Part shown: one piece after another, positions 1 to 64,000 of the stretch | Layout: every line of letters starts with the position of its first letter | How positions within the stretch are numbered: position 1 is the stretch's first letter | Source: Candidatus Woesearchaeota archaeon | Lineage (GTDB): Archaea > Nanobdellota > Nanobdellia > Woesearchaeales > GW2011-AR9 | DNA: 64,000 nt | Direction of reading: 5' to 3' | NCBI GenBank assembly: GCA_018696595.1 | Contig: JABHQW010000001.1 | Span: 6,223 to 70,222, forward strand | Position numbers and translations under genes: made by a program | Notes under the pieces: model-generated | Told to the model about the DNA's origin: nothing | The model's database searches: none | The model's input: the letters and a program-made list of their open reading frames with translations, nothing else

Positions 1-1
1 T

Positions 2-247
2 TTATTATTACTAATTTCTAGAGTTTATTATGAAAAGAAGAAAGTTAAACTTCTAAAAGACATCAGATTTAATTTAGATCAGTTAAACATTTATCATGGC
101 ATTAAAACACATAAACAAAAAAAGGGAATGTTCGTTGGATTGTTTGATTTACTGAAAAGAAAAAGAAGGGAAAAGAAAGTTGCTAAAGAGTTCTCTAATG
201 ATGTTGAGGAAGAACCTAAAAAAAAGAGTAAGAAGAAGAAAAAATGA
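2..247 (+). CDS. hypothetical protein, 3' end only (gene begins upstream of the window); Lys-rich C-terminal tail
   Basis: Open frame 2 from the window edge to TGA at 245-247; the stop overlaps the ATG of the next gene (ATGA); no recognisable domain. Confidence 0.3.
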   Translation, partial: LLLLISRVYYEKKKVKLLKDIRFNLDQLNIYHGIKTHKQKKGMFVGLFDLLKRKRREKKVAKEFSNDVEEEPKKKSKKKKK

Positions 248-930
248 AGATTACTGTTAAAAAAAGTGTTTTCAAGAAATATTCTAAATTAAAGATTGCT
301 TTTGTTTTCGTAGAAGGGATTAATAATAGCATGAAACTAGAAGAATCTAAACATTTACTTAAAGAAACTGAACAATTGATTGGATTTACTTTTAACAAAG
401 ATACAGCTAAAACACATCTACTTATTTCTCCTTGGAAAACTGCTCAAGAAGAATTTGGCAAAGAAGCTAAACATTATCAGACTTCTGTAGAAAGGTTGAT
501 TAAGGCGGTTATTAAAGGTAAGACAACTGCCACGGGAAATGTTGTTGGTAATTTATCTAGATACTTAGCTTTGAAACATATTGTTCCTTTCGGTGTTGAT
601 AATTTTGATAAAATCAAAGGAGATTTAAATTTTGATTTAGCAACAGGAAGAGAGAAAGTAGGAGTTTTGAGAAATCTTAAGAAAGGAGCATTGTATTACA
701 AAGATGAAAAAAGAATCTTAGGAACAAAATTAGATTATTGGAAATCAAAAAAAACGGTTTTAGATAAAAAAAGCAAATCTGCTTTGATTCATTTTGAGAT
801 TCTTCCGCCAGTTAATGGTAAGAAATTGGGCGAGTTACTTAAAGAAACTAAAGATTTAGTTAAAACCTTTTGTAATGGTAAAGTTAGTTCTTTTGTATTA
901 GATGAGAATAATAAAGTTAAGAAAATCTAA
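244..930 (+). CDS. B3/4 domain protein (PheT-like tRNA-binding/editing fold), standalone
   Basis: 228 aa; the central segment VERLIKAVIKGK..GNVVGNLSRYLALKHIVPFGVDNFDKIKGDLNFDLATGREK fits the B3_4 domain pattern; ATGA overlap with the upstream gene. Confidence 0.5.
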   Translation: MKITVKKSVFKKYSKLKIAFVFVEGINNSMKLEESKHLLKETEQLIGFTFNKDTAKTHLLISPWKTAQEEFGKEAKHYQTSVERLIKAVIKGKTTATGNVVGNLSRYLALKHIVPFGVDNFDKIKGDLNFDLATGREKVGVLRNLKKGALYYKDEKRILGTKLDYWKSKKTVLDKKSKSALIHFEILPPVNGKKLGELLKETKDLVKTFCNGKVSSFVLDENNKVKKI

Positions 931-967
931 AAAATAAAAAAATAAGTTGGTTTCCCAACTATTTGAT

Positions 968-1345
968 TTACTCTCCTGTCAACAAATCCTTAATCTGGTC
1001 ATAATATTGGATAGCTTCCCCAACAGTTAATGCACCAGAACAAATCATTCCTGGAGCATTTGCTTCGTAAGCAGTTTGGAAAACCCTAACAAGATGTTTA
1101 TTTTGACCAAATCGATCAAGGTATTGTTCAATAACTTCACCCATGCTCATACCAGTTTCCTGCAAGGTTCTCATGTAACTCTTTATGGTCATCAACATAA
1201 ACCCATATTCAGCATCTCTTAGGAACTGTTCTGAACCATCATTTACAACTCCAATTCTAGTTCCAAATCTTTCCATTCCTTCTGGAGGTTCATGGTCCTG
1301 AAATCCTTCTAACCTTTCTTCAAGTTCTGTTATTCTTTCCGTCAT
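968..1345 (-). CDS. hypothetical protein (third gene of the repeated-leader cassette)
   Basis: 125 aa ORF; preceded by the conserved leader AACATACAGGGGGTGAAAAAAA directly before the ATG. Confidence 0.4.
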   Translation of the reverse strand: MTERITELEERLEGFQDHEPPEGMERFGTRIGVVNDGSEQFLRDAEYGFMLMTIKSYMRTLQETGMSMGEVIEQYLDRFGQNKHLVRVFQTAYEANAPGMICSGALTVGEAIQYYDQIKDLLTGE

Positions 1346-1387
1346 TTTTTTTCACCCCCTGTATGTTATATTGCTTTTTTTTATTTC

Positions 1388-2101
1388 TTACAATTTCTCG
1401 TAAGCCTTTGTTAATTCTGCAGCAAGCAATCTTGCAATGTATCCTGGATCTTTTCTCAACTCTCTGCTGATTTCTATCTGTATTGAGTGGTCTTTTTTTC
1501 CAACATGGTATTGTGTTCCAGTAGTCTCTTCCCAAGCAGGAAAGACTTTTCCCATTTTAGCAGTTCTTCCTTTTTCAGATCTCAAGGCATCATCTAAACT
1601 TAATCGCATTTGCCGAGTCATTTCAATGTTGGTTGTAACTCTTCCCTTGCTTCTGGTTCCGTCTTCTTTTACAGCTTCTGGATGAAATGTTGCTCCTTGG
1701 TACTTCTTCCTTTTTTGTCTCCATTTTACTCCAATTCCAAGGTCTACACCCAAATCTCCTCGATCTTCCATTCCATGAATATAAACAACCAAAGCATGTT
1801 CTTTGCCATCATGTTCTTTTACTGAGTACCCTCTCGCTTCTTCTGCAGATTGACTTATATCTGCATAGAATCGTTGCTTTCTTTGATCTGTAGATAAATC
1901 AGATATGTCGTTCAAGTTGCAGGACTTTCTTCTATGTTTTGTGTTCACTACCGCTGCTGAATCCATGATCCTAGCAACTTCTTCTGCAACAAGATCAGTA
2001 AGTTCATCATCACCTGCACCATGTGGAGCAACGATTACAAACTTACTTTCTCCTGTCCTTCTCCAACCGTATTGTGTTTCTGTTCTTTTCATTTTTTTCA
2101 C
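1388..2101 (-). CDS. zinc amidohydrolase of the gamma-PGA hydrolase (PghP) / N-formylglutamate amidohydrolase superfamily
   Basis: 237 aa; APHGAGDDELT resembles the PghP HGGxIExGT zinc motif, with a second His in VVYIHGMED; same conserved leader before the ATG. Confidence 0.4.
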   Translation of the reverse strand: MKKMKRTETQYGWRRTGESKFVIVAPHGAGDDELTDLVAEEVARIMDSAAVVNTKHRRKSCNLNDISDLSTDQRKQRFYADISQSAEEARGYSVKEHDGKEHALVVYIHGMEDRGDLGVDLGIGVKWRQKRKKYQGATFHPEAVKEDGTRSKGRVTTNIEMTRQMRLSLDDALRSEKGRTAKMGKVFPAWEETTGTQYHVGKKDHSIQIEISRELRKDPGYIARLLAAELTKAYEKL

Positions 2102-2160
2102 CCCCTGTATGTTATATTGTTTTTGTGTTGTTTTTAAAAAAATAAAAAATATCTTTGAAG

Positions 2161-3156
2161 TTATTCTTCAAAGATTTCAGTTATGGTCTTTCTATGTCTT
2201 TCTTTGCAATCCATGGCAGCTCTTATTCTTGGTAACCATACTTCTGCAAGTTGTTCTGTTGCTGCTTGAGAAGCATGTAAAGAGTAACCTGAAGTTTCAG
2301 ATCTTGCGTAAACTGTATCTGGAACTCTTCTTGCATCTGCCCATGGACGACCCCATTCCGGATCAATCTCTCCCCGAATTGCAAAAGTTGCTTCACCACT
2401 CTTTCCATGATAGACACTTCTTTTAGAAAGATAGAAGTCGTGTTCTGCTGCAAACTTTTTCAGTTCTTCAACCATTTCTCCATCTGAAAAAGGCATCTTT
2501 AAATCTGCTCTTGCATGACCTATTACTGTTCCTCTTGGAGAAACATAAAAAGCGCCGGTTACTGGCTGGTGCATTAACGACATACTCCCTTCATCATCTT
2601 TTCCTTTAGGTTTTCCATGGCTGTACCAACTCAGATCACTAAAAGCCTTAATTCTTCCATCTATGAGAGCACTTTCAATTGCAGCTAAACCAAGATACTG
2701 GTCTTGAACTACTCTTTCAACAATTGGAATGCCAGTCAAAACTGAATATATTTCACGGCCTCCAATTCTGCAAGGATCGGTGTAATCGCCACCCAGACTA
2801 AAGATAGTTCCCAAGGACCTAGATAATGTGCCATATTGTTCGCCTCTTGTTAAGTCATCTATAATCCCATCAATACTACTGGAATGAACATCTACAACAA
2901 TTTTTCCTGATTGTCTTGCATAAGATTCAAAACCCTCACAACCCGACGCACCAACAAGTTTTGTTTTAGATTTTTGTACCAAACCAATAAGAGCTACTGC
3001 CATCTCATCTCCAAGATCACAACTACAAACACTACCTCCATCGTAGATAGCAACAGGTCTGTCTTCTCTCAATGCAGAGATAAATCCCATCAAAGTTTTG
3101 TGTTTCTCTATTTCTTTTTTTTCCATTTTTTTCACCCCCTTCACACTTTGCTTCAT
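2161..3156 (-). CDS. hypothetical protein (first gene of the repeated-leader cassette)
   Basis: 331 aa ORF; leader GGGGGTGAAAAAAA-ATG; no recognisable motif. Confidence 0.4.
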   Translation of the reverse strand: MKQSVKGVKKMEKKEIEKHKTLMGFISALREDRPVAIYDGGSVCSCDLGDEMAVALIGLVQKSKTKLVGASGCEGFESYARQSGKIVVDVHSSSIDGIIDDLTRGEQYGTLSRSLGTIFSLGGDYTDPCRIGGREIYSVLTGIPIVERVVQDQYLGLAAIESALIDGRIKAFSDLSWYSHGKPKGKDDEGSMSLMHQPVTGAFYVSPRGTVIGHARADLKMPFSDGEMVEELKKFAAEHDFYLSKRSVYHGKSGEATFAIRGEIDPEWGRPWADARRVPDTVYARSETSGYSLHASQAATEQLAEVWLPRIRAAMDCKERHRKTITEIFEE

Positions 3157-3265
3157 TGCGTCGTGCTTATTTATTACATTTTAGTAGTGACACAATAGTT
3201 ATTTAAAACTTTGTTGTAAGGAAACTGACGAAAGATTTAAATAAGAACAAAGTCTAAAATTAAAT

Positions 3266-3799
3266 ATGGCAACTAAAAAGAAAGATGACGGACATTTTTT
3301 TAACCATTCAAAGATATTAGAATTTAACATGAATGTGGATGCACAATTGATTACAAAATCTAATTTCATTTTTGGTGCAAGTACCTTAGTTTTGATGTTT
3401 GTTTTATACCAAGTATTTGCTGAAAAGTTAATATTAGATGGTTTGGCCAATAAATTACCTTGGTTAATATTAATTATTGGAAGTTTTACTGCTGCCTTGT
3501 TGTCAATGATGGTAATTATGCCAAAGATTTTTTTATTTTCTAAAAAAAAGAGAGTTAAAGAAGACATATTTTATTATAAGAATATCAACAAATTTTATTC
3601 TCGTGAGAAATATGCTGATTACCTCTATGATTTACCGCGTAATGAAAGAAAAGTTTCCGATGCATATGCACACCAAATTTATTCATTAGCTAACACGATC
3701 CTTCCGTTTAAATTTAAGATGATAAAAATATCTGGTTGGATGTTAACATTCTCAATCCTGTTAAGTATATTAACATACTTTGCAATGAGTTTATTTTAA
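3266..3799 (+). CDS. small membrane protein (2-4 TM helices)
   Basis: 177 aa; hydrophobic segments FIFGASTLVLMFVLYQVF, LPWLILIIGSFTAALLSMMVIM and C-terminal WMLTFSILLSILTYFAMSLF; BRE/TATA CGAAAGATTTAAATAA about 25 nt upstream. Confidence 0.4.
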   Translation: MATKKKDDGHFFNHSKILEFNMNVDAQLITKSNFIFGASTLVLMFVLYQVFAEKLILDGLANKLPWLILIIGSFTAALLSMMVIMPKIFLFSKKKRVKEDIFYYKNINKFYSREKYADYLYDLPRNERKVSDAYAHQIYSLANTILPFKFKMIKISGWMLTFSILLSILTYFAMSLF

Positions 3800-3813
3800 C
3801 TAGGAATATTCCA

Positions 3814-4530
3814 ATGTACGAAGCAGAGCTTAAAGAACTGGGACTAACTGAAAACGAGATTAAAGTATATCTTATTCTCCTAGAAAATGGCATTCTTAAT
3901 CCCAGTCATATTGCTCAAAAAACAGGGTTACACCGATCTTATGTTTATGATACCTTAGAAAGGTTGATTGATCGAGGAATAATTAATACTGTTTTAGTAA
4001 ATAATAAAAAACATTATCAGCCAGTAGACCCAAAAGCATTAAGACAATCATTCGAGTTAAAGTTAATGAAGATTGATGAAATTTTGCCTAAATTATCTGG
4101 ATTGTTTAAATCTACTCAAGAAGAAACAAAAGTTGAATTACATAAAGGAAAACGAGTTTACAGAACATTGATCAAAGATTTAACTGCTAACCTAAAGAAA
4201 AATGATGTTGTGTATTTGTTAGGGGCAGATGAAAAAATCTTAGAAACAGTTGAACCCATCTACTTAAAACAATATTTGACAATAATTAAGAACAAGAATG
4301 TTAAAGAAAGAATTATTGTTCGGAAAGGTACTAAAAAATTAAAAGAAAAGAATATTGAATACAAAGAACTAGATAAACAATATTTTGATGAAACTACAAT
4401 TGTAATCCATCAGAACAAAACTTACATTTTTATTTGGGGTAACCCTTATCATTTAATTGTGATTGAAAACAAAAAAGTAGCTAGTACTTATCTTAAACAA
4501 TTTGATTTATTATGGGATATTGCAAAATGA
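3814..4530 (+). CDS. TrmB-family HTH transcriptional regulator
   Basis: N-terminal LTENEIKVYLILLENGILNPSHIAQKTGLHRSYVYDTLERLIDRGII is a TrmB-type winged helix; start chosen at ATG 3814, overlapping the preceding membrane-protein gene. Confidence 0.6.
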   Translation: MYEAELKELGLTENEIKVYLILLENGILNPSHIAQKTGLHRSYVYDTLERLIDRGIINTVLVNNKKHYQPVDPKALRQSFELKLMKIDEILPKLSGLFKSTQEETKVELHKGKRVYRTLIKDLTANLKKNDVVYLLGADEKILETVEPIYLKQYLTIIKNKNVKERIIVRKGTKKLKEKNIEYKELDKQYFDETTIVIHQNKTYIFIWGNPYHLIVIENKKVASTYLKQFDLLWDIAK

Positions 4531-4584
4531 ATCTTAAAAACAGTTAGAGTTTAAAGATTATATTGTAAGAATGATGAAGTAAGA

Positions 4585-5208
4585 TTAGAATTCAAGGAAT
4601 TCTAGCACTTTGTTAACATCTTTCTTATCAATTACAAATAATGTATCTGTCCAAGAAGATAAAAATTCTAAAATGTTAACTCCATTCTCAGCAAATAAAG
4701 AAGTTAAGTAAGCAATAATCCCGGGAATGTTCTCAATATCTTTACCACTTTTAATGTTAATCAATGCTAAATCTTTTGTGGACTTGATTATAAAACCCTT
4801 AAGTTTCTTTTCTAATTGGCTTGCATTCTTTTCTTGAGTTATTACGGTATAACTTGTAGAACCTTCTAAAACAGAAAATAATCCCGCTTCACTTTGAATC
4901 TTTTGAAATAATTCTTGATTGATACTCTTTTTAACGATAAAAACAACAATCTTATTTTTTATTTCAATCTCAGAATTATGTAACAATTCTTTGATCTTCT
5001 TCTCATAAACTTTCTCTTTACTTAACTTATCTTGAAATCTTCGTGCTGCAACAAGTATTGCTTCAATAGAAGTTTTCTTTTCAATCTTAAGCTCTTTAGA
5101 TATTTGTCTTGCTAATGAAGAATAGTTAATCAAACCTTGCTTTAAGCAGCTTTTGATGTTTGGATGGCTCTTAATATATTCAATAGTAAGTTCTGCAGTT
5201 GTTTTCAT
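4585..5208 (-). CDS. ACT-domain protein, predicted regulator of amino acid metabolism
   Basis: 207 aa; N-terminal HTH-like region plus C-terminal ACT-like beta-alpha-beta-beta-alpha-beta pattern (GLFSVLEGS ... GIIAYLTSLFAENGVNI). Confidence 0.35.
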   Translation of the reverse strand: MKTTAELTIEYIKSHPNIKSCLKQGLINYSSLARQISKELKIEKKTSIEAILVAARRFQDKLSKEKVYEKKIKELLHNSEIEIKNKIVVFIVKKSINQELFQKIQSEAGLFSVLEGSTSYTVITQEKNASQLEKKLKGFIIKSTKDLALINIKSGKDIENIPGIIAYLTSLFAENGVNILEFLSSWTDTLFVIDKKDVNKVLEFLEF

Positions 5209-5465
5209 TAATATAAGAAATGATGTCCAACTTTATAAATTTAACTTAAATGTTTTAAATAAAACACATTTGTTTAACTTTGTTTTATGTAGGTCGTCAG
5301 ATATATATTTTAGTTCAATTATCAACTTTAATATGATAGAGAACAAAATGAAAACAACAAAACAACATTTTGAACCAGTACGAATTATTTCTATAATTAG
5401 GAGACAATAGATTCAGTCATCCGTTTTTACAATATTTATACAAAAACATTTGGAGGTACAAGAAA

Positions 5466-6233
5466 ATGTTACAATTCACATTCCCAGAATATAAAAAAAA
5501 TGAAAAGATTATTATTGAAGCAGGACACATTTACACTAACCAAGAAGTAAATCCGAAGCATGAATTAGGGGCAAAAGTTGGTGCTTTATTAGGAAATTTT
5601 CTCATGGGTTTAGGTTACGAAACAGAAAACTGGCTCTTTGTTGATGATTATAATCCTCAATTTGAAGAATGGCCACAAGAATTAGATTTAAATGAATATC
5701 AAAAAAAACTTACGGGATGGGGATTCTCTCCAGATCTAACAAAATTTGAAAAAGATTTAGTGGGACTGGCCCAAGAAAAGCTGGAAGAATTACTAAAAAC
5801 AGGGGTTGCTGGTGAAAAGAAGAAAGGAGGAAGAATTGTTATTTATGGCAGTTCGGCACAACTTTATGACCCCAATGAGAACAAATATTCTTGTGCCCTA
5901 CTAGATGCCTGTTTGTATCTGCAAAAGTTAGAGCAAGGAGACTTTACTTTAACCATCTTACCTTGTTTTGACCAATATGGTAATTTGTACTATTCTCAAC
6001 AGCAAAAAACTTTCCAGATCCTTTCCCATTTGGATGTTGATCCAACAAAGATATTACCAATTTACTTTTTTAGTCCAGGGGAAGAACCATCACAGAAAAA
6101 GAAAGTTAAATTATCCTCTAAAGAAGGACACTTGGCAGACTTAGTAACAATGCTAAAAACAATTGGAAAAGTTACGTCAGAAACCCCATTAGAAACTGGT
6201 TTAGATTTAGGAGTGATGCAATATGTCACTTAA
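5466..6233 (+). CDS. hypothetical protein, translationally coupled to aspartate racemase
   Basis: 255 aa ORF; 11-nt overlap with the downstream racemase gene. Confidence 0.35.
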   Translation: MLQFTFPEYKKNEKIIIEAGHIYTNQEVNPKHELGAKVGALLGNFLMGLGYETENWLFVDDYNPQFEEWPQELDLNEYQKKLTGWGFSPDLTKFEKDLVGLAQEKLEELLKTGVAGEKKKGGRIVIYGSSAQLYDPNENKYSCALLDACLYLQKLEQGDFTLTILPCFDQYGNLYYSQQQKTFQILSHLDVDPTKILPIYFFSPGEEPSQKKKVKLSSKEGHLADLVTMLKTIGKVTSETPLETGLDLGVMQYVT

Positions 6234-6912
6234 GAAAATAGGCATATTGGGAGGAATGGGCCCGGAAGCATCAGCTCAGTTTTACCAAAAAATGATTACT
6301 ATTTCACAAAAGAAATATAATGCAGTACAAGACACAGATTATCCGCCGATGGTTATTTATTCATTACCTTTAGTAGGATTTAATGAATCTGGGATTGTTG
6401 ATCAAGAATTGGTATTAAAACAATTACATCAGGGAATTAAACTATTAAATAATTCTGGCTGCGACTTCATTATTATGGTTTGTAATACCATTCACACTTT
6501 CATTGATGAATTGCAAGGAAGATCTAAAGCGCCCATTTTAAGTATTGTTGAGGGAGTAGTAAAGAAAGTAAAAGAGAATAAAATAAAATCAGTTGGATTA
6601 TTAGCATCAGAAACAACTTTTTCTTCAATGATTTATGATTCAATTTTAAACAAAAACAAGATCCATTATAGTCTACCAGATAGTAAAGGGAAAAAAGAGA
6701 TCACAAAATTAATTTTCAAGATAATGGGTGGGGAAGAATTAATGAAGAGTAAAAATAAAGTAATAGAGATAGCTAAAGAGATGAAATGCCAGGCTGTAAT
6801 CTTAGGGTGTACTGAACTGCCTTTAGCGATTAACCAAAATGATTTGAAGATGAAAGTATATGATTCAATGGAAATCTTAGCAGAATCTGCTCTAGAATAT
6901 AGTCATGGTTAA
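6223..6912 (+). CDS. aspartate racemase (Asp/Glu/hydantoin racemase family)
   Basis: IGILGGMGPEAS N-terminal motif, CNTIH and GCTELP catalytic-Cys motifs. Confidence 0.75.
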   Translation: MSLKKIGILGGMGPEASAQFYQKMITISQKKYNAVQDTDYPPMVIYSLPLVGFNESGIVDQELVLKQLHQGIKLLNNSGCDFIIMVCNTIHTFIDELQGRSKAPILSIVEGVVKKVKENKIKSVGLLASETTFSSMIYDSILNKNKIHYSLPDSKGKKEITKLIFKIMGGEELMKSKNKVIEIAKEMKCQAVILGCTELPLAINQNDLKMKVYDSMEILAESALEYSHG

Positions 6913-8629
6913 GAAAACTTTAATAAACTCTTTAGATTTATCGGTTAATATGGACTTCAAAGCAGAAATAATCAAACTTTTAACGAAAGAAACTAAGCTA
7001 AAAGATGCAGATTTAAACAATCTAATTTCTATCCCACCAGATCCAAAACTGGGAGATTATGCCTTCCCTTGTTTCAAGTTAGGAAGCAATCCAAAAAATG
7101 CTGCTGAAACGTTGAAAAAGAAATTAAAGTTGCCAAAATTCTTATCAGGAGTACAAGTTGTTGGGCCTTATTTGAATTTCTATGTTAAAAGTGAAGTGAT
7201 CACAAAGGAAGTTTTAACCAAGGTTTTTAAAGAGAAAAAAGATTATGGAAAACAGGAATTAGGAGAAGGAAAGAAAATAGTAATAGACTTTTCTGCCCCA
7301 AATATTGCTAAACCATTTGGCATTGGCCATTTAAGAAGCACAGTGATTGGACATTCGTTATACAAAGTTTACAACACCCTAGGATACAAATCTATTGGAA
7401 TAAATCATTTAGGAGATTGGGGCACACAATTTGGAAAACTAATTGTTGCTTATAAAAAATGGGGTAAAGAAAAAGAGTTAGGAAAAGATCCAATTAAATA
7501 TTTATTAAAATTGTATGTTCAGTTTCATGAAGAAGCAGAAAAAGATGATAAATTAGATGACCAAGCCCGAGAAGCATTTAAAAAACTTGAAGATGGAAAT
7601 AAAGAATATTTACAGTTATGGGAACATTTTAGAGAATTAAGTTTGAAAGAATTCCAAAGAATTTATCAAATCTTAGATGTTAAGTTTGACTCTTATCATG
7701 GAGAAGCATTCTACAATAATATATTAGATAAAACAATCAAAGAATTACAACAGAAAATTAAAACAAAAATGTCTGACGGGGCATTAATTGTAGACTTAGA
7801 AGAATTTAATATGTCTCCGGTGATGTTAAAGAAATCCAATGGGGCAACAACGTACCATACAAGAGATATTGCTGCAGCCAATTACAGATTAAAAAAATAT
7901 AATCCTAATCGGTTTCTTTATGTTGTAGGATCAGAACAAAAATTACATTTCAGACAACTGTTTAAAGTTTTAGAGTTAGCCGGTGAAGATAAAGAAAAAT
8001 TCACCCACGCAGATTTTGGCCTATTCAGATTCCCTGAAGGGAAAATGTCCACTAGAAAAGGAAAAGTTATTTTCTTAGAAGATGTTTTGGATAAAGCAAT
8101 TAAATTAGCTAGTGAAATAATTGAAAAGAAAAATCCAGATTTAAAAAATAAGAAAAAAGTTGCAATTCAAGTTGGTGTAGGAGCAATTATCTTTGCAGAC
8201 TTAAGTAATGACAGAACAAGAAACATTGATTTTGATTGGGACAGAATGTTAAGTTTTGATGGAGAAACAGGACCATACCTCCAATACACCCATGCAAGAG
8301 CAAGTTCAATCTTAAGAAAAGCCAATAGTAAAGTGTCATCAAAGATAAACTTCTCACTATTGAGTTTAGATGAAGAAAAAGCAGTAATCAGATTACTTTA
8401 TGATTTCCCAGAAAGAATTGTTAAAGCTGCTGAAACATATAAACCGCATCACATTGCGAATCATTTGATTTCTCTAGCACAAGCATTTAACGAGTTCTAC
8501 CACAAATGCCCAGTTATTAGCGAGAGAGACGAACAGATGAACGCTCGTTTGTTATTAGTAGATTCTGTTAGACAAGTTCTTGAGAACGGATTAAGATTGT
8601 TAGGAATTAAAGCCCCGGATGAGATGTAA
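6905..8629 (+). CDS. argS: arginine--tRNA ligase
   Basis: 574 aa class I aaRS; PNIAKPFGIGHLRS (HIGH-like) and C-terminal DALR-type anticodon-binding region. Confidence 0.85.
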   Translation: MVKKTLINSLDLSVNMDFKAEIIKLLTKETKLKDADLNNLISIPPDPKLGDYAFPCFKLGSNPKNAAETLKKKLKLPKFLSGVQVVGPYLNFYVKSEVITKEVLTKVFKEKKDYGKQELGEGKKIVIDFSAPNIAKPFGIGHLRSTVIGHSLYKVYNTLGYKSIGINHLGDWGTQFGKLIVAYKKWGKEKELGKDPIKYLLKLYVQFHEEAEKDDKLDDQAREAFKKLEDGNKEYLQLWEHFRELSLKEFQRIYQILDVKFDSYHGEAFYNNILDKTIKELQQKIKTKMSDGALIVDLEEFNMSPVMLKKSNGATTYHTRDIAAANYRLKKYNPNRFLYVVGSEQKLHFRQLFKVLELAGEDKEKFTHADFGLFRFPEGKMSTRKGKVIFLEDVLDKAIKLASEIIEKKNPDLKNKKKVAIQVGVGAIIFADLSNDRTRNIDFDWDRMLSFDGETGPYLQYTHARASSILRKANSKVSSKINFSLLSLDEEKAVIRLLYDFPERIVKAAETYKPHHIANHLISLAQAFNEFYHKCPVISERDEQMNARLLLVDSVRQVLENGLRLLGIKAPDEM

Positions 8630-8705
8630 GAATAGTTACCTATTTTCTCTCAATTTGCATTTTTCCACCCCAAAAGTTAAATAATCCAAAGTATTTCCCA
8701 TTAAC

Positions 8706-9692
8706 ATGCCCACTAATTCTAGTCTCGATGCAAAAGATAAAGCTATTTTGTACTGCCTTGACCAAGATGCGAGACAAGCAAATTCAATCATCGCCAAAAA
8801 AACAAGATTATCAAAAGAAGTTGTCAATTACAGAATCAAACGATTGGTAGATCAAAAAATTATCAGAAGTTTTTACGCCATCATTGACAATTCTAAATTA
8901 GGTTATATGGTCTTCCGAGTTTTCGTCAGATTCCAAGATGTGGACATTGATAAAGAAAAAGAAATTCTTCGTTTTCTTAGAAACTTAAAATCCGTGGGGT
9001 GGGTTATTCTTTTAGAAGAAACGTACGATTTGGCAATTTTAATCTGGGCCAAGAACGTTTATGAATTCAAAGAAATATTTGACCAAATTTTAGAGAAGCA
9101 CGGCAGTTATTTCCAAGATTCTTTCGTTACTATCATTACTCAAATTCACCATTACATGAACAATTATATTTATGACCAGAATGATCTTTTAGAAAGAGTT
9201 ATTGGTGGTAAAACTAAAACAGTTTCTTTAGATGAAATTGATATGCAAATATTATGGTTCCTTTCCAAGAATGCTAGAGAACCATTATTGAACATGGCTA
9301 ACAAACTTGACGTTGCTCCGAACACAGTCAAACAAAGAATAAAAAACTTAAAAGAGAAAAAAGTCATTGTTGGTTTCAGACCAAAAATTGACACAGGTCA
9401 ATTAGGTTACCACAATTATAAAATATTTTTAAAATTGGCAGACGTTAATCCTAGAGTAAGATTGAAATTAAAAGAATATCTTAAACTGAACAGAAACGTA
9501 ACTTACGTAACGGAAGCTATTGGCAGATCGGATTTAGAATTTGAAGTTCAAGTTAGAAGCAGTAGAGAATTAAGAAAAAACCTTAAAGAGTTAAGAAGGA
9601 ATTTTGGACAATTGATTAGACATTACAGAACAGTTGTTGTTAACAAAGAATATGTAGTGGATTATTTTCCCGAAATAAAGAAAATCAAATAA
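8706..9692 (+). CDS. tandem Lrp/AsnC-like transcriptional regulator
   Basis: Two HTH+RAM-like halves (DAKDKAILYCLDQDARQANSIIAKKTRLSKEVV.. and DEIDMQILWFLSKNAREPLLNMANKLDVAPNTV..). Confidence 0.5.
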   Translation: MPTNSSLDAKDKAILYCLDQDARQANSIIAKKTRLSKEVVNYRIKRLVDQKIIRSFYAIIDNSKLGYMVFRVFVRFQDVDIDKEKEILRFLRNLKSVGWVILLEETYDLAILIWAKNVYEFKEIFDQILEKHGSYFQDSFVTIITQIHHYMNNYIYDQNDLLERVIGGKTKTVSLDEIDMQILWFLSKNAREPLLNMANKLDVAPNTVKQRIKNLKEKKVIVGFRPKIDTGQLGYHNYKIFLKLADVNPRVRLKLKEYLKLNRNVTYVTEAIGRSDLEFEVQVRSSRELRKNLKELRRNFGQLIRHYRTVVVNKEYVVDYFPEIKKIK

Positions 9693-12011
9693 TTAAGTTC
9701 TACTAATTAAATCATGATTTGAAACGAAATGTCTTAGTCCCAAATAGGGTCTTACTGGTTTAGCTACTTGACTAACAGCAATAATTGAATTATCATAATA
9801 GAAAAAATCATTCTGCCAACCAATATTTTCCATCATGCTGTTAAATTTATCTTCATCTAAAGTACCTGAATCAATAACTAAAATAGCTTGAGCATTATGA
9901 TGGATTCCTTCATTCAAATCATGATCTTCCCTAAGTAAATAAAACGATTTCATTTTTTGTTCACTTTCATCAATAGTAATTAAAGGATCTCTTGCCAACA
10001 AATCACTGGGATATATTTGATAACGGTTAACAATACCTTTATTCAAAAATTCAATTGAAGAAGGTTGACAATAATAACTCAAATCTTTTCGTGAATCTCC
10101 TTCTGTGATTAACAAATCTGGTTTATTGGCATGTTTTCTTGCTTTAATCATCCATCTTTCTTCAGCCATTAAACTTTTTATCCAGGCAGAGGCCCTAGTA
10201 AATATATTTTGATCATAATGAGGGCCATATTTTCGCAGTGCAAAAATGTCTCTTTCCCGAGCGTACATTTCCCACATGTTCGGTTGGTTAAATGGAGTGC
10301 CACCAAACATAGTAAGCAAAATTTGTTGATCCATTAAATCACGAAGTTCTTTGAAGTGTTCTGGAGAGATTTTAGTAAGATCAATGTTAAGTGCTGGCGG
10401 CAAATCAGAAAGACCATAAAGCCCCTCTTGAACACAATGTAACAAAGCTAAATTTGTAACTTGTTCATTTCTGTCAATCAATAAAAGTTCTGCTTGACGA
10501 TTTTCTTTTTCTCTCAATTGTTTAACTAACAAACTTTCTTTTTTAGCCAAACCACAACCACCAGCAACAACTAAAATATCTTCTTCTAAATAATCTTTTT
10601 CTAATAAGAAATCAAGAAACCCTGTATATTTCTTATCCTCAAATTTCCGATCAACAACTTCTTGATAATTAGCAAAAGCATGATAAGTCGAATAAAGATT
10701 TGCTTGTAATGGTCTTAAATCCCAAACATGAGTTATTTCTGCACCGTACTCTACTTTAAGTTTCTTCCTTAACGAAGAATTGATTTTAGTGGGGCCTTTA
10801 CTTAAAATGTTATCAAGAATAGTTTTATTTTCCTGTTTCCTTTTAGAATAAACACTTAAACTTCCCAGCATCGAACCAAAATGTCGTTCATCTTCTCCAG
10901 AAAGTTTTTTCTCTAAAAATTTACAATAAAGGTTCATGAAAATAGTTAGACTGCCAATACCAACATCTTCAAAGATTCTGACATTTTTTTTAAATTCGTG
11001 TGCTTTTTCTGGACCTAAACTAAGAGCAATATCATGTTCCTTTTTACGAATATAGGGTTCAGGATCATCCAATTCTAAAAGATAAATTTTTTCGCTGGTT
11101 TCTTCAATTTCTCTGGCAAGACGTTCTTTCTCAGAAGCACGTAATTGCATTCTTTGATTGAGTTGTTTAACTGCCATTTCAGCAGTGGCAGGATATTGTT
11201 TATTTATCCCATCTAGGAAAGTGTTAACTTCTTTATTGTTAAAAAGGTGATAAGATTCAGAAATGGTCCTCATTAATCCTATTAAATGTTCAGCATCATT
11301 GATATTTCCAATAGCATCAGAAATAAAAGTTGTTAATGGTAGAGGCACATAACTTGGCAACTTTGCTAAAGCAGAAACAACTTCTGGATAAGTTCCCATG
11401 ACAAATTTTCTTCGAAATTGTTCCCATAACTGATAAGTATCTTGATTACCTTTTTCAACCACGCAACTTCGGTAAAGGTAAGCAGTCTTAGTAGCAATTT
11501 CTCCTAAATGAATAAACTGAGGTGGAAAGAGAGGATGTTTTAATTGTCCATTTATTTCTGTTAAAAATGATTGTACTCTTTCTGCATTTCCTTGGACGGT
11601 GACTGCTTTTTTTATTCCCTCTAATGAAGAACTTATATCTTTAACTAAAGAAACAGAATCATAATTTCCTTCTGGATTATCAACATCATGAACCCAAGAT
11701 AAAAAAATACCATAAGCCCAATCAACACTTTCTGCAAAATCATTTTTTAACCGTTCATAATCAGACAGCTGAATTGCCAAATCACTAATCGAAGAGAAAT
11801 ATTCTTTTTTGTTCTTCTTGGGGGGATGAGTCGCAGCATAATCTAATATTTGTAATAATTTGGGGTGTGGGTTTTCGGGAAGAGTTCTTGATAACCCCCA
11901 TAAAGAATTTAAAATGATTCCATCTAAACCTTCTTTTTCTTCCGGCTTATTTCCAGTTTTGTTTTTGAGTTTAGGAGTCATAGGAAAAGGATGAAAAATT
12001 CCACAATTCAC
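9693..12011 (-). CDS. large protein with C-terminal EgtD-like (Methyltransf_33) SAM methyltransferase domain
   Basis: 772 aa; C-terminal VVAGGCGLAKKESLLVKQL..LLLIDRNEQVT..ILLTMFGGTPFNQ matches the EgtD/OvoA-C methyltransferase pattern; the N-terminal ~450 aa have no recognisable domain. Confidence 0.45.
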   Translation of the reverse strand: MNCGIFHPFPMTPKLKNKTGNKPEEKEGLDGIILNSLWGLSRTLPENPHPKLLQILDYAATHPPKKNKKEYFSSISDLAIQLSDYERLKNDFAESVDWAYGIFLSWVHDVDNPEGNYDSVSLVKDISSSLEGIKKAVTVQGNAERVQSFLTEINGQLKHPLFPPQFIHLGEIATKTAYLYRSCVVEKGNQDTYQLWEQFRRKFVMGTYPEVVSALAKLPSYVPLPLTTFISDAIGNINDAEHLIGLMRTISESYHLFNNKEVNTFLDGINKQYPATAEMAVKQLNQRMQLRASEKERLAREIEETSEKIYLLELDDPEPYIRKKEHDIALSLGPEKAHEFKKNVRIFEDVGIGSLTIFMNLYCKFLEKKLSGEDERHFGSMLGSLSVYSKRKQENKTILDNILSKGPTKINSSLRKKLKVEYGAEITHVWDLRPLQANLYSTYHAFANYQEVVDRKFEDKKYTGFLDFLLEKDYLEEDILVVAGGCGLAKKESLLVKQLREKENRQAELLLIDRNEQVTNLALLHCVQEGLYGLSDLPPALNIDLTKISPEHFKELRDLMDQQILLTMFGGTPFNQPNMWEMYARERDIFALRKYGPHYDQNIFTRASAWIKSLMAEERWMIKARKHANKPDLLITEGDSRKDLSYYCQPSSIEFLNKGIVNRYQIYPSDLLARDPLITIDESEQKMKSFYLLREDHDLNEGIHHNAQAILVIDSGTLDEDKFNSMMENIGWQNDFFYYDNSIIAVSQVAKPVRPYLGLRHFVSNHDLISRT

Positions 12012-12416
12012 TAGACTAATCTTATTATCATCATTTATGATGAAGCATATTTTTGATGAGGAAACTTATTACAAGGGAAAGGAGAGTAAGATTTCTTTAA
12101 CCAAGTACGCATCTCTATTTGTTTGATCAATTCGCGATTAAGTTTTTTCTTCTTCATTTTTTCCACAAATTTTAAATATCAATATTGTTTTTAACCATTT
12201 AACCTTTAGCGAGGTTTTGTTAGGGGGAGGAACTTGTTTCTCCTTTCTAACTTTTTTCAACTGCAAAAGAAGTAACCAGTATTGCCACCCCTTCTACCCC
12301 ATTAAAATATAGTTTACTCGCTAATGTTTTGAGGTAAGTAAAACTAAGATATAAACTTACTTACAGATATTTTTATCAAAACGCCGAATCCAACTGATTT
12401 GTAGCGGAAAAGTAAA

Positions 12417-13514
12417 TTAAACATTAAATCCAACAAACTTCTTCTCTTCTTTAACACGATCATATAAATCAATTACCGCAATTAAATCTTTATCACGAAT
12501 CATCAGTTCCTCTTTACACATTGGCTTGCCCATTGCAGAAGATTGCATAAAATATTGGATTTGATTAAATGATGCTTGTTTCAGAACATTAGCAATGTCT
12601 GCACCAGTCATTCTACAAGCATACATCATTTCAGATAAACCTTCTGAATTAGTAAGTTGGTAAATTTCTCGGTTCGCTTTCTCTTCTTTCATTCTCATTT
12701 GTTTAACAAAGATATCTTCAACACCAGCTAAGTTGGGTTTAGGGATTTCAACAACATAATCAAATCTGCCTGCACGTAACAAAGCGTCATCAATCTTTTC
12801 TAAGTAATTAGTAGCGGCAACAAAAATTAGTCCCTCATTGTTGCCCATCCCATCCATTGTTCTTAACCAAACGTTCACACATCTGTCCACAACTTCATGA
12901 CCATTATGGCTGCCTTTCTTCCTAAACATTTGTTCTGCTTCATCAACAAACAACATTACCTTTCGTTCAGTTTGATGATATTTCTTTCTAGCAGAGTTAA
13001 TCGCAGCTTCCAGATTTTGTTCTGCCTCACCAACATACTTACTAATAATCAAACTCAAAGGCAATTCTAAAAACCAACATCCAAGTTCATTAGACATTGC
13101 TTTAGCAATCATAGTTTTCCCTGTTCCGGGAGGTCCGTACATTAACAACCCTTTCGGAGGATCAATCCCGTAGGAAGAGTAAGCGTAAGGGCAATCAATC
13201 CCATACTCAAAATGTTTGATCTTTTCTAAGACAGAATCTAAACCGCCAATATCAGAGTAAGAAGTTTCTTCTTGGCTTAAAGCGATTTTTAGTGAAGAAG
13301 GAGGATTAGATAATTGATGGATTTGTTTTTCATATTTCTCAATAATCTTTTTTTGTCCTTCAATAACTTGATCTTGGACATATAATCTATCAGCAATACT
13401 TTTAACAAACTGTTCTGCTTCCTCTTCCGAAATCTCTTCATCTTCTTCTATGATTAAATCTTCTAGATCTTCTTCATCTTCGTTCTCTTCCTTCTTCTTT
13501 TTTGGATCAACCAT
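12417..13514 (-). CDS. AAA+ ATPase (single classical AAA domain) with acidic N-terminus
   Basis: Walker A GPPGTGKT, Walker B LFVDEAE, second region of homology ATNYLEKIDDALLRAGRFD; 9 nt downstream of the nuclease gene. Confidence 0.75.
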   Translation of the reverse strand: MVDPKKKKEENEDEEDLEDLIIEEDEEISEEEAEQFVKSIADRLYVQDQVIEGQKKIIEKYEKQIHQLSNPPSSLKIALSQEETSYSDIGGLDSVLEKIKHFEYGIDCPYAYSSYGIDPPKGLLMYGPPGTGKTMIAKAMSNELGCWFLELPLSLIISKYVGEAEQNLEAAINSARKKYHQTERKVMLFVDEAEQMFRKKGSHNGHEVVDRCVNVWLRTMDGMGNNEGLIFVAATNYLEKIDDALLRAGRFDYVVEIPKPNLAGVEDIFVKQMRMKEEKANREIYQLTNSEGLSEMMYACRMTGADIANVLKQASFNQIQYFMQSSAMGKPMCKEELMIRDKDLIAVIDLYDRVKEEKKFVGFNV

Positions 13515-13523
13515 TTTCTAACT

Positions 13524-13841
13524 CTAATCTTTATGATAATGTATAGGTACAATTTTTTTCTCCTTACCAGAATAATAAAAAGTTCTAATTTCAGCACAAT
13601 CTCCAAGTAATAAATGAGCACGCTCCATTTGACTGACAGCTTTATCATAACCATCATTAGATTTTACTTCATAAATATCCCAACAGTCTCCATTAATCCC
13701 CACTAAATCTAACTCGCCAGCGTCGTTTCGAGAAGGAGGCATACGATAAACAACATTCTTCATTACAATTTGATACTGATCTCTAACCAAAAGTTCAAGT
13801 TCGTCTAATGCTTGATCGTGTTTATTTTTTCCGTGGCTCAT
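13524..13841 (-). CDS. Hjc/YraN-like PD-(D/E)xK endonuclease
   Basis: 105 aa; E...GELDLVG...(10)...YEVK matches the Hjc/UPF0102 catalytic pattern. Confidence 0.45.
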   Translation of the reverse strand: MSHGKNKHDQALDELELLVRDQYQIVMKNVVYRMPPSRNDAGELDLVGINGDCWDIYEVKSNDGYDKAVSQMERAHLLLGDCAEIRTFYYSGKEKKIVPIHYHKD

Positions 13842-13929
13842 TCTTCTTCACCGGTTTCTTTCTCTTTTCCTCTTCATAAGGAGGCAGGTGGTCGTACCAT
13901 TGCAACCATTTTTTTCTTCGTCTCATTTT

Positions 13930-14139
13930 TTAATGATCATTCTCCAGATATTTTTTTGCTGAAAAGATGTACACCTTGCCATTAGGAAAATATTGACACC
14001 CTTTCTCCTCACTGAAAAGATAAGTTGTAAACTCATCATAACCAAAAGGAACATCCATTTCTCCCAGTTCAGTTTTTACGGGAACGTTCAGGTAATGAAA
14101 TTCTTCAACGACTTCTTGCAAAGATTTGTATTCAACCAT
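13930..14139 (-). CDS. hypothetical small protein
   Basis: 69 aa ORF inside the co-directional gene string. Confidence 0.3.
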   Translation of the reverse strand: MVEYKSLQEVVEEFHYLNVPVKTELGEMDVPFGYDEFTTYLFSEEKGCQYFPNGKVYIFSAKKYLENDH

Positions 14140-14387
14140 TATTGATCACCACAAAAATAGATGTCGTGTTCTTTTGTGCGGACGTAAAAACACCCAAAGA
14201 GATCATTCAATTTTTCATCTGAACATCCACAATAGACCTTACGCCCTTCTTTCTTCTTAATTACCAAGTTGCATTGTTCAGAAATTTCAGGATAAGCAAG
14301 ATCGCACAAATTCAAAGTTTTTTTCTCACTACAACCAACTAAGGATAATGCCAATGTAAGTCCAACAATTAATTTGTTCAGACTCAT
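14139..14387 (-). CDS. small Cys-rich lipoprotein/secreted protein
   Basis: Signal peptide MSLNKLIVGLTLALSLVGC followed by several Cys; overlaps its neighbours by 1-4 nt. Confidence 0.4.
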   Translation of the reverse strand: MSLNKLIVGLTLALSLVGCSEKKTLNLCDLAYPEISEQCNLVIKKKEGRKVYCGCSDEKLNDLFGCFYVRTKEHDIYFCGDQ

Positions 14388-15202
14388 AGGCTCACCCGAA
14401 TTTCATGTTTTGTCCCATCTAATTTCAAAAGTGGACTACCTTTTCTCATCGGCTCTAAAGATTTCATGTGTGCATAACTACCCCAATGATTCAAATAAGA
14501 CCCAGTAAGAATGAAATGTTTCTGCGCCTCGATAACTTTCTTGTTTCTTAAATCTGCAGAATAAAAATTCTTCACATGATGACTTAGTTGATGTAAATGA
14601 CCCATGGCGTAAACTTCTGCCTCTGCTAAGTTTGCCAGATCAATAACACCTTTTATTTTTGTATGTGGCATTCTTGCTCCGGAAGCGCCGTGAGTAGTGT
14701 ACAAGGTATATCCTTGTTTTCCCACCAAGAAATAATGCATTTTTCCCCAACCAAAGTAAGGAACGTCTAACTGTTTAGCCATGATTTTAGAAAGATTTAA
14801 TCCCGCCTGATTGTAAACACGATTCTCATGATTACCAGGATGTAATCCTAGAATTAATCCATTATCTGCTAATGGTTTGTATATTCCCAAAAAGTGATCT
14901 AATTGTTGTTCTAATATTTCATCTTGTTCATACACCCCAGCACCAACAGAATCACGCGTAGCAGTTTCTAATTGGTCACCCATTAGAATTATTGGAATCT
15001 CTTTCTCATAACAATGTTCCAACACTTCTTTATGCATATCAGCATCATAATATCTTGACCCGATATGTTCGTCACCAATTAACATCACACTTAATTTTTC
15101 AACATCAAACTTGCGATAATTTAACGTCGGCTTTAATTCATTTTTTGCAGCAGCTTTTTTCATTGATTCCCATTCGGAAATCTTATCTGATAGTTCACCC
15201 AT
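14384..15202 (-). CDS. calcineurin-like metallophosphoesterase
   Basis: LIGDEHIGS (GDxHG), LMGDQLE, GNHE and GHLH motifs. Confidence 0.65.
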   Translation of the reverse strand: MGELSDKISEWESMKKAAAKNELKPTLNYRKFDVEKLSVMLIGDEHIGSRYYDADMHKEVLEHCYEKEIPIILMGDQLETATRDSVGAGVYEQDEILEQQLDHFLGIYKPLADNGLILGLHPGNHENRVYNQAGLNLSKIMAKQLDVPYFGWGKMHYFLVGKQGYTLYTTHGASGARMPHTKIKGVIDLANLAEAEVYAMGHLHQLSHHVKNFYSADLRNKKVIEAQKHFILTGSYLNHWGSYAHMKSLEPMRKGSPLLKLDGTKHEIRVSL

Positions 15203-15223
15203 TTTTCACCACCTCTAGCGAGT

Positions 15224-15469
15224 TTATTCATTCTTCCAATTCTTAATCACATTGTACGGCCACTTTGATTGTAGTTCTTCCATCAATTCACGGTAATGTG
15301 TTATAACCCCACAATCATTGCACGCATATTCGTAACGAAAATTATATTCTCCTGATTCGTTTCTTTTCTGCCCTAGATATTCAATGTTACCCTCACATTC
15401 ACGACAACTAAGATCGTAAAATGTAGGAAAATCAATCAATTGTTGCTCAAATTTTTTGTCAAGAGTCAT
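15224..15469 (-). CDS. zinc-ribbon protein
   Basis: 81 aa with CRECEG...CNDCG paired CxxC. Confidence 0.45.
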   Translation of the reverse strand: MTLDKKFEQQLIDFPTFYDLSCRECEGNIEYLGQKRNESGEYNFRYEYACNDCGVITHYRELMEELQSKWPYNVIKNWKNE

Positions 15470-15518
15470 TTTCCTTTAGCGAGTTTAAATTGTCCTGCCA
15501 TATTGACAAGACCATTCT

Positions 15519-16403
15519 TTACATTCTACATTCTTCAAAATGGTCATCAATATTCATTATCACATAATCAGTAATTTCACAAATAATTTTTGAGTCCATA
15601 GCGATAGCTAGTCCTGAATTCTCCCGATGAAAAGGGCCACCAGCATTGTGAATTAAGTAAGCGCTGATGATTCCAGCCCAATACAATTGATCGTCTTTTT
15701 TAACAAAGAGAGCCCCACCAGAATTTCCAGGGTTAGCAGTGAGATCCAATATCTTTCTTGAAGAGTTTGGTACAGTAATACCATTTACTTTATCTTCAAA
15801 TTCATAATGAAACGGATAGTTACCCGGATTAGCGACTATACCTCCCGTAGTTGCAGGAAACATTCCTAAAGGATATCCGACCAGATAAACTTCTTCACCA
15901 TACCTTAGATCTGAACTTAGTTGAAGATTATTCTCGGGAAGAAAGTTTAGTCTTTGATCCGTTCTTAGAATGGCTAAGTCCAATTCCTCAGATTCAAAAA
16001 CAATTTCTAAAGGGATGTCATCATCTTTATTATTGTCAAACTTCGAATCAATAATTTTAATATCAACTTTAGTTCGATCATATTTAGTTCCATTAACGTT
16101 CTGTTCAAAACCCCCAACAACATGTTGATTAGTAATTAAGTAAGAGTAACCATCAACGTCACGATAAGCAAAACTAGAACCATATCCTCCGGCGTTGAAT
16201 GTGTTTCCAGCCTGATCCTGATATTCTCTTTCTGAAAGTAAACAGTATGTGGAAGAGATTAAATCATCTAATGTAACTTCTTTTTCTGAGATTTCATGAG
16301 TGGCGCCATAGTTATTAATGGGAACATGTTGCATTGGCACACAAGCTGTTCCTGTTCCCACCAATAATGTTGCGGCTGCAATTAAGTTAACAAGTTTATT
16401 CAT
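15519..16403 (-). CDS. secreted trypsin-like (S1/HtrA-like) serine protease
   Basis: Signal peptide, His block TNQHVV, Asp in LDLAIL, GNSGGALF catalytic Ser motif. Confidence 0.7.
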   Translation of the reverse strand: MNKLVNLIAAATLLVGTGTACVPMQHVPINNYGATHEISEKEVTLDDLISSTYCLLSEREYQDQAGNTFNAGGYGSSFAYRDVDGYSYLITNQHVVGGFEQNVNGTKYDRTKVDIKIIDSKFDNNKDDDIPLEIVFESEELDLAILRTDQRLNFLPENNLQLSSDLRYGEEVYLVGYPLGMFPATTGGIVANPGNYPFHYEFEDKVNGITVPNSSRKILDLTANPGNSGGALFVKKDDQLYWAGIISAYLIHNAGGPFHRENSGLAIAMDSKIICEITDYVIMNIDDHFEECRM

Positions 16404-16453
16404 TCATATCACCTTTAGCGAGTTTTTTTGATTCTCAAAAATGGAAATGGTTT

Positions 16454-16523
16454 GTATACGGGGCACGGCGGACATCGTACTCCCTTAGAGTACCCGCCTC
16501 AGCAAGCTAGGGCCCCCGTATAC
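16454..16523. other. GC-rich nested stem-loop element (possible small ncRNA or operon-internal processing/terminator structure)
   Basis: GUAUACGGGG...CCCCGUAUAC 10-bp outer stem enclosing GGCGG/CCGCC and GUACUC-CCUUA-GAGUAC hairpins; T-tracts on both sides; GC about 60% against about 30% background. Confidence 0.4.
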
Positions 16524-16581
16524 AACTAACACCCATTTTTTGATTTGATTTTAATGGTGGATTAACATCCAAACTTTAGTT

Positions 16582-17100
16582 TTAATCAGTTTCATTCTTA
16601 TTCAGGATCCCCACCAGTCCACGGTATTGTGGATCATCGTTTTCTTTTTTTGAACGTAAAATGTTGGAGAGGGTGGAAGAATAACAAGCAGTAGCTAAAC
16701 CGGCCATAACTGTGCCCATCTGATTATCACCAAGAAAATAATATCCTGCTGAAAGACAAGCCGCCAGTGTTCCGGCTACTGGTTGAAACTTCTTGATAAC
16801 TTCCACGGAATCTTGGTTAGAATATCTGTCACCCATAATTGCACTCATTCCGGAAACAGCTAAACCCAATCCCAAAAAAATGTTGTAGGGAAAAGTTTCA
16901 CAGGCAGCTAAAGCAACTGTAAATCCCCCAGCAGCAGCAAGATCTGAATAGACTGCTAATCGTTCATACTTTCTATCTTGGACAGCTGTAATTTCTTCTA
17001 AGGAAACAAGCTCCTCTTTTTTATCTGGTTTTTCTTTCCACCCCAATTTCCAAATAGAACTTCCCCTTTTAGCGAGATTTTGATGAGGAAGCACCCTCAT
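16582..17100 (-). CDS. membrane protein with glycine-zipper helices
   Basis: 172 aa; AAAGGFTVALAAC, GLGLAVSGMSAIMG, AGTLAACLSAGYYFLG hydrophobic Gly-rich segments. Confidence 0.4.
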   Translation of the reverse strand: MRVLPHQNLAKRGSSIWKLGWKEKPDKKEELVSLEEITAVQDRKYERLAVYSDLAAAGGFTVALAACETFPYNIFLGLGLAVSGMSAIMGDRYSNQDSVEVIKKFQPVAGTLAACLSAGYYFLGDNQMGTVMAGLATACYSSTLSNILRSKKENDDPQYRGLVGILNKNETD

Positions 17101-17286
17101 TTTTTTTGTTTACACTTCTGACTTACATTAATGTGAATAGTGTAATATAATGATAAACATGTCGAGAAGATTTTTTATCGATTTGCAGTTTTAAGTTTGA
17201 GAAAGTTTTGCTAGAATAATTCTTAGTTATAAAATGCTAAACATAATTGAGAAAAAAGTTTCTTAATAAAATGAAAGAAAAAAATA

Positions 17287-18048
17287 CTAATTTTTTACAA
17301 AGATATATCTGTCAGCTACTCTTCTATCAGGCATACCTTCTCGCATTACTTCTCTATATGCTGCCCATTTTTTTTCAAATGAATCATTTGGATCTGCTCT
17401 TAGAACACCTTGATCAACATACGAAAGAACTAGATCCCTAGTAAATTTAAATTCAGTTGGTTTTAGTCTTTCAAATTCAGCAGCGTCTTTCATAGGTTGA
17501 AATAAATCTTCTAAATTTCTAGAAACGACAACCCTATTATCATTCTTTCTTCGATCTTTTTCAACAAAATCTATTGATCCCCATAAGGTAAACTGGTTAG
17601 GTTGTTCGTACATTTCAGATGCATTCCCGTGATAATCATTTGCCAAAATATATCCTCCAGGTTTTAAATGTCTAGAAGCCCATTCTGTTGGAATTGCCGG
17701 ATTTAATAAAATCAATAAATCATGTAAATCTTGAGGAGAATATGTTTTAATATCTTGCTTTAATGCTTGAAATCCTGCTTCTTGAAGTTTTTTTACACAA
17801 CCTTCACTTCCTTTCTCAATGTCTACAAAGGTAACATCATCAAAAACTTTTACAGGACTTGCATCAAATCCACAAGAAGGATATAAAACAGATTGAGGAT
17901 TAAAAACTTGATTACAAAAAGCAGTATATATTGTTATCAGATCATCTGAAAAGTATATTTGAGGTTCTTCTCTAGGGGTATCATCATTATCTGCAGGAAA
18001 TTCAAAATCATCTGGAAATCCTTCAAAGTCATCATTATTATCTGTCAT
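17287..18048 (-). CDS. class I SAM-dependent methyltransferase-like protein with acidic N-terminus
   Basis: LYPSCGFDASP (motif I-like), VDIE, LILLNP, LKPGGYIL. Confidence 0.4.
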   Translation of the reverse strand: MTDNNDDFEGFPDDFEFPADNDDTPREEPQIYFSDDLITIYTAFCNQVFNPQSVLYPSCGFDASPVKVFDDVTFVDIEKGSEGCVKKLQEAGFQALKQDIKTYSPQDLHDLLILLNPAIPTEWASRHLKPGGYILANDYHGNASEMYEQPNQFTLWGSIDFVEKDRRKNDNRVVVSRNLEDLFQPMKDAAEFERLKPTEFKFTRDLVLSYVDQGVLRADPNDSFEKKWAAYREVMREGMPDRRVADRYIFVKN

Positions 18049-18195
18049 GTTAGTGTTTGATTTTATTGCCTTTATAAATTTTGTGGTCGTTACTACTCTC
18101 TTGTGAATATTAACTAAGCAGTCATTTCATAATACCACTAAGTTGACAATTTTTAAACCAAAAATCTTAAAAAACAATCTGGTAAAAGTACAACT

Positions 18196-18657
18196 ATGAC
18201 AAATAACTTAACACCGCTCTGCCAAATCAACGGCGGATGTATGGGCTGCTGTGGGCATGACTTCATCTCTAGAGAAAAAATCAAAGAAGCGATTAGATTG
18301 AACACCTTAGAATTTGAAAACAAAAGCCCCAGAGTTAAAGCACAGTTTCTTGCATTTAGAGATCGTGAACACCCCTCTAACTTAAGACACGGAGTTTGTA
18401 GAAATCTGATTGAAAAGAATGGGAATATTTTTTGTCCATTACATCCAACCCTACACAATTCAGATTTAAGAGAAAATCATTGTGATATCAAGCATCTTTG
18501 TGGTACTGCTAAGAAGTATGCTGAATGGGATAAAGAGAAACAAGAAAAGTTTTTAGAGTTTGTTAAAAGTAAAAATATTGATAATCTGGAATATTCTATG
18601 CAGATGGATAACGGAACTTTGTTAGAGGAATTCGAGAGATTATTCTTTTCTTTCTAA
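18196..18657 (+). CDS. Cys-rich hypothetical protein
   Basis: CQINGGCMGCCGH cluster plus VCRNL..CPLHP..HCDIKHLCG; possible metal-binding. Confidence 0.35.
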   Translation: MTNNLTPLCQINGGCMGCCGHDFISREKIKEAIRLNTLEFENKSPRVKAQFLAFRDREHPSNLRHGVCRNLIEKNGNIFCPLHPTLHNSDLRENHCDIKHLCGTAKKYAEWDKEKQEKFLEFVKSKNIDNLEYSMQMDNGTLLEEFERLFFSF

Positions 18658-19125
18658 TTTTTTCGTGGGGCTGAATGAGCTTGTGAATGAACGCCGTACA
18701 TCGCTCCCAGTTCGCGAAAGAACTGTTAGAGGAATTTGAAAGTCAAACTTTCTAAGTAAGATTAAAGAGATAATTATTACTGCCACCGAAAACATCAATC
18801 CAAATATTAATAAGAAATTCCAAATCCAAGAAGAAGTGGTTTCTGTTAATACTAAAATCAAACTAATGATAAAAATAATTGATTGAGTTATTAAATAAAA
18901 ATAAGGCAAAGCATGTGCCAGGTCATCAACTCTATGATGGTGGAAAAAAGAAATTGCTTGAATATTAAATACATAGAATAGAATTATCAAAACAATCATT
19001 CCGTGAGTTAACAGATTATCTACTCGAAACAATCCCAATAAATTATCAAGAATTCCTAAGATACCAAAGGTTAGGGCTAAGTATAAATAGATTCTAAGGA
19101 AACCTCTTTTTGATGTTGTTGCCAA
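18640..19125 (-). CDS. membrane protein (4 predicted TM helices)
   Basis: 161 aa, strongly hydrophobic helices; start 84 nt downstream of the minus-strand structured RNA locus. Confidence 0.45.
   Translation of the reverse strand: MATTSKRGFLRIYLYLALTFGILGILDNLLGLFRVDNLLTHGMIVLIILFYVFNIQAISFFHHHRVDDLAHALPYFYLITQSIIFIISLILVLTETTSSWIWNFLLIFGLMFSVAVIIISLILLRKFDFQIPLTVLSRTGSDVRRSFTSSFSPTKKLERKE
18685..18730 (+). other. second copy of the L7Ae-leader-like motif (CGCUCCCAGUUCGCGAAA.AACUG..AGAGG)
   Basis: About 30-nt near-identity to the minus-strand L7Ae 5' leader; preceded by GGCUGAAUGAGC (C-box-like); lies in the convergent 3' region of two genes. Confidence 0.4.
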
Positions 19126-19208
19126 ACGTTAATACCTCACTACGAGTTCAAAAAGACGCCAAAAATTTATAAAATTTTTATTGTCTTTTTTGATGTCATG
19201 ATAATAAA

Positions 19209-19439
19209 GTGGGCCTACAGGGACTTTCAAATCTCCAGGAAGATTTGTAGTCTCCTAAAGGATATTTGAACCCTGATCAACCGGTATCAACCCAAACTCT
19301 TCTTAAATAATTTGACTGCAGGGAAAATCCTGTTTTGATCAAACTTTTTTTAAAAATTTGGTCCGAAGCCGGCCGCACTTTTTGGCTAGCGCCTAAACTT
19401 TGTCTGACGCCAAGTATCCAGGTTATGCTATAGGCCCAC
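19209..19439 (-). ncRNA. structured ncRNA candidate A (paralog of 25459-25610), family unassigned
   Basis: 12-bp terminal helix GUGGGCCUAUAG/CUGUAGGCCCAC; 5' hairpin UUGGCG..CGCUAG; conserved 3' module GGUUCAAAUAUCC..GGAGACUA-CAAAUCU-UCCUGG-AGAUUUG-AAAGUCC; TATA CTTTAAAAATA about 25 nt upstream; UUUAUUAU after the 3' helix. Confidence 0.5.
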
Positions 19440-19481
19440 AATAAAAGGATAAAAGAAGAAGGTATTTTTAAAGTTATTGTC

Positions 19482-20132
19482 TTATTCAGTAATGTGTGGA
19501 TTTCTTAACTGATAAAACTTGTGTTCTTCATGTTTGATCACTCCATTTAAATAACCTATTTCAACCAATCCATCACAAACTTTTTCTAAACATTCTAAGG
19601 GAAGACGTTCATCAAAAGAAAATAAAGTTTCAACAGGAAAACCCGATTGTTCATCTCCATTTAAAATAGAATGGGGAATGTTTTCTTCAACCAACTTTTG
19701 CACATAAACAGATCTCATAATAGATTCAACTTTAGTCCAAAAAAGAGCCCCATTTTTCCAAAGTACCTTACAACCTGTTCTATCAGCAACTTGACGGTCA
19801 CGAGGAGAAATATTTCCAGTAATATATCTAAAATTTATTTGTCTTTCATTTTTACGAAATAAAACCCCCATTTGTTCAGGAGCTAAAGATTCTGTACTAC
19901 CTTCTTCTAAATAACCAGAAGCGTCAGGAAGCCTCATGTCTGAAAATCCCCCCCTAGGGAAATTTCCTGTCGAGGATAAGTAAAGTAAAGCGTCTTTTCC
20001 TTTAGTAAAAGATTTATAAGATAATTCTAATAAATCGGCTTTTGCTTCTAATAATTCCAAGATACATTCCTGATCGTCCAAAAACATTAAATCAATTCCT
20101 CTCCTAGCCATGTTTCTATTATGAAGTGACAA
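19482..20132 (-). CDS. receiver (REC) domain protein with uncharacterised C-terminal domain
   Basis: IDLMFLDDQE...GKDALLYL...FSDMRLPDASGYLE follows the CheY-like receiver pattern. Confidence 0.4.
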   Translation of the reverse strand: MSLHNRNMARRGIDLMFLDDQECILELLEAKADLLELSYKSFTKGKDALLYLSSTGNFPRGGFSDMRLPDASGYLEEGSTESLAPEQMGVLFRKNERQINFRYITGNISPRDRQVADRTGCKVLWKNGALFWTKVESIMRSVYVQKLVEENIPHSILNGDEQSGFPVETLFSFDERLPLECLEKVCDGLVEIGYLNGVIKHEEHKFYQLRNPHITE

Positions 20133-20194
20133 TTGATATTTAAATGTTTCCAGCCAAAAAGTTAATAAATGAAGTAAATAAAAGTAGGATTATT

Positions 20195-20349
20195 GCCCCG
20201 GTGGCCTAGTGGCTATGGCACCTGACTTGTAGCCAACTATCTACTATGTTTACAATAGTAAAGAAAGCATGGTAAGATATCAGGAGATCGCGAGTTCAAC
20301 TTCCGTTAGGGAGTTACAATCCCATGGATTGAAAGTCTCGCTCGGGGCT
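20195..20349 (+). tRNA. tRNA-Thr(UGU) with two introns (47 nt after position 37 and ~35 nt in the T-loop)
   Basis: Acceptor GCCCCGG/UCGGGGC; anticodon stem CCUGA/UCAGG with loop CUUGUA; T-stem GCGAG/CUCGC enclosing an expanded loop; oligo-T follows. Confidence 0.7.
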
Positions 20350-20372
20350 CTTTTTTCTTTTGTTACTCTAAA

Positions 20373-20400
20373 GTAATGAAATAAACGAAAGATTTATAAA
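20373..20400 (+). promoter_or_regulatory. BRE/TATA promoter GTAATGAAATAAACGAAAGATTTATAAA
   Basis: CGAAAG (BRE-like) abutting TTTATAAA; about 50 nt upstream of ATG 20451; near-identical copy at 25631-25658. Confidence 0.55.
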
Positions 20401-20450
20401 TCAAATTTGTTTCTAGATCATATCACACTAATTATGAGGAAAATAATAAA

Positions 20451-20933
20451 ATGACAGATACAGGAATGGAATTAACACAATCGCATGAACATGCATTAGA
20501 AACTGCAGTTCACCAATTTGGAATTGATTTAGTACCAATTGGTAGAGCTTATATAGATAGTTTAAATCACGAAGATTTTAGAGAAAGCGGAGTTTATGTT
20601 CTTTTTAGACCATTAGATGTAAATCCAGAATTGGGAGATTATAAAGAAAGGTTAGAAATGCTTACTAGAACTTATCTTCCTGGAGCTACAGAAGAATTTT
20701 TACAATTAGAAACTGATCGAAGAGAACTTTCTACTCAGTTAACTACAAGTAGAATGGGACTTAATAAACGAGAAATTGCTGATTATGAAAAAAGATTTCC
20801 TTTAGGTAAAAGCCGAGGTTATGAAGTTTTTGTAAAAGGCGGAAGAGGAAGTATTGACGTTTTAGCATTAAGAGAAACTAATACTATCCACACAGCAGAA
20901 ATGAAAGATCATGATTTAGTTCCTTACGAATAG
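20451..20933 (+). CDS. hypothetical protein
   Basis: 160 aa ORF with an SD (GAGG) 8 nt upstream; first gene after the tRNA. Confidence 0.35.
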   Translation: MTDTGMELTQSHEHALETAVHQFGIDLVPIGRAYIDSLNHEDFRESGVYVLFRPLDVNPELGDYKERLEMLTRTYLPGATEEFLQLETDRRELSTQLTTSRMGLNKREIADYEKRFPLGKSRGYEVFVKGGRGSIDVLALRETNTIHTAEMKDHDLVPYE

Positions 20934-20945
20934 AGGTAAAATAAA

Positions 20946-21185
20946 ATGAGAAGAATGATTACTGATAAAAAGCGTGAAGAAGATTTAGCTAATGAAGTTA
21001 TAGAAGATTTGGAACATTGGACAAATCCATATAATGGTGCAGTTAATTCAAGTACAACTTATCAACAACTAGGCGTTGGATTTTTTGCTGCTGAACCAGA
21101 CTCACAAGAATTATTGGATCAAGGATTTAATAATCGTGTTGATGGCTCATATTTTAGAAATAATCGAATTGAAGAGGATGAATAA
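20946..21185 (+). CDS. hypothetical small protein
   Basis: 79 aa ORF in the co-directional string. Confidence 0.3.
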   Translation: MRRMITDKKREEDLANEVIEDLEHWTNPYNGAVNSSTTYQQLGVGFFAAEPDSQELLDQGFNNRVDGSYFRNNRIEEDE

Positions 21186-21186
21186 A

Positions 21187-21621
21187 ATGAAAATATTAGA
21201 AAAAATTGTTAATGCAGGAAAATACATTGCAGGAACCGCTAGTCTTTTAGCTATGGCCAGCGGATGTGCAACTACTACAACTTATGATGTAAACCAATTC
21301 TGTGGAAAAATGCCATTTCAAGATGGAACAGTAAAAGAAGCCGTAAAGAGAGTTGATGACCGAGGTATTGAGATATCATATTTAAGAGTAGAAAATGATT
21401 CAGAAATATTTGAAAAGATGGATTATGATGGAGATGGATTTTCTGAAACTCAAGTTTATAGGAAAACTCACTCAGATGGTTCAAAAACTTTTGTAAGATG
21501 TGCAAATGATGAAGGAGTTTTGAATGGTCAAGTAACAAAAAAAGGAGCTTGGACTTTAAGTCAAACTGAAAAGAATGCCGCAGGAGAAATAGTTAAAGAA
21601 GATTATCAAATTGCTAGATAA
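21187..21621 (+). CDS. lipoprotein
   Basis: Signal peptide with lipobox LLAMASGC. Confidence 0.4.
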   Translation: MKILEKIVNAGKYIAGTASLLAMASGCATTTTYDVNQFCGKMPFQDGTVKEAVKRVDDRGIEISYLRVENDSEIFEKMDYDGDGFSETQVYRKTHSDGSKTFVRCANDEGVLNGQVTKKGAWTLSQTEKNAAGEIVKEDYQIAR

Positions 21622-21805
21622 AATGACAGGAATCAAATACCAAAAACCAGTACTTGAAACAAGACCATTATTTGAACCTTCTGGGCAAGTTGATTTAGAT
21701 GCTTTTTATATTGCGGCGAAAGTTATTGATGAAAAGAAATATGTTAAGATGTATCAAAGAGAATTAAAAGCAGTAATGGCAGATAAATTAAATAAAGAGG
21801 AATAA
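21611..21805 (+). CDS. hypothetical small protein
   Basis: 64 aa ORF overlapping its neighbours. Confidence 0.25.
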   Translation: MLDKMTGIKYQKPVLETRPLFEPSGQVDLDAFYIAAKVIDEKKYVKMYQRELKAVMADKLNKEE

Positions 21806-21808
21806 AAA

Positions 21809-22450
21809 ATGACATACCAAATACATGATGTTAACACAATAAAAGCTCGCTTCGGAGAATCAGCAGAAGCATTTGAACAAGGACTTAATTTTCAACATTC
21901 AGATTCAATTTTCTTGAGAGTAAAACAAAGGTCAGTAAATCCAGAAGAGATGGACTGTAGTTTAGAAGGAATGGACTTACTAATCTCTGGAAACCATTAT
22001 GAAGCAGAAGAGGGTGAACTTGTTGAGTTAGATTATGAGAATGAAACTTGGCACAAACCAGTTCAAGGGCAGAAAGTAGAAGTTCCTTTTAAGGGTACAG
22101 TACAAGTAACCCATCTTGGAGAAGATTCTGTTCGTCCCCCATTTCAGATAAAGGAAGGAGAATTTGATTATAGTAAAACCACATTTTTATTTCAAAGAGA
22201 AGATTGCCCTGATTTATATTTCTTAGGAGACTCTTTGAGAGGAGCTTACGGAACAGTTGGCTTAAGTCAAGAAATTGTGGATGAATTAAGTAAAGAAAAT
22301 GCATTATACAAAGTTCTTACAGAAGAACCAATAACATTAGGCCCAAAACAAACATTAATAGTGCCTCACGAAGGAATTGTTAGAGTTAGTTTAGAAGCAA
22401 GATTAAATGATCCAGATAAAGAAGTTGTTGTTAAAGGTTCAGGGATTTAA
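21809..22450 (+). CDS. hypothetical protein
   Basis: 213 aa ORF. Confidence 0.35.
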   Translation: MTYQIHDVNTIKARFGESAEAFEQGLNFQHSDSIFLRVKQRSVNPEEMDCSLEGMDLLISGNHYEAEEGELVELDYENETWHKPVQGQKVEVPFKGTVQVTHLGEDSVRPPFQIKEGEFDYSKTTFLFQREDCPDLYFLGDSLRGAYGTVGLSQEIVDELSKENALYKVLTEEPITLGPKQTLIVPHEGIVRVSLEARLNDPDKEVVVKGSGI

Positions 22451-22545
22451 TTTTAATTTTCTTTCTCTTTTTTTCCGCAATATTTATATATATAACAACT
22501 ATTTTCAACATAAAATAATGATAGATGTGATAAAGCATTCTGAAG

Positions 22546-23190
22546 GTGTTTAATATGAATGAACAATTAAAAACTGGTACTACTACGGTAGGAATTGTAT
22601 GTAAAGACGGAATTGTTTTAGCGGCTGATAAAAGAGCAACCGCAGGAACAATGATCGTGGACAAAAGAGCAGACAAAGTACACATAATCAATGACGATTT
22701 TGCTGTAACTTGGGCTGGGACTGTTTCAGATGCGCAATTAGTAACTAAGTTACTAAAAGCAGAACTAAAACTGAAAGAAGTTAAAACTAACAAAAGACCA
22801 ACTGCAAAAGAAGCAGCTAATTTATTGGGTGGATTATTATATTCAAGTATTAGAAGGCCAAGCATGATTCCAAGCATTGCTCATTTTTTGATGGGTGGAA
22901 AAGATACAAGTGGGATTCATCTTTACGATTTATTCCCTGATGGCAGTGTAACAAAAATAACCGACTTTGTATCTTCGGGATCTGGAAGTGTATTCGCTTT
23001 AGGAGTATTAGAAACACAATACACTCAAGATATGACTACAGAGAAAGGTGTTGAATTAGTAGTAAAAGCTATCAATACCGCCTTACAGAGGGATTCCTGT
23101 TCTGGAAACGGAATTGACGTAGTTGTAGTTAAGATGGAAGACATCAAGAAGGTGATGCACAAAGAAATAAGTTACAGTTTATTAAATTAA
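22546..23190 (+). CDS. psmB: proteasome subunit beta
   Basis: N-terminal propeptide then GTTTVGIVCKDGIVLAADKRATAG active-site Thr context. Confidence 0.9.
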   Translation: MFNMNEQLKTGTTTVGIVCKDGIVLAADKRATAGTMIVDKRADKVHIINDDFAVTWAGTVSDAQLVTKLLKAELKLKEVKTNKRPTAKEAANLLGGLLYSSIRRPSMIPSIAHFLMGGKDTSGIHLYDLFPDGSVTKITDFVSSGSGSVFALGVLETQYTQDMTTEKGVELVVKAINTALQRDSCSGNGIDVVVVKMEDIKKVMHKEISYSLLN

Positions 23191-23382
23191 ATTTTATCTT
23201 CATAAAAAGGCGCAAGTGCTTTTTTATGACTTTTTTCATATTCACTTTAAATATTCTTAAAAGAATTAAACAATGAGGACCCAATAAAATAAGGGTAAAA
23301 TAAAACAAAAATGGCAGACATAAAGAAAAATTTTCAATTTTTAAATGTCGGCCATTTGGAAAATAAATAAAAGGAAAATAAA

Positions 23383-25272
23383 ATGGCAGATATATTAAAA
23401 GAAATTATTAAAGTACTACCACACAATAAAATATCAGATGCAGCTTATGAAGCAGCAAACATCGTACTTTACACTAAAGATAAAGATTACTTCTTAGACA
23501 ATAAAGGAACAATCAGAGAAGCAGTTAAACAATTCAAAAAAAGAATTGAACTTAGACCAGACCCATCAATGTGTATGGAAATGGAAAAAGCAGAAAAACT
23601 AATCAAAACACTAATTCCAAAAGAAGCAGGAGCACAAAATTTCATTTTTGATGCACCAAGATCACAATTAATTATTCATGCTGATAAACCAGGCGTAGTT
23701 ATTGGAAAACAAGGAGAAATTCTGAAAGGTATTAAAGAAAAAACAATGTGGGTACCATTAATTAAAAGAAACCCACCAATAAGATCAAAACTAATTGAAA
23801 GTATTCGTTCAGTATTATATGAAAACGCTGATTATAGAAAAAAGTTCTTAGATAAAACCGGTCATCGAGTTTATGATGGTTGGTTAAGAGAAAAAAAACA
23901 CGAATGGGTAAGATTAAGTTTCTTAGGAGCAGCAAGACAAGTAGGAAGAGCTTGCTTATTATTACAAACACCAGAATCAAGAATAATTATGGATTGTGGG
24001 ATTGATCCCAGTCAAGATGGACCAGAATCTTATCCTTACTTAGATGCACCAGAATTTAACATTGATGAAATTGATGCAGTTATTGTAACACATTCACATT
24101 TAGACCATAGTGGTTTAATTCCTTACTTGTTTAAGTATGGATATAAGGGTCCCGTTTATTGTACCTTGCCAACAAGAGATGTAATGTCCTTATTACAGTT
24201 AGACATGGTTAAGATTCAAAGAAATGAAGGTAAAGACCCAATTTACACTAGTGAAGAAGTTAGAGACATGGTTTTACATACAATCTGCTTAGAGTTTGAT
24301 GCAGTTACAGATATCACACCGGATGTAAGGATTACTCTTTACAATGCGGGACACATCTTAGGAAGTTCATTGGTTCATTTGAATATTGGTAATGGTTTGC
24401 ATAACATTGTTTTTACTGGCGATTTAAAGTATGGTCGAACAAACGTTCTAGAAGCAGCAAATACTCAATTTCCAAGAGTAGAAACTTTAATTATGGAATC
24501 CACTTATGGTGGAAAAGATAACGTTATGAACGAACAAGAAGCTGATGCATATATGGTTGATGTTGTTAAGAAGACCTTTGAACGTGGTGGAAAAGTTTTA
24601 ATGCCCGTTCTTGGAAGTGGAAGAGCACAAGAAGTAATGATTATTGTTGAAAGGTTAATGAGAGAAAAGAAAATCCCTCAGGTGCCCGTATATTTAGATG
24701 GAATGTTATGGGACATCACAGCAATCCATACAGCCTATCCGGAATTCTTAAACAGAAACATTAGGCAACAGATCTTTCATAAAGAAAATAATCCGTTCTT
24801 ATCTGAAATATTTAAAAGAGTAGGATCTAAAAAAGAACGGGACCAGATTATTGCGGAAGAAGGTGCTTGCTTAATTCTAGCAACATCAGGAATGTTACAG
24901 GGCGGACCATCTGTAGAATATTTAAAACATCTGGCAGAAGGTAAAAAACATAGTTTAGTATTTTCTTGTTATCAGCCACCTGGAAGTTTAGGACATCGTA
25001 TTAGGGGTGGAGAAACCGAGATTATGATGAGAGAAAATGGTAAACAGCAAGTTCTTAGAATCAATATGGATGTGCACAAAGTTGAGATTACTAACCATTC
25101 AGATAGAAAGCAATTGATGAACTATGTTAAGAGATGTAACCCAACTCCAAGAAAAGTGATTTTAATGCATGGTGAGAGTTCTAGATGTCTAGACTTAGCT
25201 TCGTCTTTACATAAACAGATGAGAATTGAAACTAATGCACCTAAGAATTTAGAAGTTATTCGAATTAGGTAA
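23383..25272 (+). CDS. archaeal CPSF1-type beta-CASP ribonuclease (KH-KH-MBL-betaCASP), transcription termination factor aCPSF1/FttA
   Basis: 629 aa; N-terminal KH modules, HSHLDHSG metallo-beta-lactamase motif, beta-CASP C-terminus. Confidence 0.85.
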   Translation: MADILKEIIKVLPHNKISDAAYEAANIVLYTKDKDYFLDNKGTIREAVKQFKKRIELRPDPSMCMEMEKAEKLIKTLIPKEAGAQNFIFDAPRSQLIIHADKPGVVIGKQGEILKGIKEKTMWVPLIKRNPPIRSKLIESIRSVLYENADYRKKFLDKTGHRVYDGWLREKKHEWVRLSFLGAARQVGRACLLLQTPESRIIMDCGIDPSQDGPESYPYLDAPEFNIDEIDAVIVTHSHLDHSGLIPYLFKYGYKGPVYCTLPTRDVMSLLQLDMVKIQRNEGKDPIYTSEEVRDMVLHTICLEFDAVTDITPDVRITLYNAGHILGSSLVHLNIGNGLHNIVFTGDLKYGRTNVLEAANTQFPRVETLIMESTYGGKDNVMNEQEADAYMVDVVKKTFERGGKVLMPVLGSGRAQEVMIIVERLMREKKIPQVPVYLDGMLWDITAIHTAYPEFLNRNIRQQIFHKENNPFLSEIFKRVGSKKERDQIIAEEGACLILATSGMLQGGPSVEYLKHLAEGKKHSLVFSCYQPPGSLGHRIRGGETEIMMRENGKQQVLRINMDVHKVEITNHSDRKQLMNYVKRCNPTPRKVILMHGESSRCLDLASSLHKQMRIETNAPKNLEVIRIR

Positions 25273-25458
25273 GTGTTAGCAATCGCACTACCGCCAATGG
25301 AGGCGATTTTCTGAATATGTTCTCAAGATTACTAATACATGAAGCAACGCGAAGTGCTTGAGAACTGAGGAAAATAATAAACGCCGTGCCGTAGTGCTAT
25401 TTTTTCATTGAATTTTACCTAAACTTTTATAAACCGCTTTATTTCTTTATCTTTTATT

Positions 25459-25610
25459 GCCAGCGTCGCATAATCCGGTATTGCGCTGGTCTTGAAACCT
25501 TTGGTTTTGACCTAATACCAGATAACCAGTTCCTTTTGGAATTCCCGGTTCAAATATCCCCCAGGGAGACTACAAATCTTCCTGAAGATTTGAAAGTCCG
25601 GGCGCTGGCG
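25459..25610 (+). ncRNA. structured ncRNA candidate B (paralog of 19209-19439)
   Basis: TATA TTTTATAAA 25425-25433 about 26 nt upstream; terminal pairing GCCAGCG/CGCUGGC; 5' hairpin CCAGCG..CGCUGG; conserved 3' module GGUUCAAAUAUCC..GGAGACUA-CAAAUCU-UCCUGA-AGAUUUG-AAAGUCC; followed by UUUUAUU. Confidence 0.5.
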
Positions 25611-25630
25611 CTTTTATTCTTCACTCAATA

Positions 25631-25658
25631 GTGATAAAATAAACGAAAGGTTTATAAA
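25631..25658 (+). promoter_or_regulatory. BRE/TATA promoter GTGATAAAATAAACGAAAGGTTTATAAA driving the Fic gene
   Basis: Matches 20373-20400 in 24 of 28 positions; TATA ends 22 nt before ATG 25681, consistent with a leaderless mRNA. Confidence 0.55.
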
Positions 25659-25680
25659 GAGTTAAGTCAACAATAAGACT

Positions 25681-26688
25681 ATGTTTACACTACAACCCCA
25701 AATTGGTGAAGCTAGAAGAAAAAAAGAAGCAATTCTTAGGAACCCCGAATATTCTAGAAGCAAAAGAACTCAATTTACAAACATGCTCCAACTAGAATCT
25801 AATGTGAATTCTGCAATTATGGAAATTGCAAGTGGTAGTACTGAAATGGGTGTAACTAAATCTAGTACTGGCGATGTTGATTCTCCTCATGTATTAAAAA
25901 GAAATGTGGAAGATATATGGAAGTGGTTATTAGAAGAAACAGAAGACAAGATATCAATAGACCAACCAAATATTATTGCTTTAGCAAAAAAATTTAGCCC
26001 AATGAATACTAATTTCAATTATCGTCAAGACAGAGTACATATGAAAGGATTACAATATGCGCCACCTAACCCCTTAAAAGTACCAGAATTAATGGATAGT
26101 GTGGAACACCACATCTCATGTCAAGACATTAATCCATTAGAAAGAGCTTTAATAGCACATTTCCATATAACTAGAATCCAACCTTTTAATGATGGTAATA
26201 AAAGAACAGCAAGAATGGTACAAAATTTAATTTTACATAAAAATGATTATGTGCCAATTTTAATTAAAGAAGGAGAAAGAAGTTTTTATATAGACTTATT
26301 AGAATCTGCAATGATAGCCTTTAAAGATCGGACTTCAAGTTTAGCCCCAGGATCAGAATCATGTTTTACTCCTGAATTATCTCAACAAGAAAGACAATTC
26401 TTTAGCTATTTGGTTGCCAAAGAAGTATCTGCATTAGATGATGTCAAAGATCATTTAGCGAAAAATAGAGAATATTTAGTTACAATGGGAAGACAAGAAC
26501 CAGGAGTACTTTACGCAGGTAAAAAATTAATCAAAGGATTTTTCAGAAAAAGAGATTTAAATGGCAGAGTTAAACTAAATCAGCAAGAACGTTATTTAAA
26601 GATTTTCGGAGATATTAGCAGAGATCAAGTAGAAACAATATTAGATAGCAAACCGGGCCAATACGAACTAAAAACAATTACAGACTAA
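25681..26688 (+). CDS. Fic/DOC family protein (putative AMPylase/toxin-like)
   Basis: HFHITRIQPFNDGNKRTARM matches the Fic motif HxFx(D/E)GNGRxxR with K in place of the second G; about 120 aa C-terminal extension. Confidence 0.75.
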   Translation: MFTLQPQIGEARRKKEAILRNPEYSRSKRTQFTNMLQLESNVNSAIMEIASGSTEMGVTKSSTGDVDSPHVLKRNVEDIWKWLLEETEDKISIDQPNIIALAKKFSPMNTNFNYRQDRVHMKGLQYAPPNPLKVPELMDSVEHHISCQDINPLERALIAHFHITRIQPFNDGNKRTARMVQNLILHKNDYVPILIKEGERSFYIDLLESAMIAFKDRTSSLAPGSESCFTPELSQQERQFFSYLVAKEVSALDDVKDHLAKNREYLVTMGRQEPGVLYAGKKLIKGFFRKRDLNGRVKLNQQERYLKIFGDISRDQVETILDSKPGQYELKTITD

Positions 26689-27137
26689 AATCTTTTTTCT
26701 AACCTTAAAGAACCGTCAACAGAAACAAATCCATGTTTTTCAGTCCAATAAGTTTTAGCACCAGTATCTTTATCAGCAACTAAAGAAACACTTTCAAAAC
26801 CAAACTTTCTTGCAGTTTCCATTAGATCAGAAATAAAACCGGTTCCAATCCTCTGACCCGAATACTCTTCTTTAATATAAGCATTCTCAATCCCCAATCT
26901 TCCAGATAAATCAATATTAACTAACATGCCCGGTAAAGAAGAATTTGAGTCAACTTCTTGATCTTCAAATAATAGATTCCCGGAATCATCATAAAGATTA
27001 ACACCCACACAGATCTTACCATTATCACCTATTGAATGTGGAACAATCTCGGTTCTTGAAGAATCAACAGCAGGATGTTCAAAAGATTGCATTTGTTTAG
27101 CAAACAAACCAACAACAGCAAGATTATAAGAAACCAT
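26685..27137 (-). CDS. GNAT family N-acetyltransferase
   Basis: QRIGTGFISDLMETARKFG acetyl-CoA binding motif. Confidence 0.55.
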   Translation of the reverse strand: MVSYNLAVVGLFAKQMQSFEHPAVDSSRTEIVPHSIGDNGKICVGVNLYDDSGNLLFEDQEVDSNSSLPGMLVNIDLSGRLGIENAYIKEEYSGQRIGTGFISDLMETARKFGFESVSLVADKDTGAKTYWTEKHGFVSVDGSLRLEKRF

Positions 27138-27162
27138 TTTAAATCATAAATTATCAGAAATT

Positions 27163-27477
27163 TTAAACATCAACCATCTCAATCTCAATATTAAGATTTT
27201 CAGGAATTGGAACCCTCATCACCAAACGAAGAGTTCTTTCATCAGCAGAAATATCAATCAAACGTTTGTGGATACGCATTTCATAACGTTCCCAAGAAGC
27301 TTTTCCATCCCCGCAAGGACTTTTTCGAGAAGTAACTTTTAATTTTTTTGTAGGCAAAGGAATAGGGCCACGTAAATTTACGCCAGTCTTATTAGCTATT
27401 TCATTAATATCTCCACAGATCTGATTGATCTTATCAATATCGATACTTGCTAGTTTTATTCTTGCTCTTTGCGCCAT
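27163..27477 (-). CDS. rps10: 30S ribosomal protein S10 (uS10)
   Basis: IKLASIDIDKINQICGDINEIANKTGVNLRGPIPLPTK typical of uS10; lies downstream of tuf. Confidence 0.9.
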   Translation of the reverse strand: MAQRARIKLASIDIDKINQICGDINEIANKTGVNLRGPIPLPTKKLKVTSRKSPCGDGKASWERYEMRIHKRLIDISADERTLRLVMRVPIPENLNIEIEMVDV

Positions 27478-27601
27478 TGTTATTTATTTTTGACATGATA
27501 ATTTTAAATCATCATGAGTTACTCATTTGGGACCCCGGTTCTTTATAAGTGTTTTGGTTTAACCTTCAAAAAATAAAAGAAGGTAAAAAAAATAAAAATT
27601 T

Positions 27602-28894
27602 TTACATCTCTTTCTTAACTAATTCCTGACACATACCAGCTGCTACAGTAACACCAGAATCCCGGATTGCGAATCTACTCATCTGAGGGATTTCAGAGTT
27701 TTTCTCAATAACTAGTGGTTGTACAGGTCTCAATCTTACGATTGCTGCATCGCCGTTTCTTAAGATGTCTTTATTCTCAGTAACCTCGTTACCAGTTGCA
27801 GGATCCATTTTCTTAATAATCTCTACAAATTGGCAAGCAATCTGTGCTGTGTGAATATGGAATACTGGAGTATAACCAACAGTTACAACACTAGGATGGC
27901 TCATGATTACAATTTGTGCAGTGAATTCAGTTGCTACACTAGGAGGTGCATCAGCAGGGCCGATAACGTCTCCACGAGCGATGTCTTTCTTTCCGAATCC
28001 TCTAACGTTAAATCCAATGTTATCACCAGGTCCAGCTTGCTGAACTTGTTCGTGATGCATTTCAATAGATTTACATTCGCCAGGAACTCCTTTACCTTCT
28101 CTTCCAGGAACTGCAATAATCTTGTCACCAATCTTCATAATACCAGTTTCAATTCTTCCAACAGGAACAACTCCGATACCAGTAATATTGTAAACATCCT
28201 GTAAAGGAAGTCTTAATGGTAAATCGGTTGGTTTTTGAGGAACCTCAAACTTATCAATTGCTTGTAATAAATTGTCTCCAGTCCACCAAGGCATTTTCTC
28301 AGTTTTCTTAGCAATATTATCTCCAGGTAAGGAAGCAATAGGTAAGAAAGCAATCTTATCAGGTGCCCATCCAGCTTGAGCTGCATGTTTTTTAACTTCT
28401 TCTACAACAGCTTTGTATCTGTCTTCAGAATAATCTACACCAGAAATGTCCATCTTGTTAACAGCAACAATTAATTGGCCTACTCCAAAGATCTTGGATA
28501 ATTTCAAATGTTCAATAGTTTGTGCATTAACACCATCGTTAGCTGCAACAACTAAAACAGCACAGTCAGCTTGAGCTGCACCAGTAATCATGTTTTTAAT
28601 AAAGTCTCTGTGCCCAGGAGCGTCGATAACAGTAAAGTAATATTTGTCTGTATCGAATCTTTTGTGAGCCAAGTCGATTGTAACTCCTCTTTCCTGTTCT
28701 TCTTTTAAGTTATCCATAACGAAAGCAAACTCGAATCCTTTTTTACCAAGTTGTTCAGCTTTCTCTTTTAATTTTCTCATAGTTTGTTCGTCAATATTTC
28801 CTGCGTCGAACAATAATCTACCTACAGTTGTGGATTTACCGTGATCTACGTGACCGATAAATACCAAGTTAATATGTTCTTTTTCTTTTGCCAT
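27602..28894 (-). CDS. tuf: elongation factor 1-alpha
   Basis: [22 protein letters not shown]-motifs; 430 aa. Confidence 0.95.
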
Positions 28895-28949
28895 TTTATT
28901 CCTCCATTTTTATACTATAATAAGTATAATTGTTTAAGTTTGTTTTTGG

Positions 28950-28975
28950 CGGGTTTATTTATAAAGGTTTCTGAA
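28950..28975 (-). promoter_or_regulatory. putative BRE/TATA promoter of tuf
   Basis: Minus strand reads GAAACCTTTATAAATAAA about 60 nt upstream of the tuf ATG. Confidence 0.4.
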
Positions 28976-29072
28976 ATTTTAGTTTAAAATCTCTGAAAAA
29001 CTAAGAAAAATGTTATTTTTCTGTATAGTTTTGGTAAAAAGTAATAGAAACCGAGAGAGATAAAATGAATTT

Positions 29073-29900
29073 TTATTCTTCTTTCCCTATGTGTAACTGA
29101 CTAAAATAATCATAAGCCAGTTTACGGGCTTCATTCATCATTCTTCTAATTTTATCTTCTGGTAAAGGAATTAAGTCTTCTTCTGGAGTAATTTCCGCTT
29201 CGACAAAATGTGTTCCCCCGCTTGAATCAAAATAAACAGATCTTTCTCCATTTACAATATGTGCATTTTTTAGTCTTTCTTCAAGTTCTTCGCAAAAGAA
29301 TTTATTTAAGTCTGGTTTATCTCCTTGAATTCTTTGAGAATACTTCACTAATTGAGAAAAAAAGTCTAATCCTTTTTGGTAAGGATTATCAAGTATTAAT
29401 TTCTTTTCCGACCCAATATAATTATCGGCTTTAAGTCGTGCCAATTCATCTATACTTTTTTCTTTAACATCCCTAACTAAACTCTCTAAATCACTTTCAT
29501 CAGGAAACCGAGAACGAATTAATCCTAAAAAGATTTCTGCTAATTCATTGGAATCAGTCTCTCCATAAGATATTAATCCACCAATAAAAGTTAACATTCT
29601 CCCTTTGTTATCACTTCCAACTATTCCTTTCTGGATTCCACTTATAGTTGTATAACTTCCTTCATCTTTTTTCAATAAAAAGAGTGAACTTTCCAAACCC
29701 TCTGATTCTGAACTAGGAACAGCCATGTATAAAAGGACAGATTCATCGTTTAATTGATACTGAAAAACAATTTCAGGACTAGAAACAATCTTAAAATAAG
29801 GTCCAAGACATCTTGCAGAATATTCTTTTGTAGTTTCATTAAATTGAAGTTTAAAATCTCTGTCTTCAACTTTCTCCCATTGGTAATCTTTATCAACCAT
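29073..29900 (-). CDS. hypothetical protein inserted between EF-2 and EF-1alpha
   Basis: 275 aa ORF, no recognisable motif; interrupts the conserved str arrangement. Confidence 0.4.
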   Translation of the reverse strand: MVDKDYQWEKVEDRDFKLQFNETTKEYSARCLGPYFKIVSSPEIVFQYQLNDESVLLYMAVPSSESEGLESSLFLLKKDEGSYTTISGIQKGIVGSDNKGRMLTFIGGLISYGETDSNELAEIFLGLIRSRFPDESDLESLVRDVKEKSIDELARLKADNYIGSEKKLILDNPYQKGLDFFSQLVKYSQRIQGDKPDLNKFFCEELEERLKNAHIVNGERSVYFDSSGGTHFVEAEITPEEDLIPLPEDKIRRMMNEARKLAYDYFSQLHIGKEE

Positions 29901-29991
29901 TACGGTAAACTAAGAAGCAGGAATATATAAAAGTTATGATACAATCACTAAAGAGTTAAAAAATATAAAAAAGAAAAGAAAAAAAGAAAAT

Positions 29992-32190
29992 CTAAGCCCC
30001 CAAATTACCAGCAGTTAAACCTTTCCTCTGTACAATCTGAGTCTGAATCTTATCCTGTAATTCTCTAGGTAACATCTCAAACGACTGATCAACCAATGAA
30101 GAATTTCCACGGCCACCAGTACCTGAACGAAGATCGTTACTCCAACCGAACAGTTCACCAACAGGCAACTTTGCAACAATTACAGTAATGTCTCCTTCTT
30201 GGTTCATTTCCAATAATTGCCCTCTCTTAGAAGAAACCAATTTAGAAATTTCTCCAACATACTCGTCAGGAACTTCAATTCTAGTTACTTGTAATGGTTC
30301 GTACAATAAAGGACCAGCTTGCATCATTGCTCCCCGGATACCTTCTCTTACAGCAGGATACATCTGAGCAGGACCACGATGAATAGCATCTTCGTGCAAA
30401 GTACAATCCATTAATCGAACTTTAACTTTAATACATGGTTCTTTTGCTAAAGGACCAGCGTTCATTACATCTTCAAACATGTCAAGAAGTAATTCCATGA
30501 TTTCATTAATGTGTACAATACCACGAGTATTATCCATGAATAGATTACCATTACATTCTGCTCTAACACTTTGAGCAGTTTTTGTGTCCCAATCACATTC
30601 ATCTCTTAAGAAAGATATTACTTCAGCATCTTTCTTTTTGAATCTTCCATGACCCATTTTATCAGCTTTAATTCCAGCAACAACATCATCTTCTAAAGGT
30701 TCAACAATAAAGTAAAGTTTATTGTGTTTGTTAGGAGACTTTCCTTCAACTTGTGGACTGGTTTTAGTAATTGCTTCACGATAAACAACAATTGGAGGAG
30801 AAGTTTTAACTTCAACACCTTTCTCTTTAATGATTCGGTGTTCAATAACTTCCAAATGTAACTCTCCCATCCCGTGAAGTAAATGTTCCCCAGTTTCTTC
30901 GTTAATCTCAACAACAATTGTAGGATCTTCTTTTTGTACTTGTCGAAGAACTTCAATTAATTTAGGTAAATCACTAGGTCTTTTTGCTTCAATTGCTTTA
31001 GTAACAACAGGATCAAAGAGATGAGAAATCTTTTCAAAAGGTTCAGCTTTTCCGTCAGAAGTAACAGTTTCACCAGGCATACCGGCTCTTAAACCACCAA
31101 CACCAATAATGTTTCCAGCTGAAACATTATCAACAATTTCTTTCTTCGCTCCATTATAGATGTAAACTTGCTGAATTCTTCCAGCAGACTTAGCCATGTT
31201 TAACCAAACTTCTTCTCCTTTCTTCATTGTTCCACCAAAAAGTCTACCTGCAGCAATTTCTCCTGCTTGTGGATCAACAACAACTTTAGTAATTACAAAG
31301 AATAATCTTCCTTTAGGATCACAATTCATCAGAGTTTTCCCGTCAGCAGATTCTAAGTCTCCTTGCCATAATTTTGGAATTCGATATTTTTGTGCCTGAA
31401 CAGGATTAGGATGATGTTCAACTGACATGTCTAAAACAACTTCGTGAATAGGTGCTTTTTTTGCCAAAGCTTTAACTTTTTCATCAACTTCATCACTAGT
31501 TCCTTCATAAGCATCAATAATTTCTTTAAAAGAAATTCCTTTCTTCTGCATGTAAGGTAAACTGATTCCCCAATTGTGGTAAGCAGAACCAAAACCAACT
31601 GTCCCTTTTTCAATACCAACTTGCCAAAGATCTTTATACTCATCAGGGGCCACGTTTCTAATAATTTTATTAACGTCAGCAATTTGTTTAATGAACCTTT
31701 GCTGCATTTGTTCAGGAGTAAGTTTTAATTCTTTGATTAACCGATCAACTTTGTTAATAAACAAAACAGGTCTAACTCTTTCTTTCAAAGCTTGTCTAAG
31801 AACAGTTTCGGTCTGTGGCATTGCCCCTTCTGAAGCACAGATTAAAACTACTGCCCCGTCAACTGCTCGCATTGCCCTTGTTACGTCTCCACCAAAGTCT
31901 ACGTGGCCAGGAGTATCAATTAAGTTAATTAAAAACTCTGTCTCACCTACGGTGTGAACCATAGATACGGAAGCGGAATCAATTGTAATTCCTCTTTCCT
32001 GTTCGTCCTCATGAAAGTCAAGCTTACAAGCTTTACCTGCATCTTCTTCACTCATCATACCTGCACCAGCAAGTAAGTTATCGGAAAATGTTGTCTTCCC
32101 GTGATCGATGTGTGCGCAAATTGCGATATTTCTTATTTGGTCGGGTTTACTAGCTAACCTCATAACCATGTCAACCATTTTTTCTGCCAT
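29992..32190 (-). CDS. fusA: elongation factor 2
   Basis: 732 aa; AHIDHGKTT, DTPGHVDF, NKVD G-motifs; diphthamide-region His present. Confidence 0.95.
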   Translation of the reverse strand: MAEKMVDMVMRLASKPDQIRNIAICAHIDHGKTTFSDNLLAGAGMMSEEDAGKACKLDFHEDEQERGITIDSASVSMVHTVGETEFLINLIDTPGHVDFGGDVTRAMRAVDGAVVLICASEGAMPQTETVLRQALKERVRPVLFINKVDRLIKELKLTPEQMQQRFIKQIADVNKIIRNVAPDEYKDLWQVGIEKGTVGFGSAYHNWGISLPYMQKKGISFKEIIDAYEGTSDEVDEKVKALAKKAPIHEVVLDMSVEHHPNPVQAQKYRIPKLWQGDLESADGKTLMNCDPKGRLFFVITKVVVDPQAGEIAAGRLFGGTMKKGEEVWLNMAKSAGRIQQVYIYNGAKKEIVDNVSAGNIIGVGGLRAGMPGETVTSDGKAEPFEKISHLFDPVVTKAIEAKRPSDLPKLIEVLRQVQKEDPTIVVEINEETGEHLLHGMGELHLEVIEHRIIKEKGVEVKTSPPIVVYREAITKTSPQVEGKSPNKHNKLYFIVEPLEDDVVAGIKADKMGHGRFKKKDAEVISFLRDECDWDTKTAQSVRAECNGNLFMDNTRGIVHINEIMELLLDMFEDVMNAGPLAKEPCIKVKVRLMDCTLHEDAIHRGPAQMYPAVREGIRGAMMQAGPLLYEPLQVTRIEVPDEYVGEISKLVSSKRGQLLEMNQEGDITVIVAKLPVGELFGWSNDLRSGTGGRGNSSLVDQSFEMLPRELQDKIQTQIVQRKGLTAGNLGA

Positions 32191-32217
32191 TTTTATTTTA
32201 CCTCGTTATAATTTATC

Positions 32218-32862
32218 TTAATTGTTATCAATTGCTGTGAAAACTTTTTCCATGATCTGGTCTTTATACTTGCCCATGTCTTCATTGATTGTTAATTCTC
32301 GTAACAAACCTTTTTCTTTGTAATAATCGATCAAGGGAGCGGTTTGTTCCTCGTAAACTTTTAACCTTTCTTCAATTACTTCTGGAAGTTCATCAGATCT
32401 TTGAATTAATTCCCCTTCACATTTATCACAAACCCCTTCCACTTGAGGAGGTAAGTTAACCATATGGAATGTTGCTGCACATTTCTTACAAGTTCTTCTT
32501 CCAGTAAGACGTTGCATGATGATTTCTTTATCTGCTTTGAAATTAATAGCCATATCAACCTCAACAAATTCTGCTAAAGCTTCTGCTTGCGGAATTGTTC
32601 TTGGAAAACCGTCCAAAACAAAACCTTTCTGGGTATCTTCTCTACTTAGACGCTCTTTCATCATTTCAATAGTGATTTCATCAGGAACTAAGTGGCCAGC
32701 ATCAATTAACTCTTTAGCTTTCTTTCCCAATTCAGTTTCATTTTTAATATTCTCTCTAAATAGATCCCCACTAGAGATTGTAATAATACCATACTTCTCG
32801 ACAATCAATTTAGCGTAAGTACCTTTGCCCACTCCTGGACTTCCTAAAGCAATAATTTTCAT
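32218..32862 (-). CDS. adk: adenylate kinase, bacterial long type with zinc lid
   Basis: MKIIALGSPGVGKGT P-loop; CKKC...CDKC lid. Confidence 0.9.
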   Translation of the reverse strand: MKIIALGSPGVGKGTYAKLIVEKYGIITISSGDLFRENIKNETELGKKAKELIDAGHLVPDEITIEMMKERLSREDTQKGFVLDGFPRTIPQAEALAEFVEVDMAINFKADKEIIMQRLTGRRTCKKCAATFHMVNLPPQVEGVCDKCEGELIQRSDELPEVIEERLKVYEEQTAPLIDYYKEKGLLRELTINEDMGKYKDQIMEKVFTAIDNN

Positions 32863-32874
32863 TTTTATAACACC

Positions 32875-33456
32875 TCAATATTTATGCATAACTTTCCAGC
32901 GGTTTGTTTCCCAACCAAAGATTTCTTCTGGTTTGAACCACAAAGCAACTTCATTATCAGCTTCTTCCTTATTTCCAGAAGCGTGTACTAAATTTCTTAA
33001 CGGCCTTCCCAACTTATCAGCCATACCATAAGATTCAGTACTGAAATCTCCACGAATTGTTCCGATTGGTGCGCCTTTTGATTCTGCAGGGCCAACAATT
33101 TTTCTTCCAACTTCAATTGCATGGAAACCTTCCCAAATCATCGCCACAACTGGACCTTCAGTAAGATATTTCATGTTCCAATTCTTAACCCGAGTAGCAA
33201 TTTCTTCATTAGTTTCTTTTACTTCTGCCCCCCTAGAAGCAGCAGCTTTACGAGTATTCTCTCCTAACTTCTCAATAAATGCAGGAGTTAAAACATAATG
33301 TTTGTCTGCAATTGCTTCAGTAGGAAAAACCATTTTCATTGCCACTAGTTTAAGTCCTCGCTGTTCAAATCTTTTAATAATTTCTCCAACTAGTCCTCTC
33401 TGAACACCGTCGTGTTTAACGGCGATAAAAGTTCTTTCAATTAAATCTTTAACCAT
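32875..33456 (-). CDS. ndk: nucleoside diphosphate kinase (with internal insertion)
   Basis: ERTFIAVKHDGVQRGLVGEIIKRFEQRGLKLVAMKM and NLVHASGN (active-site His) motifs; about 40 extra residues mid-protein. Confidence 0.85.
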   Translation of the reverse strand: MVKDLIERTFIAVKHDGVQRGLVGEIIKRFEQRGLKLVAMKMVFPTEAIADKHYVLTPAFIEKLGENTRKAAASRGAEVKETNEEIATRVKNWNMKYLTEGPVVAMIWEGFHAIEVGRKIVGPAESKGAPIGTIRGDFSTESYGMADKLGRPLRNLVHASGNKEEADNEVALWFKPEEIFGWETNRWKVMHKY

Positions 33457-33457
33457 T

Positions 33458-33763
33458 TTATTTTGTCACCTCGTCGATCCATTCTTCTACACCTTCAGTA
33501 GATCGTTCAATATGAATCACTTCTATTGCAAGCAAGTCGTAAGGATGAATTTCTTTAATTTTGTTTATTGTTTCTTCAACTAAAGAGTCTTTAGTTTTTA
33601 TCATTAAAGTAAACTCGTTTGTTTTTTCGATATTACCTTTCCACCAATAACTACTTTTTCCTGGAAGAATATTAACACAAGCTACTAATTTTTCTTTTAG
33701 TAAGACTTCAGTTATTTCATCAGCTTTTTGTTCGTCATTGATGTAAGTAATTATCTTCTTCAT
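33458..33763 (-). CDS. cutA: divalent-cation tolerance protein CutA
   Basis: 101 aa; VACVNILPGKSSYWWKGNIE and HPYDLLAIEV CutA signature. Confidence 0.75.
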   Translation of the reverse strand: MKKIITYINDEQKADEITEVLLKEKLVACVNILPGKSSYWWKGNIEKTNEFTLMIKTKDSLVEETINKIKEIHPYDLLAIEVIHIERSTEGVEEWIDEVTK

Positions 33764-33954
33764 TCTTTCTGATCTTTTTTATGTTCCTTTCTAAAAAACT
33801 CAGTCCATTTTACTCTTAATGGCTTTCGTTTTAGTACTAACATGTTTTTCTCACACTTGCCGGAACAAAAGTTCAGAATTTTACCAGAAGCATAAACAAA
33901 TATTTTTCCAGTACTTTTCTGAATGGAATTTCCACAAAAATTACACTTAGGCAT
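33760..33954 (-). CDS. rpl24e: 50S ribosomal protein L24e
   Basis: MPKCNFCGNSI...FCSGKC zinc ribbon typical of L24e. Confidence 0.85.
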   Translation of the reverse strand: MPKCNFCGNSIQKSTGKIFVYASGKILNFCSGKCEKNMLVLKRKPLRVKWTEFFRKEHKKDQKE

Positions 33955-33956
33955 TT

Positions 33957-34250
33957 TTATTTCCTCCCGCCGCGTCTACCGCCGCCGAGACGTTGAGCCT
34001 CAATTTCTGTCTCTAATAACATTAATGTGTCGCCAACTCTTACTGGGCCTTTAACGTTTCTTCGAAGAGATTTTCCTTTGTCTCTGCCGTCTAAAACATT
34101 ACACATTACCTGAGTGATTTCTCCTCTAGAACCTGCCCGGATTACAATTTCCTTAACTTCTGCAGGAATTCCAGGAGTAAAAGTAACTTGACCTTCTACT
34201 TTACTTCCCTCAGCTTTTTTATCGTTCTTACTAACCATTTTCTGGGCCAT
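33957..34250 (-). CDS. rps28e: 30S ribosomal protein S28e
   Basis: [46 protein letters not shown] matches S28e; N-terminal extension. Confidence 0.8.
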
Positions 34251-34252
34251 AT

Positions 34253-34570
34253 TTATTCACCCTTAAGAGCTTCAATTTGTGCTTTAGCATCTCCTTCTTT
34301 AACAACAGCTACTGCTGCGGTTGAAACTGCTAATCCTGCTGCTGCACCTAAATCTTCCTTTTTAGTAATTTCTACACAAGGAATGTTTTTATCTTTGCAC
34401 AACAATGGTAAATGCATAACTACTTCTTTAGGAGATACGTCTGCTGCGTAAACTACTAATTTTGCGTTACCTTTTTCGATTGCTTTAGTTGCTTCGTTAG
34501 CGCCTTTTCTAATTTTACCGCTAGTTCTTGCGATTTCTACTATTTCTAATACTTTTGCTTCATCAGCCAT
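34253..34570 (-). CDS. rpl7ae: 50S ribosomal protein L7Ae
   Basis: [12 protein letters not shown]...[30 protein letters not shown]; start taken at ATG 34570 rather than the longer ORF. Confidence 0.9.
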
Positions 34571-34640
34571 TTTATTTGTCCTCTCAGTTATTTCGCGAAC
34601 TGGGAGCGAGGTGCGACACATGAAAATTAACAAAGATTAA
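34571..34640 (-). promoter_or_regulatory. L7Ae mRNA leader with K-turn (C/D-box-like) element, putative autoregulatory site
   Basis: mRNA reads ..GUCGCACCUCGCUCCCAGUUCGCGAAAUAACUGAGAGGACAAAUAAAAUGGCUGAUGAAGC: CUGA (D-like) upstream and GCUGAUGA (C-like) spanning codons 2-4; GC-rich in an AT-rich genome. Confidence 0.45.
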
Positions 34641-34886
34641 TTTTCAGTGCTAAAATTTGATAGTTTTCAAATTTCATGCATGCGTTCGTTACACTTCACT
34701 TAGTCTCACGAAAAAACTATTTATTTTTTTATAGTAACAAAGAATTATCAATGTTACCTCGTTGTGTTTACCCAACTCATTGGTAATATAAGTTAAATCA
34801 GTGAGTTCTTTATAAATGTTATGGGGGGAATAAAGTAATATCCAATTCCACAAACTTCTTAAACAAAAAAAACAAAGCGATGTACT

Positions 34887-36626
34887 ATGTGTGGAATAAT
34901 TGGTTATATTGGTGATAGAGAAGCTAATGATATTCTTATAGCTGGTTTAGAAAGATTAGAATATAGAGGATACGATTCTGCAGGGGTTGCTACGATTCAC
35001 AATAATTCTCTTTGTATTAATAAAAAGGAAGGAAGAGTTCAGAACCTAAAAGAACTGCCAAAACTTTCTGGGAACGTTGGAATCGCCCACACCAGATGGT
35101 CAACACACGGTAAACCTTCTGATAGAAATGCACACCCATTCACAGACAACACCAACAGTTTTACTTTAGTACATAACGGAATCATTGAAAATTATTTAGA
35201 ACTCAAAGCCGGCTTGCAAGAAGCAGGAGTTAATTTTACATCTGATACAGATTCAGAAGTTATTGTTCACTTAATTGCTAAAGCCTACATAGGAAACCTG
35301 AAAGAAGCTGTTTTGAAAGTAGTAAACTATTTGCAAGGCAGTTTTGCTCTTTGTGTAATTAACAAAGATTCAGACGAAATTATTGGCGCTAGGAACGGAT
35401 CCCCTTTACTTGTTGGTTTAGGAGATAATGAAAACTTTCTAGCTTCGGATGCATCTGCGATAATTGAACATACAAAGAAAGTGATTTATGTAAATGATTT
35501 TGAGGTTGTAGGAGTAAAGAAAGATTCTGTTAATATTTACGACTTTAATGGGAATGAGAAACCAAAAGAAATTAAAACAATTAATTGGGATTTAGAACAA
35601 GCTCAGAAATCTGGTTACAAACATTTCATGTTGAAAGAGATTTATGAACAGCCAAAAGTCATTGAAGATTCAATGCAAATTAATTTTAATGAAATGTTGA
35701 ATACTGGGGCTAATTTCAATAGAATAATAATAGTTGCCTGTGGAACTGCTTCATATGCAGGATTAGTTGGAAAATATGTGATTGAAAAAGTTGCCAAAGT
35801 CCCAGTAATAAATGAAATTGCTTCTGAGTTCAGATACAAAGAATGTTTAATTAATGAAAACGATTTAGTAATTGCCATCTCTCAATCTGGAGAAACGGCT
35901 GATACCTTAGCAGCGATTAGATTAGCTAAACAAAAAGGAGCAAAAACTCTTGGACTAATTAATGTTGTAGATTCAACAATTGCTAGAGAAGTTGATGATG
36001 TTGTTTATACTCGTGCTGGGCCAGAAATTGGTGTTGCATCAACAAAAGCTTTTACTTCTCAATTAATTACTTTGTACAAATTAGCTTTTCACTTAATTGG
36101 AGAAGAGTTCCAGTTTGATGTTGAGAAAATTAAACAAGCGTTATTATTAAATGAATCTATTAGAAAGTTAGCAAAGAAGTATTATCAATCAACTAATTTT
36201 CTTTACATTGGCAGAAATTTAAGTTTTCCTTTAGCTTTAGAGGGCGCCTTGAAATTAAAAGAGATTTCTTACATTCATGCAGAAGCTTATCCTGCAGGTG
36301 AGTTAAAACACGGACCAATTGCTTTAGTTTCAGAAGAAATGCCAACCGTTGCTATTTGCCCCAGGGATTCTGTTTACGAGAAAACTTTTTCTAATATCGA
36401 AGAAATCAAAGCACGGTCTGGAAAAGTAATTACTATCGCTACTTCTGGAGATGAGAAAATTAAAAAAGTTTCTGATGACGTAATTTACATTCCAGAAGTC
36501 CAAGAGATTCTTTATCCTTTAATTGTTGCTATTCCTTTACAATTGTTTGCTTATCATGTTGCAGATTTGCGTGATTGTGATGTTGATAAACCAAGGAATT
36601 TAGCTAAGAGTGTTACGGTAGAATAA
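34887..36626 (+). CDS. glmS: glutamine--fructose-6-phosphate aminotransferase
   Basis: MCGIIGYIG N-terminal nucleophile, two SIS domains. Confidence 0.95.
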   Translation: MCGIIGYIGDREANDILIAGLERLEYRGYDSAGVATIHNNSLCINKKEGRVQNLKELPKLSGNVGIAHTRWSTHGKPSDRNAHPFTDNTNSFTLVHNGIIENYLELKAGLQEAGVNFTSDTDSEVIVHLIAKAYIGNLKEAVLKVVNYLQGSFALCVINKDSDEIIGARNGSPLLVGLGDNENFLASDASAIIEHTKKVIYVNDFEVVGVKKDSVNIYDFNGNEKPKEIKTINWDLEQAQKSGYKHFMLKEIYEQPKVIEDSMQINFNEMLNTGANFNRIIIVACGTASYAGLVGKYVIEKVAKVPVINEIASEFRYKECLINENDLVIAISQSGETADTLAAIRLAKQKGAKTLGLINVVDSTIAREVDDVVYTRAGPEIGVASTKAFTSQLITLYKLAFHLIGEEFQFDVEKIKQALLLNESIRKLAKKYYQSTNFLYIGRNLSFPLALEGALKLKEISYIHAEAYPAGELKHGPIALVSEEMPTVAICPRDSVYEKTFSNIEEIKARSGKVITIATSGDEKIKKVSDDVIYIPEVQEILYPLIVAIPLQLFAYHVADLRDCDVDKPRNLAKSVTVE

Positions 36627-36634
36627 AAAAGAAA

Positions 36635-37561
36635 TTAAGAATAATGTTCTAAAAATTTAGTCAAAGCAGCTGCTCCTGAAGGAACCATTGTTGGACCATG
36701 TTCTCTTAAATAATCTGGCAATTCACCAAGTTTTACAATCTCAAGATCAGAATGCTCATACTTTCCCGGGGCTTTATCTTTCCAGGCCCTTAATAACTTA
36801 GTCGGGGGCAAATAAACAGGCACCATCCCAATTGCTTCTGGAATCCTTGAAGGGGTTTGTCGGATTATTCCTAAGAAACTTCCACCACCTACCCTTTCTG
36901 AAGGAACCCCTCCTTCTGCTTGAATTTCTCTTCTAGTTTGTTTAACAAAGTCAACCCCCCCTTTCTCTTCATCAACATTCATAAATCCACCAAAGACATG
37001 CCTAGTCTCTGGATATATCGCAACTTTGTCTGAACGTTTTCCAACCACGACAAAAGGTTTATCGCCTCTTTCGAATCCGTAAACCACAGCACAAACACCC
37101 ATCCCATTAGCAAAATAAATATTAGGATCAGCAAAATCTTCCAAACCAGCTTGCATGATTCTTTCCCTAAATTCGGGATCAACAACTGCTTGTTGATGAG
37201 TTCCAACAATATTCGAATAACCAACATGACCTAATGCTAACCGCAAAGTTTTCTTCCCTTCCTCAAAATGGATTTGGTCAACAACATATTTAGCATTAAA
37301 TCCCCCGATCTGACCAACCATTCTAGCAACAGCTAAAGGATCAGAACTTTGCATTGCATCTCTAAGATCTCCATCTCTTGCAATAGCTACATTTTGCATA
37401 TTTCTAGTCCAAAAATCACAAATTAGACTATATAATTCAGGACGATGATCTTCCACTTTTGGACGAGACCCGCGTTTCTTCGCTATCTTAGTCGTTAAAT
37501 CATCGTAAGGAATTGGTTCAGATACAGTCACAATTTCTTCCCAGGTTGGTTTGAATGTCAT
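36635..37561 (-). CDS. hypothetical protein
   Basis: 308 aa; region GGFMNVDEEKGGVDFVKQTRREIQAEGGV weakly resembles a degenerate Nudix box. Confidence 0.35.
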   Translation of the reverse strand: MTFKPTWEEIVTVSEPIPYDDLTTKIAKKRGSRPKVEDHRPELYSLICDFWTRNMQNVAIARDGDLRDAMQSSDPLAVARMVGQIGGFNAKYVVDQIHFEEGKKTLRLALGHVGYSNIVGTHQQAVVDPEFRERIMQAGLEDFADPNIYFANGMGVCAVVYGFERGDKPFVVVGKRSDKVAIYPETRHVFGGFMNVDEEKGGVDFVKQTRREIQAEGGVPSERVGGGSFLGIIRQTPSRIPEAIGMVPVYLPPTKLLRAWKDKAPGKYEHSDLEIVKLGELPDYLREHGPTMVPSGAAALTKFLEHYS

Positions 37562-37638
37562 AATATATAGTCACACCAATGTTTGCTTTATAAATATTAC
37601 CAAACTTCAGAACATCATAACACATTAGAAAACAATAA

Positions 37639-38145
37639 TTATATCTCTTTAGACATTGCCACCATTCTAAAGTTTTCCCCATTAATATCATGATCTAAAT
37701 CATTAACAACATTGTAACCTCTTGTAATATAAAAGTTTAAACTCAGGGGAATGTTCAATGATTCTAAATAAAAATAACTTGCTCCTGATTGTTTAGATTT
37801 ATTTTCAAGGTGATCCATAATTAATGTTCCAATCCCTTTACTTTGCATTTTTGGATTAACGTAAACAGATTTAATTTCCCAATACTTTTCACATTTAGCA
37901 ACCGCACCACAACCCAGGATTTCTTTTCCTTCTTGATAAACAATGAAATATCTATCGGCAAGATTGTGTTTAATCCCTTCTGGGGTAAAAAGAGAAGCAA
38001 ACAATACCAATTGTTTAGCAGAATAATGTCCTTCTCCTGAAGAAAGTAATGTTTCCTTAATTAATGAAACAATATCTATTAAATCTTTATCATTTGAAGT
38101 TATAACCCCATCAAGCGTACTAATTTCCCTTAATTCTCCAACCAT
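37639..38145 (-). CDS. GNAT family N-acetyltransferase
   Basis: QSKGIGTLIMDHLENKSKQSGASYFYLES. Confidence 0.65.
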   Translation of the reverse strand: MVGELREISTLDGVITSNDKDLIDIVSLIKETLLSSGEGHYSAKQLVLFASLFTPEGIKHNLADRYFIVYQEGKEILGCGAVAKCEKYWEIKSVYVNPKMQSKGIGTLIMDHLENKSKQSGASYFYLESLNIPLSLNFYITRGYNVVNDLDHDINGENFRMVAMSKEI

Positions 38146-38265
38146 TTACAAATAAAAAACAAGAGACATATAAAAACTTTGCGCTTATGACTACTGGTCA
38201 GAAGTTAAAAAACCAAGTATTGGAAAACAACAATAAATATAAACAACAACAAACCCAACAATTCT

Positions 38266-39489
38266 ATGAAATATGCTCATTTAGCAGACTTGCATCTTGG
38301 AAGTTGGAGAGATGATAAAATGAGAGAACTTTCCACGAAAGCTTTCTTAACAGCAATAGATGACTGTGTTCAGAAACAAGTAGATTTTATTCTTTTTGCA
38401 GGAGATTTGTTTAACACATCTCTTCCAAACTTAGACACGTTAAAAATAGTAACTAAGAAACTTAAAGATCTTAAAGACAAAAACATTCCTGTTTATGCAA
38501 TTGCAGGCAGTCACGATTTCTCACCAACAGGAAAAACTATGATTGACGTTTTAGAAAATGCGGGATTATTAATTAACGTTTGTAAAGGATCAGTAAATCA
38601 AGAGAACAAACAGTTACATCTGGGTTTTACAGTAGATCCAAAAACAGGAACAAAGATAACCGGCATGTTGGGCAAGAAAGGTTTACTAGACAAAATTTAT
38701 TATCAAAACTTATTTTTAGAAAATTTAGAACAAGAACAGGGCTATAAGATATTTATGTTTCACACAACTTTATCTGAATTGAAACCAAAACATTTAGAGA
38801 AGATTGAGTCTCAACCAGTATCATTTTTACCAAAAAATTTTCATTATTATGCTGGTGGTCATATCCATCATCCTACAAAAGTCCATCAGGAAGGTTATGG
38901 AACATTAACTTATCCTGGCGCGTTATTTCCAAATAACTTTTCTGAGTTAGAAAAGTATAGTAAAGGAAGTTATTTTTTAGTAACTGTTGAGAATGATGAA
39001 CAAAAAGTTGAATTAGTACCATTAGAAATTATAAAACATAATTCTTTAATCTTAAACTGCCATCGTAAGACTCCAGAAGTAATCTCATTTGAAATACTAA
39101 ATCATTTCCACGAATTAGATGTAAAAGAAAGTTTGATTACAATCCGTCTCACTGGAACCTTAGATAAAGGTAAGGTCTCAGATATTAATTTCAAAGAAGT
39201 TTTTAGTCAACTCTATAGTAAAGGGGCATTTTTTATTATGAAGAATACTGCTCAGTTAACTTCGGAAGAATTTGAAGAAATTAAGATTTCACATTCTAAT
39301 CCCGAAAATGTTGAAGAAGAAATTATTAAAGAACATTTACAACAGATTAAACTATTTGACAGAGACTCCGAATTACACCTAACTAAATCTTTGATGAGGG
39401 TTCTTAATACTACAAAGAAAGAAGGCGAGACAGTAACTGATTTCCAAGGCCGAGTAAAAGAAGAAGTTAGTAAGTTACTGAATTTGTAG
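38266..39489 (+). CDS. Mre11/SbcD-like metallophosphoesterase (DNA repair exonuclease family)
   Basis: AHLADLHLG, FAGDLFN, GSHD, HIHH phosphoesterase motifs; no Rad50 partner adjacent. Confidence 0.6.
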   Translation: MKYAHLADLHLGSWRDDKMRELSTKAFLTAIDDCVQKQVDFILFAGDLFNTSLPNLDTLKIVTKKLKDLKDKNIPVYAIAGSHDFSPTGKTMIDVLENAGLLINVCKGSVNQENKQLHLGFTVDPKTGTKITGMLGKKGLLDKIYYQNLFLENLEQEQGYKIFMFHTTLSELKPKHLEKIESQPVSFLPKNFHYYAGGHIHHPTKVHQEGYGTLTYPGALFPNNFSELEKYSKGSYFLVTVENDEQKVELVPLEIIKHNSLILNCHRKTPEVISFEILNHFHELDVKESLITIRLTGTLDKGKVSDINFKEVFSQLYSKGAFFIMKNTAQLTSEEFEEIKISHSNPENVEEEIIKEHLQQIKLFDRDSELHLTKSLMRVLNTTKKEGETVTDFQGRVKEEVSKLLNL

Positions 39490-39530
39490 AAACAAAAGTA
39501 ATTTAAACTAAAAAGAATTATCTAACACAT

Positions 39531-40724
39531 ATGAAAACATTCCACTTATTACAAACACCAGTAAGAAATAAAGTAGTATTTCTTAGAACAGATTATAATG
39601 TCCCTCTTAGAAATGGAAAGGTGTGGGACGCCCATAAAATTGAAGCTTCTTCATTAACAATAAAATATCTTTTACGAAACAATTGTAAAATTATTATTGG
39701 AACCCATTTAGGAAGACCTAAAGGAAGAATTGTAAAAGAACTTAAAACTGATCCGTTAGTAAAAGAATTAAAGAAGTTATTTCCAAAAATAAAAATAACT
39801 AAGTTGAATGATTGTATTGGAAAAGACATTAAAGAAAAGATTCAAAGAGCAAAAACCAAACAAATATTCTTATTAGAAAACTTACGTTTCTACAAAGAAG
39901 AACAAGCTAACGACCCTGCTTTTGCTCATTCCCTTGCAGATCTTGCTGACATTTACGTAAATGATGCATTTGCCGTTTCGCACCGAAAACATGCTTCTTT
40001 AGAAGCGATCACACATTTCTTGCCCGGCATTCCAGGAATACAGTTTGAGAAAGAAATTATTTTTCTGAATAAAGTACTAAAAACAAAAAGAAAGTCGGTC
40101 TGGATTATTGGCGGAGCGAAATTAGACAAAGTAGATTTTATTAATAAAGCGTTGAAGAAAGCAGATAAAGTTCTTATTGGTGGAGCATTAATCTTTGCAT
40201 TTCTAAAAGCTAAGGGTTACAAAGTGGGACATTCTAAAGTGGATAGAACTTCTGTAGAAAATGCAAAAAAGATTTTAAGAAAATTCTCTGCTAGAAAGTT
40301 AGTTTTACCTCTTGACTTTGTTGTCGCGGACAAATTATCACCAAAAGCAAAAACAGAAATTGTCCCTTACAATCAGATCCATCATCAACAAATTGGCTTG
40401 GACTTGGGGCCAAAAACGGTGGAACTTTTCAAGAAACAACTAGCTAAAGCCAAAGTGATTATTTGGAATGGCCCGTTAGGTTATTCTGAATGGGTGAAAT
40501 TCTCTCAAGCAACAAAAGAAGTTGGCCGATTCCTAGGTAAGATGAAAGTACTTAAGGTAGTTGGGGGAGGAGAAACTGCGGAAGCGATTTACCGATTTCA
40601 TTTAGAACGTAACTTTTCTCACGTTTCTACTGGAGGGGGGGCTACGTTAACATTTATTTCTGGAAAGAATATGCCTGGAATAAAAGCTTTAGAAAGAAAC
40701 TTTAAGAAATTTAAGAGATCTTAA
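39531..40724 (+). CDS. pgk: phosphoglycerate kinase
   Basis: VFLRTDYNVPL N-terminus, GGGETAEA, STGGGA hinge motifs. Confidence 0.9.
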   Translation: MKTFHLLQTPVRNKVVFLRTDYNVPLRNGKVWDAHKIEASSLTIKYLLRNNCKIIIGTHLGRPKGRIVKELKTDPLVKELKKLFPKIKITKLNDCIGKDIKEKIQRAKTKQIFLLENLRFYKEEQANDPAFAHSLADLADIYVNDAFAVSHRKHASLEAITHFLPGIPGIQFEKEIIFLNKVLKTKRKSVWIIGGAKLDKVDFINKALKKADKVLIGGALIFAFLKAKGYKVGHSKVDRTSVENAKKILRKFSARKLVLPLDFVVADKLSPKAKTEIVPYNQIHHQQIGLDLGPKTVELFKKQLAKAKVIIWNGPLGYSEWVKFSQATKEVGRFLGKMKVLKVVGGGETAEAIYRFHLERNFSHVSTGGGATLTFISGKNMPGIKALERNFKKFKRS

Positions 40725-42006
40725 TTTCTATTTCTCGACCAAAAGAAACCAGCATTAAATTCTGGAATAATTCAACTTCCCTTTTCTGGATTGCTCTTAA
40801 ATCATCTAACTCATCCTCAGCATCAGCCACTTCTTCAACAAGTTTTGTTCCTTGTTTGGTAAAATGTTCCAATCGATATTTAGCTTCTTCCACTTTCATC
40901 AGATTATCTTTATTTCTAAAAGAAGGTTCTTTTAACATTTCCAGTTCTTCTTTTGCTCTAATAGATTGTTCTTGTAAAAGTTTTAGCTTCCCACTAGTAC
41001 ATTCATCAATAATTCTTAAAGCAGTATCGTTTTGCATGGGGTCCAGTTTAATTCTTCCTTTAGTAATTTGTTCCCTCATCTCTCTTAACAGATTATTAAT
41101 TGCTAAAAATTTATCTTCGTAAAAAGTGTGGACTGGTTCTTCCAAATACTTCTGAATTAACTGATTAGATTGATTAAGACCCACTTGTTGTCTAAAAGCT
41201 GGTTTAAGTTTAGATAATAAAATTGACACCTGGCCATCCAAATCCACTAAAAGTGCAACTAATTCGGTTTCTCTGTTCTTTCTCTTCGATAAATCTTCAG
41301 TATTGTCATTATTCTTAAGAACACGAGATAATTCTTTTTCCTTCTCTCCTTTTGATTCTTCTGCATTCTTAAACCGTTCTCTTTTAGAAGAAAGATCGTC
41401 TTTAATTCTCTTAATTCTTTCTTGAGTTTCTTCGATCAAGTTAGCCTTATCCAAAAGGTTGTCCATCTTACTATAACCACAATTGATAATCTTGCTGTCA
41501 AAACTTTCTTTAAGTTGTTCAATCCCGATTAGTTCTTTTAATAATGGGTTAATTGCTAAATCTTTCTCCTCTTTGTTAAGAACAAAAGTATAATTGTAAG
41601 CGAAAGAACTTGCTTCAACAAGTTTTTGTAATTTTTCCAAATGGTCAGAAAGTTTATAATTTAATTTCATGACAGATTTAAAGTTAGGACTTTCTTTAAA
41701 AGTTAAGAAATCTAAAAATTTTCTTGAATGATTAAAGATGGTAGAAATGTCTTTAGTATCATAATCTAATCCCAAAGTGATGATTTTCTTTTCCCAATCA
41801 TCAATCTTACATTCTAATAACCAACGCTTGTCTTTTAATTTGTTCACATAATTAATTAACCAATCATCTAACTGATTATTATGAACGAGATCGTCTATCT
41901 TAATTTTAACCCAATCAGACAAATCGTTAATATGAATATATTCTAACTCAGATTCGTCCTCTTCGGCAACGCCGAGTTTCTTTAGAAAGTTTACTAGCCA
42001 CCCCAT
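40711..42006 (-). CDS. coiled-coil protein, function unknown
   Basis: 431 aa, heptad-rich and Lys/Glu-rich. Confidence 0.35.
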   Translation of the reverse strand: MGWLVNFLKKLGVAEEDESELEYIHINDLSDWVKIKIDDLVHNNQLDDWLINYVNKLKDKRWLLECKIDDWEKKIITLGLDYDTKDISTIFNHSRKFLDFLTFKESPNFKSVMKLNYKLSDHLEKLQKLVEASSFAYNYTFVLNKEEKDLAINPLLKELIGIEQLKESFDSKIINCGYSKMDNLLDKANLIEETQERIKRIKDDLSSKRERFKNAEESKGEKEKELSRVLKNNDNTEDLSKRKNRETELVALLVDLDGQVSILLSKLKPAFRQQVGLNQSNQLIQKYLEEPVHTFYEDKFLAINNLLREMREQITKGRIKLDPMQNDTALRIIDECTSGKLKLLQEQSIRAKEELEMLKEPSFRNKDNLMKVEEAKYRLEHFTKQGTKLVEEVADAEDELDDLRAIQKREVELFQNLMLVSFGREIEIKIS

Positions 42007-42073
42007 AAGAGACTTCTGATTAAATTAGTTTATAAGGATTTCTGTAGTAGGAAATAAGGATTAGGGTTATAAG

Positions 42074-43273
42074 CTATTTGCCAGCAACAATTTCAACGAT
42101 ATCAGAATGTTTCAGCAGATGTTCCTTCCCTACTGTCATCTTTGTTCTTACATCTTTTGCACAGATGAATTTCTTACCAAAATCTGTATGCAATTTGTAA
42201 GCAAAGTCTAAAGCAGTTGTACCTTCCGGCATAAGAAAACAGTCAGGCAAACATCTTCCTTCAGAATCTTCTAATTTAGAAACTCCACCTGGGAAAATTG
42301 CAATATATTTCAGAACATTAAATACAGCTTGATCTAATGTTTGTTGTACTCCCGTAGTTCCAAATTTTTCTAAAATGTTCTGCCGGATAAATTCTAAAGC
42401 GGCTTTTTGTTTCTCATTCATTCTCTCTTGGTTTAAATTCAAGAAAGTATCATCTCCGGGAACATATTCAATTAACTCTGCTTTTGCTGCTTCTCTTAAA
42501 GCAAGCTCAGATTCTGCTGAACAAGCAACGAAAGTGTGACCAGTAAATTGTGTCTTTAATTTCTCATAATTTTCTTTTGCACCAGGGATATCAATTTTAT
42601 TACAAGCAATAATCATCGGTTTAGTTTGTTTACGTAAACTCGTTGCTAAAGACTTCAGATCTTCAGCAGTCCAAGTGTTAGGCTTTTCTTTATCAAAACC
42701 TAATTTCTTAATAGTATCTTCAACCATATTTTCAGTAACACCTAGACCAGATAATTGTTTACCTAAAGCCAAATGAATTTCTGCTTTTTCTTGCATTACA
42801 GTCCGGGCAAACTTTTCCCAACCTTTCTTTAATATGCCAAGATACCACATATCTAATTCCACTTCTAAAAATTTAACATCATTAGCAGGATCGTAACTTC
42901 CAGGAGTGATAGGTTCACCTTTCTCATTAGTTGAACCAGCAACATCGATAACATGAATTAAAACGTCTGCTTGCCTAAGATCATCTAAGAATTGGTTACC
43001 CATTCCGTGCCCTTCATGCGCTCCAGGAACTAACCCAGCAACGTCAATCATTTGAACTCCAACAAATCTAGAATCTTTTAATACAAAACCAGTTCTTGGA
43101 TTAGAGACTTTATCAAAATCTAATGCTGGATCTTTAACTTTAACATGTCCAACCCCGGTATTAGGGTCAATCGTTGCGAAAGGATAATTAGCAATTTCTA
43201 CTTCTGCCAGCGTAGCTGCTTTAAAGAATGTACTTTTACCAACGTTTGCTTTTCCCACTACTCCTACAATCAT
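42074..43273 (-). CDS. Obg-like ATPase/GTPase (YchF/Ola1 family)
   Basis: MIVGVVGKANVGKSTFFKAATLAEVEIANYPFATIDPNTG; C-terminal TGS-like domain. Confidence 0.75.
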   Translation of the reverse strand: MIVGVVGKANVGKSTFFKAATLAEVEIANYPFATIDPNTGVGHVKVKDPALDFDKVSNPRTGFVLKDSRFVGVQMIDVAGLVPGAHEGHGMGNQFLDDLRQADVLIHVIDVAGSTNEKGEPITPGSYDPANDVKFLEVELDMWYLGILKKGWEKFARTVMQEKAEIHLALGKQLSGLGVTENMVEDTIKKLGFDKEKPNTWTAEDLKSLATSLRKQTKPMIIACNKIDIPGAKENYEKLKTQFTGHTFVACSAESELALREAAKAELIEYVPGDDTFLNLNQERMNEKQKAALEFIRQNILEKFGTTGVQQTLDQAVFNVLKYIAIFPGGVSKLEDSEGRCLPDCFLMPEGTTALDFAYKLHTDFGKKFICAKDVRTKMTVGKEHLLKHSDIVEIVAGK

Positions 43274-43382
43274 ATAAACTCCAGAGAATTAAATCCTTTT
43301 TAATATTTTCTGTAAAAAAGAAGGTTAATCTAAACAATAATTCTGGAAAAAGTTTATAAATCACCTCCAAAGCCACAATTAT

Positions 43383-44060
43383 ATGGATGTAAGAGAAGAA
43401 ATAATTAATTGTATTTCTGAAAGCGATTTAGTATTGGTAGATGCTTGTATTTTTGGTTGTACAGATCCGAGTGGTTCACATCGAGAGATCTCTGAACATC
43501 TTTATGATGCAAAGAAAATTTCTCAGTTGGAAAACTTAACAGAAGAAGTTTTTGCATTACACATGGCTTGGCGTTGGGATTTACATTGTATTGTAAGTAA
43601 AGATAATGTTTATACAATCCCAGGGGTTGTTGAAGAGATTAATGGGTTTTCAAGAATTTTACAAAATTCATATAGCTGGCATACGGAATTGATTAGAAAT
43701 CCAAAGAGAAAAGGAAAACCTTCTAAAAATATGGGTGACCCTCGTGAAGAATTTCCAGTATTGGATTATTTAGATTCTTTAATTAAAGATGTTGGAAGAA
43801 CAATTAATAGACTGAATATTTATCGGGGCCCAAAGGTAGAATTATTCAGAAATGTTGAAGGTGCATCAGAAACAGATTATAATTTGGTAGAAGCCGCAGT
43901 TGGTTATTCTTTAAGCCATCCAGAAATGAAAGTTGAAATACTTTCTGAAGATAGACATGTCCATAAGATAATTAATAACTATTTAAAAAATAAAATTGCT
44001 AGAACAATAAATGAAACACAAACTGATTTAGAAACAATTACTGGAATTTCTCAATCTTAA
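43383..44060 (+). CDS. hypothetical protein
   Basis: 225 aa; N-terminal DLVLVDACIFG weakly PIN-like. Confidence 0.3.
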   Translation: MDVREEIINCISESDLVLVDACIFGCTDPSGSHREISEHLYDAKKISQLENLTEEVFALHMAWRWDLHCIVSKDNVYTIPGVVEEINGFSRILQNSYSWHTELIRNPKRKGKPSKNMGDPREEFPVLDYLDSLIKDVGRTINRLNIYRGPKVELFRNVEGASETDYNLVEAAVGYSLSHPEMKVEILSEDRHVHKIINNYLKNKIARTINETQTDLETITGISQS

Positions 44061-44676
44061 CATCCCCATCTGGAATGCCAATATCGACAATAACAGTTTT
44101 ATCTTTAAATTTCTCTAAACCTTTCTTTAAATCATGGAAACAAATAATTAAATCTGCTTGACAAACCTTTTCTCCTTCTCCAGTATCCCCGTCCATTCCA
44201 GAAGGAAGGTCAACAGCCACTTTAGCACCAGAAGTTGAATTAAATAAATCAATTGCAGAAGCGAATGGTTCTCTAACTATTCCAGTAAATCCGGTTCCCA
44301 ATAAAGCATCAATTAAAATATAATCTTTATTTTGAAAATGAAACGCTTTAAGTTCTTCTTTATCTCGGATTTCAATTACTGCGTCTTTAATCTTCTTATA
44401 ATTCTGTTCGGCTTCTTCAGATTGTTTCTCTACATCCCCAAAGAATAGAACTAAAACTTTACTTTCCTCGGCAAAATGTCTAGCAGCCACAAAACCATCA
44501 CCGCCATTATTACCTTGGCCACAGAAGATAACAATCTGTTTATTATCTAGTTCAAACTTTTGCTGAACTGTTTCAAACACAGCTTTCCCCGCATTTTCCA
44601 TCAACTCAGAAACAGAAATTCCTTGCTGAATTGCTTGCTCTTCAAGAGCTTTCATTTCCTTTACAGTAATCATCAT
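44038..44676 (-). CDS. NAD(P)H-hydrate epimerase (YjeF N-terminal domain)
   Basis: VIFCGQGNNGGDGFVAARHF signature. Confidence 0.75.
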   Translation of the reverse strand: MMITVKEMKALEEQAIQQGISVSELMENAGKAVFETVQQKFELDNKQIVIFCGQGNNGGDGFVAARHFAEESKVLVLFFGDVEKQSEEAEQNYKKIKDAVIEIRDKEELKAFHFQNKDYILIDALLGTGFTGIVREPFASAIDLFNSTSGAKVAVDLPSGMDGDTGEGEKVCQADLIICFHDLKKGLEKFKDKTVIVDIGIPDGDVKIEKFQ

Positions 44677-44715
44677 TAAACCGAAATCTAAACTACTTTA
44701 TATGTGTTTAGCATA

Positions 44716-45540
44716 TTAGTATTCAACAAATTGTCCATCCACTAACTCTCCAAAAGAAATCTTGCAACCTCGAACCCTTAAAGCCTGTACTGTTCTTTTG
44801 TAGGCGGGTTCTTCCAAGCTGGATAAGAAAGTAGCACAACCATCCCCAATCAGTTCCCCTGTTGAGAAACTTTCAACAATAAAGTCTAATAGTTCGGATT
44901 CATTTATTGGGACTAATTCATTTACCAAAAGCGGATCTATTCTCTCTTTTAATTCCGGAAAAGATAAATGTGTTCTTGCTTTATAAGAAACCATGTTGCC
45001 ACCATATCCATAAGCATCGTGCACGTTTGTTGGAGAAACTTCAATTAAGTCACTTCTTTTTAATCCAAGCTCTGTCTCCATTCTTACTCTTAAAAATTCT
45101 TCAAATTCCAAATCTCCTTCTTTTAGATTACACATCCCTGCGGCTGAACAATCCAATAAACCAGCGGCCAAAATGTTGTCCCCTCTTCTTTGAACAACTA
45201 ATTTTTTATCACTAGTGTATAAAGCAACACCTACAGAAGATGCCCTTGATAAATCATAAAGGTTTTCGCTTAAAGGCCGTTGTGGCAGTGATATTGTAGC
45301 GGAAATAACATCATAATGACGAAAATTAATCCCAATAAAAGATAATGCGCCTTGAGTATCCCAAAAATTTCCTAAACGCCCGTCCCATTGACCATTCTTT
45401 CTTTCCTGCCAAATTTGTCTAAATATTTCTTGATCTTTGTTATTAAGAAAATCCCCATAATCTCCTTCTAAACGTATTGGAGAAGCAATAACATCAGAAA
45501 GATTATTTGCTTCAAAACAATAAAACTTAATATCTCCCAT
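44716..45540 (-). CDS. hypothetical protein
   Basis: 274 aa ORF. Confidence 0.35.
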   Translation of the reverse strand: MGDIKFYCFEANNLSDVIASPIRLEGDYGDFLNNKDQEIFRQIWQERKNGQWDGRLGNFWDTQGALSFIGINFRHYDVISATISLPQRPLSENLYDLSRASSVGVALYTSDKKLVVQRRGDNILAAGLLDCSAAGMCNLKEGDLEFEEFLRVRMETELGLKRSDLIEVSPTNVHDAYGYGGNMVSYKARTHLSFPELKERIDPLLVNELVPINESELLDFIVESFSTGELIGDGCATFLSSLEEPAYKRTVQALRVRGCKISFGELVDGQFVEY

Positions 45541-45607
45541 AATAAATTGTCAGCTGAAGATAACTTTTATAAAGTTTCTGAATTTATAGAATTGAAAAGA
45601 GGGTAAT

Positions 45608-47419
45608 ATGTCTTTAAGCTTAAAGAAATATCAAGAAATTGATCTGAAACACAATCTTAAAACATTGTGGGGTTTTGTTAGTAAATACAAGTTAATTCTC
45701 TTTTCAATCATTGGACTTATGTTTGTTAATGAAGGGGTTGTTTTCTTAGACAATTTTATTTTCAAATATTTGGTTGATAAAGGAACATTATTTACAAATA
45801 ATGAACTTAGTGCAGAATTATTTGCTAAAGTAATAATTGGTTCAGTATTAGTTTATTTGGGATTAAAAGTTATTGATGCCGTTCTTTGGTATTTCATGAT
45901 CCATTTTACTAATCGCTTAGAATCAAAAATGATGTCAGACATAGAAAAGAAATCATTCTGGCACATTCTAAAGTTATCTTACAGATTTCATTTAAACAAA
46001 AAAACAGGATCTATTATTTCACAGTTTACTCGGGGTATTAACAAAGTAGAAACTTTTGCTGACGCTTTCTTATTTCATTTCGTTAAAGTTTTCTTCAGAA
46101 TAATACTTGCCATCGGAGTGATTTTCTATTTTGATTTAGCTACAGCATTGACATTGTTGGCGATGATTGTCGTATTTGTATTTGTTGGGTTCCATATTAC
46201 TAACTTACAAAAGAAACCGCAAAACATTGCTAATTATCGTGAAGATGTTTTGAAACAAAACCTGAGTGATGTTTTCCTAAACATTGAAACTGTAAAATAT
46301 TTTGCTAAAGAAAAAAGCACGCAGGGATTCTTTAGTGCATTATCACACAGATTAAGAGATTCACGTTATAAGTTCTGGAATTACTTCTCCTGGCACGCTG
46401 GAATTCAAACTATGGTTTTAGGGATTGGAATCTCTTTAATCTTCTATTTCAGTTTTACTGGATTACTTACTGGAAGATTAACTTTAGGAACAATTACACT
46501 TATTTATGCTGCAGTTTGGAAATTAATTCCAAACTTATTCGGACTAATTCATGGATACAGACAATTTGTTAGAAGCATTGTCGATGTAGATGCTTTATTT
46601 AAGATGTTTAAAGAAGAGAATGAGGTTAAAGATTTAGTTCATGCAAAGAAATTAAAAGTTGATGAAGGAGAGATTGTATTTAAGAATGTTACTTTCACTT
46701 ATCCCGTTACCAAACAAAGCCATCAACCGAAAACTGTTATTAAGAATTTTGATTATAAAGTTAAAAAATATCATAAAGTTGCCTTTGTCGGTCCTTCAGG
46801 AGGAGGAAAAACAACAATGATTAAGTTACTTTATAGGTTGTTTGACCTTTCAGAAGGAAAAATATTAATTGATGGCCAAGATATTAGTAAAATCACTCAA
46901 GAATCTCTTCGTGACAATATGAGTGTTGTTCCTCAAGAACCTTTGTTGTTTGACAATTCTCTGTGGTACAATATTGCTTATGCCAATCCAAAAGCAAGTA
47001 AACGACAAATTTGGAAAGCGATTAAGTTTGCTCAATTAGATAAGTTTATTGCAGACCTTCCTAACAGAGAGAAAACAATTGTGGGTGAAAGGGGTGTTAA
47101 GTTATCTGGTGGAGAAAAGCAAAGAGTTTCTATTGCTCGAGCTTTGCTTGCAAACAAAAAAATATTAGTTTTAGATGAAGCTACTTCTGCTCTTGATTCA
47201 GAAACAGAGAAAGAGATTCAGAAAGATTTAGAGAAGTTAATGAAAGGCCGAACAACCATTATGATTGCTCACAGATTATCTACAATTATGAAAGCTAATG
47301 AGATTGTTGTTATTAGTAAAGGTAAGATTGTAGAGGCCGGAACCCATAAAGAATTGACTAATAAACGCGGTGGATTGTATAGGCGGTTATGGGAACTGCA
47401 AAGAGGCGGTGGATTGTAG
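45608..47419 (+). CDS. ABC transporter, fused permease/ATPase (MsbA-like exporter)
   Basis: Six-TM N-terminal domain; Walker A GPSGGGKTT, signature LSGGEKQR, Walker B ILVLDEATSALD. Confidence 0.85.
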   Translation: MSLSLKKYQEIDLKHNLKTLWGFVSKYKLILFSIIGLMFVNEGVVFLDNFIFKYLVDKGTLFTNNELSAELFAKVIIGSVLVYLGLKVIDAVLWYFMIHFTNRLESKMMSDIEKKSFWHILKLSYRFHLNKKTGSIISQFTRGINKVETFADAFLFHFVKVFFRIILAIGVIFYFDLATALTLLAMIVVFVFVGFHITNLQKKPQNIANYREDVLKQNLSDVFLNIETVKYFAKEKSTQGFFSALSHRLRDSRYKFWNYFSWHAGIQTMVLGIGISLIFYFSFTGLLTGRLTLGTITLIYAAVWKLIPNLFGLIHGYRQFVRSIVDVDALFKMFKEENEVKDLVHAKKLKVDEGEIVFKNVTFTYPVTKQSHQPKTVIKNFDYKVKKYHKVAFVGPSGGGKTTMIKLLYRLFDLSEGKILIDGQDISKITQESLRDNMSVVPQEPLLFDNSLWYNIAYANPKASKRQIWKAIKFAQLDKFIADLPNREKTIVGERGVKLSGGEKQRVSIARALLANKKILVLDEATSALDSETEKEIQKDLEKLMKGRTTIMIAHRLSTIMKANEIVVISKGKIVEAGTHKELTNKRGGLYRRLWELQRGGGL

Positions 47420-47427
47420 AGATTAAT

Positions 47428-47832
47428 ATGTTAACTGCTGCAAGAGTAATCATTCTGAAAAATAACAAAATTCTTTTTATTCACAGAATAAAGTACGGAA
47501 AAGAATATTATGTTCTTCCTGGCGGTGCGATTGAAGCTAATGAGACTCCTGAAGCAGCAGCAGTTAGGGAAATTAAAGAAGAAACTAATTTTGAGATTAA
47601 AATTGATAAATTACTTTGGGGATCTGAAGAATTTGTTAAAAGTGAAAAAAGATATGCTTATTATTTCTTAGCAAAAAGTTTTACTGGTAAATTAAAACTG
47701 GGTGGACCAGAAATTGTAAGACAAGCTGAAGATAATCAATATATATTCGAATGGTTAACAATATCTGAATTAGATAAGTTATTAGTTTATCCAGAAGGAT
47801 TAAAAGAAAGAATTAAAGAATATTTCTCTTAA
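47428..47832 (+). CDS. Nudix hydrolase
   Basis: GGAIEANETPEAAAVREIKEETN = Nudix box GX5EX7REUXEEXGU; start taken at the internal ATG 47428. Confidence 0.8.
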   Translation: MLTAARVIILKNNKILFIHRIKYGKEYYVLPGGAIEANETPEAAAVREIKEETNFEIKIDKLLWGSEEFVKSEKRYAYYFLAKSFTGKLKLGGPEIVRQAEDNQYIFEWLTISELDKLLVYPEGLKERIKEYFS

Positions 47833-47912
47833 AATAAATATATAATATCAATTTGGTAGTTTGTGAGAAAATAGTAGCAAAATATTTAAAATAAACACAA
47901 AATAAACAGTTT

Positions 47913-48437
47913 ATGGGTAAAAAAAGTAATAAAATTAGCAGATTAGAAAAAAATTTAATGAAAGTAAACGCGGTAATCCTAATCCATCCTGCTTATGACT
48001 TAAGAGATTTAGAATCACATAACAAAAGTCCAGAATCTTATATTGGCGGATTAAAAGAAATGAACCAAATAGCAATCAGAGTAGGTAAACCAATTTATGC
48101 TATTCCTTATACTTTAGCTAACCCTAAAAAGTTACCCCCAGAGATTATAGAACCTTGGGAAATACTCCACCCTGGTATGTATGGTGTTAATCCAAACATG
48201 GGGTTACAGCAAATATCTGCAAAAGAGAATGTTCCACTAAAAGAATTAGTTATTGCCTTAGGGGGAATGTATGAAACAGCTTGTATGGCATTATGGGGCC
48301 AATGTTGTTTTAGAAACTATTATGGTAGAGAAGTTAGAGATGAGTATCAAGATAATCTTGAAATATTAACTAAAACTATTCCAATAAAAGGTCGTTCTGC
48401 AAAAGTGATTCAATCTATAACTCGTGATAAATCTTAA
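47913..48437 (+). CDS. hypothetical protein
   Basis: 174 aa ORF. Confidence 0.35.
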   Translation: MGKKSNKISRLEKNLMKVNAVILIHPAYDLRDLESHNKSPESYIGGLKEMNQIAIRVGKPIYAIPYTLANPKKLPPEIIEPWEILHPGMYGVNPNMGLQQISAKENVPLKELVIALGGMYETACMALWGQCCFRNYYGREVRDEYQDNLEILTKTIPIKGRSAKVIQSITRDKS

Positions 48438-48844
48438 AGTAGATAATAAACCCCAACACTAACCAAGAATCCTAACACAGAGCCAACGATAACTTGTAAA
48501 GGGGTATGGCCCATAGAAAAGTGGGTTTTCTTTTTCATCTTTAACTTTTTCATGATATCATTAATAACAATACCTTCTTCACCAGCAGTTCGACGCACAC
48601 CAAAAGCATCTCTAAGAACAACCATAGCAAAAACTAAACTAATAGCAAAACTAGTAGACAAACCCTCTACCAAATAAATTATTGTAACTAAAGAAACTAC
48701 GAAAGCAGCATGAGAACTTGGCATTCCACCAGTTACGACTAAGTCATGCCAACTTAAAGTCTTATGTTTAAACCATAAACCAATCAATTTTATTACTTGC
48801 GTACCAAATCCCGCTAGTAATAAAGCCAATATTATTTTGTTCAT
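48434..48844 (-). CDS. divergent PAP2 family membrane phosphatase
   Basis: GGMPSSHAA motif typical of divergent PAP2. Confidence 0.7.
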   Translation of the reverse strand: MNKIILALLLAGFGTQVIKLIGLWFKHKTLSWHDLVVTGGMPSSHAAFVVSLVTIIYLVEGLSTSFAISLVFAMVVLRDAFGVRRTAGEEGIVINDIMKKLKMKKKTHFSMGHTPLQVIVGSVLGFLVSVGVYYLL

Positions 48845-49701
48845 TTACGTCCTCTTTTTTTCTTAGTAAGTTTTTTGGGTTTATTAGTTTTTCTGAAATT
48901 AAAATCAATCATAATAGGTAAATGGTCAGAGAAAGGAAATTTCAAAACAGAATAATTAGTTACATTTATTTCTGGAGAAGTTAAAATATAATCTAATCTC
49001 CGATGAGGATTCCAAGCAGGTTCTGTGAATGGAACAGAATTCTTATCCAAACTAATTTTATCTTTCAAATGTGTTTTTTTCATTAATTCATTAATCTCTT
49101 TAATGCCATTAAAAGTGTTAAAGTCACCCATTAAGATCACGGGCGTTTTTATCCCATTTACAATATCAATTAATTCTTTAATTTGTTTACCTCTGGCTTT
49201 CTTACCTAAAGATAAATGAGCAACTAGAAAAGTGACTTTTTTTGGACACTTAACAGTTGCTTCTATAACCATTCTTTTAGTTCCTTCATGAAAAACATGG
49301 TATTTAATATCAGTAAGATTAAATCTAGAGATTAAAGCATTAGCTTGTTTTCCTAATATAGGAAGATGATGAAATAATTTTAACCAACCAGTTATAGGAT
49401 ATTTTATTTTTTCTATAAATGAATTTAATCCTAATTCCTCTTCTATAAAACGAACTTCATCTTTTCCCCTAGAACGTAAAGACCCAGTATCAACTTCAAT
49501 TAAAGCAAGGATATCCGCTTTAAGTTGTTTAAGAGAACCAATAATTCTTTCATCTAACTTTTTGGGTGGGAAAAATATTTTCCAGAATTTCAAGTATTGG
49601 TACCATTTCCCGGGAATCCCCTCACAATATTCAATGTTATAACTAATCACCCTTACCATCTTTTGTTTTATTAAATCAATGAGGTATAAAATACTTTCCA
49701 A
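48841..49701 (-). CDS. endonuclease/exonuclease/phosphatase (EEP) family protein
   Basis: DILALIEV, GDFNTF, SDHLPI motifs. Confidence 0.75.
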   Translation of the reverse strand: MESILYLIDLIKQKMVRVISYNIEYCEGIPGKWYQYLKFWKIFFPPKKLDERIIGSLKQLKADILALIEVDTGSLRSRGKDEVRFIEEELGLNSFIEKIKYPITGWLKLFHHLPILGKQANALISRFNLTDIKYHVFHEGTKRMVIEATVKCPKKVTFLVAHLSLGKKARGKQIKELIDIVNGIKTPVILMGDFNTFNGIKEINELMKKTHLKDKISLDKNSVPFTEPAWNPHRRLDYILTSPEINVTNYSVLKFPFSDHLPIMIDFNFRKTNKPKKLTKKKRGRK

Positions 49702-49764
49702 AGTAATATATATTATAACACAAACTAAAAAAGCTTATAAACCAATTCTTAATTTAAACAAATA

Positions 49765-50220
49765 ATGTTAAAGACAATCAAAAAAATTACTGAACAAGCT
49801 TTTAAGGAACTAACAACTTTAGGAGGATCAATATTCTATGCTTTTATTTTACTTTTAGTTTTACTGTTAGGAGAACTAGAATTATTCATTCACTTGCTGA
49901 TCGGATTATTTTTCAGTTTACTGATTGTTGTTTTGATCAGAACATTCTATTTTAAGAACAGACCAAAGAAACAGAGATATAACAATTACTTAGAAAGAAT
50001 TGACGCGTCTTCGTTTCCTAGTTGGCACGCAGCCAGAGCAATCTTCTTGGCTTCAATGTTCTCTTACTTCTTCATTAACAAATATATGACTGGGGCTTTG
50101 ATATTAACTGCTTTAGCGGTATCTTATTCTCGGATTTATCTTAAGAAACATGATTGGGTTGATATTCTGGGTGGATTAGTTTTAGGTATGGTTACTTTCT
50201 TGTTAGTGTTCTTGATTTAA
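49765..50220 (+). CDS. PAP2 family lipid phosphatase
   Basis: SFPSWHAARA and HDWVDILGG motifs; membrane helices. Confidence 0.65.
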   Translation: MLKTIKKITEQAFKELTTLGGSIFYAFILLLVLLLGELELFIHLLIGLFFSLLIVVLIRTFYFKNRPKKQRYNNYLERIDASSFPSWHAARAIFLASMFSYFFINKYMTGALILTALAVSYSRIYLKKHDWVDILGGLVLGMVTFLLVFLI

Positions 50221-50229
50221 AAATTCTAA

Positions 50230-51519
50230 TTATTTAAGTATCCCATAACCGATTAACCTAAATCTATCACCAACTCTTCTAGAAATAGTAATTCTTTCAC
50301 CAGCATTTGCTGCAATAGGTTTCTTCAAAACACAAGTAGTATTTTTCTTACTAGGATCTGTAACAACACCAACAGTAGCGGCAGAATTTACATTAAGCAT
50401 TAAGATTTCATTCTTAGCTAAAGGTTTAACATCTGTTTCTTCTTTAGTCCCAACAACTCTTTCCAACAAGTTTGTAACTAAAGAAATTTGATTTCTAACT
50501 TCTGGAAGTTTACCAGAAACGCCGACTAATGAACCAGTTAATGAATCAGATTTAACAATTGTAGGATCTAAAGTAGTAGCAATAGCCATACTTCCACCGG
50601 GAGAAATTTCATCCACAGGAGCACCACCAGAAAAGATTTTAGTAATTTTAGTTTTCAAAGATCTCCAAACTTTTTTATTTTTTTCTTCTACACTATAACC
50701 AGGAACAATCTCAATCTCATCACCAACTTTAAATGTGCCTTGTTTAATAGTTCCACCTAAAACTCCACCAATTAAATTATCTGGCTTAATTCCAGGTTTA
50801 TTAATATCAAAAGATCTTGCTACTAACATAATTGGTTCTGCATCTAGATTTCTTTCAGGAGTAGGAATAAATTCTTGAATTGATTTAACTAAAACGTCAA
50901 CGTTAACGTTAGCTCTTGCAGACATAGGAATAATTGGAGCATCTTTATAATCAGTAGTAGATAAAAATTCTTTAATTTGGCCATAATTCTTCATTGCTTC
51001 TTCAGGGCTAACTAAATCTATTTTGTTTTGAACAATGATAATATTCTTAATTCCAGAAATTTGTAATGCCATCAGATGTTCTTTAGTTTGTGGTTGAGGG
51101 CATTTTTCGTTTGCTGCCACCATTAATAGTGCTCCGTCAACGATTGCCGCTCCACTAAGCATTGTTGCCATTAAGGATTCGTGGCCAGGAGCATCAACTA
51201 AAGAAATTTTCCTAATAAACTTAGTTTCTTTATTACATTTAATACATTTACTTTTAGGAGTATGAAAATCGCATTTGTCGCAGTAATAAACTGAGAAGTC
51301 AGCATAACCTAAACGGATAGTAATACCTTTCTTTAACTCTTCTGAATGTGTATCTGTCCACTTTCCAGATAGTCTTTCGGTTAAAGTAGTTTTACCATGA
51401 TCAACATGACCAACTAAAGCGATATTTAGAACTGGTTGAACAACTTCTTCTTTTGCTTTCTTTTTAGTAGAAGTCTTCTTTTTAGTTGTTTTTTCTGTAG
51501 TTTCTTTCTTCTTAGCCAT
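50230..51519 (-). CDS. translation initiation factor 2 subunit gamma
   Basis: GHVDHGKTTL, DAPGH, NKID G-motifs; zinc knuckle CDKC..CIKC; Lys-rich N-terminal extension. Confidence 0.9.
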   Translation of the reverse strand: MAKKKETTEKTTKKKTSTKKKAKEEVVQPVLNIALVGHVDHGKTTLTERLSGKWTDTHSEELKKGITIRLGYADFSVYYCDKCDFHTPKSKCIKCNKETKFIRKISLVDAPGHESLMATMLSGAAIVDGALLMVAANEKCPQPQTKEHLMALQISGIKNIIIVQNKIDLVSPEEAMKNYGQIKEFLSTTDYKDAPIIPMSARANVNVDVLVKSIQEFIPTPERNLDAEPIMLVARSFDINKPGIKPDNLIGGVLGGTIKQGTFKVGDEIEIVPGYSVEEKNKKVWRSLKTKITKIFSGGAPVDEISPGGSMAIATTLDPTIVKSDSLTGSLVGVSGKLPEVRNQISLVTNLLERVVGTKEETDVKPLAKNEILMLNVNSAATVGVVTDPSKKNTTCVLKKPIAANAGERITISRRVGDRFRLIGYGILK

Positions 51520-51573
51520 GTAATTGTTAGAAATGCGAGTTATTTATAAAGTTTTAGTGATTATTTAGTTTTA

Positions 51574-52503
51574 ATGTTCCCAAAACTACCATCAGACACA
51601 ATCTTAGCACCAATGGCTGGCGTTACAGATGTAGCTTTTAGACTCTTGTGTAAAAAGTACGGCGCTGGATTAACAGTAACGGAAATGATTTCTGCGAATG
51701 CTTTAGCTAGAAATAACCAAGCTACAATAAGGATGATTGATGTAGTTGAGGAAGAGAAACCAAGAGTAATTCAACTATTTGGCCAGAATGTAGAGAGTTT
51801 AGTAACAGCAGCAAAATATTGTGAAGATAAATGTGAAGTTTTAGATTTAAACTTTGGTTGCCCTGCTGCCAAGATTATCAGACAGGGATCAGGATCAGCA
51901 TTATTACAACGACCTAACAGACTTAAAGAGATTGTAGAGGCAGTTGTAAAAGCCGTTAAAATCCCCGTAACTGTTAAAGTTCGATTAGGCATAAGAAAAA
52001 CAAACATCAATGTAGTAAAGATTGCTAAATTATGCGAGGAAGCTGGCGCTAGTTTAATTGCTATTCATGCCCGAACACAAAAGCAAGGTTACACGGGTAA
52101 AGCAGATTGGGCTTGGATCAAAGAAGTAAAAGAATCTGTTTCTATTCCCGTTGCGGGAAATGGAGATGTTAGAACAGTTGAAGATTATTTAAAAATGAAA
52201 GAAGAAACAGGTTGTGATTATGTAATGATTGGTAGAGGAATCATGGGTAACCCCTACTTGTTTAAACAAATTGAAGATTATAATAAAACAGGAAAATATT
52301 CTGAACGAGATAAGAAACAACAACTGGAAGATTTCTTTGAATATCTTAAATTAGCAGAGAGATATCAAATAAATATATTGCATATTAAATTTCATGCTCA
52401 AGCTTTTACAAAAGGCATGAAAGGCGCTTCTCAGATTCGTAATTTGTTGGGCAGAGCTAAAACATCTGCTGAAATCAAAAAGATAATGCTCACAGTACAA
52501 TAA
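51574..52503 (+). CDS. dus: tRNA-dihydrouridine synthase
   Basis: [19 protein letters not shown] (catalytic Cys), TIM-barrel pattern. Confidence 0.85.
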
Positions 52504-52604
52504 TATTTTTATACTTCTCCCAGATCCCATTTGCAAACAACATTTTAAAATTAAACGATATTACAATACAATAATGATTATAAATAAAGAAAATATTCTT
52601 CCAA

Positions 52605-53321
52605 GTGTCTCCAACAGATAGACCTATTTTCTTTGAATTTCCTAATTCCCCAATTAGAGGCATCCCACTCATTTCTGAATCAAGAGAATATCTAAACTTA
52701 GGATTTATGGAAGTGGGATGTAAACCTACAAGAAAAAGAACCCAATTAAGAGATAAGAAAGAATTATTTTACAAATGGTGGGGAGACCAATATAAGAATC
52801 AACACGGAATTGAATGGACCCCAACAGTTTACCGAATCTTAGCACATTATTGTCCGGAGATACAACCGCGACTTTATGCTAGAAAAACAGAATTAGATGT
52901 AGTAGTCTTGTATACTGAAATTAGTCCAGAAATGTTAGGGGGATTAAATGAGTATGACAAAGAACAGATTTATCGAGTTGTTAAGAATAATCAAAGAAGA
53001 AGAGATTTATTAGAAGAAATAATTGAAACAAAAGATGCAGAAAGTTTACATAAATTAATTGTTGAAGGTGGAAGAATACCCCAGGTGGAAATGTTAAGAG
53101 GAAAAATGGCAGAAATTTTAGCTCAGAAAGATATTGAAGAAAATTTACCGTTTGGCATGAATTTCTTTCGTAATAGTTCCATCAATTATTTTAATCGAAG
53201 ATATAGAAATGGAACTGAAATTGATGGTGTTTTAACTTTTTATGGAGAAGAGACATTTATGGAATTAGTAGAAAGATTTGGAACTATCGATCATTTAACA
53301 ATTAAAGATAGATGGAACTAG
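52605..53321 (+). CDS. hypothetical protein
   Basis: 238 aa ORF. Confidence 0.35.
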   Translation: MSPTDRPIFFEFPNSPIRGIPLISESREYLNLGFMEVGCKPTRKRTQLRDKKELFYKWWGDQYKNQHGIEWTPTVYRILAHYCPEIQPRLYARKTELDVVVLYTEISPEMLGGLNEYDKEQIYRVVKNNQRRRDLLEEIIETKDAESLHKLIVEGGRIPQVEMLRGKMAEILAQKDIEENLPFGMNFFRNSSINYFNRRYRNGTEIDGVLTFYGEETFMELVERFGTIDHLTIKDRWN

Positions 53322-53347
53322 TAAATGAATAAATAAAATTAAAAAAA

Positions 53348-53683
53348 TTATTTCTTTTTCAATCTTTTCTTAACGGCCTTCTTAATACTCTTACGGCCCT
53401 GTTTCAATCTACTTTTAACAACTCTCTTAACTTTTCCTAAATCGCCTTTCTTAATAACCCCAGAGTTATGTAAAGCACCTTCAAATTGTCTTTTAGCTGT
53501 ACCTAAAACAACTTTTGCAGTTTTCTCAGAAGTACTAACTAACTCTCGAGCCAATTTTAAACTCTCTTTTTCAGTAAGACCTAAATCTTTCTTAACTTTT
53601 GCAGCAACTTTTTTTCCTTCAGCCAAAGTTAATAATCCTAATCCATAACCTGTTTTAATTGCTTTCTTAACAACATCTTCCAT
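53348..53683 (-). CDS. small Lys-rich protein
   Basis: 111 aa from MEDVVKK; C-terminal KSRLKQGRKSIKKAVKKRLKKK. Confidence 0.3.
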   Translation of the reverse strand: MEDVVKKAIKTGYGLGLLTLAEGKKVAAKVKKDLGLTEKESLKLARELVSTSEKTAKVVLGTAKRQFEGALHNSGVIKKGDLGKVKRVVKSRLKQGRKSIKKAVKKRLKKK

Positions 53684-53684
53684 C

Positions 53685-55355
53685 TTAATCAACCCCCCTA
53701 TTCTTCCTATGTGAAAAAATAAAGTATAAAAATAGTAATCCAGTAACACTTATTAATATTACGCTTAAAGGAAAACCAAACAAAGTGGTATGTCCCTCAA
53801 TGTATAATAAGAAAATAGAAGCTAAGAACAAAACTAAAAAAGCAAAACCCACACTTCTTTTGTGTTGTTGATCTACTAGTTCATGTTCAATTTCTTCTAA
53901 CTTTTGAGTATCTAATTGTTGCGGTTTATCTTCTTGTTCTAATTTACGAATAATTCTTACAATATGATCTGGCAACTCTAATAATAAATCTTTATTTTTC
54001 CAAAATGTATCTTTTACTTTATTAATAATCTTTCCAGCAGAATATTGTTCTTTAAGAAACTTATCTGTAAATATCTTGAACCCTTCTGCAACTTTAAAAC
54101 TTGGATCTAGTTGATAACCTAATCCTTCTGCTTGATAAACTGCTTTCGCCAACATCACATGATTCGCATCAAAAATAACTCCATATTTAGCACCTTCAGA
54201 AATAATTTCATATAAAGCATGACCAAAACTAACTTCACCAATAGAATGAAAATAAACATCTTCCATAACCTGAATACATTTTTCTCTAAATTCTGAAATG
54301 TCATTCGTTTTTACTTCCCGTGCCAAAGAAAGAATAATGTTAAAACTTTTAATTGGATCTTTATCAGGAATAGTAGAAATAAATTTAACTACTTTTTTCA
54401 TGTCTTGAGGCCTAACTTCGCCCATAATTCCAAAATCAATATAAATCATTCTCCCATTCTTTTTAACAAGAATATTTCCTGGATGCGGATCAGCATGGAA
54501 GAAACCATAAAGTAAAGCTTGTTCTAGAACAGAATTAAAATAAGTGAGAGCTAAATTTCTACGATTAATATGTGCTTTCTTTAAGAATTTATAATCATCA
54601 ATTCTCACTCCGGAAACAAAATCCATTATTAATACTTTTTTTGAGGACAAATCAGAATAAACTTTAGGAACATCAACTTTAGAATCAGTTTTTAACTCTT
54701 CTTTTAAACGAATAGCATTTCTTGCCTCAATCTCAAAATCAATTTCTCTTCTTGTCCAAAGAGCAAACTCTTTAACCACGTCTAGTGGCCGATAGTTCCT
54801 TAACTTTGGAAAATGTTTTTCTAATTCTTTAGCAATGAAGAATAAGATGTCTAAATCAGCATCAATAGTCTCTTTAATATTCGGACGCTGAACTTTTACC
54901 GCAATTACTTTGCCGTTCTTTAGAACTGCTTTATGTACTTGAGCAATAGAAGCAGAAGCTATTGGTTTTTTGTCAAAACTTTTAAAGATTTTATCAATTG
55001 GTTTCTTTAATTCTTCTTCAACTATTTTTTTTGATCCTGAATAAGAGAAAGGTTGCACTTCATCTTGTAATTTTTCAAACTCTTTAGAAAATTCTTTAGG
55101 AACTAAATCTGGACGTAATGAAAGTAATTGTCCTAGTTTAACAAATGTTGGACCTAACCTTTCAAACGCTCTTCTTAACTTATACGCTTGTACTTCTTTA
55201 TTATTAATGTGTTTGTGTACTAGAAAACGTTTCATGAACGGCAAATGTCTTTTGAACTTTGTTTTTGCTAAGTAATAACCTAGACCTTCTTCAAAAAAAA
55301 CTAAGAGAATCTCCTTAAACCTACGAATATCTTTAATATCTTTTTTTAAGTTCAA
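53685..55355 (-). CDS. UbiB/ABC1 family atypical kinase with C-terminal TM helices
   Basis: IASASIAQVHKAVLKNGKVIAVKVQRPNI and HADPHPGNILV kinase-like motifs. Confidence 0.8.
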   Translation of the reverse strand: MNLKKDIKDIRRFKEILLVFFEEGLGYYLAKTKFKRHLPFMKRFLVHKHINNKEVQAYKLRRAFERLGPTFVKLGQLLSLRPDLVPKEFSKEFEKLQDEVQPFSYSGSKKIVEEELKKPIDKIFKSFDKKPIASASIAQVHKAVLKNGKVIAVKVQRPNIKETIDADLDILFFIAKELEKHFPKLRNYRPLDVVKEFALWTRREIDFEIEARNAIRLKEELKTDSKVDVPKVYSDLSSKKVLIMDFVSGVRIDDYKFLKKAHINRRNLALTYFNSVLEQALLYGFFHADPHPGNILVKKNGRMIYIDFGIMGEVRPQDMKKVVKFISTIPDKDPIKSFNIILSLAREVKTNDISEFREKCIQVMEDVYFHSIGEVSFGHALYEIISEGAKYGVIFDANHVMLAKAVYQAEGLGYQLDPSFKVAEGFKIFTDKFLKEQYSAGKIINKVKDTFWKNKDLLLELPDHIVRIIRKLEQEDKPQQLDTQKLEEIEHELVDQQHKRSVGFAFLVLFLASIFLLYIEGHTTLFGFPLSVILISVTGLLFLYFIFSHRKNRGVD

Positions 55356-55425
55356 TTAAGTATACCTCTTTTTAACTAAATAAAGAATAATAAGTATATA
55401 AGCGTTTTGTTAATTGTAAAAGCCC

Positions 55426-56151
55426 TTATGATTCTTTATTCAGAAAGTAATCTAAAGAAGCACTATTAACATTCTTCATAGAAAATAAAACTCTAACACC
55501 AGTTTTTGCAGCTTCTGAATTGTAAAAATCTTTAACAACTTGATAAGCAGCAGAGTCAGAGAATTCAAAACGATCTCTTAATCCATCCCAACTAAAATGT
55601 GGCATTTCACAACCAACAGATTTACCTTGATCGATAGCCAAAAAATGAAACAGTGGATCTAATTCAGCAGAGATTACAGAAACTATACCTTTTGTTCCTT
55701 CTTGTTGATTACGTTCTTCAACTTTTTCTTTTAATTCAAAAAGAAACTCAAGATAATCATGCGGATGAGGATTATTTCCTTCATAATGAGATAAAGCAAC
55801 AGGACCAAAAAGTAAACGATAAGCAAAATCAGGGTTTCTATCAAAAGAATCTTCAAGTGTTTTTTTTAACGAATCATTTTCTGAATAAACAAAACCACTA
55901 ACTTGACCATTTACATGAATAATTTCCTGTTCCGCAGTCCTAAATAACTGAGCAACAAATGGTTTGTATTCCACCATAGAAATATTTTTGATTAAAGATA
56001 ATGAATCAACTTTAAGATCTCTTAATTTTTCGTAGACTTCATACCATTTAGGAAAGTCTGCTTTTAAGAGAGGTTCAAATAACTCTTGAAGTTCTGCATT
56101 TTCAAATAAAATAGATTGTAGCATTGTCATCTTAAGAATAAAATTCAACAA
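55426..56151 (-). CDS. hypothetical protein
   Basis: 241 aa ORF. Confidence 0.35.
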   Translation of the reverse strand: MLNFILKMTMLQSILFENAELQELFEPLLKADFPKWYEVYEKLRDLKVDSLSLIKNISMVEYKPFVAQLFRTAEQEIIHVNGQVSGFVYSENDSLKKTLEDSFDRNPDFAYRLLFGPVALSHYEGNNPHPHDYLEFLFELKEKVEERNQQEGTKGIVSVISAELDPLFHFLAIDQGKSVGCEMPHFSWDGLRDRFEFSDSAAYQVVKDFYNSEAAKTGVRVLFSMKNVNSASLDYFLNKES

Positions 56152-56156
56152 ATAAC

Positions 56157-56345
56157 CTAACTTTCCATTCTTTTAAGTCTAGTCATGTAACCAGAAATAA
56201 CATTCTTCATCTTCTTACTAGTAAGCTTAGTATACTTTGCAGTAGTTTCTTTGTTCTTAGAGAACTCTGTAGTAAACTTGTCCCCATGTAACTTTAATAG
56301 CTCTTTAGTTTTTCGCTTGATAAATGTAGTCTTAATTCTTCCCAT
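56157..56345 (-). CDS. rps17e: 30S ribosomal protein S17e
   Basis: MGRIKTTFIKRKTKELLKLHGDKFTTEFSKNKE...ISGYMTRLKR matches S17e. Confidence 0.75.
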   Translation of the reverse strand: MGRIKTTFIKRKTKELLKLHGDKFTTEFSKNKETTAKYTKLTSKKMKNVISGYMTRLKRMES

Positions 56346-56463
56346 TTTAAGTTCTATTATTCTATTTGTTTTATAAACTTTTCCTTTAATTTAATTAGAG
56401 AGATACCACTCCCCAGTATACCTTTTAGTAACATTTATATATTAAGCTACCTTTCCTATTTAG

Positions 56464-56859
56464 ATGGTTATTCTCTTCGACCAATTCAATCTGCCAGAGG
56501 ACATTTACAAGATCATCTTTGCTACAGAACAGCAGGAGATAGTTGGTAAGATGTTAATTAAGTATATGTGGGATAACGGCGGAGAGATTGGTAAAACTGA
56601 GATGAGTCTATTTGCCACTGCCTTACATGAAGGTAAAGCTGTTGTTAAAGAGAAAGGTAAATCGCCGATTGGAAAAGAAACTCGTCTTTCATATAATAAA
56701 AGACAATTCTATGATCGAATTCTAACACCAATGCGCGGAATGGGTTTAATTGATTATGATTTGTATAAGAAGACTTACAAAGTTTCTGACAAGTTTAACA
56801 AGTTAATGATTAAGATTGGTTTAACTTGGTTAAGAGAGTTAGATAAGCATAAGAAATAG
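56464..56859 (+). CDS. hypothetical protein
   Basis: 131 aa ORF. Confidence 0.3.
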   Translation: MVILFDQFNLPEDIYKIIFATEQQEIVGKMLIKYMWDNGGEIGKTEMSLFATALHEGKAVVKEKGKSPIGKETRLSYNKRQFYDRILTPMRGMGLIDYDLYKKTYKVSDKFNKLMIKIGLTWLRELDKHKK

Positions 56860-56950
56860 TTTTAAGTTCTAGATTTTTATTTCTGTTTAATATTAATTTA
56901 AGAAAATGTTTAATTCTTGTTTATTAGAAAAAAGAAAAAAAAGAAAAAAA

Positions 56951-57667
56951 TTAATTAACGCCAAAAGTTTCATATGCGAATCCAGAAAATTCACAATTTT
57001 TAACGGTAGGGTTATTCCCATCAAAATTAATTCCTGTTCCAGAATTCATATTCCCAGTTATAGTATGTCCTTGACAATCAAAAACAACATCATCACCATT
57101 GATATCTAAACAAACAGGAACCGGAAGTCCAGGTTGTGACGCAATATTAATCTGACAAGTGATATCTTCTCCAAGAACAATATTTTTCTCCCCAGTAATT
57201 ACCAACCCTGGATGTGAATCTGAGATCATACTATTATCCAAAACTAAAGGTCCTTCTTCAACTTGATAAATAGTACCTTCTAAAGCTTTATCATAACAAA
57301 CATTGTAACAAACGCTGAATTCAGATTTCAATTGTTTATAACTAAACCACAAATTAGTAGCAACTCTTTTTCCTTTCATTAATTGTTGAACCTTTCGTAG
57401 CTCATTTCTTATTGCAGAACAATCTTGTTTATAACAATCATAAAACTCAGATTTACAAGCAGAATCTAATTTACAAATTTTCTTTTCTGCAGTTGTTGCT
57501 TCTCCAGCTAAAGCACTATCTTCACTATCTTCAGGAACTGCTACTGCTTCTATTGCATCTAAGGCCGCTTCTGCTTCATCAACTTCTACTTCTTCAACTG
57601 CACAACTTACTAAAAATATGGCCAATACCATTAGAGCAATAACCATCAACTTCATAACTTTTTTCAT
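56951..57667 (-). CDS. secreted/lipoprotein with Cys-rich region and beta-helix-like C-terminal repeats
   Basis: Signal peptide MKKVMKLMVIALMVLAIFLVSC; repeated G-x-I/N-x-G segments (DCQGHTITGN, GINFDGNN, KNCEFSG). Confidence 0.4.
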   Translation of the reverse strand: MKKVMKLMVIALMVLAIFLVSCAVEEVEVDEAEAALDAIEAVAVPEDSEDSALAGEATTAEKKICKLDSACKSEFYDCYKQDCSAIRNELRKVQQLMKGKRVATNLWFSYKQLKSEFSVCYNVCYDKALEGTIYQVEEGPLVLDNSMISDSHPGLVITGEKNIVLGEDITCQINIASQPGLPVPVCLDINGDDVVFDCQGHTITGNMNSGTGINFDGNNPTVKNCEFSGFAYETFGVN

Positions 57668-57770
57668 TTCACATCACCTTTTTTATTTCTAATCAACTTG
57701 ATTATAGAGGAAGTAAGAAGTTGTCATTTATAAAACTTATTATATTAGAGAAGGGGAAAAAGAAAAAAAA

Positions 57771-58985
57771 TTAAAAAGTGTTTTCTTCAACTTTGTTTAT
57801 TTCTGGAGGAGTATCTGTACTCTCAAAATTCAATCCAACTTTCAAAGCTTCTACCTTATCAGTTTTTTCCCAAGTAAAGTCTGGGTCGTCTCTTCCAAAG
57901 TGTCCGTAAGCAGCAGTCTTCTTGTAAATTGGTCTTCGTAAATTCAATTGGTCAATAATTGCTTTTGGTCTAAAATCAAAAGTATTCTCAACCAACTCAA
58001 CAATCTTCTCTTCAGGAATTTTATTAGTTCCGAAAGTATTCACTAAAACAGAAACTGGTTTTGCAACACCGATTGCATAAGCAACTTGAACTTCACATTT
58101 ATCAGCCAAACCAGCAGCAACAACATTCTTTGCCACATACCTAACGTAATAAGATGCACTTCGATCTACTTTACTAGGATCTTTCCCAGAGAAAGCTCCA
58201 CCACCATGACTACCATGGCCACCGTAAGTATCAACAATAATTTTTCTTCCAGTTACACCAGCATCACCAACAGGACCACCGATTACAAACTTTCCAGTTG
58301 GGTTAACAAAGTAGTTTGTATTGTCATCAATCCAATCAGCACAAATTGGTTTAATGATTTTTTCAATCATGTCTCTATGGATAGTTTCCAAATCCACATC
58401 AGGGTGATGTTGAGTAGAAATAACAACAGTTTCAACTCTTTTAGGTTTACCATCCTCATACTCTACTGTAACTTGTGATTTCCCATCTGGACGTAAATAC
58501 CAAACTTCTCCTCTTTTACGAGCAGAAGCTAATCTTTGACATAATTTATGAGCAAGAACAATTGGTAAAGGCATATATTCAGCAGTTTCATTTGATGCAT
58601 AACCAAACATTAAACCTTGATCTCCTGCTCCTTGTTCGTCATATAATCCTTCTCCCTCAGAAACTCCTTGAGAGATATCTGGGGATTGTTCTGATAATGC
58701 TGCCAATACACCACAAGTAGAACCTTCAAAACCAAATTCTGGTTTATCATAACCAATTTCTAGAACAGTATCTCTAACAATTTTCTGTACATCAATATAA
58801 GTTGTAGTAGTAACTTCTCCAGCCACAACAACGAATCCTGTTTTTGTTAAACATTCTACTGCAACCCTTGCATTAGGATCGTCGGTATAAATTGCATCTA
58901 AGACTGCGTCCGAGATCTGGTCACACATTTTATCAGGGTGACCTTCAGTAACACTTTCACTTGTAAAAAAATATTTATTTGCCAT
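57771..58985 (-). CDS. metK: S-adenosylmethionine synthase, bacterial/eukaryotic MetK type
   Basis: [36 protein letters not shown] motifs. Confidence 0.95.
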
Positions 58986-59002
58986 TTTATTTTATTCCTC
59001 CT

Positions 59003-59407
59003 TTAAAAAAATCCTCGTTTATAATTGGGATTATCTTCCCCTTCATCACGAGGGGCATTTGCAACTATTCTACTTATTAAATCATGATCAGGATTATTTC
59101 GTGGCACACTTTGTAAAATCACTTTACTTCTCCAATCATTAAGTTCTACTTCTGGCATTCTTCCTTTAACATAAGCTAACGCTTTTCCATACTGATTATT
59201 TTCATCAAAAACATTAACCCCTGCTTCTCTTGCTGCAGTACAAACTGCTAAACCTAAAGTAAAATATAATGAATCTATTTGTGGACGATCATCAGTCATC
59301 ACGTATTTCCTAGCTAAAGTTTCAAATTTTCTGTCTTCAATTGCATTCGCCACTTCACCATAAAGATTCAGCATTTCATCGGTTCTCTTCAAGTTTTCTG
59401 CAACCAT
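59003..59407 (-). CDS. hypothetical protein
   Basis: 134 aa ORF. Confidence 0.35.
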   Translation of the reverse strand: MVAENLKRTDEMLNLYGEVANAIEDRKFETLARKYVMTDDRPQIDSLYFTLGLAVCTAAREAGVNVFDENNQYGKALAYVKGRMPEVELNDWRSKVILQSVPRNNPDHDLISRIVANAPRDEGEDNPNYKRGFF

Positions 59408-59517
59408 AATTAATTACCTCCAATTTAATCATAAAACAACCCAAATAATATATAAATACTCTTGACAACAATATTCCAATAGGAATATTTATAAAGAAAT
59501 AGTATTCTTGAGCATAT

Positions 59518-60069
59518 ATGTTAGAAGACTTAAATGAAATTAAAAGAATTAGAAAGAAGCACGGACTTAACCAGAAAGAACTAGCTGAGAAAGCAGATGT
59601 TTCTCAGTCGCTAATTGCTAAAATTGAATCTGGAAAGATTGAACCTTCATTTTCAAATGCAAAGAAAATATTCCAGGCATTGGAAGAATTAAGAGAAAAA
59701 GAAGAACTAAAAGCTAAAAATCTGATGAATAAGAAGATTGTCTTTGCAAAAGCTAATGATAAAGTTAAAGACATAATCCAAGTAATGAAGAAGAAAAGCA
59801 TTTCTCAAATTCCGGTAATGAATAAAAATAATATTTGTGGATTATTAACTGAAGGATTAATCTTAAGAAAGATTGCTGCAAACCCAGAAGCAATCAATCA
59901 ATTAACAGTGGAAGAGATTATGGAAGATGCCCCACCAATAGTTTCAATAAGAACAGGATTAAAAGTAATTTTAGAATTGTTAAAAGATAACTTAATTGTC
60001 CTAGTTGCCAAGAAAGGAGATATCAAGGGAATAATCTCTAAAAGTGATTTATTGGGCAAGATAGAATAA
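59518..60069 (+). CDS. XRE-type HTH plus CBS-pair transcriptional regulator
   Basis: GLNQKELAEKADVSQSLIAKIESG HTH; two C-terminal CBS motifs. Confidence 0.75.
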   Translation: MLEDLNEIKRIRKKHGLNQKELAEKADVSQSLIAKIESGKIEPSFSNAKKIFQALEELREKEELKAKNLMNKKIVFAKANDKVKDIIQVMKKKSISQIPVMNKNNICGLLTEGLILRKIAANPEAINQLTVEEIMEDAPPIVSIRTGLKVILELLKDNLIVLVAKKGDIKGIISKSDLLGKIE

Positions 60070-60073
60070 ATAA

Positions 60074-60952
60074 TTAATTTTTAATTGCTTGAAATGCTAG
60101 AATGTCTTCTGTACTTAACTTTTGTCTTTTCTTCATCTTTTCCTTTACTTCATCGGTTCTTTCTCGAGCTTTACTTTTGTAATCACGTTCATCTTCTTCA
60201 TTAAGTGATTTAGCTAATTCTTTAACTCTCTTCTGAATTTCTTCGACTTCTCTACGGGTATTTTCATAACCTACTTTTAATTTCAGATGTTTCTCTACAA
60301 AAGGTTGTTCCTCTTTCTTAAAGGATTTAACTTCTTCAAATAACTTGTTAATTTCTTCATGCTTTCCTTGAGACTGTCCAGCAAATTCTTGAACTTTTTT
60401 ATGAGCCTCTTCTGCTTTCTTTCTACTTTCTGAAAAGTCAGAGGAGGTAGAACTAATTTCTTTCCAAGCATCTCCAAGTGCATCCAGTTTCTTAAGTTGT
60501 GATTTTAACTCTTTGATTTTCTTGTTAAGTTGTTTTTCTGTAGAAAAAGGAATAACTTCAGTTTCAATTTTAGTTTCTAATTGCAAAATCTCTCTTTTGA
60601 TACTAGAAGGATTTCCTTGAATATCTGTTTTAGAAAATAATTCTTGTTTCTTTTTGTCAACTTCTCTTTTTTGACCAGACTTTTCTTTAACAATCTTGTT
60701 AAATTCGTCCCTTTCTTTCTTAAACTTCTTAACTTGTTTTGTTAAACCATCTCGTTCTTTCTTAAAAACTTTGATCTTATCTTGACGATCACGAATTTTA
60801 TCACGTACAGATTTTAATTCACGGTACGCTTTTTCTTTTTCAGAATTTTGAGAATTTAAAGTGGACCTTAATTTAGATAACTCTTTCTTCTTGTCTTGAA
60901 ATTCCTTTCTAAGCTCATTTAAATTTTGTCCTTCTTCGGGCATGATTATCAC
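60074..60952 (-). CDS. Lys/Glu-rich coiled-coil protein
   Basis: 292 aa, heptad periodicity. Confidence 0.35.
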   Translation of the reverse strand: MIIMPEEGQNLNELRKEFQDKKKELSKLRSTLNSQNSEKEKAYRELKSVRDKIRDRQDKIKVFKKERDGLTKQVKKFKKERDEFNKIVKEKSGQKREVDKKKQELFSKTDIQGNPSSIKREILQLETKIETEVIPFSTEKQLNKKIKELKSQLKKLDALGDAWKEISSTSSDFSESRKKAEEAHKKVQEFAGQSQGKHEEINKLFEEVKSFKKEEQPFVEKHLKLKVGYENTRREVEEIQKRVKELAKSLNEEDERDYKSKARERTDEVKEKMKKRQKLSTEDILAFQAIKN

Positions 60953-61005
60953 TTGTCGTTGATTTAATTAAAAAATAAAAAATAAAAAACCGAATAAAAA
61001 TTAAT

Positions 61006-61335
61006 TTATCCGAATAATGCGCCTAAACCTGCAGCTGCTGAATCATCAGCTTTCTTTTCATCTTCTGCGGATTTTTTGTCATCTTTCTTTTCTTCTTTTG
61101 GTGCTTCTTCACTAGCCACAGGAGCGGCAGCAACAGGTGCAGCAACAGAAGCTTTCTTAATTGCTTCTTCAATATCTACTCCCTGTAAGGCAGCAGCTAA
61201 AGCTTTAACTCTTGCTTCATCAACAGTAACACCAGCAGCAGTTAAAACTGCTTTAACAGCGTCCTCTGTAATTTCTTTTCCTGCTTTGTGTAAAAGCATC
61301 GCAGCGTAAACATATTCCATTTTATTTTCCTCCAT
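61006..61335 (-). CDS. rpl12e: 50S ribosomal protein P1 (L12e)
   Basis: Ala-rich hinge and C-terminal EEKKDDKK...GLGALFG. Confidence 0.85.
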
Positions 61336-61344
61336 TAATAATTA

Positions 61345-62535
61345 TTAATCGTCTTTTCTCAAAGTTCCTTCTTTTTGAAGTTTCTCTAAAAGTTCTTGAG
61401 CTTGATCAGTGGAAACATCTCCTTGTTTTGGATGTAATTCAGATTTTTCTTCTTCCTGTTTAGGTTGATTAATCTCAATCTTTTCATCCGGAATGTTTTC
61501 CATTGCTTTTTTGATTTCTTCTTCAGTTGGCTTTTCCTCAGCTTTAGGTTCCTCTGCAGGTGCAACTTCTTCCTTAGGAGCTTCTTCAACTTTCTCTTCT
61601 TCCTTAGGTTCCTCTACTGGAGCAGGTTCTTCCTTAGGAGTGTCTTCAACTTTCTCTTCTTCTTTAGGTTCTGCTTTAACAGGAGCAACACCAACTTCGA
61701 TTTTACCTTCAGATTTAACAGACAAAGCTTGTGATTCTGCTTTAGCTAAGATTTCATCTTTAGTAACATCATTCATGATGTTCTGTTCTAAAGCAACAGC
61801 TTTTGCTTCTCTGAAAGCTTTCTGTAATAATAAGTCAGTAGTTTCTTTAGTAGGGAATGCTGTTTCCATAGCTAAGTTAGTTGCCCACTGAGCTGCTTGA
61901 ACAAAGTTTTCAAAGTATTCTTGTTCATCGATATGTAATTGCTTAGCAGCAAAGATTGTACCGTTTTCCCAAACAGCAACTAAATCCAGACCAACTTCCA
62001 TTGGTTGAATATCTAATCGCTTCAAGTTCTCAGCTAATTTAGGGGTTATTGGGTCGCCTTCTTTAGCAACAACAACATCGCCAACAATTTCTAATTTTCC
62101 GTCTGTAACTTTGGTTTTAATACCAACAGCACCCAATTCAGAAATAATTGGCCCAGGAGCGAAACTAGTCATTCCAGCCTTAACAACAATATCGTTTGGA
62201 GCAGTTTGTCCAGCTTTTGCAGGAGCTTTAGATTTATTCTTCTGAATCATTCCATATAAAGTAAAAGGATTATCTTTACTAAGGATTAATGCTGGCATAC
62301 CTTTGATTTTATCTTCCAGTTGTGCAACATTATCTAATTTGGATTCTTTTAATGCTAAAGAGATCAGTTTCTTTCTAGTCATAACTATTTTAACACCTTT
62401 TTCTCTCAACATCGCTCGCATATTCTGTAACTGTTGAGCAGGCAAGTTTTCCATATTTACTAGACCAACGATTGGATTAGATTGAATATCTTTAACTAAA
62501 TCCTTAACCAAACTCTTTTTCTTTTCGCTAACCAT
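61345..62535 (-). CDS. rplP0: 50S ribosomal protein P0 (uL10) with extended repetitive acidic tail
   Basis: N-terminal uL10 domain (KKSLVKDLVKDIQSNPIVGLVNMENLPAQQLQNMR); C-terminal KEEEKVE(D/E)xPKEE(P/V)AP(V/A)EEP repeats. Confidence 0.9.
   Translation of the reverse strand: MVSEKKKSLVKDLVKDIQSNPIVGLVNMENLPAQQLQNMRAMLREKGVKIVMTRKKLISLALKESKLDNVAQLEDKIKGMPALILSKDNPFTLYGMIQKNKSKAPAKAGQTAPNDIVVKAGMTSFAPGPIISELGAVGIKTKVTDGKLEIVGDVVVAKEGDPITPKLAENLKRLDIQPMEVGLDLVAVWENGTIFAAKQLHIDEQEYFENFVQAAQWATNLAMETAFPTKETTDLLLQKAFREAKAVALEQNIMNDVTKDEILAKAESQALSVKSEGKIEVGVAPVKAEPKEEEKVEDTPKEEPAPVEEPKEEEKVEEAPKEEVAPAEEPKAEEKPTEEEIKKAMENIPDEKIEINQPKQEEEKSELHPKQGDVSTDQAQELLEKLQKEGTLRKDD
61535..61690. repeat. tandem ~57-nt repeats encoding the P0 tail
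   Basis: cttccttaggagcttcttcaactttctcttcttccttaggttcctc repeated about 2.5 times with minor substitutions. Confidence 0.6.
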
Positions 62536-63176
62536 TATATCTTCACCGCCTTAGTCATTGTAAACTTTAACAGTACGTTTTTGATATTCTGCATTTCGTT
62601 AGGAACTTGTTTCAAAACAGCTTGATATACAGTTAGAATATTATCAATAATTTCTTCTTCCTTCTGATCTTCCTTACCAATAATACATTGTAAATTAGTT
62701 GCTTTCTTAGCTGTTAACTTAACAGACTTGTTTAGTTTTTGTATTAATGGTTCCAAGTTAGCGTTAGGAGGAACTACACATCCCAATTTAGGGTTAGGCA
62801 TCTTTCCTTTTGGACCAAAAGTTCGACCGAAAGCGGCTGCCACTTTTGCCATTAAAGGTGCTTGTGCAATAAAATAATCATAAGTTTCTGCTAACTTTTT
62901 CATTTCCTTTTTATCTTTATACTTAGGAAAATCTTTTTCTTCGATAACTAAATCACAGAATTTTTCAGCTTGTTCTTTCAACATTTGATCCACAAATGCT
63001 GCAACTTTAATTTTCTTACCTTTAGGAAAGTGTAGAGTTGCGAAGAAATCAACTGGATTCTGTTTAGTATCCAGATTCTTTAAGTTGATAATTAAGTCAT
63101 AAGATTGAGAGAAATTTCTTTTCTTACTTTGCTTCTTAAGTTCGGTTATAGCTTTTTTAACTTGATCTTTATCCAT
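62535..63176 (-). CDS. rpl1: 50S ribosomal protein L1 (uL1)
   Basis: 213 aa; FGRTFGPKGKMPNP and the uL1 two-domain pattern. Confidence 0.9.
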   Translation of the reverse strand: MDKDQVKKAITELKKQSKKRNFSQSYDLIINLKNLDTKQNPVDFFATLHFPKGKKIKVAAFVDQMLKEQAEKFCDLVIEEKDFPKYKDKKEMKKLAETYDYFIAQAPLMAKVAAAFGRTFGPKGKMPNPKLGCVVPPNANLEPLIQKLNKSVKLTAKKATNLQCIIGKEDQKEEEIIDNILTVYQAVLKQVPNEMQNIKNVLLKFTMTKAVKI

Positions 63177-63246
63177 TTAATGACCTCCTACTAAACGTAG
63201 TTTTAACGGTAATTACTCTATTTTCAATGGTAGTTTATAAAGTTTA

Positions 63247-63402
63247 CTATTGTTTTGGATTTTTAGTATAATCAACTTGTGAAGATCTTAACTGGGCTGG
63301 ATCTGTATTAAGAATTTCATAACCTTTTGTTATTCCTTCTTCCATCTCTCTAATTGCATCAGCACTAGTATAAACATTCATTGCTTTTAACATTTCATAC
63401 AT
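63247..63402 (-). CDS. small hypothetical protein (51 aa) with strong RBS
   Basis: GGAGG 7 nt before the ATG; MYEMLKAMNVYTSADAIREMEEGITKGYEILNTDPAQLRSSQVDYTKNPKQ; below the 60-aa cutoff of the ORF track. Confidence 0.3.
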   Translation of the reverse strand: MYEMLKAMNVYTSADAIREMEEGITKGYEILNTDPAQLRSSQVDYTKNPKQ

Positions 63403-63465
63403 TTTTATGCCTCCAAAGAAAAAATAGTTTTAAGTGATGATATAAAAGCTTTTTGCAAGAATAAA

Positions 63466-63825
63466 TTATTTCCTAACTACTTTAGGTTTAAACCACTGTT
63501 CTTGGAATTCTGTTAATGCTAAAATTTGTTCATCAGAGTAATCTTTATCTTTAGGAACAACAATTAATTTTGCATCATCGTCATCATCACGAAAGATTAT
63601 AGCTATACATTTACCAGTAAATTTTTCCACTGGTTCAAATATTCCTAAAACATAAGCATCTAAATCATCCCCATCAGGAGCAGTGATCCCTTCAATAAAA
63701 CCATAATTCACAGGATAAATAAAACCACACTTAGGATGTTTACTTCCTAAAGGCCTGTCCATTGTAACTTCTACAATTGTGCCAATAAGTTTTTTGATTT
63801 CCCGATAAGAAATATTTTCACTCAT
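63466..63825 (-). CDS. compact inorganic pyrophosphatase-like protein
   Basis: YPVNYGFIEGITAPDGDDLDAYVL and IIFRDDDDDAKLIVV match the family I PPase core, but only 119 aa. Confidence 0.5.
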   Translation of the reverse strand: MSENISYREIKKLIGTIVEVTMDRPLGSKHPKCGFIYPVNYGFIEGITAPDGDDLDAYVLGIFEPVEKFTGKCIAIIFRDDDDDAKLIVVPKDKDYSDEQILALTEFQEQWFKPKVVRK

Positions 63826-64000
63826 CTTCTTTCTTGTCTTTTCCTTCTTTCATTTCTTTAACAGTCTTCTTAAATGCTTCAACTTGTTTCTCAGAAAGAT
63901 TCTCGAATCGAATATAAGCTTGTTTAATATTTCTCAAGAAAGCATTCTCTTCATAGAATTTCTTGGGAATGTCAAAGAATTTCTTCATCTTTGGATCTTT
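63822..64000 (-). CDS. hypothetical protein, 3' end only (gene starts beyond the window)
   Basis: Open minus-strand frame to the window edge; stop TGA overlaps the ATG of the downstream gene. Confidence 0.3.

Follow-up and report, generated by a model that had tools for sequence, protein, structure and literature searches.

A predicted strong Shine-Dalgarno leader repeated before each gene of a hypervariable operon next to a TrmB-family regulator in a Woesearchaeota archaeon

We consider it somewhat probable that a strong Shine-Dalgarno (SD) leader precedes each cistron of a hypervariable cargo operon, divergent from a conserved TrmB-family regulator, in a Candidatus Woesearchaeota archaeon, and that this leader serves as the joint at which cistrons are swapped. 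The host is a tiny symbiotic archaeon with a reduced genome. DPANN archaea have tiny genomes and yet carry strain-specific orphan genes, whose gain, expression and regulation are poorly understood. The window analysed here is a stretch of 64,000 nt from this archaeon (GCA_018696595.1, contig JABHQW010000001.1, 6,223-70,222 of the forward strand). Among related Woesearchaeota, the regulator, the palindrome-bearing divergent promoter, a 5′UTR of ~50 nt and the leaders are kept, while the protein-coding cargo varies.

Architecture of the locus

The cargo operon, consisting of genes A, B and C, lies between the divergently transcribed TrmB-family regulator and a B3_4-domain gene (Table 1), and the same right-hand B3_4 boundary is found in the related loci L001, L003 and L007. 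The three genes are mutually unrelated and are not paralogues. An earlier note on this DNA gave A and B lengths of 331 and 237 aa; the leader-linked starts give 321 and 234 aa instead, and leave C at 125 aa as it was. In L001 and L042, the upstream ATG that would lengthen A is not in frame, and the NCBI annotation of A is likewise 321 aa.

Table 1. Features of the cargo operon and its surroundings in the window
Feature	Position	Strand	Remarks
B3_4-domain gene	244..930	+	Pfam PF03483; right-hand boundary of the variable slot
Hairpin AGTTGG-GAAA-CCAACT	945..960	.	T-runs on both strands
Gene C	968..1345	-	125 aa orphan; cargo position 3
Leader 2, copy before C	1346..1378	-	AAAAGCAATATAACATACAGGGGGTGAAAAAAA
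Gene B	1388..2092	-	234 aa; predicted metal-dependent amidohydrolase, PghP / YndL / N-formylglutamate-amidohydrolase fold
Leader 2, copy before B	2093..2124	-	AAAAACAATATAACATACAGGGGGTGAAAAAA
Terminator-like element after A	2136..2175	-	10-bp hairpin ATCTTTGAAG-AATAA-CTTCAAAGAT, then T6AT7
Gene A	2161..3126	-	321 aa orphan; cargo position 1; from the ORF list
SD module of leader 1	3127..3140	-	AGGGGGTGAAAAAA, directly before the ATG of A
Conserved 5′UTR, 5′ part of leader 1	3141..3179	-	ATG-TAA-TAA start-stop (3179-3171), then ATAAGCACGACGCAATGAAGCAAAGTGTGA
Divergent promoter and putative operator region	3200..3243	.	Sequence reading and alignment A4
PycTM-like 2-TM protein	3266..3799	+	Separates the regulator gene from its promoter
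TrmB-family wHTH regulator	3814..4530	+	Pfam PF01978; divergent partner of the cargo operon

The regulator belongs to the TrmB family by its N-terminal TrmB wHTH domain (PF01978, E 2.8e-18), and its orthologues are found in 24 DPANN species. In the intergenic region, a cargo-side TATA box (TTTAAATA, 3207-3200, minus strand) and a regulator-side TATA box (3235-3243, plus strand) enclose the palindrome GTCAGTTTCCTTAC (3229-3216), which takes the form GTAAG-N4-CTTAC in relatives. This arrangement of palindrome and TATA boxes stands upstream of the TrmB orthologue in >20 species, and the palindrome is probably its operator. The start-stop of the 5′UTR coincides with the predicted transcription start. 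The 5′ part of leader 1, which occurs once in the window, is kept whichever of five different genes comes first (A, A′, B, Y or Z; alignment A4). A search for conserved RNA structure in the 5′UTR or the leaders found none; Rfam had no match at gathering score across the 64 kb, nor a meaningful one at E<=1 in 900-3300, and the window yielded no tRNA.

The hairpin after A is far more stable than expected (MFE z -4.8). With its T6AT7 run it implies that B and C may need read-through or a promoter of their own. By its sequence, the hairpin at the other end of the operon, where C and the convergent B3_4 gene meet, resembles a terminator for both directions.

The gene between the regulator and its promoter encodes a PycTM-like protein (Pfam PF18967, E 1e-10; PADLOC PycTM, E 9e-12). 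It is an insertion in this strain only and is missing in L001, L003, L011 and L042. A Pycsar defence system was rejected, as this PycTM-like effector stands alone and Pfam finds a cyclase domain neither in the cargo genes A, B and C nor in their neighbours. In PADLOC none of A, B, C, Y, Z and the L037 genes has a match, only the PycTM-like neighbour; with the cargo blank and this neighbour lacking a cyclase partner, the cargo was not taken as a defence system either.

The repeated leader

The sequence GGGGGTGAAAAAAA is present in exactly three copies in the 64-kb window, all on the minus strand (3139-3126, 2105-2092 and 1359-1346), and each abuts, at a distance of 0-1 nt, the ATG of one of the three unrelated genes. 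No further match exists in the 64 kb even when two mismatches are allowed, so that the earlier statement that the motif is absent elsewhere in the window holds. That all three genes carry the same 30-nt leader holds in part: the shared motif is real, but the leader of A ends in GCAAAGTGTGAAGGGGGTGAAAAAA-ATG, not AACATACA, and only the 15 nt upstream of the ATG are common to all three. Similarly, the first two copies (A and B), described as near-identical over about 30 nt, agree at 27/30 positions once the first 5 codons are counted in, and the longer, 28-nt leader is shared by B and C only. This 28-mer, CAATATAACATACAGGGGGTGAAAAAAA, has exactly two copies in the window against a chance expectation of 0, and the B and C leaders are 85% identical over 48 nt. 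When the 45 nt upstream of 78 ORFs were compared all against all (3003 pairs), the B/C pair scored 29, against a shuffle maximum of 12-16.

The leader copies have the position and complementarity of an SD sequence. GGGGGTGA sits 6-7 nt before the ATG and pairs with the anti-SD GAUCACCUCCU, which is assumed here after the general archaeal pattern, the 16S rRNA gene lying outside the window, and which agrees with the GGAGGTGAT SD consensus of other genes in the window. The predicted duplex of -15.0 kcal/mol places A, B and C at a tied rank 1-3 of 69 genes. The next-strongest value is -13.5 kcal/mol, and those of the ribosomal proteins L1 and L10, EF-1alpha and EF-2 are -11.7, -11.4, -9.3 and -7.3 kcal/mol, respectively. 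Leader 2 is unstructured (B-to-C spacer MFE -0.7 kcal/mol, z about 0). The leader thus reads as a strong, unstructured SD translation-initiation region, GGGGGUGA followed by an A-run and AUG. About 25 of the 69 genes lack an SD and carry a TATA box near -30, and are therefore leaderless.

The view that the leaders are translation-initiation modules specific to this cassette is borne out as far as prediction goes, since they have the strongest predicted SDs and the exact extended leader is confined to the cassette. The earlier note allowed that the leader might be the common ribosome-binding context of many genes, with unrelated and scattered homologues of A, B and C. Half of the first part applies: an SD core (GGAGGTGA-like) is common in this genome, standing in varied contexts before ~18 of the 69 genes, but the extended leader is not. 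The second part fails: A, B and C have few homologues, and these are grouped beside the same TrmB orthologue.

In leader 2, the non-SD half (AATATAACATACA) equals the SD in conservation, which a pure SD role fails to account for. Its conservation might reflect homogenisation driven by recombination, or equally a binding site or a promoter.

Beyond the window, leader 2 before B is 100% identical in L042 and L043, and its 25-nt pattern is found in JGI metagenomes at this locus only, with a single match on a 269-kb contig. A search of 27 other loci (3237 within-locus gene pairs) for shared leaders next to the SD returned only two pairs, Z/A of L003 and B/186aa of L037, which belong to the same TrmB-linked operon family; repeated SD leaders are found in three lineages of this family. 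Each lineage has its own uniform version: CAATATAACATACAGGGGGTGA in the window, GGGAGGTAAAAAAAG in L003 and CGCAGTAAnnnCTGCGGGAGGTGA in L037, the last containing a 16-bp palindrome or hairpin. Of 15 occurrences of the extended SD GGG[AG]G(G)T[AG]A in 417 kb, 12 belong to this operon family, a share inflated because the loci were fetched via the operon's own genes. A 'GCAATGAA' box conserved across distant lineages was considered and dropped, the 8-mer being too common by chance (29 observed, ~14 expected). A second gene cluster in the window has a leader of its own, with a conserved part 5′ of the SD, AAACTCGCTARAGG.

Gene replacement among relatives

All variants of the slot adjoin the TrmB orthologue. 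A-B-C is the common haplotype (>24 contigs), represented by the window, L007, L008 and L036. In L043 A and B are followed by another gene; B-Y is found in L001 and L035, Y alone in L011 and L019, Z-A in L003, A′-B′-X on one JGI contig, and 138aa-B-REC-186aa in L037. A, B and C are thus found independently and recombined in the same slot of relatives, which speaks against the proposal that they were acquired or duplicated together.

Homology between slot variants ends at the leader/ATG boundary. Window 3239-3120 aligns with L001 5886-6007 and window 2104-1315 with L001 5987-6779, and the two alignments overlap in the SD module only. L043 and the window agree at every position over 1,514 nt, after which the end of B has diverged by 36% (24/66 substitutions); the 27-nt core of leader 2 is again identical (0/26 substitutions versus 24/66 in B; Fisher p 1e-4), and an unrelated gene starts at the ATG behind it. 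In this comparison, the leader core is shown to be more conserved than the adjacent coding DNA. Gene replacement between relatives is therefore bounded by repeats, as in the PeSL cassettes of phages. The leaders are not the sole crossover sites, since the left recombination breakpoint of L043 lies inside B.

Origin of the cassette

Foreign origin is not borne out by composition: the G+C content of the cassette is slightly raised (z +1.3 to +1.8), yet the GC3 of its genes is native (z -0.04 to +1.0). The suggested phage link is not borne out either. In PHROG, C has a marginal match (E 0.13) and A and B have none, IMG/VR has no relatives of B, and tblastn against GenBank phages gave one marginal match for B and none for A. 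Two viral matches to an 18-mer lie inside unrelated sequence and were set aside as chance.

Proposed mechanism and alternatives

In the reading that we favour, each cistron would be a module of SD leader plus ORF, translated efficiently and independently from a polycistronic or read-through mRNA. Such SD-driven translation would matter where most promoter-proximal genes are leaderless. As conserved direct repeats within and between genomes, the leaders would act as joints for homologous or microhomology recombination, which could delete, insert or replace cistrons in register and would also keep the leader copies near-identical by concerted evolution. Acting through the palindrome, the TrmB-like protein is probably a repressor of the two divergent promoters. 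SD function, operon structure and operator role are each inferred from sequence. A wider formulation, tentative and itself rather doubtful, is that Woesearchaeota possess a 'plug-and-play' expression slot, in which a fixed frame of TrmB, operator promoter, 5′UTR with its AUG-UAA start-stop and SD leader receives orphan genes exchanged between strains by leader-guided recombination, making it an integrase-free functional analogue of an integron. If this were true, the second cluster with its private leader would suggest that cluster-specific leaders generally organise the accessory genome of these archaea.

The conservation of the non-SD half of leader 2, far beyond that of neighbouring coding DNA, is what would be expected if the leader were the recognition site of a trans-acting factor, such as an RNA-binding protein, an endoribonuclease or a small RNA, with a role in the post-transcriptional co-regulation or processing of all cistrons, swapping being a by-product of this conservation. 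The uniform leader version of each lineage and the conservation 5′ of the SD in the second cluster point the same way, and the SAS elements of Cluster K mycobacteriophages, for which such a role has been proposed, offer a precedent (PMC3203893). We regard this as improbable, though the least so of the alternatives: no candidate factor has been identified, the window contains no antisense (complementary) copy of the leader, leader 2 has neither structure nor an Rfam match, and the lineage-specific versions would demand repeated co-evolution of the factor. Leader 2 could instead be a duplicated internal archaeal promoter, with a BRE-like AAAARC and a TATA-like AATATAAC ~19 nt before the ATG, from which B and C would have nearly leaderless transcripts of their own. 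The strong terminator-like hairpin and T-run after A leave B in need of a source of transcription, the TATA-like part is conserved, and AAAAAAGC-AATATAAC resembles the promoters of the leaderless gene 49765 (AAAAAAGC-TTATAAAC) and of gene 38266 (AATATAAAC). The spacing fits poorly, as 18-21 nt separate the end of the TATA-like box from the ATG, compared with ~22 nt in the leaderless genes of the window, this distance varies with the length of the A-run, and the predicted start falls inside or after the ATG of B and C. The three strongest SDs in the window would then be left unexplained, outside the mRNA, and the L003 leaders of the same operon family have no TATA-like box, so that we think an internal promoter unlikely.

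Far less probable still is the reading of the earlier note, that A, B and C were acquired or duplicated as a single unit, perhaps of phage origin, with identical leaders as the trace of a recent event. The B and C copies are indeed identical over 28 nt, and the slightly raised G+C and the frequency of the A-B-C haplotype would suit it. This reading is largely refuted by the comparative loci, in which A, B and C stand apart or in other combinations in the same slot and the same leaders precede different genes; native GC3 and the failure to find viral relatives also argue against it. Unrelated, promoter-less ORFs in the same orientation, separated by a repeat and variable between strains, together with the palindrome of the L037 leaders, recall an integron-like array of site-specifically recombined cassettes with the repeat as an attC-like site. 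To this we give hardly any credence: in no variant is there an integrase or recombinase within 5-6 kb of the slot, leader 2 has no inverted repeat and the B-to-C spacer no fold beyond chance, the repeat occupies the 5′ ribosome-binding position and not the 3′ position of attC, and no att-like repeats flank the cassette beyond low-complexity matches.

Comparison with known systems

The swap-joint reading makes the locus a modular operon with portable leader joints, which may be regarded as analogous to the SAS and PeSL elements of phages. SAS and ESAS are short motifs with an SD core before unrelated non-structural genes of Cluster K mycobacteriophages (Pope et al., 2011, PMC3203893). Like them, the leaders are asymmetric and near-identical, contain an SD core, stand a few bases upstream of the ATG of unrelated genes, are absent from the rest of the genome (for the leaders, of the 64-kb window), are kept across relatives before different gene families, and have an extended upstream part in some copies. 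The two share no sequence similarity. SAS occur in actinobacterial phage genomes in 11-20 copies with no demonstrated link to gene swapping (PMC3203893), whereas the leaders occur in a cellular DPANN archaeal chromosome in 2-4 copies within one regulator-linked operon, with replacement breakpoints at the leader.

PeSL (promoter-early stem-loop) cassettes of T4-type phages are repeats of a sigma-70 promoter and a terminator, and recombination between these repeats inserts, deletes and replaces whole genes (Arbiol et al., 2010, PMC2839356; Comeau et al., 2014, PMC4122927). Like PeSL, the leaders are regulatory repeats that are conserved between the genes of hyperplastic, ORFan-rich regions, and the A-to-B spacer combines a terminator-like stem-loop (hairpin and T-run) with a putative expression signal (the leader). 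The leaders differ in that their conserved core is a predicted translation signal, the SD, in that the B-to-C copy has no stem-loop, and in their archaeal host. With integron arrays and CALINs the operon has in common unrelated ORFs in the same orientation behind one upstream promoter, strain-variable content and a repeat between ORFs, but there is no integrase and no folded site of the attC type, the repeat is a ribosome-binding leader, and exchange apparently proceeds by homologous recombination. The regulator resembles TrmB systems in its N-terminal wHTH and in the autoregulatory layout of a palindrome between divergent TATA boxes. It differs from the family in being short (238 aa) with an uncharacterised C-terminal domain, and its target operon has no sugar-metabolism genes and no conserved content.

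The model is testable: a conserved frame and short leaders would let unrelated genes swap in register with immediate expression, where leaderless mRNAs are otherwise the rule. A principle described until now for phages (PeSL, SAS) would then hold for the chromosome of a cellular archaeon as well. The leaders may also provide natural strong translation-initiation modules for archaeal expression design, to judge from their predicted pairing, and the small set of co-varying orphan families A, B and Y, tied to one TrmB-like regulator, is flagged for functional study.

Cargo proteins

Homologues of A are rare (4 in 5.8e9 proteins; 12 representatives in 1.84e9), and Pfam, PADLOC and NCBIfam contain no match. 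A has conserved Cys/His residues, and its N-terminal region gives a weak thioredoxin-like match (PDB profile 3lor only, E 0.017), beyond which a family profile of 13 members found nothing in PDB and Pfam. Its structure model is unusable (pLDDT 36.6). C has no homologue other than itself, and each of its occurrences, on 46 contigs, is part of A-B-C; in L043 and L001 other genes take its position.

B is a predicted zinc amidohydrolase with a fold like that of PghP, YndL and N-formylglutamate amidohydrolase, in agreement with the earlier note. It matches PF05908 (E 4e-6; 26.8 bits versus a gathering cutoff of 22) over residues 12-56 only, in its N-terminal part. Its AlphaFold model (pLDDT 82) was searched with Foldseek against PDB and BFVD, with 5onj (E 2.3e-5), 3a9l (E 2.8e-5) and 2odf (E about 2e-5) as the top matches, at probability 1.0. 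The TM-scores are 0.37-0.46 for 5onj and 3a9l and up to 0.57 for the FGase-like 2odf, and a sequence search against PDB chains gave no match. The alpha/beta fold is thus shared, on the predicted model, with PghP-like proteins (PF05908; 3a9l, 5onj, 2odf and 2q7s; Foldseek E 2e-5 to 3e-4), as are an N-terminal HG..D/E motif and a later IHG histidine, and H24, D28/D29 and H106 are invariant or nearly so (alignment A1). B differs from these proteins in its low identity (10-15%), its TM range of 0.37-0.57 and its lack of a signal peptide and of a phage context. In a CPR-like bacterium, a 31% homologue of B adjoins the gene of a RimK-like ATP-grasp ligase.

A repeated putative Shine-Dalgarno leader

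Three consecutive minus-strand genes, A, B and C, each carry a repeated Shine-Dalgarno (SD) leader, leader 1 upstream of A and leader 2 upstream of B and C, read from the sequence (Table). For the 14-mer GGGGGTGAAAAAAA, a search of all 64 kb that permitted up to two mismatches gives three matches and no more, which bears out the earlier note in its claim that the motif occurs nowhere else in the window. A 28-mer of leader 2 is present in exactly two copies (chance expectation 0), and the B/C upstream pair scores 29 against a shuffle maximum of 12-16 (45 nt upstream, 78 ORFs, 3003 pairwise comparisons). The common leader that the same note placed ahead of all three genes holds for the 14-mer but not for the full element, as A lacks AACATACA; only 15 nt upstream of its ATG are common, and the match of 27/30 includes the first five codons. 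The lengths of 331 and 237 aa given there become 321 aa (A) and 234 aa (B) with leader-linked starts; in relatives A's upstream in-frame ATG falls out of frame, and the NCBI call is 321 aa. The A-run between SD and ATG differs among copies and strains (A6, A7, A7+G, A7+TA) and so alters SD-ATG spacing; this variation could tune translation or reflect slippage.

The source organism of the matching proteins is, by database records, Candidatus Woesearchaeota, a DPANN archaeon. In about 25 of the 69 window genes a TATA box (TTTATAAA-like) stands at about -30 without an SD, and these are therefore read as leaderless; about 18 carry SD-like motifs near GGAGGTGA in varied contexts, so that the SD core is ordinary for this genome, unlike the duplex strength and the exact extended sequence. 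With GAUCACCUCCU assumed as anti-SD in its usual archaeal form (the 16S gene lies outside the window), A, B and C form the three strongest predicted duplexes in the window (-15.0 kcal/mol), the next being -13.5 and -12.6, with -11.7 and -11.4 for ribosomal proteins L1 and L10 and -9.3 and -7.3 kcal/mol for EF-1alpha and EF-2. Leader 2 is unstructured (MFE -0.7 kcal/mol, z about 0).

A 25-nt leader-2 pattern matches JGI metagenomes at this locus only and has a single match on one sister-species contig of 269 kb. In a comparison of 3237 within-locus pairs from the 415 ORFs of 27 further non-redundant loci, SD-adjacent shared leaders were found only between Z and A in L003 (GGGAGGTAAAAAAAG-ATGGA) and between B and a 186-aa gene in L037 (AAATCGCAGTAAnnnCTGCGGGAGGTGAA), all cargo of the same TrmB-linked operon family; the remaining high-scoring pairs are ordinary TATA-box promoters. 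In 417 kb the extended SD GGG[AG]G(G)T[AG]A, 3-9 nt ahead of ATG, has 15 occurrences, and this operon family accounts for 12, a count biased by retrieval of the loci via the operon. Thus three lineages, those of the window, L003 and L037, have their own leaders, lineage-specific and uniform within each, a pattern that is, as far as sequence tells, one of concerted evolution.

Positions of features (window coordinates unless a locus is named)
Feature	Position	Strand	Detail
B3_4-domain gene	244-930		convergent with cassette; Pfam
Gene C	968-1345	minus	ATG at 1345; leader ...aaaagCAATATAACATACAGGGGGTGAAAAAAA-ATG
Gene B	1388-2092	minus	ATG at 2092; leader ...aaaaaCAATATAACATACAGGGGGTGAAAAAA-ATG
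Gene A	2161-3126	minus	ATG at 3126; leader ...gcaaagtgtgaAGGGGGTGAAAAAA-ATG
A-runs	1346-1353, 2092-2098, 3126-3132		SD-ATG interval; also in relatives
ATG-TAA-TAA start-stop	3179-3171	minus	20 nt past cargo TATA; conserved
Cargo-side TATA box	3207-3200	minus	TTTAAATA
Palindrome	3216-3229		GTA(A)-N6-8-(T)TAC, then CGAAA and TATA box, ahead of TrmB orthologue
PycTM-like two-TM protein	3266-3799	+	Pycsar effector type; between TrmB promoter and TrmB start codon
TrmB-family regulator	3814-4530		divergent from cassette; PF01978 E 3e-18
Second-cluster leader, 1 mismatch	12216-12203	minus	chance expectation 0.02
AAA+ ATPase	12417-13514	minus	PADLOC IetA E 9e-28
Second-cluster leader, exact	15225-15212, 15486-15473, 16425-16412	minus	AAACTCGCTARAGG
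Trypsin-like protease	15519-16403
Inverted repeat	16450-16540	minus	TTGTATACGGGGGCCC ... GTGCCCCGTATACAA
Homing-endonuclease-like ORF	L003 3956-4621		LAGLIDADG type
B homologue and ligase	L039 5001-6750		31% identity to B

Proposed cargo exchange at the leaders

Decisive evidence comes from the comparative anatomy of the slot between the TrmB-family regulator and the B3_4-domain gene, the cargo of which differs between related genomes. It is A-B-C in the window, L007, L008 and L036; A-B-other gene in L043; A'-B... in L042, where the contig end falls within B; A'-B'-X (with variant A and B) in one JGI contig; B-Y in L001, L002 and L035; Y alone in L011 and L019; an A-like gene (26% identity) in L032; 138aa-B-REC-186aa in L037, B being 42% identical; and 94aa-B-133aa-137aa in a second JGI contig. 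A TrmB orthologue adjoins every arrangement whose flanks are readable; the L042 contig includes the regulator's start, and the short L043 contig covers A-B-other only. By alignment, promoter and 5'UTR are kept whichever of five genes (A, A', B, Y or Z) comes first. Four genes follow a copy of leader 2: B and C, both in the window, Y of L001 and another (MKKKILLIEDQ...) in L043. In L003 a homing-endonuclease-like ORF lies two genes past the variable slot.

Between the window and L001, homology covers 3239-3120, breaks off and resumes over 2104-1315; the two alignments overlap solely in the 21-nt SD module of L001, the footprint expected if recombination between SD modules had lost or gained A. 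Over 1,514 nt L043 and the window do not differ, after which 24 substitutions fall in the final 66 nt of B and none in the 27-nt leader-2 core (Fisher p 1e-4), with an unrelated gene from the ATG on; the window and L001 follow the same trend (18/81 vs 1/27 substitutions, lower in the core, p 0.04). L042 shows about 80% identity to the window within A and 100% from the last ~150 nt of A across leader 2 into B. From these comparisons the locus therefore appears to be a recombination mosaic, in which the leader is a conserved island linking different genes.

We consider it somewhat probable that each cistron of the cargo operon, which is linked to the regulator, is a module of SD leader plus ORF, and that the leader serves both strong translation and cistron swapping. 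It would give each cistron strong, independent translation, a signal needed because only promoter-proximal genes can be leaderless in this genome; since it recurs as a conserved direct repeat, both inside one genome and from genome to genome, it could also be the joint used when cistrons are deleted, inserted or replaced, and such exchange would keep its copies near-identical. In leader 2 the non-SD half (AATATAACATACA) is conserved to the same degree as the SD, which could reflect recombination-driven homogenisation or, alternatively, a recognition site of a trans-acting factor, a rather unlikely candidate, or a weak internal promoter. The last is improbable on geometry, since its TATA-like box lies at a varying 18-21 nt from the ATG, not 22. 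Joint acquisition of A-B-C, suggested earlier, is poorly supported and very doubtful, as cargo varies independently in relatives (A-B-other, B-Y, Y alone), and an integron-like mechanism, likewise poorly supported, is scarcely credible. Compared with the phage SAS (Cluster K mycobacteriophages) and PeSL (T4-type), the leader differs in that it lies in a cellular archaeal chromosome, is tied to one TrmB-like regulator and is conserved around a core that is a translation signal.

Regulator and flanking elements

Read along the minus strand, with coordinates falling, the intergenic region holds in turn the regulator-side TATA, palindrome, cargo-side TATA, ATG-TAA-TAA, 5'UTR and SD module. The palindrome, which reads GTAAG-N4-CTTAC in relatives but is slightly degenerate in the window, is likely an autoregulatory operator; the order palindrome-CGAAA-TATA upstream of the TrmB orthologue is kept in >20 DPANN species (including loci L011-L032). 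We infer that the regulator represses both divergent promoters. ATG-TAA-TAA, invariant in five variant loci, occupies the usual ATG position of this genome's leaderless genes and could be what is left of a leaderless start, or else a minimal uORF with a regulatory role where the cargo mRNA begins. A 10-bp hairpin with T6AT7 (z -4.8) lies downstream of A and a bidirectional hairpin with T-runs downstream of C; neither hairpin nor T-run was found downstream of B. The PycTM-like gene is a precise insertion in this strain, not present in L001, L003, L011 or L042, and no cyclase partner is present.

Cargo proteins

B matches PF05908 (E 4e-6, N-terminal residues 12-56 only), and its AlphaFold model (pLDDT 82) finds YndL 5onj, PghP 3a9l and FGase-like 2odf and 2q7s as best Foldseek matches (E 2e-5 to 3e-4, TM 0.37-0.57), besides viral FGase/PghP/amidase-like folds. 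Because H24, D28/D29 and H106 are also invariant or nearly so in the alignment, B is a predicted metal amidohydrolase of the PghP/FGase-like superfamily, in agreement with the earlier PghP-like reading. In L039, a CPR-like bacterial contig with T4SS pilins, PBP and RuvC, a RimK-like ATP-grasp ligase immediately follows a B homologue; this suggests an amide-ligase/amidohydrolase pair and hints at amino-acyl or glutamyl amide chemistry for B. A belongs to a rare orphan family (12 representatives in 1.84e9 proteins) with conserved Cys and His residues and a weak thioredoxin-like match; its structure model is unusable. A homologue search with C returned only itself, and Y and a 181-aa protein of L037 have weak receiver-domain matches. 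A phage link of the cassette, hinted at in the earlier note, finds no support, the cargo showing no links to PADLOC, NCBIfam or viral sequences and a sole, marginal PHROG match, for C. Nor does composition point to foreign origin: although GC is a little raised (z +1.3 to +1.8), GC3 is native.

A second leader cluster

At 12203-16425 on the minus strand, a second cluster has a private repeated leader with its conserved portion 5' of the SD. Its three exact copies lie just 5' of the ATGs of unrelated genes, encoding a trypsin-like lipoprotein, an 81-aa zinc-ribbon protein and a metallophosphatase-like protein. Just upstream of the cluster stands a long inverted repeat, rich in G+C, that resembles a structured RNA, with no match in Rfam or a tRNA search. 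The AAA+ ATPase of the cluster, whose AAA matches are generic, and the nearby trypsin-like protease could be an Iet-like defence pair.

Follow-up and report, generated by a model that had tools for sequence, protein, structure and literature searches.

A conserved gene cluster in marine Woesearchaeota: a possible domesticated viral module with a private element at its ribosome-binding sites

This locus, carried by a DPANN archaeon (a marine member of the Woesearchaeota), raises the question of what holds together a compact set of genes for a protease, a metallophosphoesterase, a nuclease and an AAA ATPase, and why a short repeated sequence stands in front of several of them. The stretch of DNA analysed (the window) is 64 kb long; all features given below lie on its minus strand, apart from one insert without assigned strand. 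The cluster matches no known defence system. We tentatively favour the explanation that, in a marine Woesearchaeota lineage, a virus-related gene module became fixed in the chromosome and is kept there by selection, and that a private operator overlapping the SD sequence controls the genes of this domesticated module jointly at the RNA level.

Putative envelope and nucleic-acid-processing genes

The initial annotation described eight genes packed with overlaps or short spacers. The tight packing was confirmed, with spacers of 49 nt (protease-ZnR), 21 nt (ZnR-MPP), 3 nt (p69-p34) and 9 nt (nuclease-AAA) and overlaps of 4 nt (MPP/lipoprotein), 1 nt (lipoprotein/p69) and 20 nt (p34/nuclease). However, there are nine ORFs once a conserved 34-aa ORF is included, and the cluster in fact reaches an upstream membrane-protein gene on one side and the downstream AAA-p772 spacer on the other.

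The first gene, TM154 (16582–17046), encodes a small Gly/Ala-rich hydrophobic protein of 154 aa (dN/dS 0.11–0.16), probably a membrane protein; family searches gave no match, and a simple hydropathy scan, strictly thresholded, detected no TM segment. An ATG at 17100 was rejected as its start in favour of a TTG at 17046, as indels between strains break the frame and the genes called in L002 and L004 likewise place the start at this TTG. The protease (15519–16403, 294 aa) is trypsin-like and secreted, as had been proposed: it matches Trypsin_2 at 4e-15, has its H/D/S triad in TNQHV, DLAIL and GNSGG, lacks a PDZ domain and carries a lipobox in a lipoprotein signal (..GTGTAC). Together, the small membrane protein and the lipid-anchored protease would form an envelope pair. 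A small lipoprotein, lipo82 (14139–14387; ..LVGC), is a variable accessory gene found in some strains only.

The remaining conserved parts would be a Zn-ribbon protein, an Mre11/PolD-DP1-like metallophosphoesterase, a minimal PD-(D/E)xK nuclease and a classic AAA unfoldase. ZnR81 (15224–15469, 81 aa) is a putative zinc ribbon: the CxxC...CxxC pattern noted initially is present, Zn-ribbon families match weakly only, and identity within the window clade is 66–80%. MPP272 (14384–15202) was correctly called a calcineurin-like phosphoesterase and is cytoplasmic. Its five metallophosphoesterase motifs are all invariant and it matches the full-length profile of the phage family phrog_7339 at 3e-38, while no Pfam metallophosphoesterase model matched at E <= 0.1. 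The nearest folds to its AF2 model are the PolD-DP1 exonuclease and Mre11/SbcD (Foldseek E 7e-7 to 1e-4), with which it shares the full set of metal-binding motifs; it differs from them in that TM-scores are 0.45–0.57, identity is 11–16%, and neither a Rad50/SbcC partner nor a polymerase subunit is encoded nearby.

The nuclease, nuc105 (13524–13841), had been described as an Hjc/YraN-like PD-(D/E)xK enzyme. The PD-(D/E)xK assignment stands, as the top PDB neighbours of its AF2 model (pLDDT 80) all belong to this class; there is no variation at D45, E58, K60 and Q71 and almost none at E16. It is, however, not recognisable as a housekeeping Hjc, as PF01870 is unmatched and Hjc appears only at rank 40 in the fold search. 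AAA365 (12417–13514) is a single-domain ATPase of the classic clade (PF00004 at 9e-33, phrog_3757 at 4e-40) with Walker A GPPGTGKT, Walker B DEAE, pore loop YVG and SRH RAGRFD. The acidic stretch once placed in a tail lies instead at the N-terminus, beside a coiled coil, and the protein has neither an OB domain nor a C-terminal HbYX motif. Two small ORFs complete the set: p69 (13930–14139), a conserved 69-aa protein of no assigned function with dN/dS of 0.03–0.10, and the very basic 34-aa p34 (13822–13926), which overlaps the nuclease start, is 64–91% identical by tblastn and is missed by gene-calling pipelines. As a guess, such a module might process DNA ends or branches, or break down nucleic acids, with an exported protease acting on a protein cell envelope.

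Chromosomal setting and relatives in tailed viruses

The genes are co-conserved: they are linked in about 15 related genomes, where one conserved chromosomal slot holds the cluster between the aCPSF1/proteasome genes on one side and the AsnC/ArgRS genes on the other (contigs of up to 613 kb), and rearranged versions of the set occur in more distant genomes. Two proteins of no assigned function, p40 (12035–12157) and p772 (9693–12011), are syntenic with the cluster even in the distant locus L018. A double-HTH AsnC-type gene is also syntenic and always adjoins p772. With dN/dS of 0.03–0.16 across its genes and ORFs intact in all genomes, the cluster is, by these measures, under strong purifying selection. 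A GC-rich hairpin insert (GTATACGGGG...CCCCGTATAC) at 16451–16535, in the TM154-protease spacer, is strain-specific, being missing in L011 and L013 and inverted in L010, and on this distribution is outside the conserved system.

A gene for MPP also occurs in 44 IMG/VR loci, at identities of up to 60%, and at 68% on one further virus-like contig; contigs that bear tailed-virus hallmark genes reach this 68%. The orders are MPP-protease-AAA-156aa-TerL-portal-MCP in L031, portal/MuF-MPP-80aa-protease-...-MCP in L085, and MPP-nuc105 homologue-...-TerL-like-portal-MCP in L073. Judged by gene order, MPP with a protease, AAA or nuclease partner is an accessory cassette beside the packaging or head genes (terminase, portal or capsid) of tailed archaeal viruses; the protease copies there have Tat-like or lipoprotein signals. 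The initial annotation did not recognise the arrangement; what now goes beyond it is that tailed viruses share the module and that the repeated motif is kept across species. In the MPP tree the two chromosomal cluster types formed an exclusive group in 0/100 bootstraps, the window-type MPPs were monophyletic at 45% bootstrap, and the MPPs of two distant Woesearchaeota (L021 and L022) grouped with IMG/VR contig L044 in 93/100, a contig on which no hallmark genes back the viral status.

Members of phrog_7339, annotated 'DNA repair exonuclease', occur in viruses of Bacillus (Slashvirus), Moorella, Marinitoga, Methanobacteriales and Methanofastidiosa (tblastn identity 23–38%). The gene sits where the replication and packaging modules adjoin, and we found no member with a tested function. 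MPP272 differs from these phage genes in being chromosomal, vertically kept and embedded with a protease, a nuclease and an AAA ATPase, with a private motif 5' of MPP in some strains.

The viral affinities of MPP and AAA, and the approximately 13 kb around the cluster, which are strain-variable and almost without family matches, could also be taken to indicate a prophage remnant in decay or unrelated genes that are neighbours by chance. This is extremely unlikely and largely refuted: besides the low dN/dS values and intact ORFs, the same slot is filled in all relatives, and no virus hallmark genes, integrase or tRNA were found at the chromosomal locus.

A function in anti-virus defence or superinfection exclusion, hinted at initially, would make the AAA protein a sensor or motor, MPP and the PD-(D/E)xK nuclease effectors, and the protease a further component; the module would be a competition cassette in viruses and an immunity system in hosts, silenced through the motif until infection. 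Defence systems typically combine nuclease, ATPase and protease, and the modular make-up, the variable accessory genes, the strain-variable region and the differing places of this movable cassette in viral genomes all fit. PADLOC models for IetA match AAA at 9e-28, and those for LmuA-protease and RT-protease match the protease at 8e-14. We nevertheless regard defence as unlikely. These matches are generic, that of AAA being to classic AAA proteins at large (NCBIfam IteA 84 bits vs a cut-off of 510, with CDC48 and PAN scoring higher), and MPP, nuc105 and ZnR81 have no PADLOC match. IetAS likewise joins an AAA ATPase and a serine protease in one cluster, but the protease here is trypsin-like rather than subtilisin-like and its gene is not adjacent to that of the AAA protein; it is also exported and therefore cannot partner a cytoplasmic ATPase as is thought for IetS. 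Further, the fixed position and the lineage-wide purifying selection are unlike the patchy occurrence of most defence islands.

A repeated element in front of the start codons

The element (A)AACTCGCTARAGG (element A) has five same-strand copies, all within 12203–17079 of the window. The initial annotation had seen it in three spacers directly upstream of start codons, together with two further copies of its core. Searching for the pattern AAACTCGCTARAGG located three exact copies (15212–15225, 15473–15486 and 16412–16425) and two degenerate ones, at 12203–12216 (one mismatch) and 17066–17079 (two mismatches), a total of five that was reached in 0/100 dinucleotide shuffles (mean 0.77). The search covered the 64 kb and flanks of about 20 kb; within the 64 kb, the core CTCGCTA[AG]A did not recur in the same context.

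Every copy is in the sense orientation, with a start codon 0–19 nt away. Copy 1 (AATCTCGCTAAAAGGGG, 17063–17079), flanked by CTTCC and GGAAG, which are able to pair, was considered as intra-coding and rejected on the frame-breaking indels and gene calls given above; TM154 starts at TTG 17046, so this copy also lies 5' of a start codon. Copy 2 (AAACTCGCTAAAGG, then TGAT, which completes the SD; 16412–16425) precedes the ATG of the protease and has a motif identity of 1.00 vs 0.51 upstream. Copy 3 (AAACTCGCTAAAGG, then AAAATG; 15473–15486) precedes the ATG of ZnR81. Copy 4 (AAACTCGCTAGAGG, then TGGTG; 15212–15225) precedes the ATG of MPP and overlaps the ZnR81 stop codon within the 21-nt spacer; it is found in some strains only. 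Copy 5 (12203–12216) lies in the AAA-p772 spacer and was rejected as the leader of a real gene, as only a mini-ORF of 2–8 codons and ATTTAAAATTT follow it.

The core CTCGCTAAAGG is 0.98–1.00 identical in four orthologous slots (7–8 distinct sequences), while the 20 nt upstream show identities of 0.39–0.55 in three slots, and dS between the genomes compared is at least 1, so that silent sites are saturated. The motif also survives changes in gene order: L084 has protease-CTCGCTAAAATG-nuclease-AAA, in L016 it directly adjoins the ATG of MPP, and L017 (GC 45%) has three copies, copy 3 among them. All three loci lack ZnR81. Viral copies of the module are without the motif. No secondary structure common to the copies was found.

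The 3' part of the motif matches the SD type used by internal operon genes of this genome, and the prophage-remnant or chance reading would make the whole an extended SD spread by local duplication. However, the CTCGCTA half is not part of SD sequences elsewhere in the window, and the motif stays invariant at saturated divergence. Invariance amid mutating flanks points to a dedicated, previously undescribed control element.

Regulatory readings and the spacer RNA

Transcription of the genes probably yields one or a few polycistronic RNAs. A simple regex scan found no TATA-like box on the coding strand inside 12417–17100, whereas TTTATAAA stands at −31 to −24 before first genes in other parts of the window. 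Under the RNA-level reading that we favour, the 11-nt element CUCGCUAAAGG would open each translational unit (TM154, protease, ZnR and sometimes MPP), its 3' half being the SD, and a dedicated trans-factor binding it would control ribosome access or the fate of the transcript, so that the envelope and nucleic-acid-processing parts would be switched together. The factor may be a protein of the cluster, for example the Zn-ribbon protein, or an anti-motif RNA from the AAA-p772 spacer, which also bears a decoy copy of the motif.

Translational-operator regulons are represented by RegA of phage T4 and by CsrA/RsmA with decoy RNAs of the CsrB type. As in the RegA and CsrA regulons, a short sense-strand motif lies over the ribosome-binding sites of several mRNAs, but here the motif is 11 nt long without variation and is confined to a single archaeal gene cluster. 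The conserved spacer RNA could act as an additional decoy like CsrB, although its single motif copy would, by prediction, be paired to an anti-motif.

This spacer (12168–12360) is conserved and contains a TATA-like box, TTTATATC (12348–12355), the anti-motif ATTAGCGAG (about 12316–12326), two inner hairpins and then copy 5. It looks like a structured RNA in which, by RNAalifold, the motif would pair with the upstream anti-motif UUUAGCG(A/G)GG, found at one of two positions depending on the species. Covariation in this helix is almost nil, both sides changing in only one pair, and the window sequence does not match at the aligned position, such that pairing needs a different one.

The element might instead be a DNA operator or promoter-proximal site for a cluster-specific transcription factor, for example the Zn-ribbon protein or the AsnC-type protein with its double HTH, with a weak promoter for each motif-bearing gene. 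Archaeal repressors often bind just 3' of the TATA box, A/T-rich runs (ATATAA, TTTAAA) abut several copies, an AsnC-type regulator is the constant neighbour of p772, and in L017 a motif-like copy (TTCGCTAAAGGG) lies 5' of an AsnC/Lrp-like gene. We consider this rather improbable, as the site lacks symmetry and is found on the sense strand without exception, the A/T runs, judged by the leaderless TTTATAAA-25 nt-ATG geometry of this genome, are about 6 nt too close, the scan found no TATA-like box inside the cluster, and one copy, in a 21-nt spacer, overlaps the stop codon before it.

Alternatively, an endonuclease could cut the polycistron at the motif, 5' of each RBS, giving mRNAs of differing stability. 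In methanogens, RNA processing sites are concentrated immediately ahead of the RBS and the start codon, both in 5' UTRs and between the genes of operons (PMC5499594), and those of Methanolobus psychrophilus resemble the present motif in lying directly 5' of the RBS in polycistrons in a single-stranded, A/U-rich context (A-rich in our case). The closest structural neighbours of nuc105 are, moreover, RNA endonucleases (bunyavirus cap-snatching enzymes). Processing is nonetheless very unlikely: known archaeal sites are genome-wide, short and degenerate (UNMND|NUNAY; PMC5499594) whereas the present motif is a single exact 11-mer confined to its cluster, the likeness of nuc105 reflects a generic minimal fold (TM about 0.65, identity 12–18%), and the motif copy after AAA is predicted to be base-paired.

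The MPP/AAA/protease clusters of the two distant Woesearchaeota also bear on the RNA-level reading. Their look-alikes of nuc105 and ZnR81 have no detectable sequence homology to the window proteins. Each cluster has four sense-strand copies of a different sequence, GCAGACTTCCAAC (element B), found only inside the cluster. All eight copies lie in a hairpin loop on stems of differing sequence, and for 7 of the 8 at most 5% of flank shuffles fold equally well. Hairpins with variable stems are more in keeping with a folded single strand than with a DNA operator in duplex form, and the comparison shows that these clusters carry a convergent private element of their own.

The motif and the cluster that carries it

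A short sequence is repeated just upstream of the start codons of a compact minus-strand gene cluster, and both the cluster and its motif are real and conserved. The initial annotation had described a recurrent spacer motif within a tightly packed minus-strand operon, and this description holds in both respects. The motif (Element A), AAACTCGCTARAGG, is found in three exact and two degenerate copies, all on the minus strand, between 12203 and 17079, a number of matches (at least five) reached in 0 of 100 dinucleotide shuffles of the window. Its core, CTCGCTA[AG]A, has no other occurrence in this context in the 64 kb. The genes are separated by spacers of 3–49 nt or overlap by 1–20 nt. According to frame-breaking indels between strains and to independent gene calls, the upstream gene (154 aa) begins with a TTG at 17046, so that the motif copy at 17066–17079 lies outside any gene and is also 5' of a start codon. 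Downstream of the copy at 12203–12216 there is only a mini-ORF of 2–8 codons (window 12157–12200, and also in the related loci L011, L013 and L015), with the products MVKNNIDI, MV and MG; p40, a 40-aa ORF, comes next in some lineages only. The AGG(TGAT) end of the motif resembles the GGAGG/GAGGTG boxes found in the window 6–10 nt upstream of other internal operon genes, and because those genes carry such boxes this end may be an ordinary Shine-Dalgarno (SD) sequence. The CTCGCTA half was not seen at other window genes and is the unusual portion.

GCA_018656325.1 has an identical locus, as do several ENA and JGI assemblies, and the related genomes belong to Candidatus Woesearchaeota obtained from marine samples, Saanich Inlet among them. 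The locus is surrounded by archaeal housekeeping genes (proteasome subunit, aCPSF1, ArgRS, TrmB/AsnC regulators), and the GC content is ~33%. The 13 kb from an AsnC-type regulator to the proteasome gene are nearly devoid of family matches and differ between strains. The cluster genes co-occur across genomes: about 15 related loci (metallophosphoesterase, MPP, at least 90% identical) occupy the same chromosomal slot, on contigs of up to 613 kb, in the order TM154-protease-ZnR-MPP-(lipo82)-p69-p34-nuc105-AAA-spacer-(p40)-p772. Partial or rearranged versions also exist: L017 (MPP 72% identical, GC 45%) retains TM154, protease, MPP, nuc105 and AAA with other small genes interposed, L084 has the order protease-nuc105-AAA, and in L018 the AAA-nuc105 pair is ~8 kb from protease-MPP-p772. 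Every core gene has a dN/dS of 0.03–0.16 with dS of at least 1, so these are functional genes and not prophage debris.

In every locus of the window clade, CTCGCTAAAGG occupies four orthologous slots (5' of TM154, of the protease and of the Zn-ribbon protein ZnR81, and 3' of AAA), with a fifth, 5' of MPP, in some strains only. Motif-anchored alignment gave a mean pairwise identity of 0.98–1.00 over the 11 motif columns and of 0.39–0.55 over the 20 nt upstream of the motif in three slots, and this invariance is seen in genomes with saturated silent sites. The motif also accompanies genes that have moved, as CTCGCTAAAATG abuts the ATG of the nuclease in L084 and that of MPP in L016. A k-mer repeat survey gave too much noise in AT-rich DNA to be of use at any locus but L017, where the motif has three copies and is the sole 10-mer occurring at least three times. 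Because the motif is invariant at silent-site saturation and follows rearrangements, these comparisons are strong evidence for a sequence-specific function.

Two distant Woesearchaeota chromosomes, L021 and L022 (250 and 636 kb; MPP identity 57–60%), possess compact clusters encoding MPP, an exported trypsin-like protease, an AAA ATPase (L021 only), a ~105–110-aa protein with a PD...EVK signature and a small Cys-rich protein. The last two have no detectable homology to nuc105 or ZnR81, so that only MPP, protease and AAA count as common to both cluster types. These clusters have a different repeat, Element B, GCAGACTTCCA(A/C) (L021:8972–13660, L022:8572–12830), with four sense-strand copies in each cluster, one of them after the last gene, and none outside. 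Every one of the eight copies lies in a hairpin loop, on a stem that differs from copy to copy, and for seven of them 5% or less of the flank shuffles fold equally well. Element B is a different sequence in the same layout, which suggests that the chromosomal versions of the cluster include a dedicated cis-element by design.

A candidate RNA-level operator

Of several possible explanations for the motif, we favour an RNA-level operator. What was found is a repeated sense-strand motif that covers several ribosome-binding sites and is conserved beyond its flanks. A DNA operator, for which the syntenic AsnC-type protein would be the candidate regulator, is one rival. We prefer the RNA-level operator because the motif is restricted to the sense strand, overlaps the putative SD sequence and in one case lies over a stop codon in a 21-nt spacer, and also because of the lack of internal TATA-like boxes, the presence of an anti-motif and the hairpin nature of Element B, which points to recognition of a folded single strand. 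The motif might otherwise be a transcript processing site, since archaeal RNA processing is known to occur just 5' of ribosome-binding sites; the known sites, however, use a degenerate motif (PMC5499594). Under the RNA-level operator, a single trans-acting factor would gate translation or stability through the motif, so controlling the envelope genes (TM154, protease) and the ZnR-MPP...AAA block together. ZnR81 would be an obvious candidate binder, though it is missing from some motif-bearing loci, and the RNA of the AAA-p772 spacer could act by pairing or as a decoy. No shared hairpin was found around the Element A copies, the TM154 slot excepted.

This 400-nt spacer is conserved far above other intergenic DNA. 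It contains, in order, a TATA-like TTTATATC box, ~25 nt further on the anti-motif TTAGCGAG, two conserved hairpins, a motif copy, the mini-ORF and ATTTAAAATTT. In the RNAalifold prediction the anti-motif, UUUAGCG(A/G)GG, forms the closing helix with CCUCGCUAAA. Covariation in this helix is nearly nil, as the sequences are too alike, and the anti-motif occupies one of two alternative positions, depending on the species; for these two reasons the modelled structure is suggestive only. In Rfam searches of the whole window (gathering threshold) and of 12000–17300 (E<=1), neither the motif nor the spacer RNA matched a family, nor did a GC-rich hairpin that is present at 16451–16535.

This hairpin, of ~85 nt (~60% GC vs 33% for the genome), has the closing stem GTATACGGGG...CCCCGTATAC and is inserted in the TM154-protease spacer of the window strain only. 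An element with a matching terminal stem, inverted and with a different interior, is found in the same spacer at L010:160–245, and an unrelated GC-rich hairpin of ~100 nt is inserted in the AAA-p772 spacer at L015:2937–3040. Such inserts could be small mobile or invertible structured elements.

About one third of the window genes, these being first genes, have TTTATAAA ending ~25 nt before the ATG, a geometry that indicates leaderless transcripts. No TATA-like boxes were found inside the cluster. The A/T runs that abut the motif were considered as promoters and rejected, as they are ~6 nt too near the ATG for the leaderless geometry and internal TATA-like boxes are lacking. Elsewhere in the window, a 47-nt direct repeat (20354–20400 and 25612–25658, 79% identity) with the 3' end AAACGAAAG(A/G)TTTATAAA resembles a promoter/BRE-TATA region that the two plus-strand operons downstream of its copies have in common. 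A 48-nt direct repeat (1346–1393 and 2092–2139, 85% identity) is a locally shared 5' region, the adjacent minus-strand genes 968–1345 and 1388–2101 having the leader caatataacatacagggggtga in common. A 177-aa protein encoded at 3266–3799 (+), adjoining a TrmB-family regulator, is assigned to PF18967 (PycTM, Pycsar effector transmembrane domain) in the precomputed annotation.

Proteins of the cluster and their viral relatives

Most of the protein assignments of the initial annotation survive closer inspection, some of them in part. The protease (294 aa) is an exported trypsin-like enzyme as claimed (Trypsin_2, 4e-15; lipobox; triad TNQHV / DLAIL / GNSGG), in which no PDZ domain was found. ZnR81 has the CxxC...CxxC pattern of the proposed zinc ribbon, while its matches to Zn-ribbon families are only weak. 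MPP272 is a calcineurin-like phosphoesterase, as the initial annotation stated, and the five metal-binding motifs of that superfamily, DxH, GD, GNH(D/E), H and GHxH, are present as GDEHIG, MGDQLE, GNHENR, THGAS and GHLHQ; residues D44, H46, D76, N124, H125, H171, H202 and H204 are invariant in 19 homologues. Its AF2 model (pLDDT 82.5) has the beta-sandwich MPP fold, and all 20 structural matches with E<=0.001 are MPP-fold proteins, with the PolD DP1 exonuclease, Mre11, LpxH and Rv0805 at the top. There was no Pfam or NCBIfam match at E<=0.1, and the only profile matches are the phage protein families phrog_7339 (full length, 3e-38) and phrog_221. In Mre11-Rad50/SbcCD the partner is a Rad50/SbcC ABC-type ATPase; the cluster lacks one, its sole ATPase being a classic AAA protein.

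The nuclease nuc105 had been called a PD-(D/E)xK enzyme similar to Hjc or YraN, and only the former part can be retained. The E...D...(D/E)xK catalytic signature is present, with D45, E58, K60 and Q71 invariant and E16 almost invariant, the AF2 model (pLDDT 80.5) has the topology H-E-E-E-H-E, and the top Foldseek matches are all PD-(D/E)xK nucleases, among them cap-snatching endonucleases, R2 endonuclease, Cas4, Can2 and AddAB. No Pfam model matched, that of Hjc (PF01870) included, YraN models reached only E 0.03, and Hjc (2wiw) ranked 40th in the structure search (TMq 0.47). Nuc105 thus appears, from sequence and model, to be a minimal PD-(D/E)xK nuclease and no recognisable housekeeping Hjc. 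A PDB sequence search gave marginal matches only (NucS, E 0.86; SbcD, E 0.1). AAA365 is a classic AAA ATPase with a single AAA domain (PF00004, 9e-33), in which Walker A (GPPGTGKT), Walker B (VDEAE), the aromatic pore loop (KYVGE) and the second region of homology with its arginine fingers (RAGRFD) are present; the acidic "tail" ascribed to it is an N-terminal stretch preceding a coiled coil. It differs from PAN, whose coiled coil is followed by an OB domain and whose C-terminus carries an HbYX motif: in AAA365 the coiled coil joins the AAA domain directly and the protein ends in ..FVGFNV. The PAN model covers the AAA domain alone (153 bits vs a cut-off of 500), while the viral family phrog_3757 matches nearly end to end (4e-40). 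A DP1/Mre11-like phosphoesterase, a minimal endonuclease and an unfoldase would together be suited to the processing or breakdown of DNA ends or branches, and the anchored or exported protease would act on a protein cell envelope. As a speculation, TM154 and the protease might form a holin-endolysin-like pair.

The MPP family has 195 detectable homologues and is encoded in 44 IMG/VR loci, with identities of up to 60%. Where the gene context was looked up, it revealed bona fide tailed viruses (baseplate J and sheath initiator; portal/MuF and SU10-type capsid protein; Mu F; PolB, RecU and tail tube). Partners known from the chromosomal cluster recur: MPP is followed by an exported protease, AAA (phrog_3757), a 156-aa protein, TerL, portal and capsid in L031, and the order is portal/MuF-MPP-80 aa-protease-...-capsid in L085. 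In L073, MPP and a nuc105 homologue (34% identity) precede a terminase-like gene, portal and capsid, and L075 has MPP-RNA ligase-157 aa-AAA. Viral proteases have Tat-like or lipoprotein signals. Phages with an annotated MPP (Bacillus Slash, Stahl and Staley; Moorella, Marinitoga and methanogen viruses) encode it near replication/packaging genes. In two IMG/VR loci (L042:5639–7453 and L043:8768–10582) MPP is the C-terminal part of a ~600-aa ORF directly after a protease gene, which would make it a fusion.

An NJ tree places the chromosomal MPPs of the window type amid viral sequences, and the two chromosomal cluster types group exclusively in 0 of 100 bootstraps. L021 and L022 group with L044 (93 of 100), an IMG/VR contig whose viral status is without hallmark-gene support. 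At least two virus-host exchanges are implied by this topology, each of which may have gone either way. The motif itself does not occur in 767 kb of viral loci that encode MPP, nor 5' of the viral MPP genes; in IMG/VR, scans yielded no more than single background matches, without cluster proteins and nowhere as a repeat.

To our knowledge, gene regulation in DPANN archaea, which are mostly uncultured, is essentially unknown. We found no description of the module or the motif in the literature, Rfam or PADLOC searched, and read the feature as a putative domesticated viral cassette combined with a cis-regulatory regulon, both being known kinds of feature. An invariant 11-base element that belongs to one cluster only and persists where silent sites are saturated is a clean, testable regulatory signal in DPANN, and the presence of another private element in clusters of an analogous kind suggests that the design is general. 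Through its genes, the module ties host chromosomes to a widespread uncharacterised accessory cassette of tailed archaeal viruses, consisting of the phrog_7339 phosphoesterase with an exported protease, AAA ATPase or small nuclease, so that solving either the viral or the cellular side would lead to the annotation of hundreds of genes in viruses and cells. Should protein cell envelopes be the target of the exported protease, this could bear on the exit of archaeal tailed viruses or on DPANN attack on their hosts. An unlikely extension is that Woesearchaeota, and perhaps other DPANN, have repeatedly acquired a nuclease/unfoldase/exported-protease cassette from their tailed viruses, or exchanged it with these, each time placing it under a private RNA switch, as a new conflict or host-interaction system. 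The switch would be the 11-nt operator with a small RNA bearing the anti-motif in one lineage and the loop-displayed 13-nt hairpin element in the other, and the system might, for example, breach a protein cell envelope and process foreign nucleic acid. The cis-elements would then be the first post-transcriptional regulons specific to one gene cluster to be described for DPANN archaea.

Comparison with defence systems, proviruses and integrons

The module as a whole may instead be a defence or exclusion system, as the initial annotation hinted from its nuclease, ATPase and phosphoesterase. PADLOC did not bear out this hint, as it returned generic matches to the AAA protein (IetA, TRIP13) and to the protease (LmuA-protease) and none to the other proteins. 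IetAS combines an IetA-type ATPase with a subtilisin-like IetS, whereas AAA365 scores 84 bits for IteA against a curated cut-off of 510 and the cluster protease is a Trypsin_2 protein with a lipoprotein signal. Lamassu comprises the SMC-like ATPase LmuB and the effector LmuA, while the cluster has only the generic LmuA-protease match and no LmuB/LmuC. Among the cluster neighbours, PADLOC, PHROGs, Pfam and NCBIfam gave no viral hallmark, integrase or defence model, and for this reason both a prophage and a known defence system were dropped as readings. Capsid, portal, terminase and integrase genes had no matches in 9.7–22.5 kb, and a tRNA scan of the window found none.

Integron attC arrays have an IntI-type integrase and inverted-repeat sites; the window flanks are without an integrase and Element A is without an inverted repeat. 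No integrase was found among the scanned ORFs of L021 and L022, where the Element B hairpins occur. The repeat survey of the window covered the largest repeat families only. Two of the inverted repeats in it, which might be element borders, have one arm within 9.7–22.5 kb. One is a 31-nt GC-rich sequence, CAGTT.TTTCGCGAACTGGGAGCGA, at 18695–18725 and 34585–34615 (90% identity), with copies inside or beside small ORFs. The other, of 35 nt (19221–19255 and 25565–25599, 97% complementary), has its arms in two intergenic regions separated by 6.3 kb, with the genes p216 through aCPSF1 between them; both arms are themselves partly palindromic, and the repeat could function as a common terminator or in recombination.

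Follow-up and report, generated by a model that had tools for sequence, protein, structure and literature searches.

Intron-containing tRNA-Arg, tRNA-Ser and tRNA-Thr genes, very probably protein-spliced, share a T-loop intron in a Woesearchaeota archaeon

Results

Three interrupted tRNA genes in one window

We analysed a 64,000-nucleotide stretch of Candidatus Woesearchaeota archaeon contig JABHQW010000001.1 (the window), in which two paralogous structured-RNA loci, A and B, had been described from sequence alone (the original prediction). Both loci were found where they had been placed. When three inserts were cut from locus A in silico, ARAGORN returned a perfect tRNA-Arg(UCG) cloverleaf that keeps U8, A14, G18G19, A21, U33, GTTCAAAT and C61, and removal of the T-loop insert from locus B gave a tRNA-Ser(UGA), a class II tRNA with a long variable arm; with long introns allowed the program makes calls readily (a call of some kind came from 1172 of 11999 random single deletions of A). 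The RNA lengths first proposed, 231 and 152 nt, hold for the precursors (228 nt for Arg, 152 nt for Ser), while mature RNAs would be 73 nt, counting discriminator A (anticodon 19366-19364), and 83 nt with discriminator G (anticodon 25493-25495). A third gene, tRNA-Thr(UGU) (mature length 73 nt, anticodon 20228-20230), had been overlooked; it was found by an intron-agnostic acceptor/T-stem scan, its nhmmer match being weak, and folds as a cloverleaf once its introns are excised. Because this related gene sits between A and B, the inversion of the two loci around 6.3 kb is without significance. Coordinates are collected in Table 1.

Table 1. Genes, introns and flanking elements at the three loci
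Feature	Position	Strand	Basis
tRNA-Arg(UCG) gene (locus A)	19210..19437	-	Cloverleaf after excision
Arg D-loop intron, 37 nt, about 20/21	19381..19417	-	BHB geometry
Arg 37/38 intron, 77 nt	19286..19362	-	ARAGORN intron call, geometry
Arg 59/60 (T-loop) intron, 41 nt, TATCCTTTAGGAGACTACAAATCTTCCTGGAGATTTGAAAG	19224..19264	-	BHB-type geometry, homologs
Arg upstream TATA-like box TTTAAAAATA	19463..19472	-	Read from sequence
T-rich tract after Arg CTTTATTATC	19200..19209	-	Read from sequence
tRNA-Thr(UGU) gene	20195..20349	+	Acceptor/T-stem scan, nhmmer, cloverleaf after excision
Thr 37/38 intron, 47 nt	20232..20278	+	Strict hBHBh' motif
Thr 59/60 intron, 35 nt, divergent subtype, TTCCGTTAGGGAGTTACAATCCCATGGATTGAAAG	20301..20335	+	Geometry
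Thr upstream TATA-like box TTAATAAA	20162..20169	+	25 nt to gene start
T-rich tract after Thr CTTTTTTCTT	20350..20359	+	Read from sequence
tRNA-Ser(UGA) gene (locus B)	25459..25610	+	Cloverleaf after excision
Ser 37/38 intron, probably 27 nt	25497..25523	+	Variable arm, central helix, 3' junction
Ser 59/60 (T-loop) intron, 42 nt, TATCCCCCAGGGAGACTACAAATCTTCCTGAAGATTTGAAAG	25555..25596	+	BHB-type geometry
Ser upstream TATA-like box TTTTATAAA	25425..25433	+	Read from sequence
T-rich tract after Ser CTTTTATTCT	25611..25620	+	Read from sequence

The unspliced Arg, Ser and Thr genes were all missed by ARAGORN and Rfam, which is a useful result in itself. The Rfam check proposed for the two original loci gave no family match to either, even at E<=10, and their reclassification came through in-silico splicing. 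A/T-rich TATA-like boxes about 24-34 nt upstream of A and B and T tracts after both 3' ends were confirmed, and the box lies 25 nt from the gene in tRNA-Thr and tRNA-Ser alike. At a window GC of 33%, such boxes alone are weak evidence; the T-rich tract past tRNA-Arg is probably an archaeal terminator. The gene context is archaeal (FttA, proteasome subunit, aEF1A, aEF2, S10, L7Ae), and no splicing endonuclease gene was found in the window among the best 25 of 82 Pfam families.

The terminal helices of A and B are indeed perfectly complementary and differ in sequence because they are the acceptor stems of different tRNAs. The 12 bp of A do not form a single terminal helix; they comprise a 7-bp acceptor stem, two leader/trailer pairs and three fortuitous ones, and ARAGORN starts at base 3. 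The 5' hairpin NNGGCG/CGCUNN, said to be shared with compensatory changes, turned out not to be homologous: in A it lies within the D-loop intron, and in B it opposes the acceptor 5' strand to the D-stem/anticodon-stem junction. The claim that these are real RNA genes of one family, folded and each transcribed on its own, survives, the supposedly unknown family being tRNAs.

Introns in the D loop and at 37/38

Three introns interrupt tRNA-Arg (D loop, 37/38 and 59/60) and two each, at 37/38 and 59/60, interrupt tRNA-Ser and tRNA-Thr. The predicted cuts of the D-loop intron are CCTGG|ATAC...CCAAA|AAGTGC, with an ambiguity of +/-1 nt. It has bulges GG|A and AA|A, a central helix TACT:AGTG and an inner helix TGGC:GCCA, and with no outer helix it is a relaxed HBh' motif. 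Its excision leaves a D arm, GCAT-AACCTGGAA-GTGC, that resembles the D arm of locus B.

A scan for BHB geometry yields many chance matches, and the strict hBHBh' motif of the tRNA-Thr 37/38 intron served as positive control (outer helix 5, bulges TA|G and AT|A, inner helix 3, central helix C-G, U-A, U-A, G.U). The tRNA-Arg 37/38 intron has 3-nt bulges GG|A and AT|A, outer and inner helices of 7 and 9, and a central helix C-G, U.U, U.U, C-G with two U.U mismatches. The boundary in tRNA-Ser is ambiguous, with ARAGORN offering a 19-nt alternative (25497-25515). The 27-nt reading is probably correct: it gives an 83-nt class II tRNA-Ser whose 14-nt variable arm resembles that of the Ser relative L076, it forms 3/4 central helix pairs against 0/4 for the shorter reading, and it ends in GAT|A, the 3' junction of all four 37/38 introns of this genome.

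A common intron at position 59/60

The conserved 3' module of loci A and B is a T arm (GGTTCAAAT...CC) with a common 41-42-nt intron at 59/60. A 35-nt block, GGAGACTACAAATCTTCCTGRAGATTTGAAAGTCC, occurs in exactly two copies in the window, against 0 expected from shuffles. The segment GAAAGUCC, once likened to the RNase P CR-I motif, is instead made up of the intron 3' end (GAAAG), T60 and then the T stem. The geometry is identical in Arg, Ser and Thr, with a 5-bp outer helix (the T stem), a central helix TTCA:TGAA and bulges NN|T and AG|T; the 5' bulge in Arg is AA|T, and in Thr the T-loop complement TTGAA is likewise followed by AG|T. The intron 3' segment ATTTGAA is complementary to the T loop TTCAAAT, and their pairing leaves a 3-nt bulge A-G|T at the T stem, the 3' cut, the 5' cut falling after A59. 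Predicted exon junctions are ...GGTTCAAA|TCCCTG... (Arg), ...GGTTCAAA|TCCGGG... (Ser) and ...GTTCAAC|TCTCGC... (Thr). The intron is closed off by two further elements, a covarying hairpin GGGAGA:TCYYCC and an inner helix, which in most relatives reads ATCC:GGAT. The motif is a relaxed bulge-helix-bulge that departs from the strict 3-4-3 BHB. Read in strict register, the copies in the window have an inner helix of just 0-1 bp, and a 7-bp T-loop:intron helix can take in the 5' cut site.

The search for homologs in public genomes and metagenomes recovered 37 occurrences of the 59/60 cassette in 32 distinct genes, every one within a T arm; carriers include named Woesearchaeota and Nanoarchaeota MAGs, which points to a DPANN lineage of this type for the window. 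After a cut at 59/60, 23 of the 32 were called as tRNAs, for Ser, Gln, Glu, Gly, Arg, Cys, Trp, Ala and Lys, 7 of the 23 without further edit. With the Thr of the window included, the cassette is present in the T loops of at least ten tRNA types. The boundaries are fixed by comparison alone, since one tRNA-Glu ortholog (L084) has the insert and the other (L088) a plain T arm, ACGGG-TTCAAAT-CCCGT.

The CAAATCT/AGATTTG complementarity that had been noted is real: of 30 homologous T arms, 26 preserve it in full (7/7). Covariation is seen at its one free pair (C-G 14, U-A 13, U-G 2, mispair 1). The fold in which the intron pairs with the exon is the MFE structure in 22/30 of these arms and at most 1.5 kcal/mol off in 27/30. 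For the inner hairpin the median z is -4.3, with values below -2 for 25 of 26 distinct middles, and its outer positions show several Watson-Crick pair types. The junction, T-loop complement followed by AG|T, is fixed in 30 distinct T arms and in 6 of 7 unrelated inserts at 59/60.

Discussion

The loci are very probably protein-spliced, intron-containing archaeal tRNA genes. Each would be transcribed from its own TATA-like promoter, with nearly no leader, up to a T-tract terminator. At bulge-helix-bulge-type motifs the archaeal tRNA splicing endonuclease would then cleave the precursor, and an RtcB-type ligase would rejoin the exons. As the T loop GTTCRAAT is nearly universal, one intron sequence could build its splice motif no matter which tRNA carries it; this would account for near-identical introns in many isoacceptors. 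The cassette may be portable between tRNA genes.

The original interpretation, a novel structured ncRNA family of ~231/152 nt with a 3' bulged hairpin (GGAGACUA-CAAAUCU-loop-AGAUUUG-AAAGUCC) as core and a variable terminal helix, agrees with the Rfam result and with the conserved CAAATCY:RGATTTG pairing and its covariation. We regard it as extremely unlikely: everything beyond the inserts is a textbook tRNA element, excision leaves perfect cloverleafs with correct anticodon loops and, for Ser, a class II arm, the module recurs across T loops of so many tRNA types and is missing from the L088 ortholog, its fold lies 3-16 kcal/mol above the exon-paired one in 30/30 arms, and the 5' hairpin dissolves on comparison. 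That the loci are instead dead tRNA genes, with T-loop insertion scars or small mobile DNA that is never removed, would fit their rejection by standard tRNA finders and the departure from a strict BHB, and is nevertheless very improbable. The exons show no decay, with perfect stems and every invariant nucleotide kept, and the loci are 100% identical in six contigs of different samples. Among the sampled tRNA genes of this genome the insert is present in 3/4 and introns in 4/4, so if these were pseudogenes the cell would lack several essential tRNAs. Covariation within the insert and the fixed AG|T junction also speak against scars, as does the in vitro splicing of an equivalent 59/60 hBH intron of ARMAN-2 (PMC3239211).

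A different question is how a spliced intron came to be so widespread. It could be ancient and vertically inherited in each tRNA, its likeness arising from T-loop pairing and not from transposition or gene conversion. Part of the likeness is indeed enforced, because the 3' segment has to be complementary to GTTCRAAT in every tRNA, and the cassette occurs in MAGs of varied environments. This origin nonetheless seems rather unlikely to us, since the likeness reaches the exon-unpaired loop GACYACAAA and the stem GGGAGA, and subtypes group by contig or lineage and not by isotype. In the window the Arg and Ser genes both carry the AAATCTTCCTGR subtype, and identical 42-nt introns occur in a Gln gene (L028) and the Ser gene L076. 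Orthologs differ in intron presence, and orthologous Gly genes have unrelated introns of 40 and 86 nt, both at 59/60.

The 59/60 site, relaxed DPANN motifs, multi-intron tRNAs and introns common to isoacceptors have all been published. Position 59/60 is a listed non-canonical tRNA intron site (PMC4090602) and the T-arm equivalent of 37/38, because both arms have a 5-bp stem and a 7-nt loop. As in the canonical 37/38 BHB, the stem forms the outer helix, the 3' site lies in a 3-nt bulge adjoining it, the first four loop nucleotides pair with the intron 3' end, and the 5' cut comes two nucleotides later. The exon partner at 37/38 is the variable anticodon loop, whereas at 59/60 it is the near-invariant T loop, and here the 5' bulge and inner helix are relaxed (5 bp and a 2-nt bulge, or 4 bp and a 3x1 internal loop).

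The closest precedent is the pre-tRNA-Cys(GCA) of ARMAN-2 (Ca. Micrarchaeum), whose 59/60 hBH/BHL intron is cut in vitro by the epsilon2 endonuclease (PMC3239211). The host is likewise a DPANN archaeon, the intron sits at exactly this position, a single clean bulge adjoins the T stem in a relaxed motif, and further introns are present in a highly disrupted tRNA gene set. That intron is 13 nt long and was reported from single genes, whereas ours measure 35-43 nt, share a conserved inner hairpin that covaries, and form one sequence family that recurs in many isoacceptors and several lineages. In DPANN archaea, endonucleases with the L3 loop go together with disrupted tRNA genes, and genes of this kind are expected to lie undetected in these genomes (PMC5829648).

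Multi-intron tRNA genes and 'large-scale tRNA intron transposition' are described for Thermoproteales (Fujishima et al. 2010; Sugahara et al. 2008; as summarised in PMC4033280 and PMC4090602). According to these summaries, such genes have up to three introns, at sites such as 20/21, 37/38 and 59/60, and near-identical introns sit at one position in tRNAs of different isotype. Those hosts are hyperthermophilic Crenarchaeota, whereas ours are mesophilic, marine or freshwater DPANN-type archaea, and the intron sequence family is probably a different one. Hidden tRNA genes are also known from Patescibacteria (PMC13011429), again ultrasmall, genome-reduced organisms whose introns hide tRNA genes from standard annotation; there the introns are bacterial group I ribozymes that splice themselves and run to hundreds of nt, whereas the archaeal ones here measure 19-77 nt and would be spliced by proteins.

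Identification of loci A and B as tRNA genes

Loci A and B had been described as two folded RNAs of a new family that could not be placed, with a conserved 3' module at its core. Their sequences are as described, and the window contains exactly two copies of the 35-nt block GGAGACTACAAATCTTCCTGRAGATTTGAAAGTCC, where none is expected by chance. Read by eye, the module of both loci begins with GGTTCAAAT, a T-arm signature, and the terminal helices are followed by a D-arm-like stretch (T/A-N-GCAT-AA-YC-YGG-(T)A), together suggesting tRNA genes with several inserts. When 42 nt between TTCAAA and T-CCGGG were removed from locus B, ARAGORN called a tRNA-Ser(UGA) that has a long variable arm and an intron in its anticodon loop. 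In locus A, deletions tested by brute force placed the start of the tRNA frame at base 3 of the terminal helix first described, with the acceptor GGGCCTA/TAGGCCC abutting the T stem CAGGG/CCCTG. Excision of its D-loop and T-loop inserts gave a perfect tRNA-Arg(UCG) cloverleaf with an intron at 37/38. An intron-agnostic scan, based on T stem and acceptor complementarity at any spacing, found both loci again and also tRNA-Thr(UGU), where a module profile (nhmmer) had a weak independent match.

Complete cloverleafs were obtained with ARAGORN for Arg(UCG), Ser(UGA) and Thr(UGU) after in-silico excision, with mature lengths of 73, 83 and 73 nt, respectively. All have a 7-bp acceptor stem and discriminator, a D arm with A14, G18G19 and A21, a 5-bp anticodon stem with a 7-nt loop (U33, purine 37), and a 5-bp T stem with a GTTCRANY loop and C61. 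The tRNA-Ser is of class II, having a 14-nt variable arm (TTCC-TTTT-GGAA-TT; 15 nt in the related Ser gene of contig L076) and G73, the discriminator of archaeal tRNA-Ser. ARAGORN with -i was too permissive to decide alone (1172 calls of many isotypes from single deletions of locus A), so bulge-helix-bulge (BHB) geometry and conserved tRNA nucleotides were used as criteria. We conclude that loci A and B and the tRNA-Thr gene are multi-intron archaeal tRNA genes, a known kind; their splicing, the enzymes responsible and the mode of spread discussed below are inferred.

Intron-containing tRNA genes and T-loop inserts (a caret marks the predicted exon junction)
Feature	Coordinates	Strand	Introns and context	Predicted junctions
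tRNA-Arg(UCG), locus A	19210-19437	-	D loop, 37 nt; 37/38, 77 nt; 59/60, 41 nt	CCTGG^AAGTGC (equivalently CCTGGA^AGTGC); CTTCGG^ACCGG; GGTTCAAA^TCCCTG
tRNA-Thr(UGU)	20195-20349	+	between loci A and B; 37/38, 47 nt; 59/60 (T loop), 35 nt, divergent	CTTGTA^ATCAGG; GTTCAAC^TCTCGC
tRNA-Ser(UGA), locus B	25459-25610	+	37/38, probably 27 nt; 59/60, 42 nt	CTTGAA^AACCAG (27-nt reading; CTTGAA^TACCAG if 19 nt); GGTTCAAA^TCCGGG
tRNA-Asn(GUU)	L110 1298-1413		about 9 kb past the window's 64000 end; 37/38, 40 nt; plain T loop	
Other T-loop insert	L083 194-349		neighbouring tRNA gene	
Other T-loop insert	L101 329-443		neighbouring tRNA gene	
Other T-loop insert	L095 724-855		neighbouring tRNA gene	
Other T-loop insert	L095 94-259		neighbouring tRNA gene	
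Other T-loop insert	L103 10027-10165		neighbouring tRNA gene	
Other T-loop insert	L082 846-1133		neighbouring tRNA gene	

Alternative assignments and the failure of standard searches

An Rfam scan of both loci, suggested in the original prediction, gave nothing relevant: there was no tRNA match at locus A, at locus B or in the whole window, at the gathering threshold or at E<=10, and the E<=10 output for each locus and the window was weak CRISPR-DR, lncRNA and miRNA noise. ARAGORN found 0 tRNA genes on the raw 64 kb, with and without -i; its runs on raw sequence, lowered thresholds included, yielded either nothing or a spurious tRNA-Ile. All three tRNA genes of the window thus escape both ARAGORN and the Rfam tRNA model (RF00005), as expected for unspliced genes with two or three inserts, one of them within the T loop. 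A separate ARAGORN 'tRNA-Ile' with a 253-nt intron in contigs L107/L108 overlaps protein genes and was rejected. The BHB models of tRNAscan-SE 2.0 were trained on Cren-, Eury- and Thaumarchaeota (PMC8450103), and the predicted tRNA sets of DPANN genomes are reported to be incomplete (PMC5829648). In this clade, searching with the cassette taken into account could recover tRNAs that are now missing, and genome-quality calls based on tRNA counts could be corrected.

A new RNA family would agree with the lack of Rfam matches at these loci, which is also expected from the inserts, and it is contradicted by the Arg and Ser cloverleafs obtained on excision. The supposed novel core is the T arm together with a 59/60 intron; this intron is here called the cassette. 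The likeness of GAAAGUCC to the RNase P CR-I motif is explained by the intron 3' end, T60 and the T stem, and the 5' hairpin thought to be shared with compensatory changes is not homologous between loci A and B. The loci were rightly said not to fit RNase P, SRP, H/ACA or C/D RNAs, none of which had an Rfam match at either locus at E<=10. Group I introns were also rejected, as the inserts are 19-77 nt long versus a catalytic core of a few hundred nt, and no Intron_gpI match was found. Elsewhere in the window, at 38798-38907 (+), an H/ACA snoRNA model matched below threshold (30.4 bits against a gathering threshold of 44, E 0.24); lying within a long ORF (38266-39486), this match is probably noise.

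Predicted splice motifs

Archaeal BHB substrates are cut between the second and third bulge nucleotides. This rule reproduced the 37/38 junctions of the window genes. Since a de novo scan for BHB geometry was permissive (dozens of chance matches), it was used just for independently predicted sites. The Thr 37/38 intron has a strict hBHBh' motif (5 / TA^G / 4 bp / AT^A / 3), and that of Arg has correct bulges and strong flanking helices around a central helix with two U.U mismatches. ARAGORN proposed a 19-nt intron for Ser, which we set aside for one of 27 nt with a far better BHB fit (3/4 central-helix pairs versus 0/4). The Arg D-loop intron is bounded by two 3-nt bulges, with a central TACT:AGTG helix and an inner TGGC:GCCA helix; the outer helix is absent.

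The canonical geometry applied here has a 3' bulge beside an outer helix, a central helix in which exon loop nucleotides form 4 bp with the intron 3' end, and a 5' bulge. The three T-loop introns in the window share one arrangement, with the T stem as outer helix, a 3' bulge AG^T, a central TTCA:TGAA helix and a 5' cut after nucleotide 59, which defines an intron at 59/60, the T-arm counterpart of 37/38. Their inner helix and 5' bulge are weak, and the motif is of the relaxed hBH type. At minimum energy, ATTTGAA is paired to the entire T loop (TTCAAAT) over 7 bp; in another fold of nearly equal energy, TTCAA:TTGAA and ATC(C):(G)GAT form together with a 2-nt bulge. The three 59/60 introns of the window all end in GAAAG^T, and all four 37/38 introns sampled in this genome end in GAT^A (3' bulge A-U^A). 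These fixed ends may reflect a lineage-specific endonuclease preference. Neither splicing endonuclease nor ligase was among the best 25 of 82 Pfam families in the 64-kb window.

Distribution of the cassette in related genomes

About 65 of the 69 stretches matched by the genome-scan pattern were chance matches in bacteria, as estimated beforehand. The real matches (L008, L020, L028, L042) all lie in tRNA T arms, as did all 31 stretches from the metagenome scan; scanned viral contigs held no cassette copies. L028 belongs to a Ca. Woesearchaeota MAG and L008 to a Nanoarchaeota MAG, and such named carriers of the cassette suggest the lineage of the window. L020 and L042 come from records titled 'uncultured Methanosarcinales archaeon' (SRP256446 MAGs), and their 59/60 cassette, which lies in AT-rich tRNA contexts, is of the same DPANN type. 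Either their label or binning is wrong, or else the cassette is present outside DPANN.

After a cut at 59/60, ARAGORN called 23 of 32 distinct genes (Ser, Gln, Glu, Gly, Arg, Cys, Trp, Ala and Lys), seven of them with no further edit. The remaining nine probably hold additional introns, as locus A does. A tRNA-Glu gene in L084 has the T-loop insert and no 37/38 intron. In L088 a near-identical ortholog shows the reverse: its T arm is plain (ACGGG-TTCAAAT-CCCGT) and its intron sits in the anticodon loop. This pair fixes the intron boundaries without any folding argument and demonstrates gain and loss.

The fetched loci also contain neighbouring tRNA frames that were not search seeds; of these, 10 had plain T loops and approximately seven had an insert at 59/60. 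The latter inserts are 29-86 nt long and of unrelated or divergent sequence, some belonging to unrelated families. Six of seven end in the T-loop complement followed by AG^T, the exception being the L095 insert that ends in GGATGT. The inserts of L083 and L101 have TTCGAAACAA...TTGGCGAAAGT in common, with an internal expansion in L083, and the orthologous Gly genes of L088 and L083 carry different 59/60 introns.

Conserved pairing within the cassette

Further members with conserved or compensatory pairing, as anticipated by the original prediction, were found in related genomes (the 32 distinct tRNA genes), and their inner hairpin covaries. The search patterns had fixed GTTCRAATATCC and GATTTGAAAGTCC, leaving the insert's middle as the only part free to vary; this middle forms a hairpin GGGAGA:TCYYCC (median z -4.3 against shuffles, below -2 in 25 of 26 distinct middles). 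Compensatory changes were observed at its outer pairs, e.g. CAGGGAGA/TCTTCCTG, CTTGGAGA/TCTCTAAG and GAGGGAGA/TCTCCTTC. The MAFFT alignment A1 was structure-inconsistent for the inner hairpin (two sub-types in different register), and an anchor-based tabulation was added; hairpin columns 19-42 gave GC 16, CG 4, UG 4, UA 1 and GU 1. Six contigs of the same population carry loci A and B at 100% identity (blastn) and therefore held no covariation information.

The long hairpin CAAATCU/AGAUUUG proposed for the module stood as a conserved complementarity and fell as the preferred fold. CAAATCY:RGATTTG is complementary at 7/7 positions in 26 of 30 members, and its sole free pair is C-G in 14, U-A in 13, U-G in two and a mispair in one. 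This hairpin and the exon pairing compete for one GGATTTG segment. The exon-paired fold is better by 3-16 kcal/mol in 30/30 T arms; it is the minimum-energy structure in 22 and within 1.5 kcal/mol of it in 27. We infer that CAAATCY:RGATTTG may be an alternative state, e.g. of the excised intron.

Possible spread across tRNAs and relation to known systems

The Arg and Ser T arms of the window, 59/60 introns included, are 90.6% identical over 53 nt, and the 59/60 introns of Gln (L028) and Ser (L076) are identical. The cassette was found in at least 10 isotypes, with the window's Thr included. Near-identical introns thus occupy one position in tRNAs of different isotype, as in the shared or transposed intron families of Thermoproteales. 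It is possible, though we think it rather unlikely, that the 59/60 insert is a portable, self-propagating intron that has spread through much of the tRNA set of a marine and freshwater DPANN clade, possibly toggling between exon-paired and self-paired folds. Such an insert carries the complement of the nearly universal T loop and would thus be supplied with a splice motif in whatever tRNA gene it entered; transposition, gene conversion or reverse splicing could have spread it. Toggling would be between the cleavable exon-paired fold and the self-paired CAAATCY:RGATTTG, both of which are conserved pairings. That the exon half of the motif is the invariant T loop would explain, in a simple and testable way, how one intron can fit every tRNA.

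The kind of system is already known, and our findings do not change it. Position 59/60 has been listed among the non-canonical sites of tRNA introns (PMC4090602). In the DPANN archaeon ARMAN-2, 56% of tRNA genes are disrupted, and a 13-nt hBH-type 59/60 intron in pre-tRNA-Cys is cleaved in vitro by its own endonuclease (PMC3239211). Up to three introns per gene are documented in Thermoproteales, as are near-identical introns in different isodecoders, termed 'intron transposition' (PMC4033280, PMC4090602). L3-loop endonucleases occur in DPANN, including Woese- and Pacearchaeota, in association with disrupted tRNA genes; disrupted genes that have escaped detection are anticipated in these lineages (PMC5829648). 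A literature search of incomplete coverage found no description of the 35-43-nt 59/60 cassette. Its recurrence across isotypes and the intron density of this genome together provide a second, independent system outside Thermoproteales for studying the spread of protein-spliced introns.

Intron density and genomic context

A 59/60 intron was found in three of the four tRNA genes sampled from this population. The tRNA-Asn, with its plain T loop, shows that tRNA genes of this genome often, though not always, have the intron. With eight introns in the four genes, intron density in this one genome is very high. TTATT lies directly 5' of the three window genes, at 19438-19442 (-), 20190-20194 (+) and 25454-25458 (+), in the contexts CTTTTATT^GT-GGGCC (Arg), GGATTATT^GCCCC (Thr) and CTTTTATT^GCCAG (Ser; caret, end of TTATT). 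TTATT, with a TATA-like box another 23-25 nt upstream in every case, may serve as an initiator or as a leader signal; in the Asn gene it is replaced by TTTGTT.

The window (33% GC) is archaeal housekeeping DNA, encoding FttA/aCPSF1, a proteasome subunit, aEF1A, aEF2, S10, L7Ae and ArgRS, and the same population is present on many marine metagenome contigs. Directly downstream of tRNA-Ser is a gene for a Fic/DOC-family protein (25681-26688, +). An ORF at 3266-3796 (+) (L107 13023-13556) has a precomputed match to PycTM, the domain that serves Pycsar anti-phage systems as transmembrane effector; no adjacent cyclase was noticed. An ORF at L107 1748-2353, approximately 8 kb ahead of the start of the window, has a faint match to LAGLIDADG_3 (homing endonuclease) and is a possible mobile-intron remnant. 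Within this otherwise archaeal window, 57774-58985 (-) encodes a bacterial-type three-domain S-adenosylmethionine synthetase (S-AdoMet_synt N/M/C); this enzyme and a Dus dihydrouridine synthase encoded elsewhere in the window were possibly acquired horizontally.
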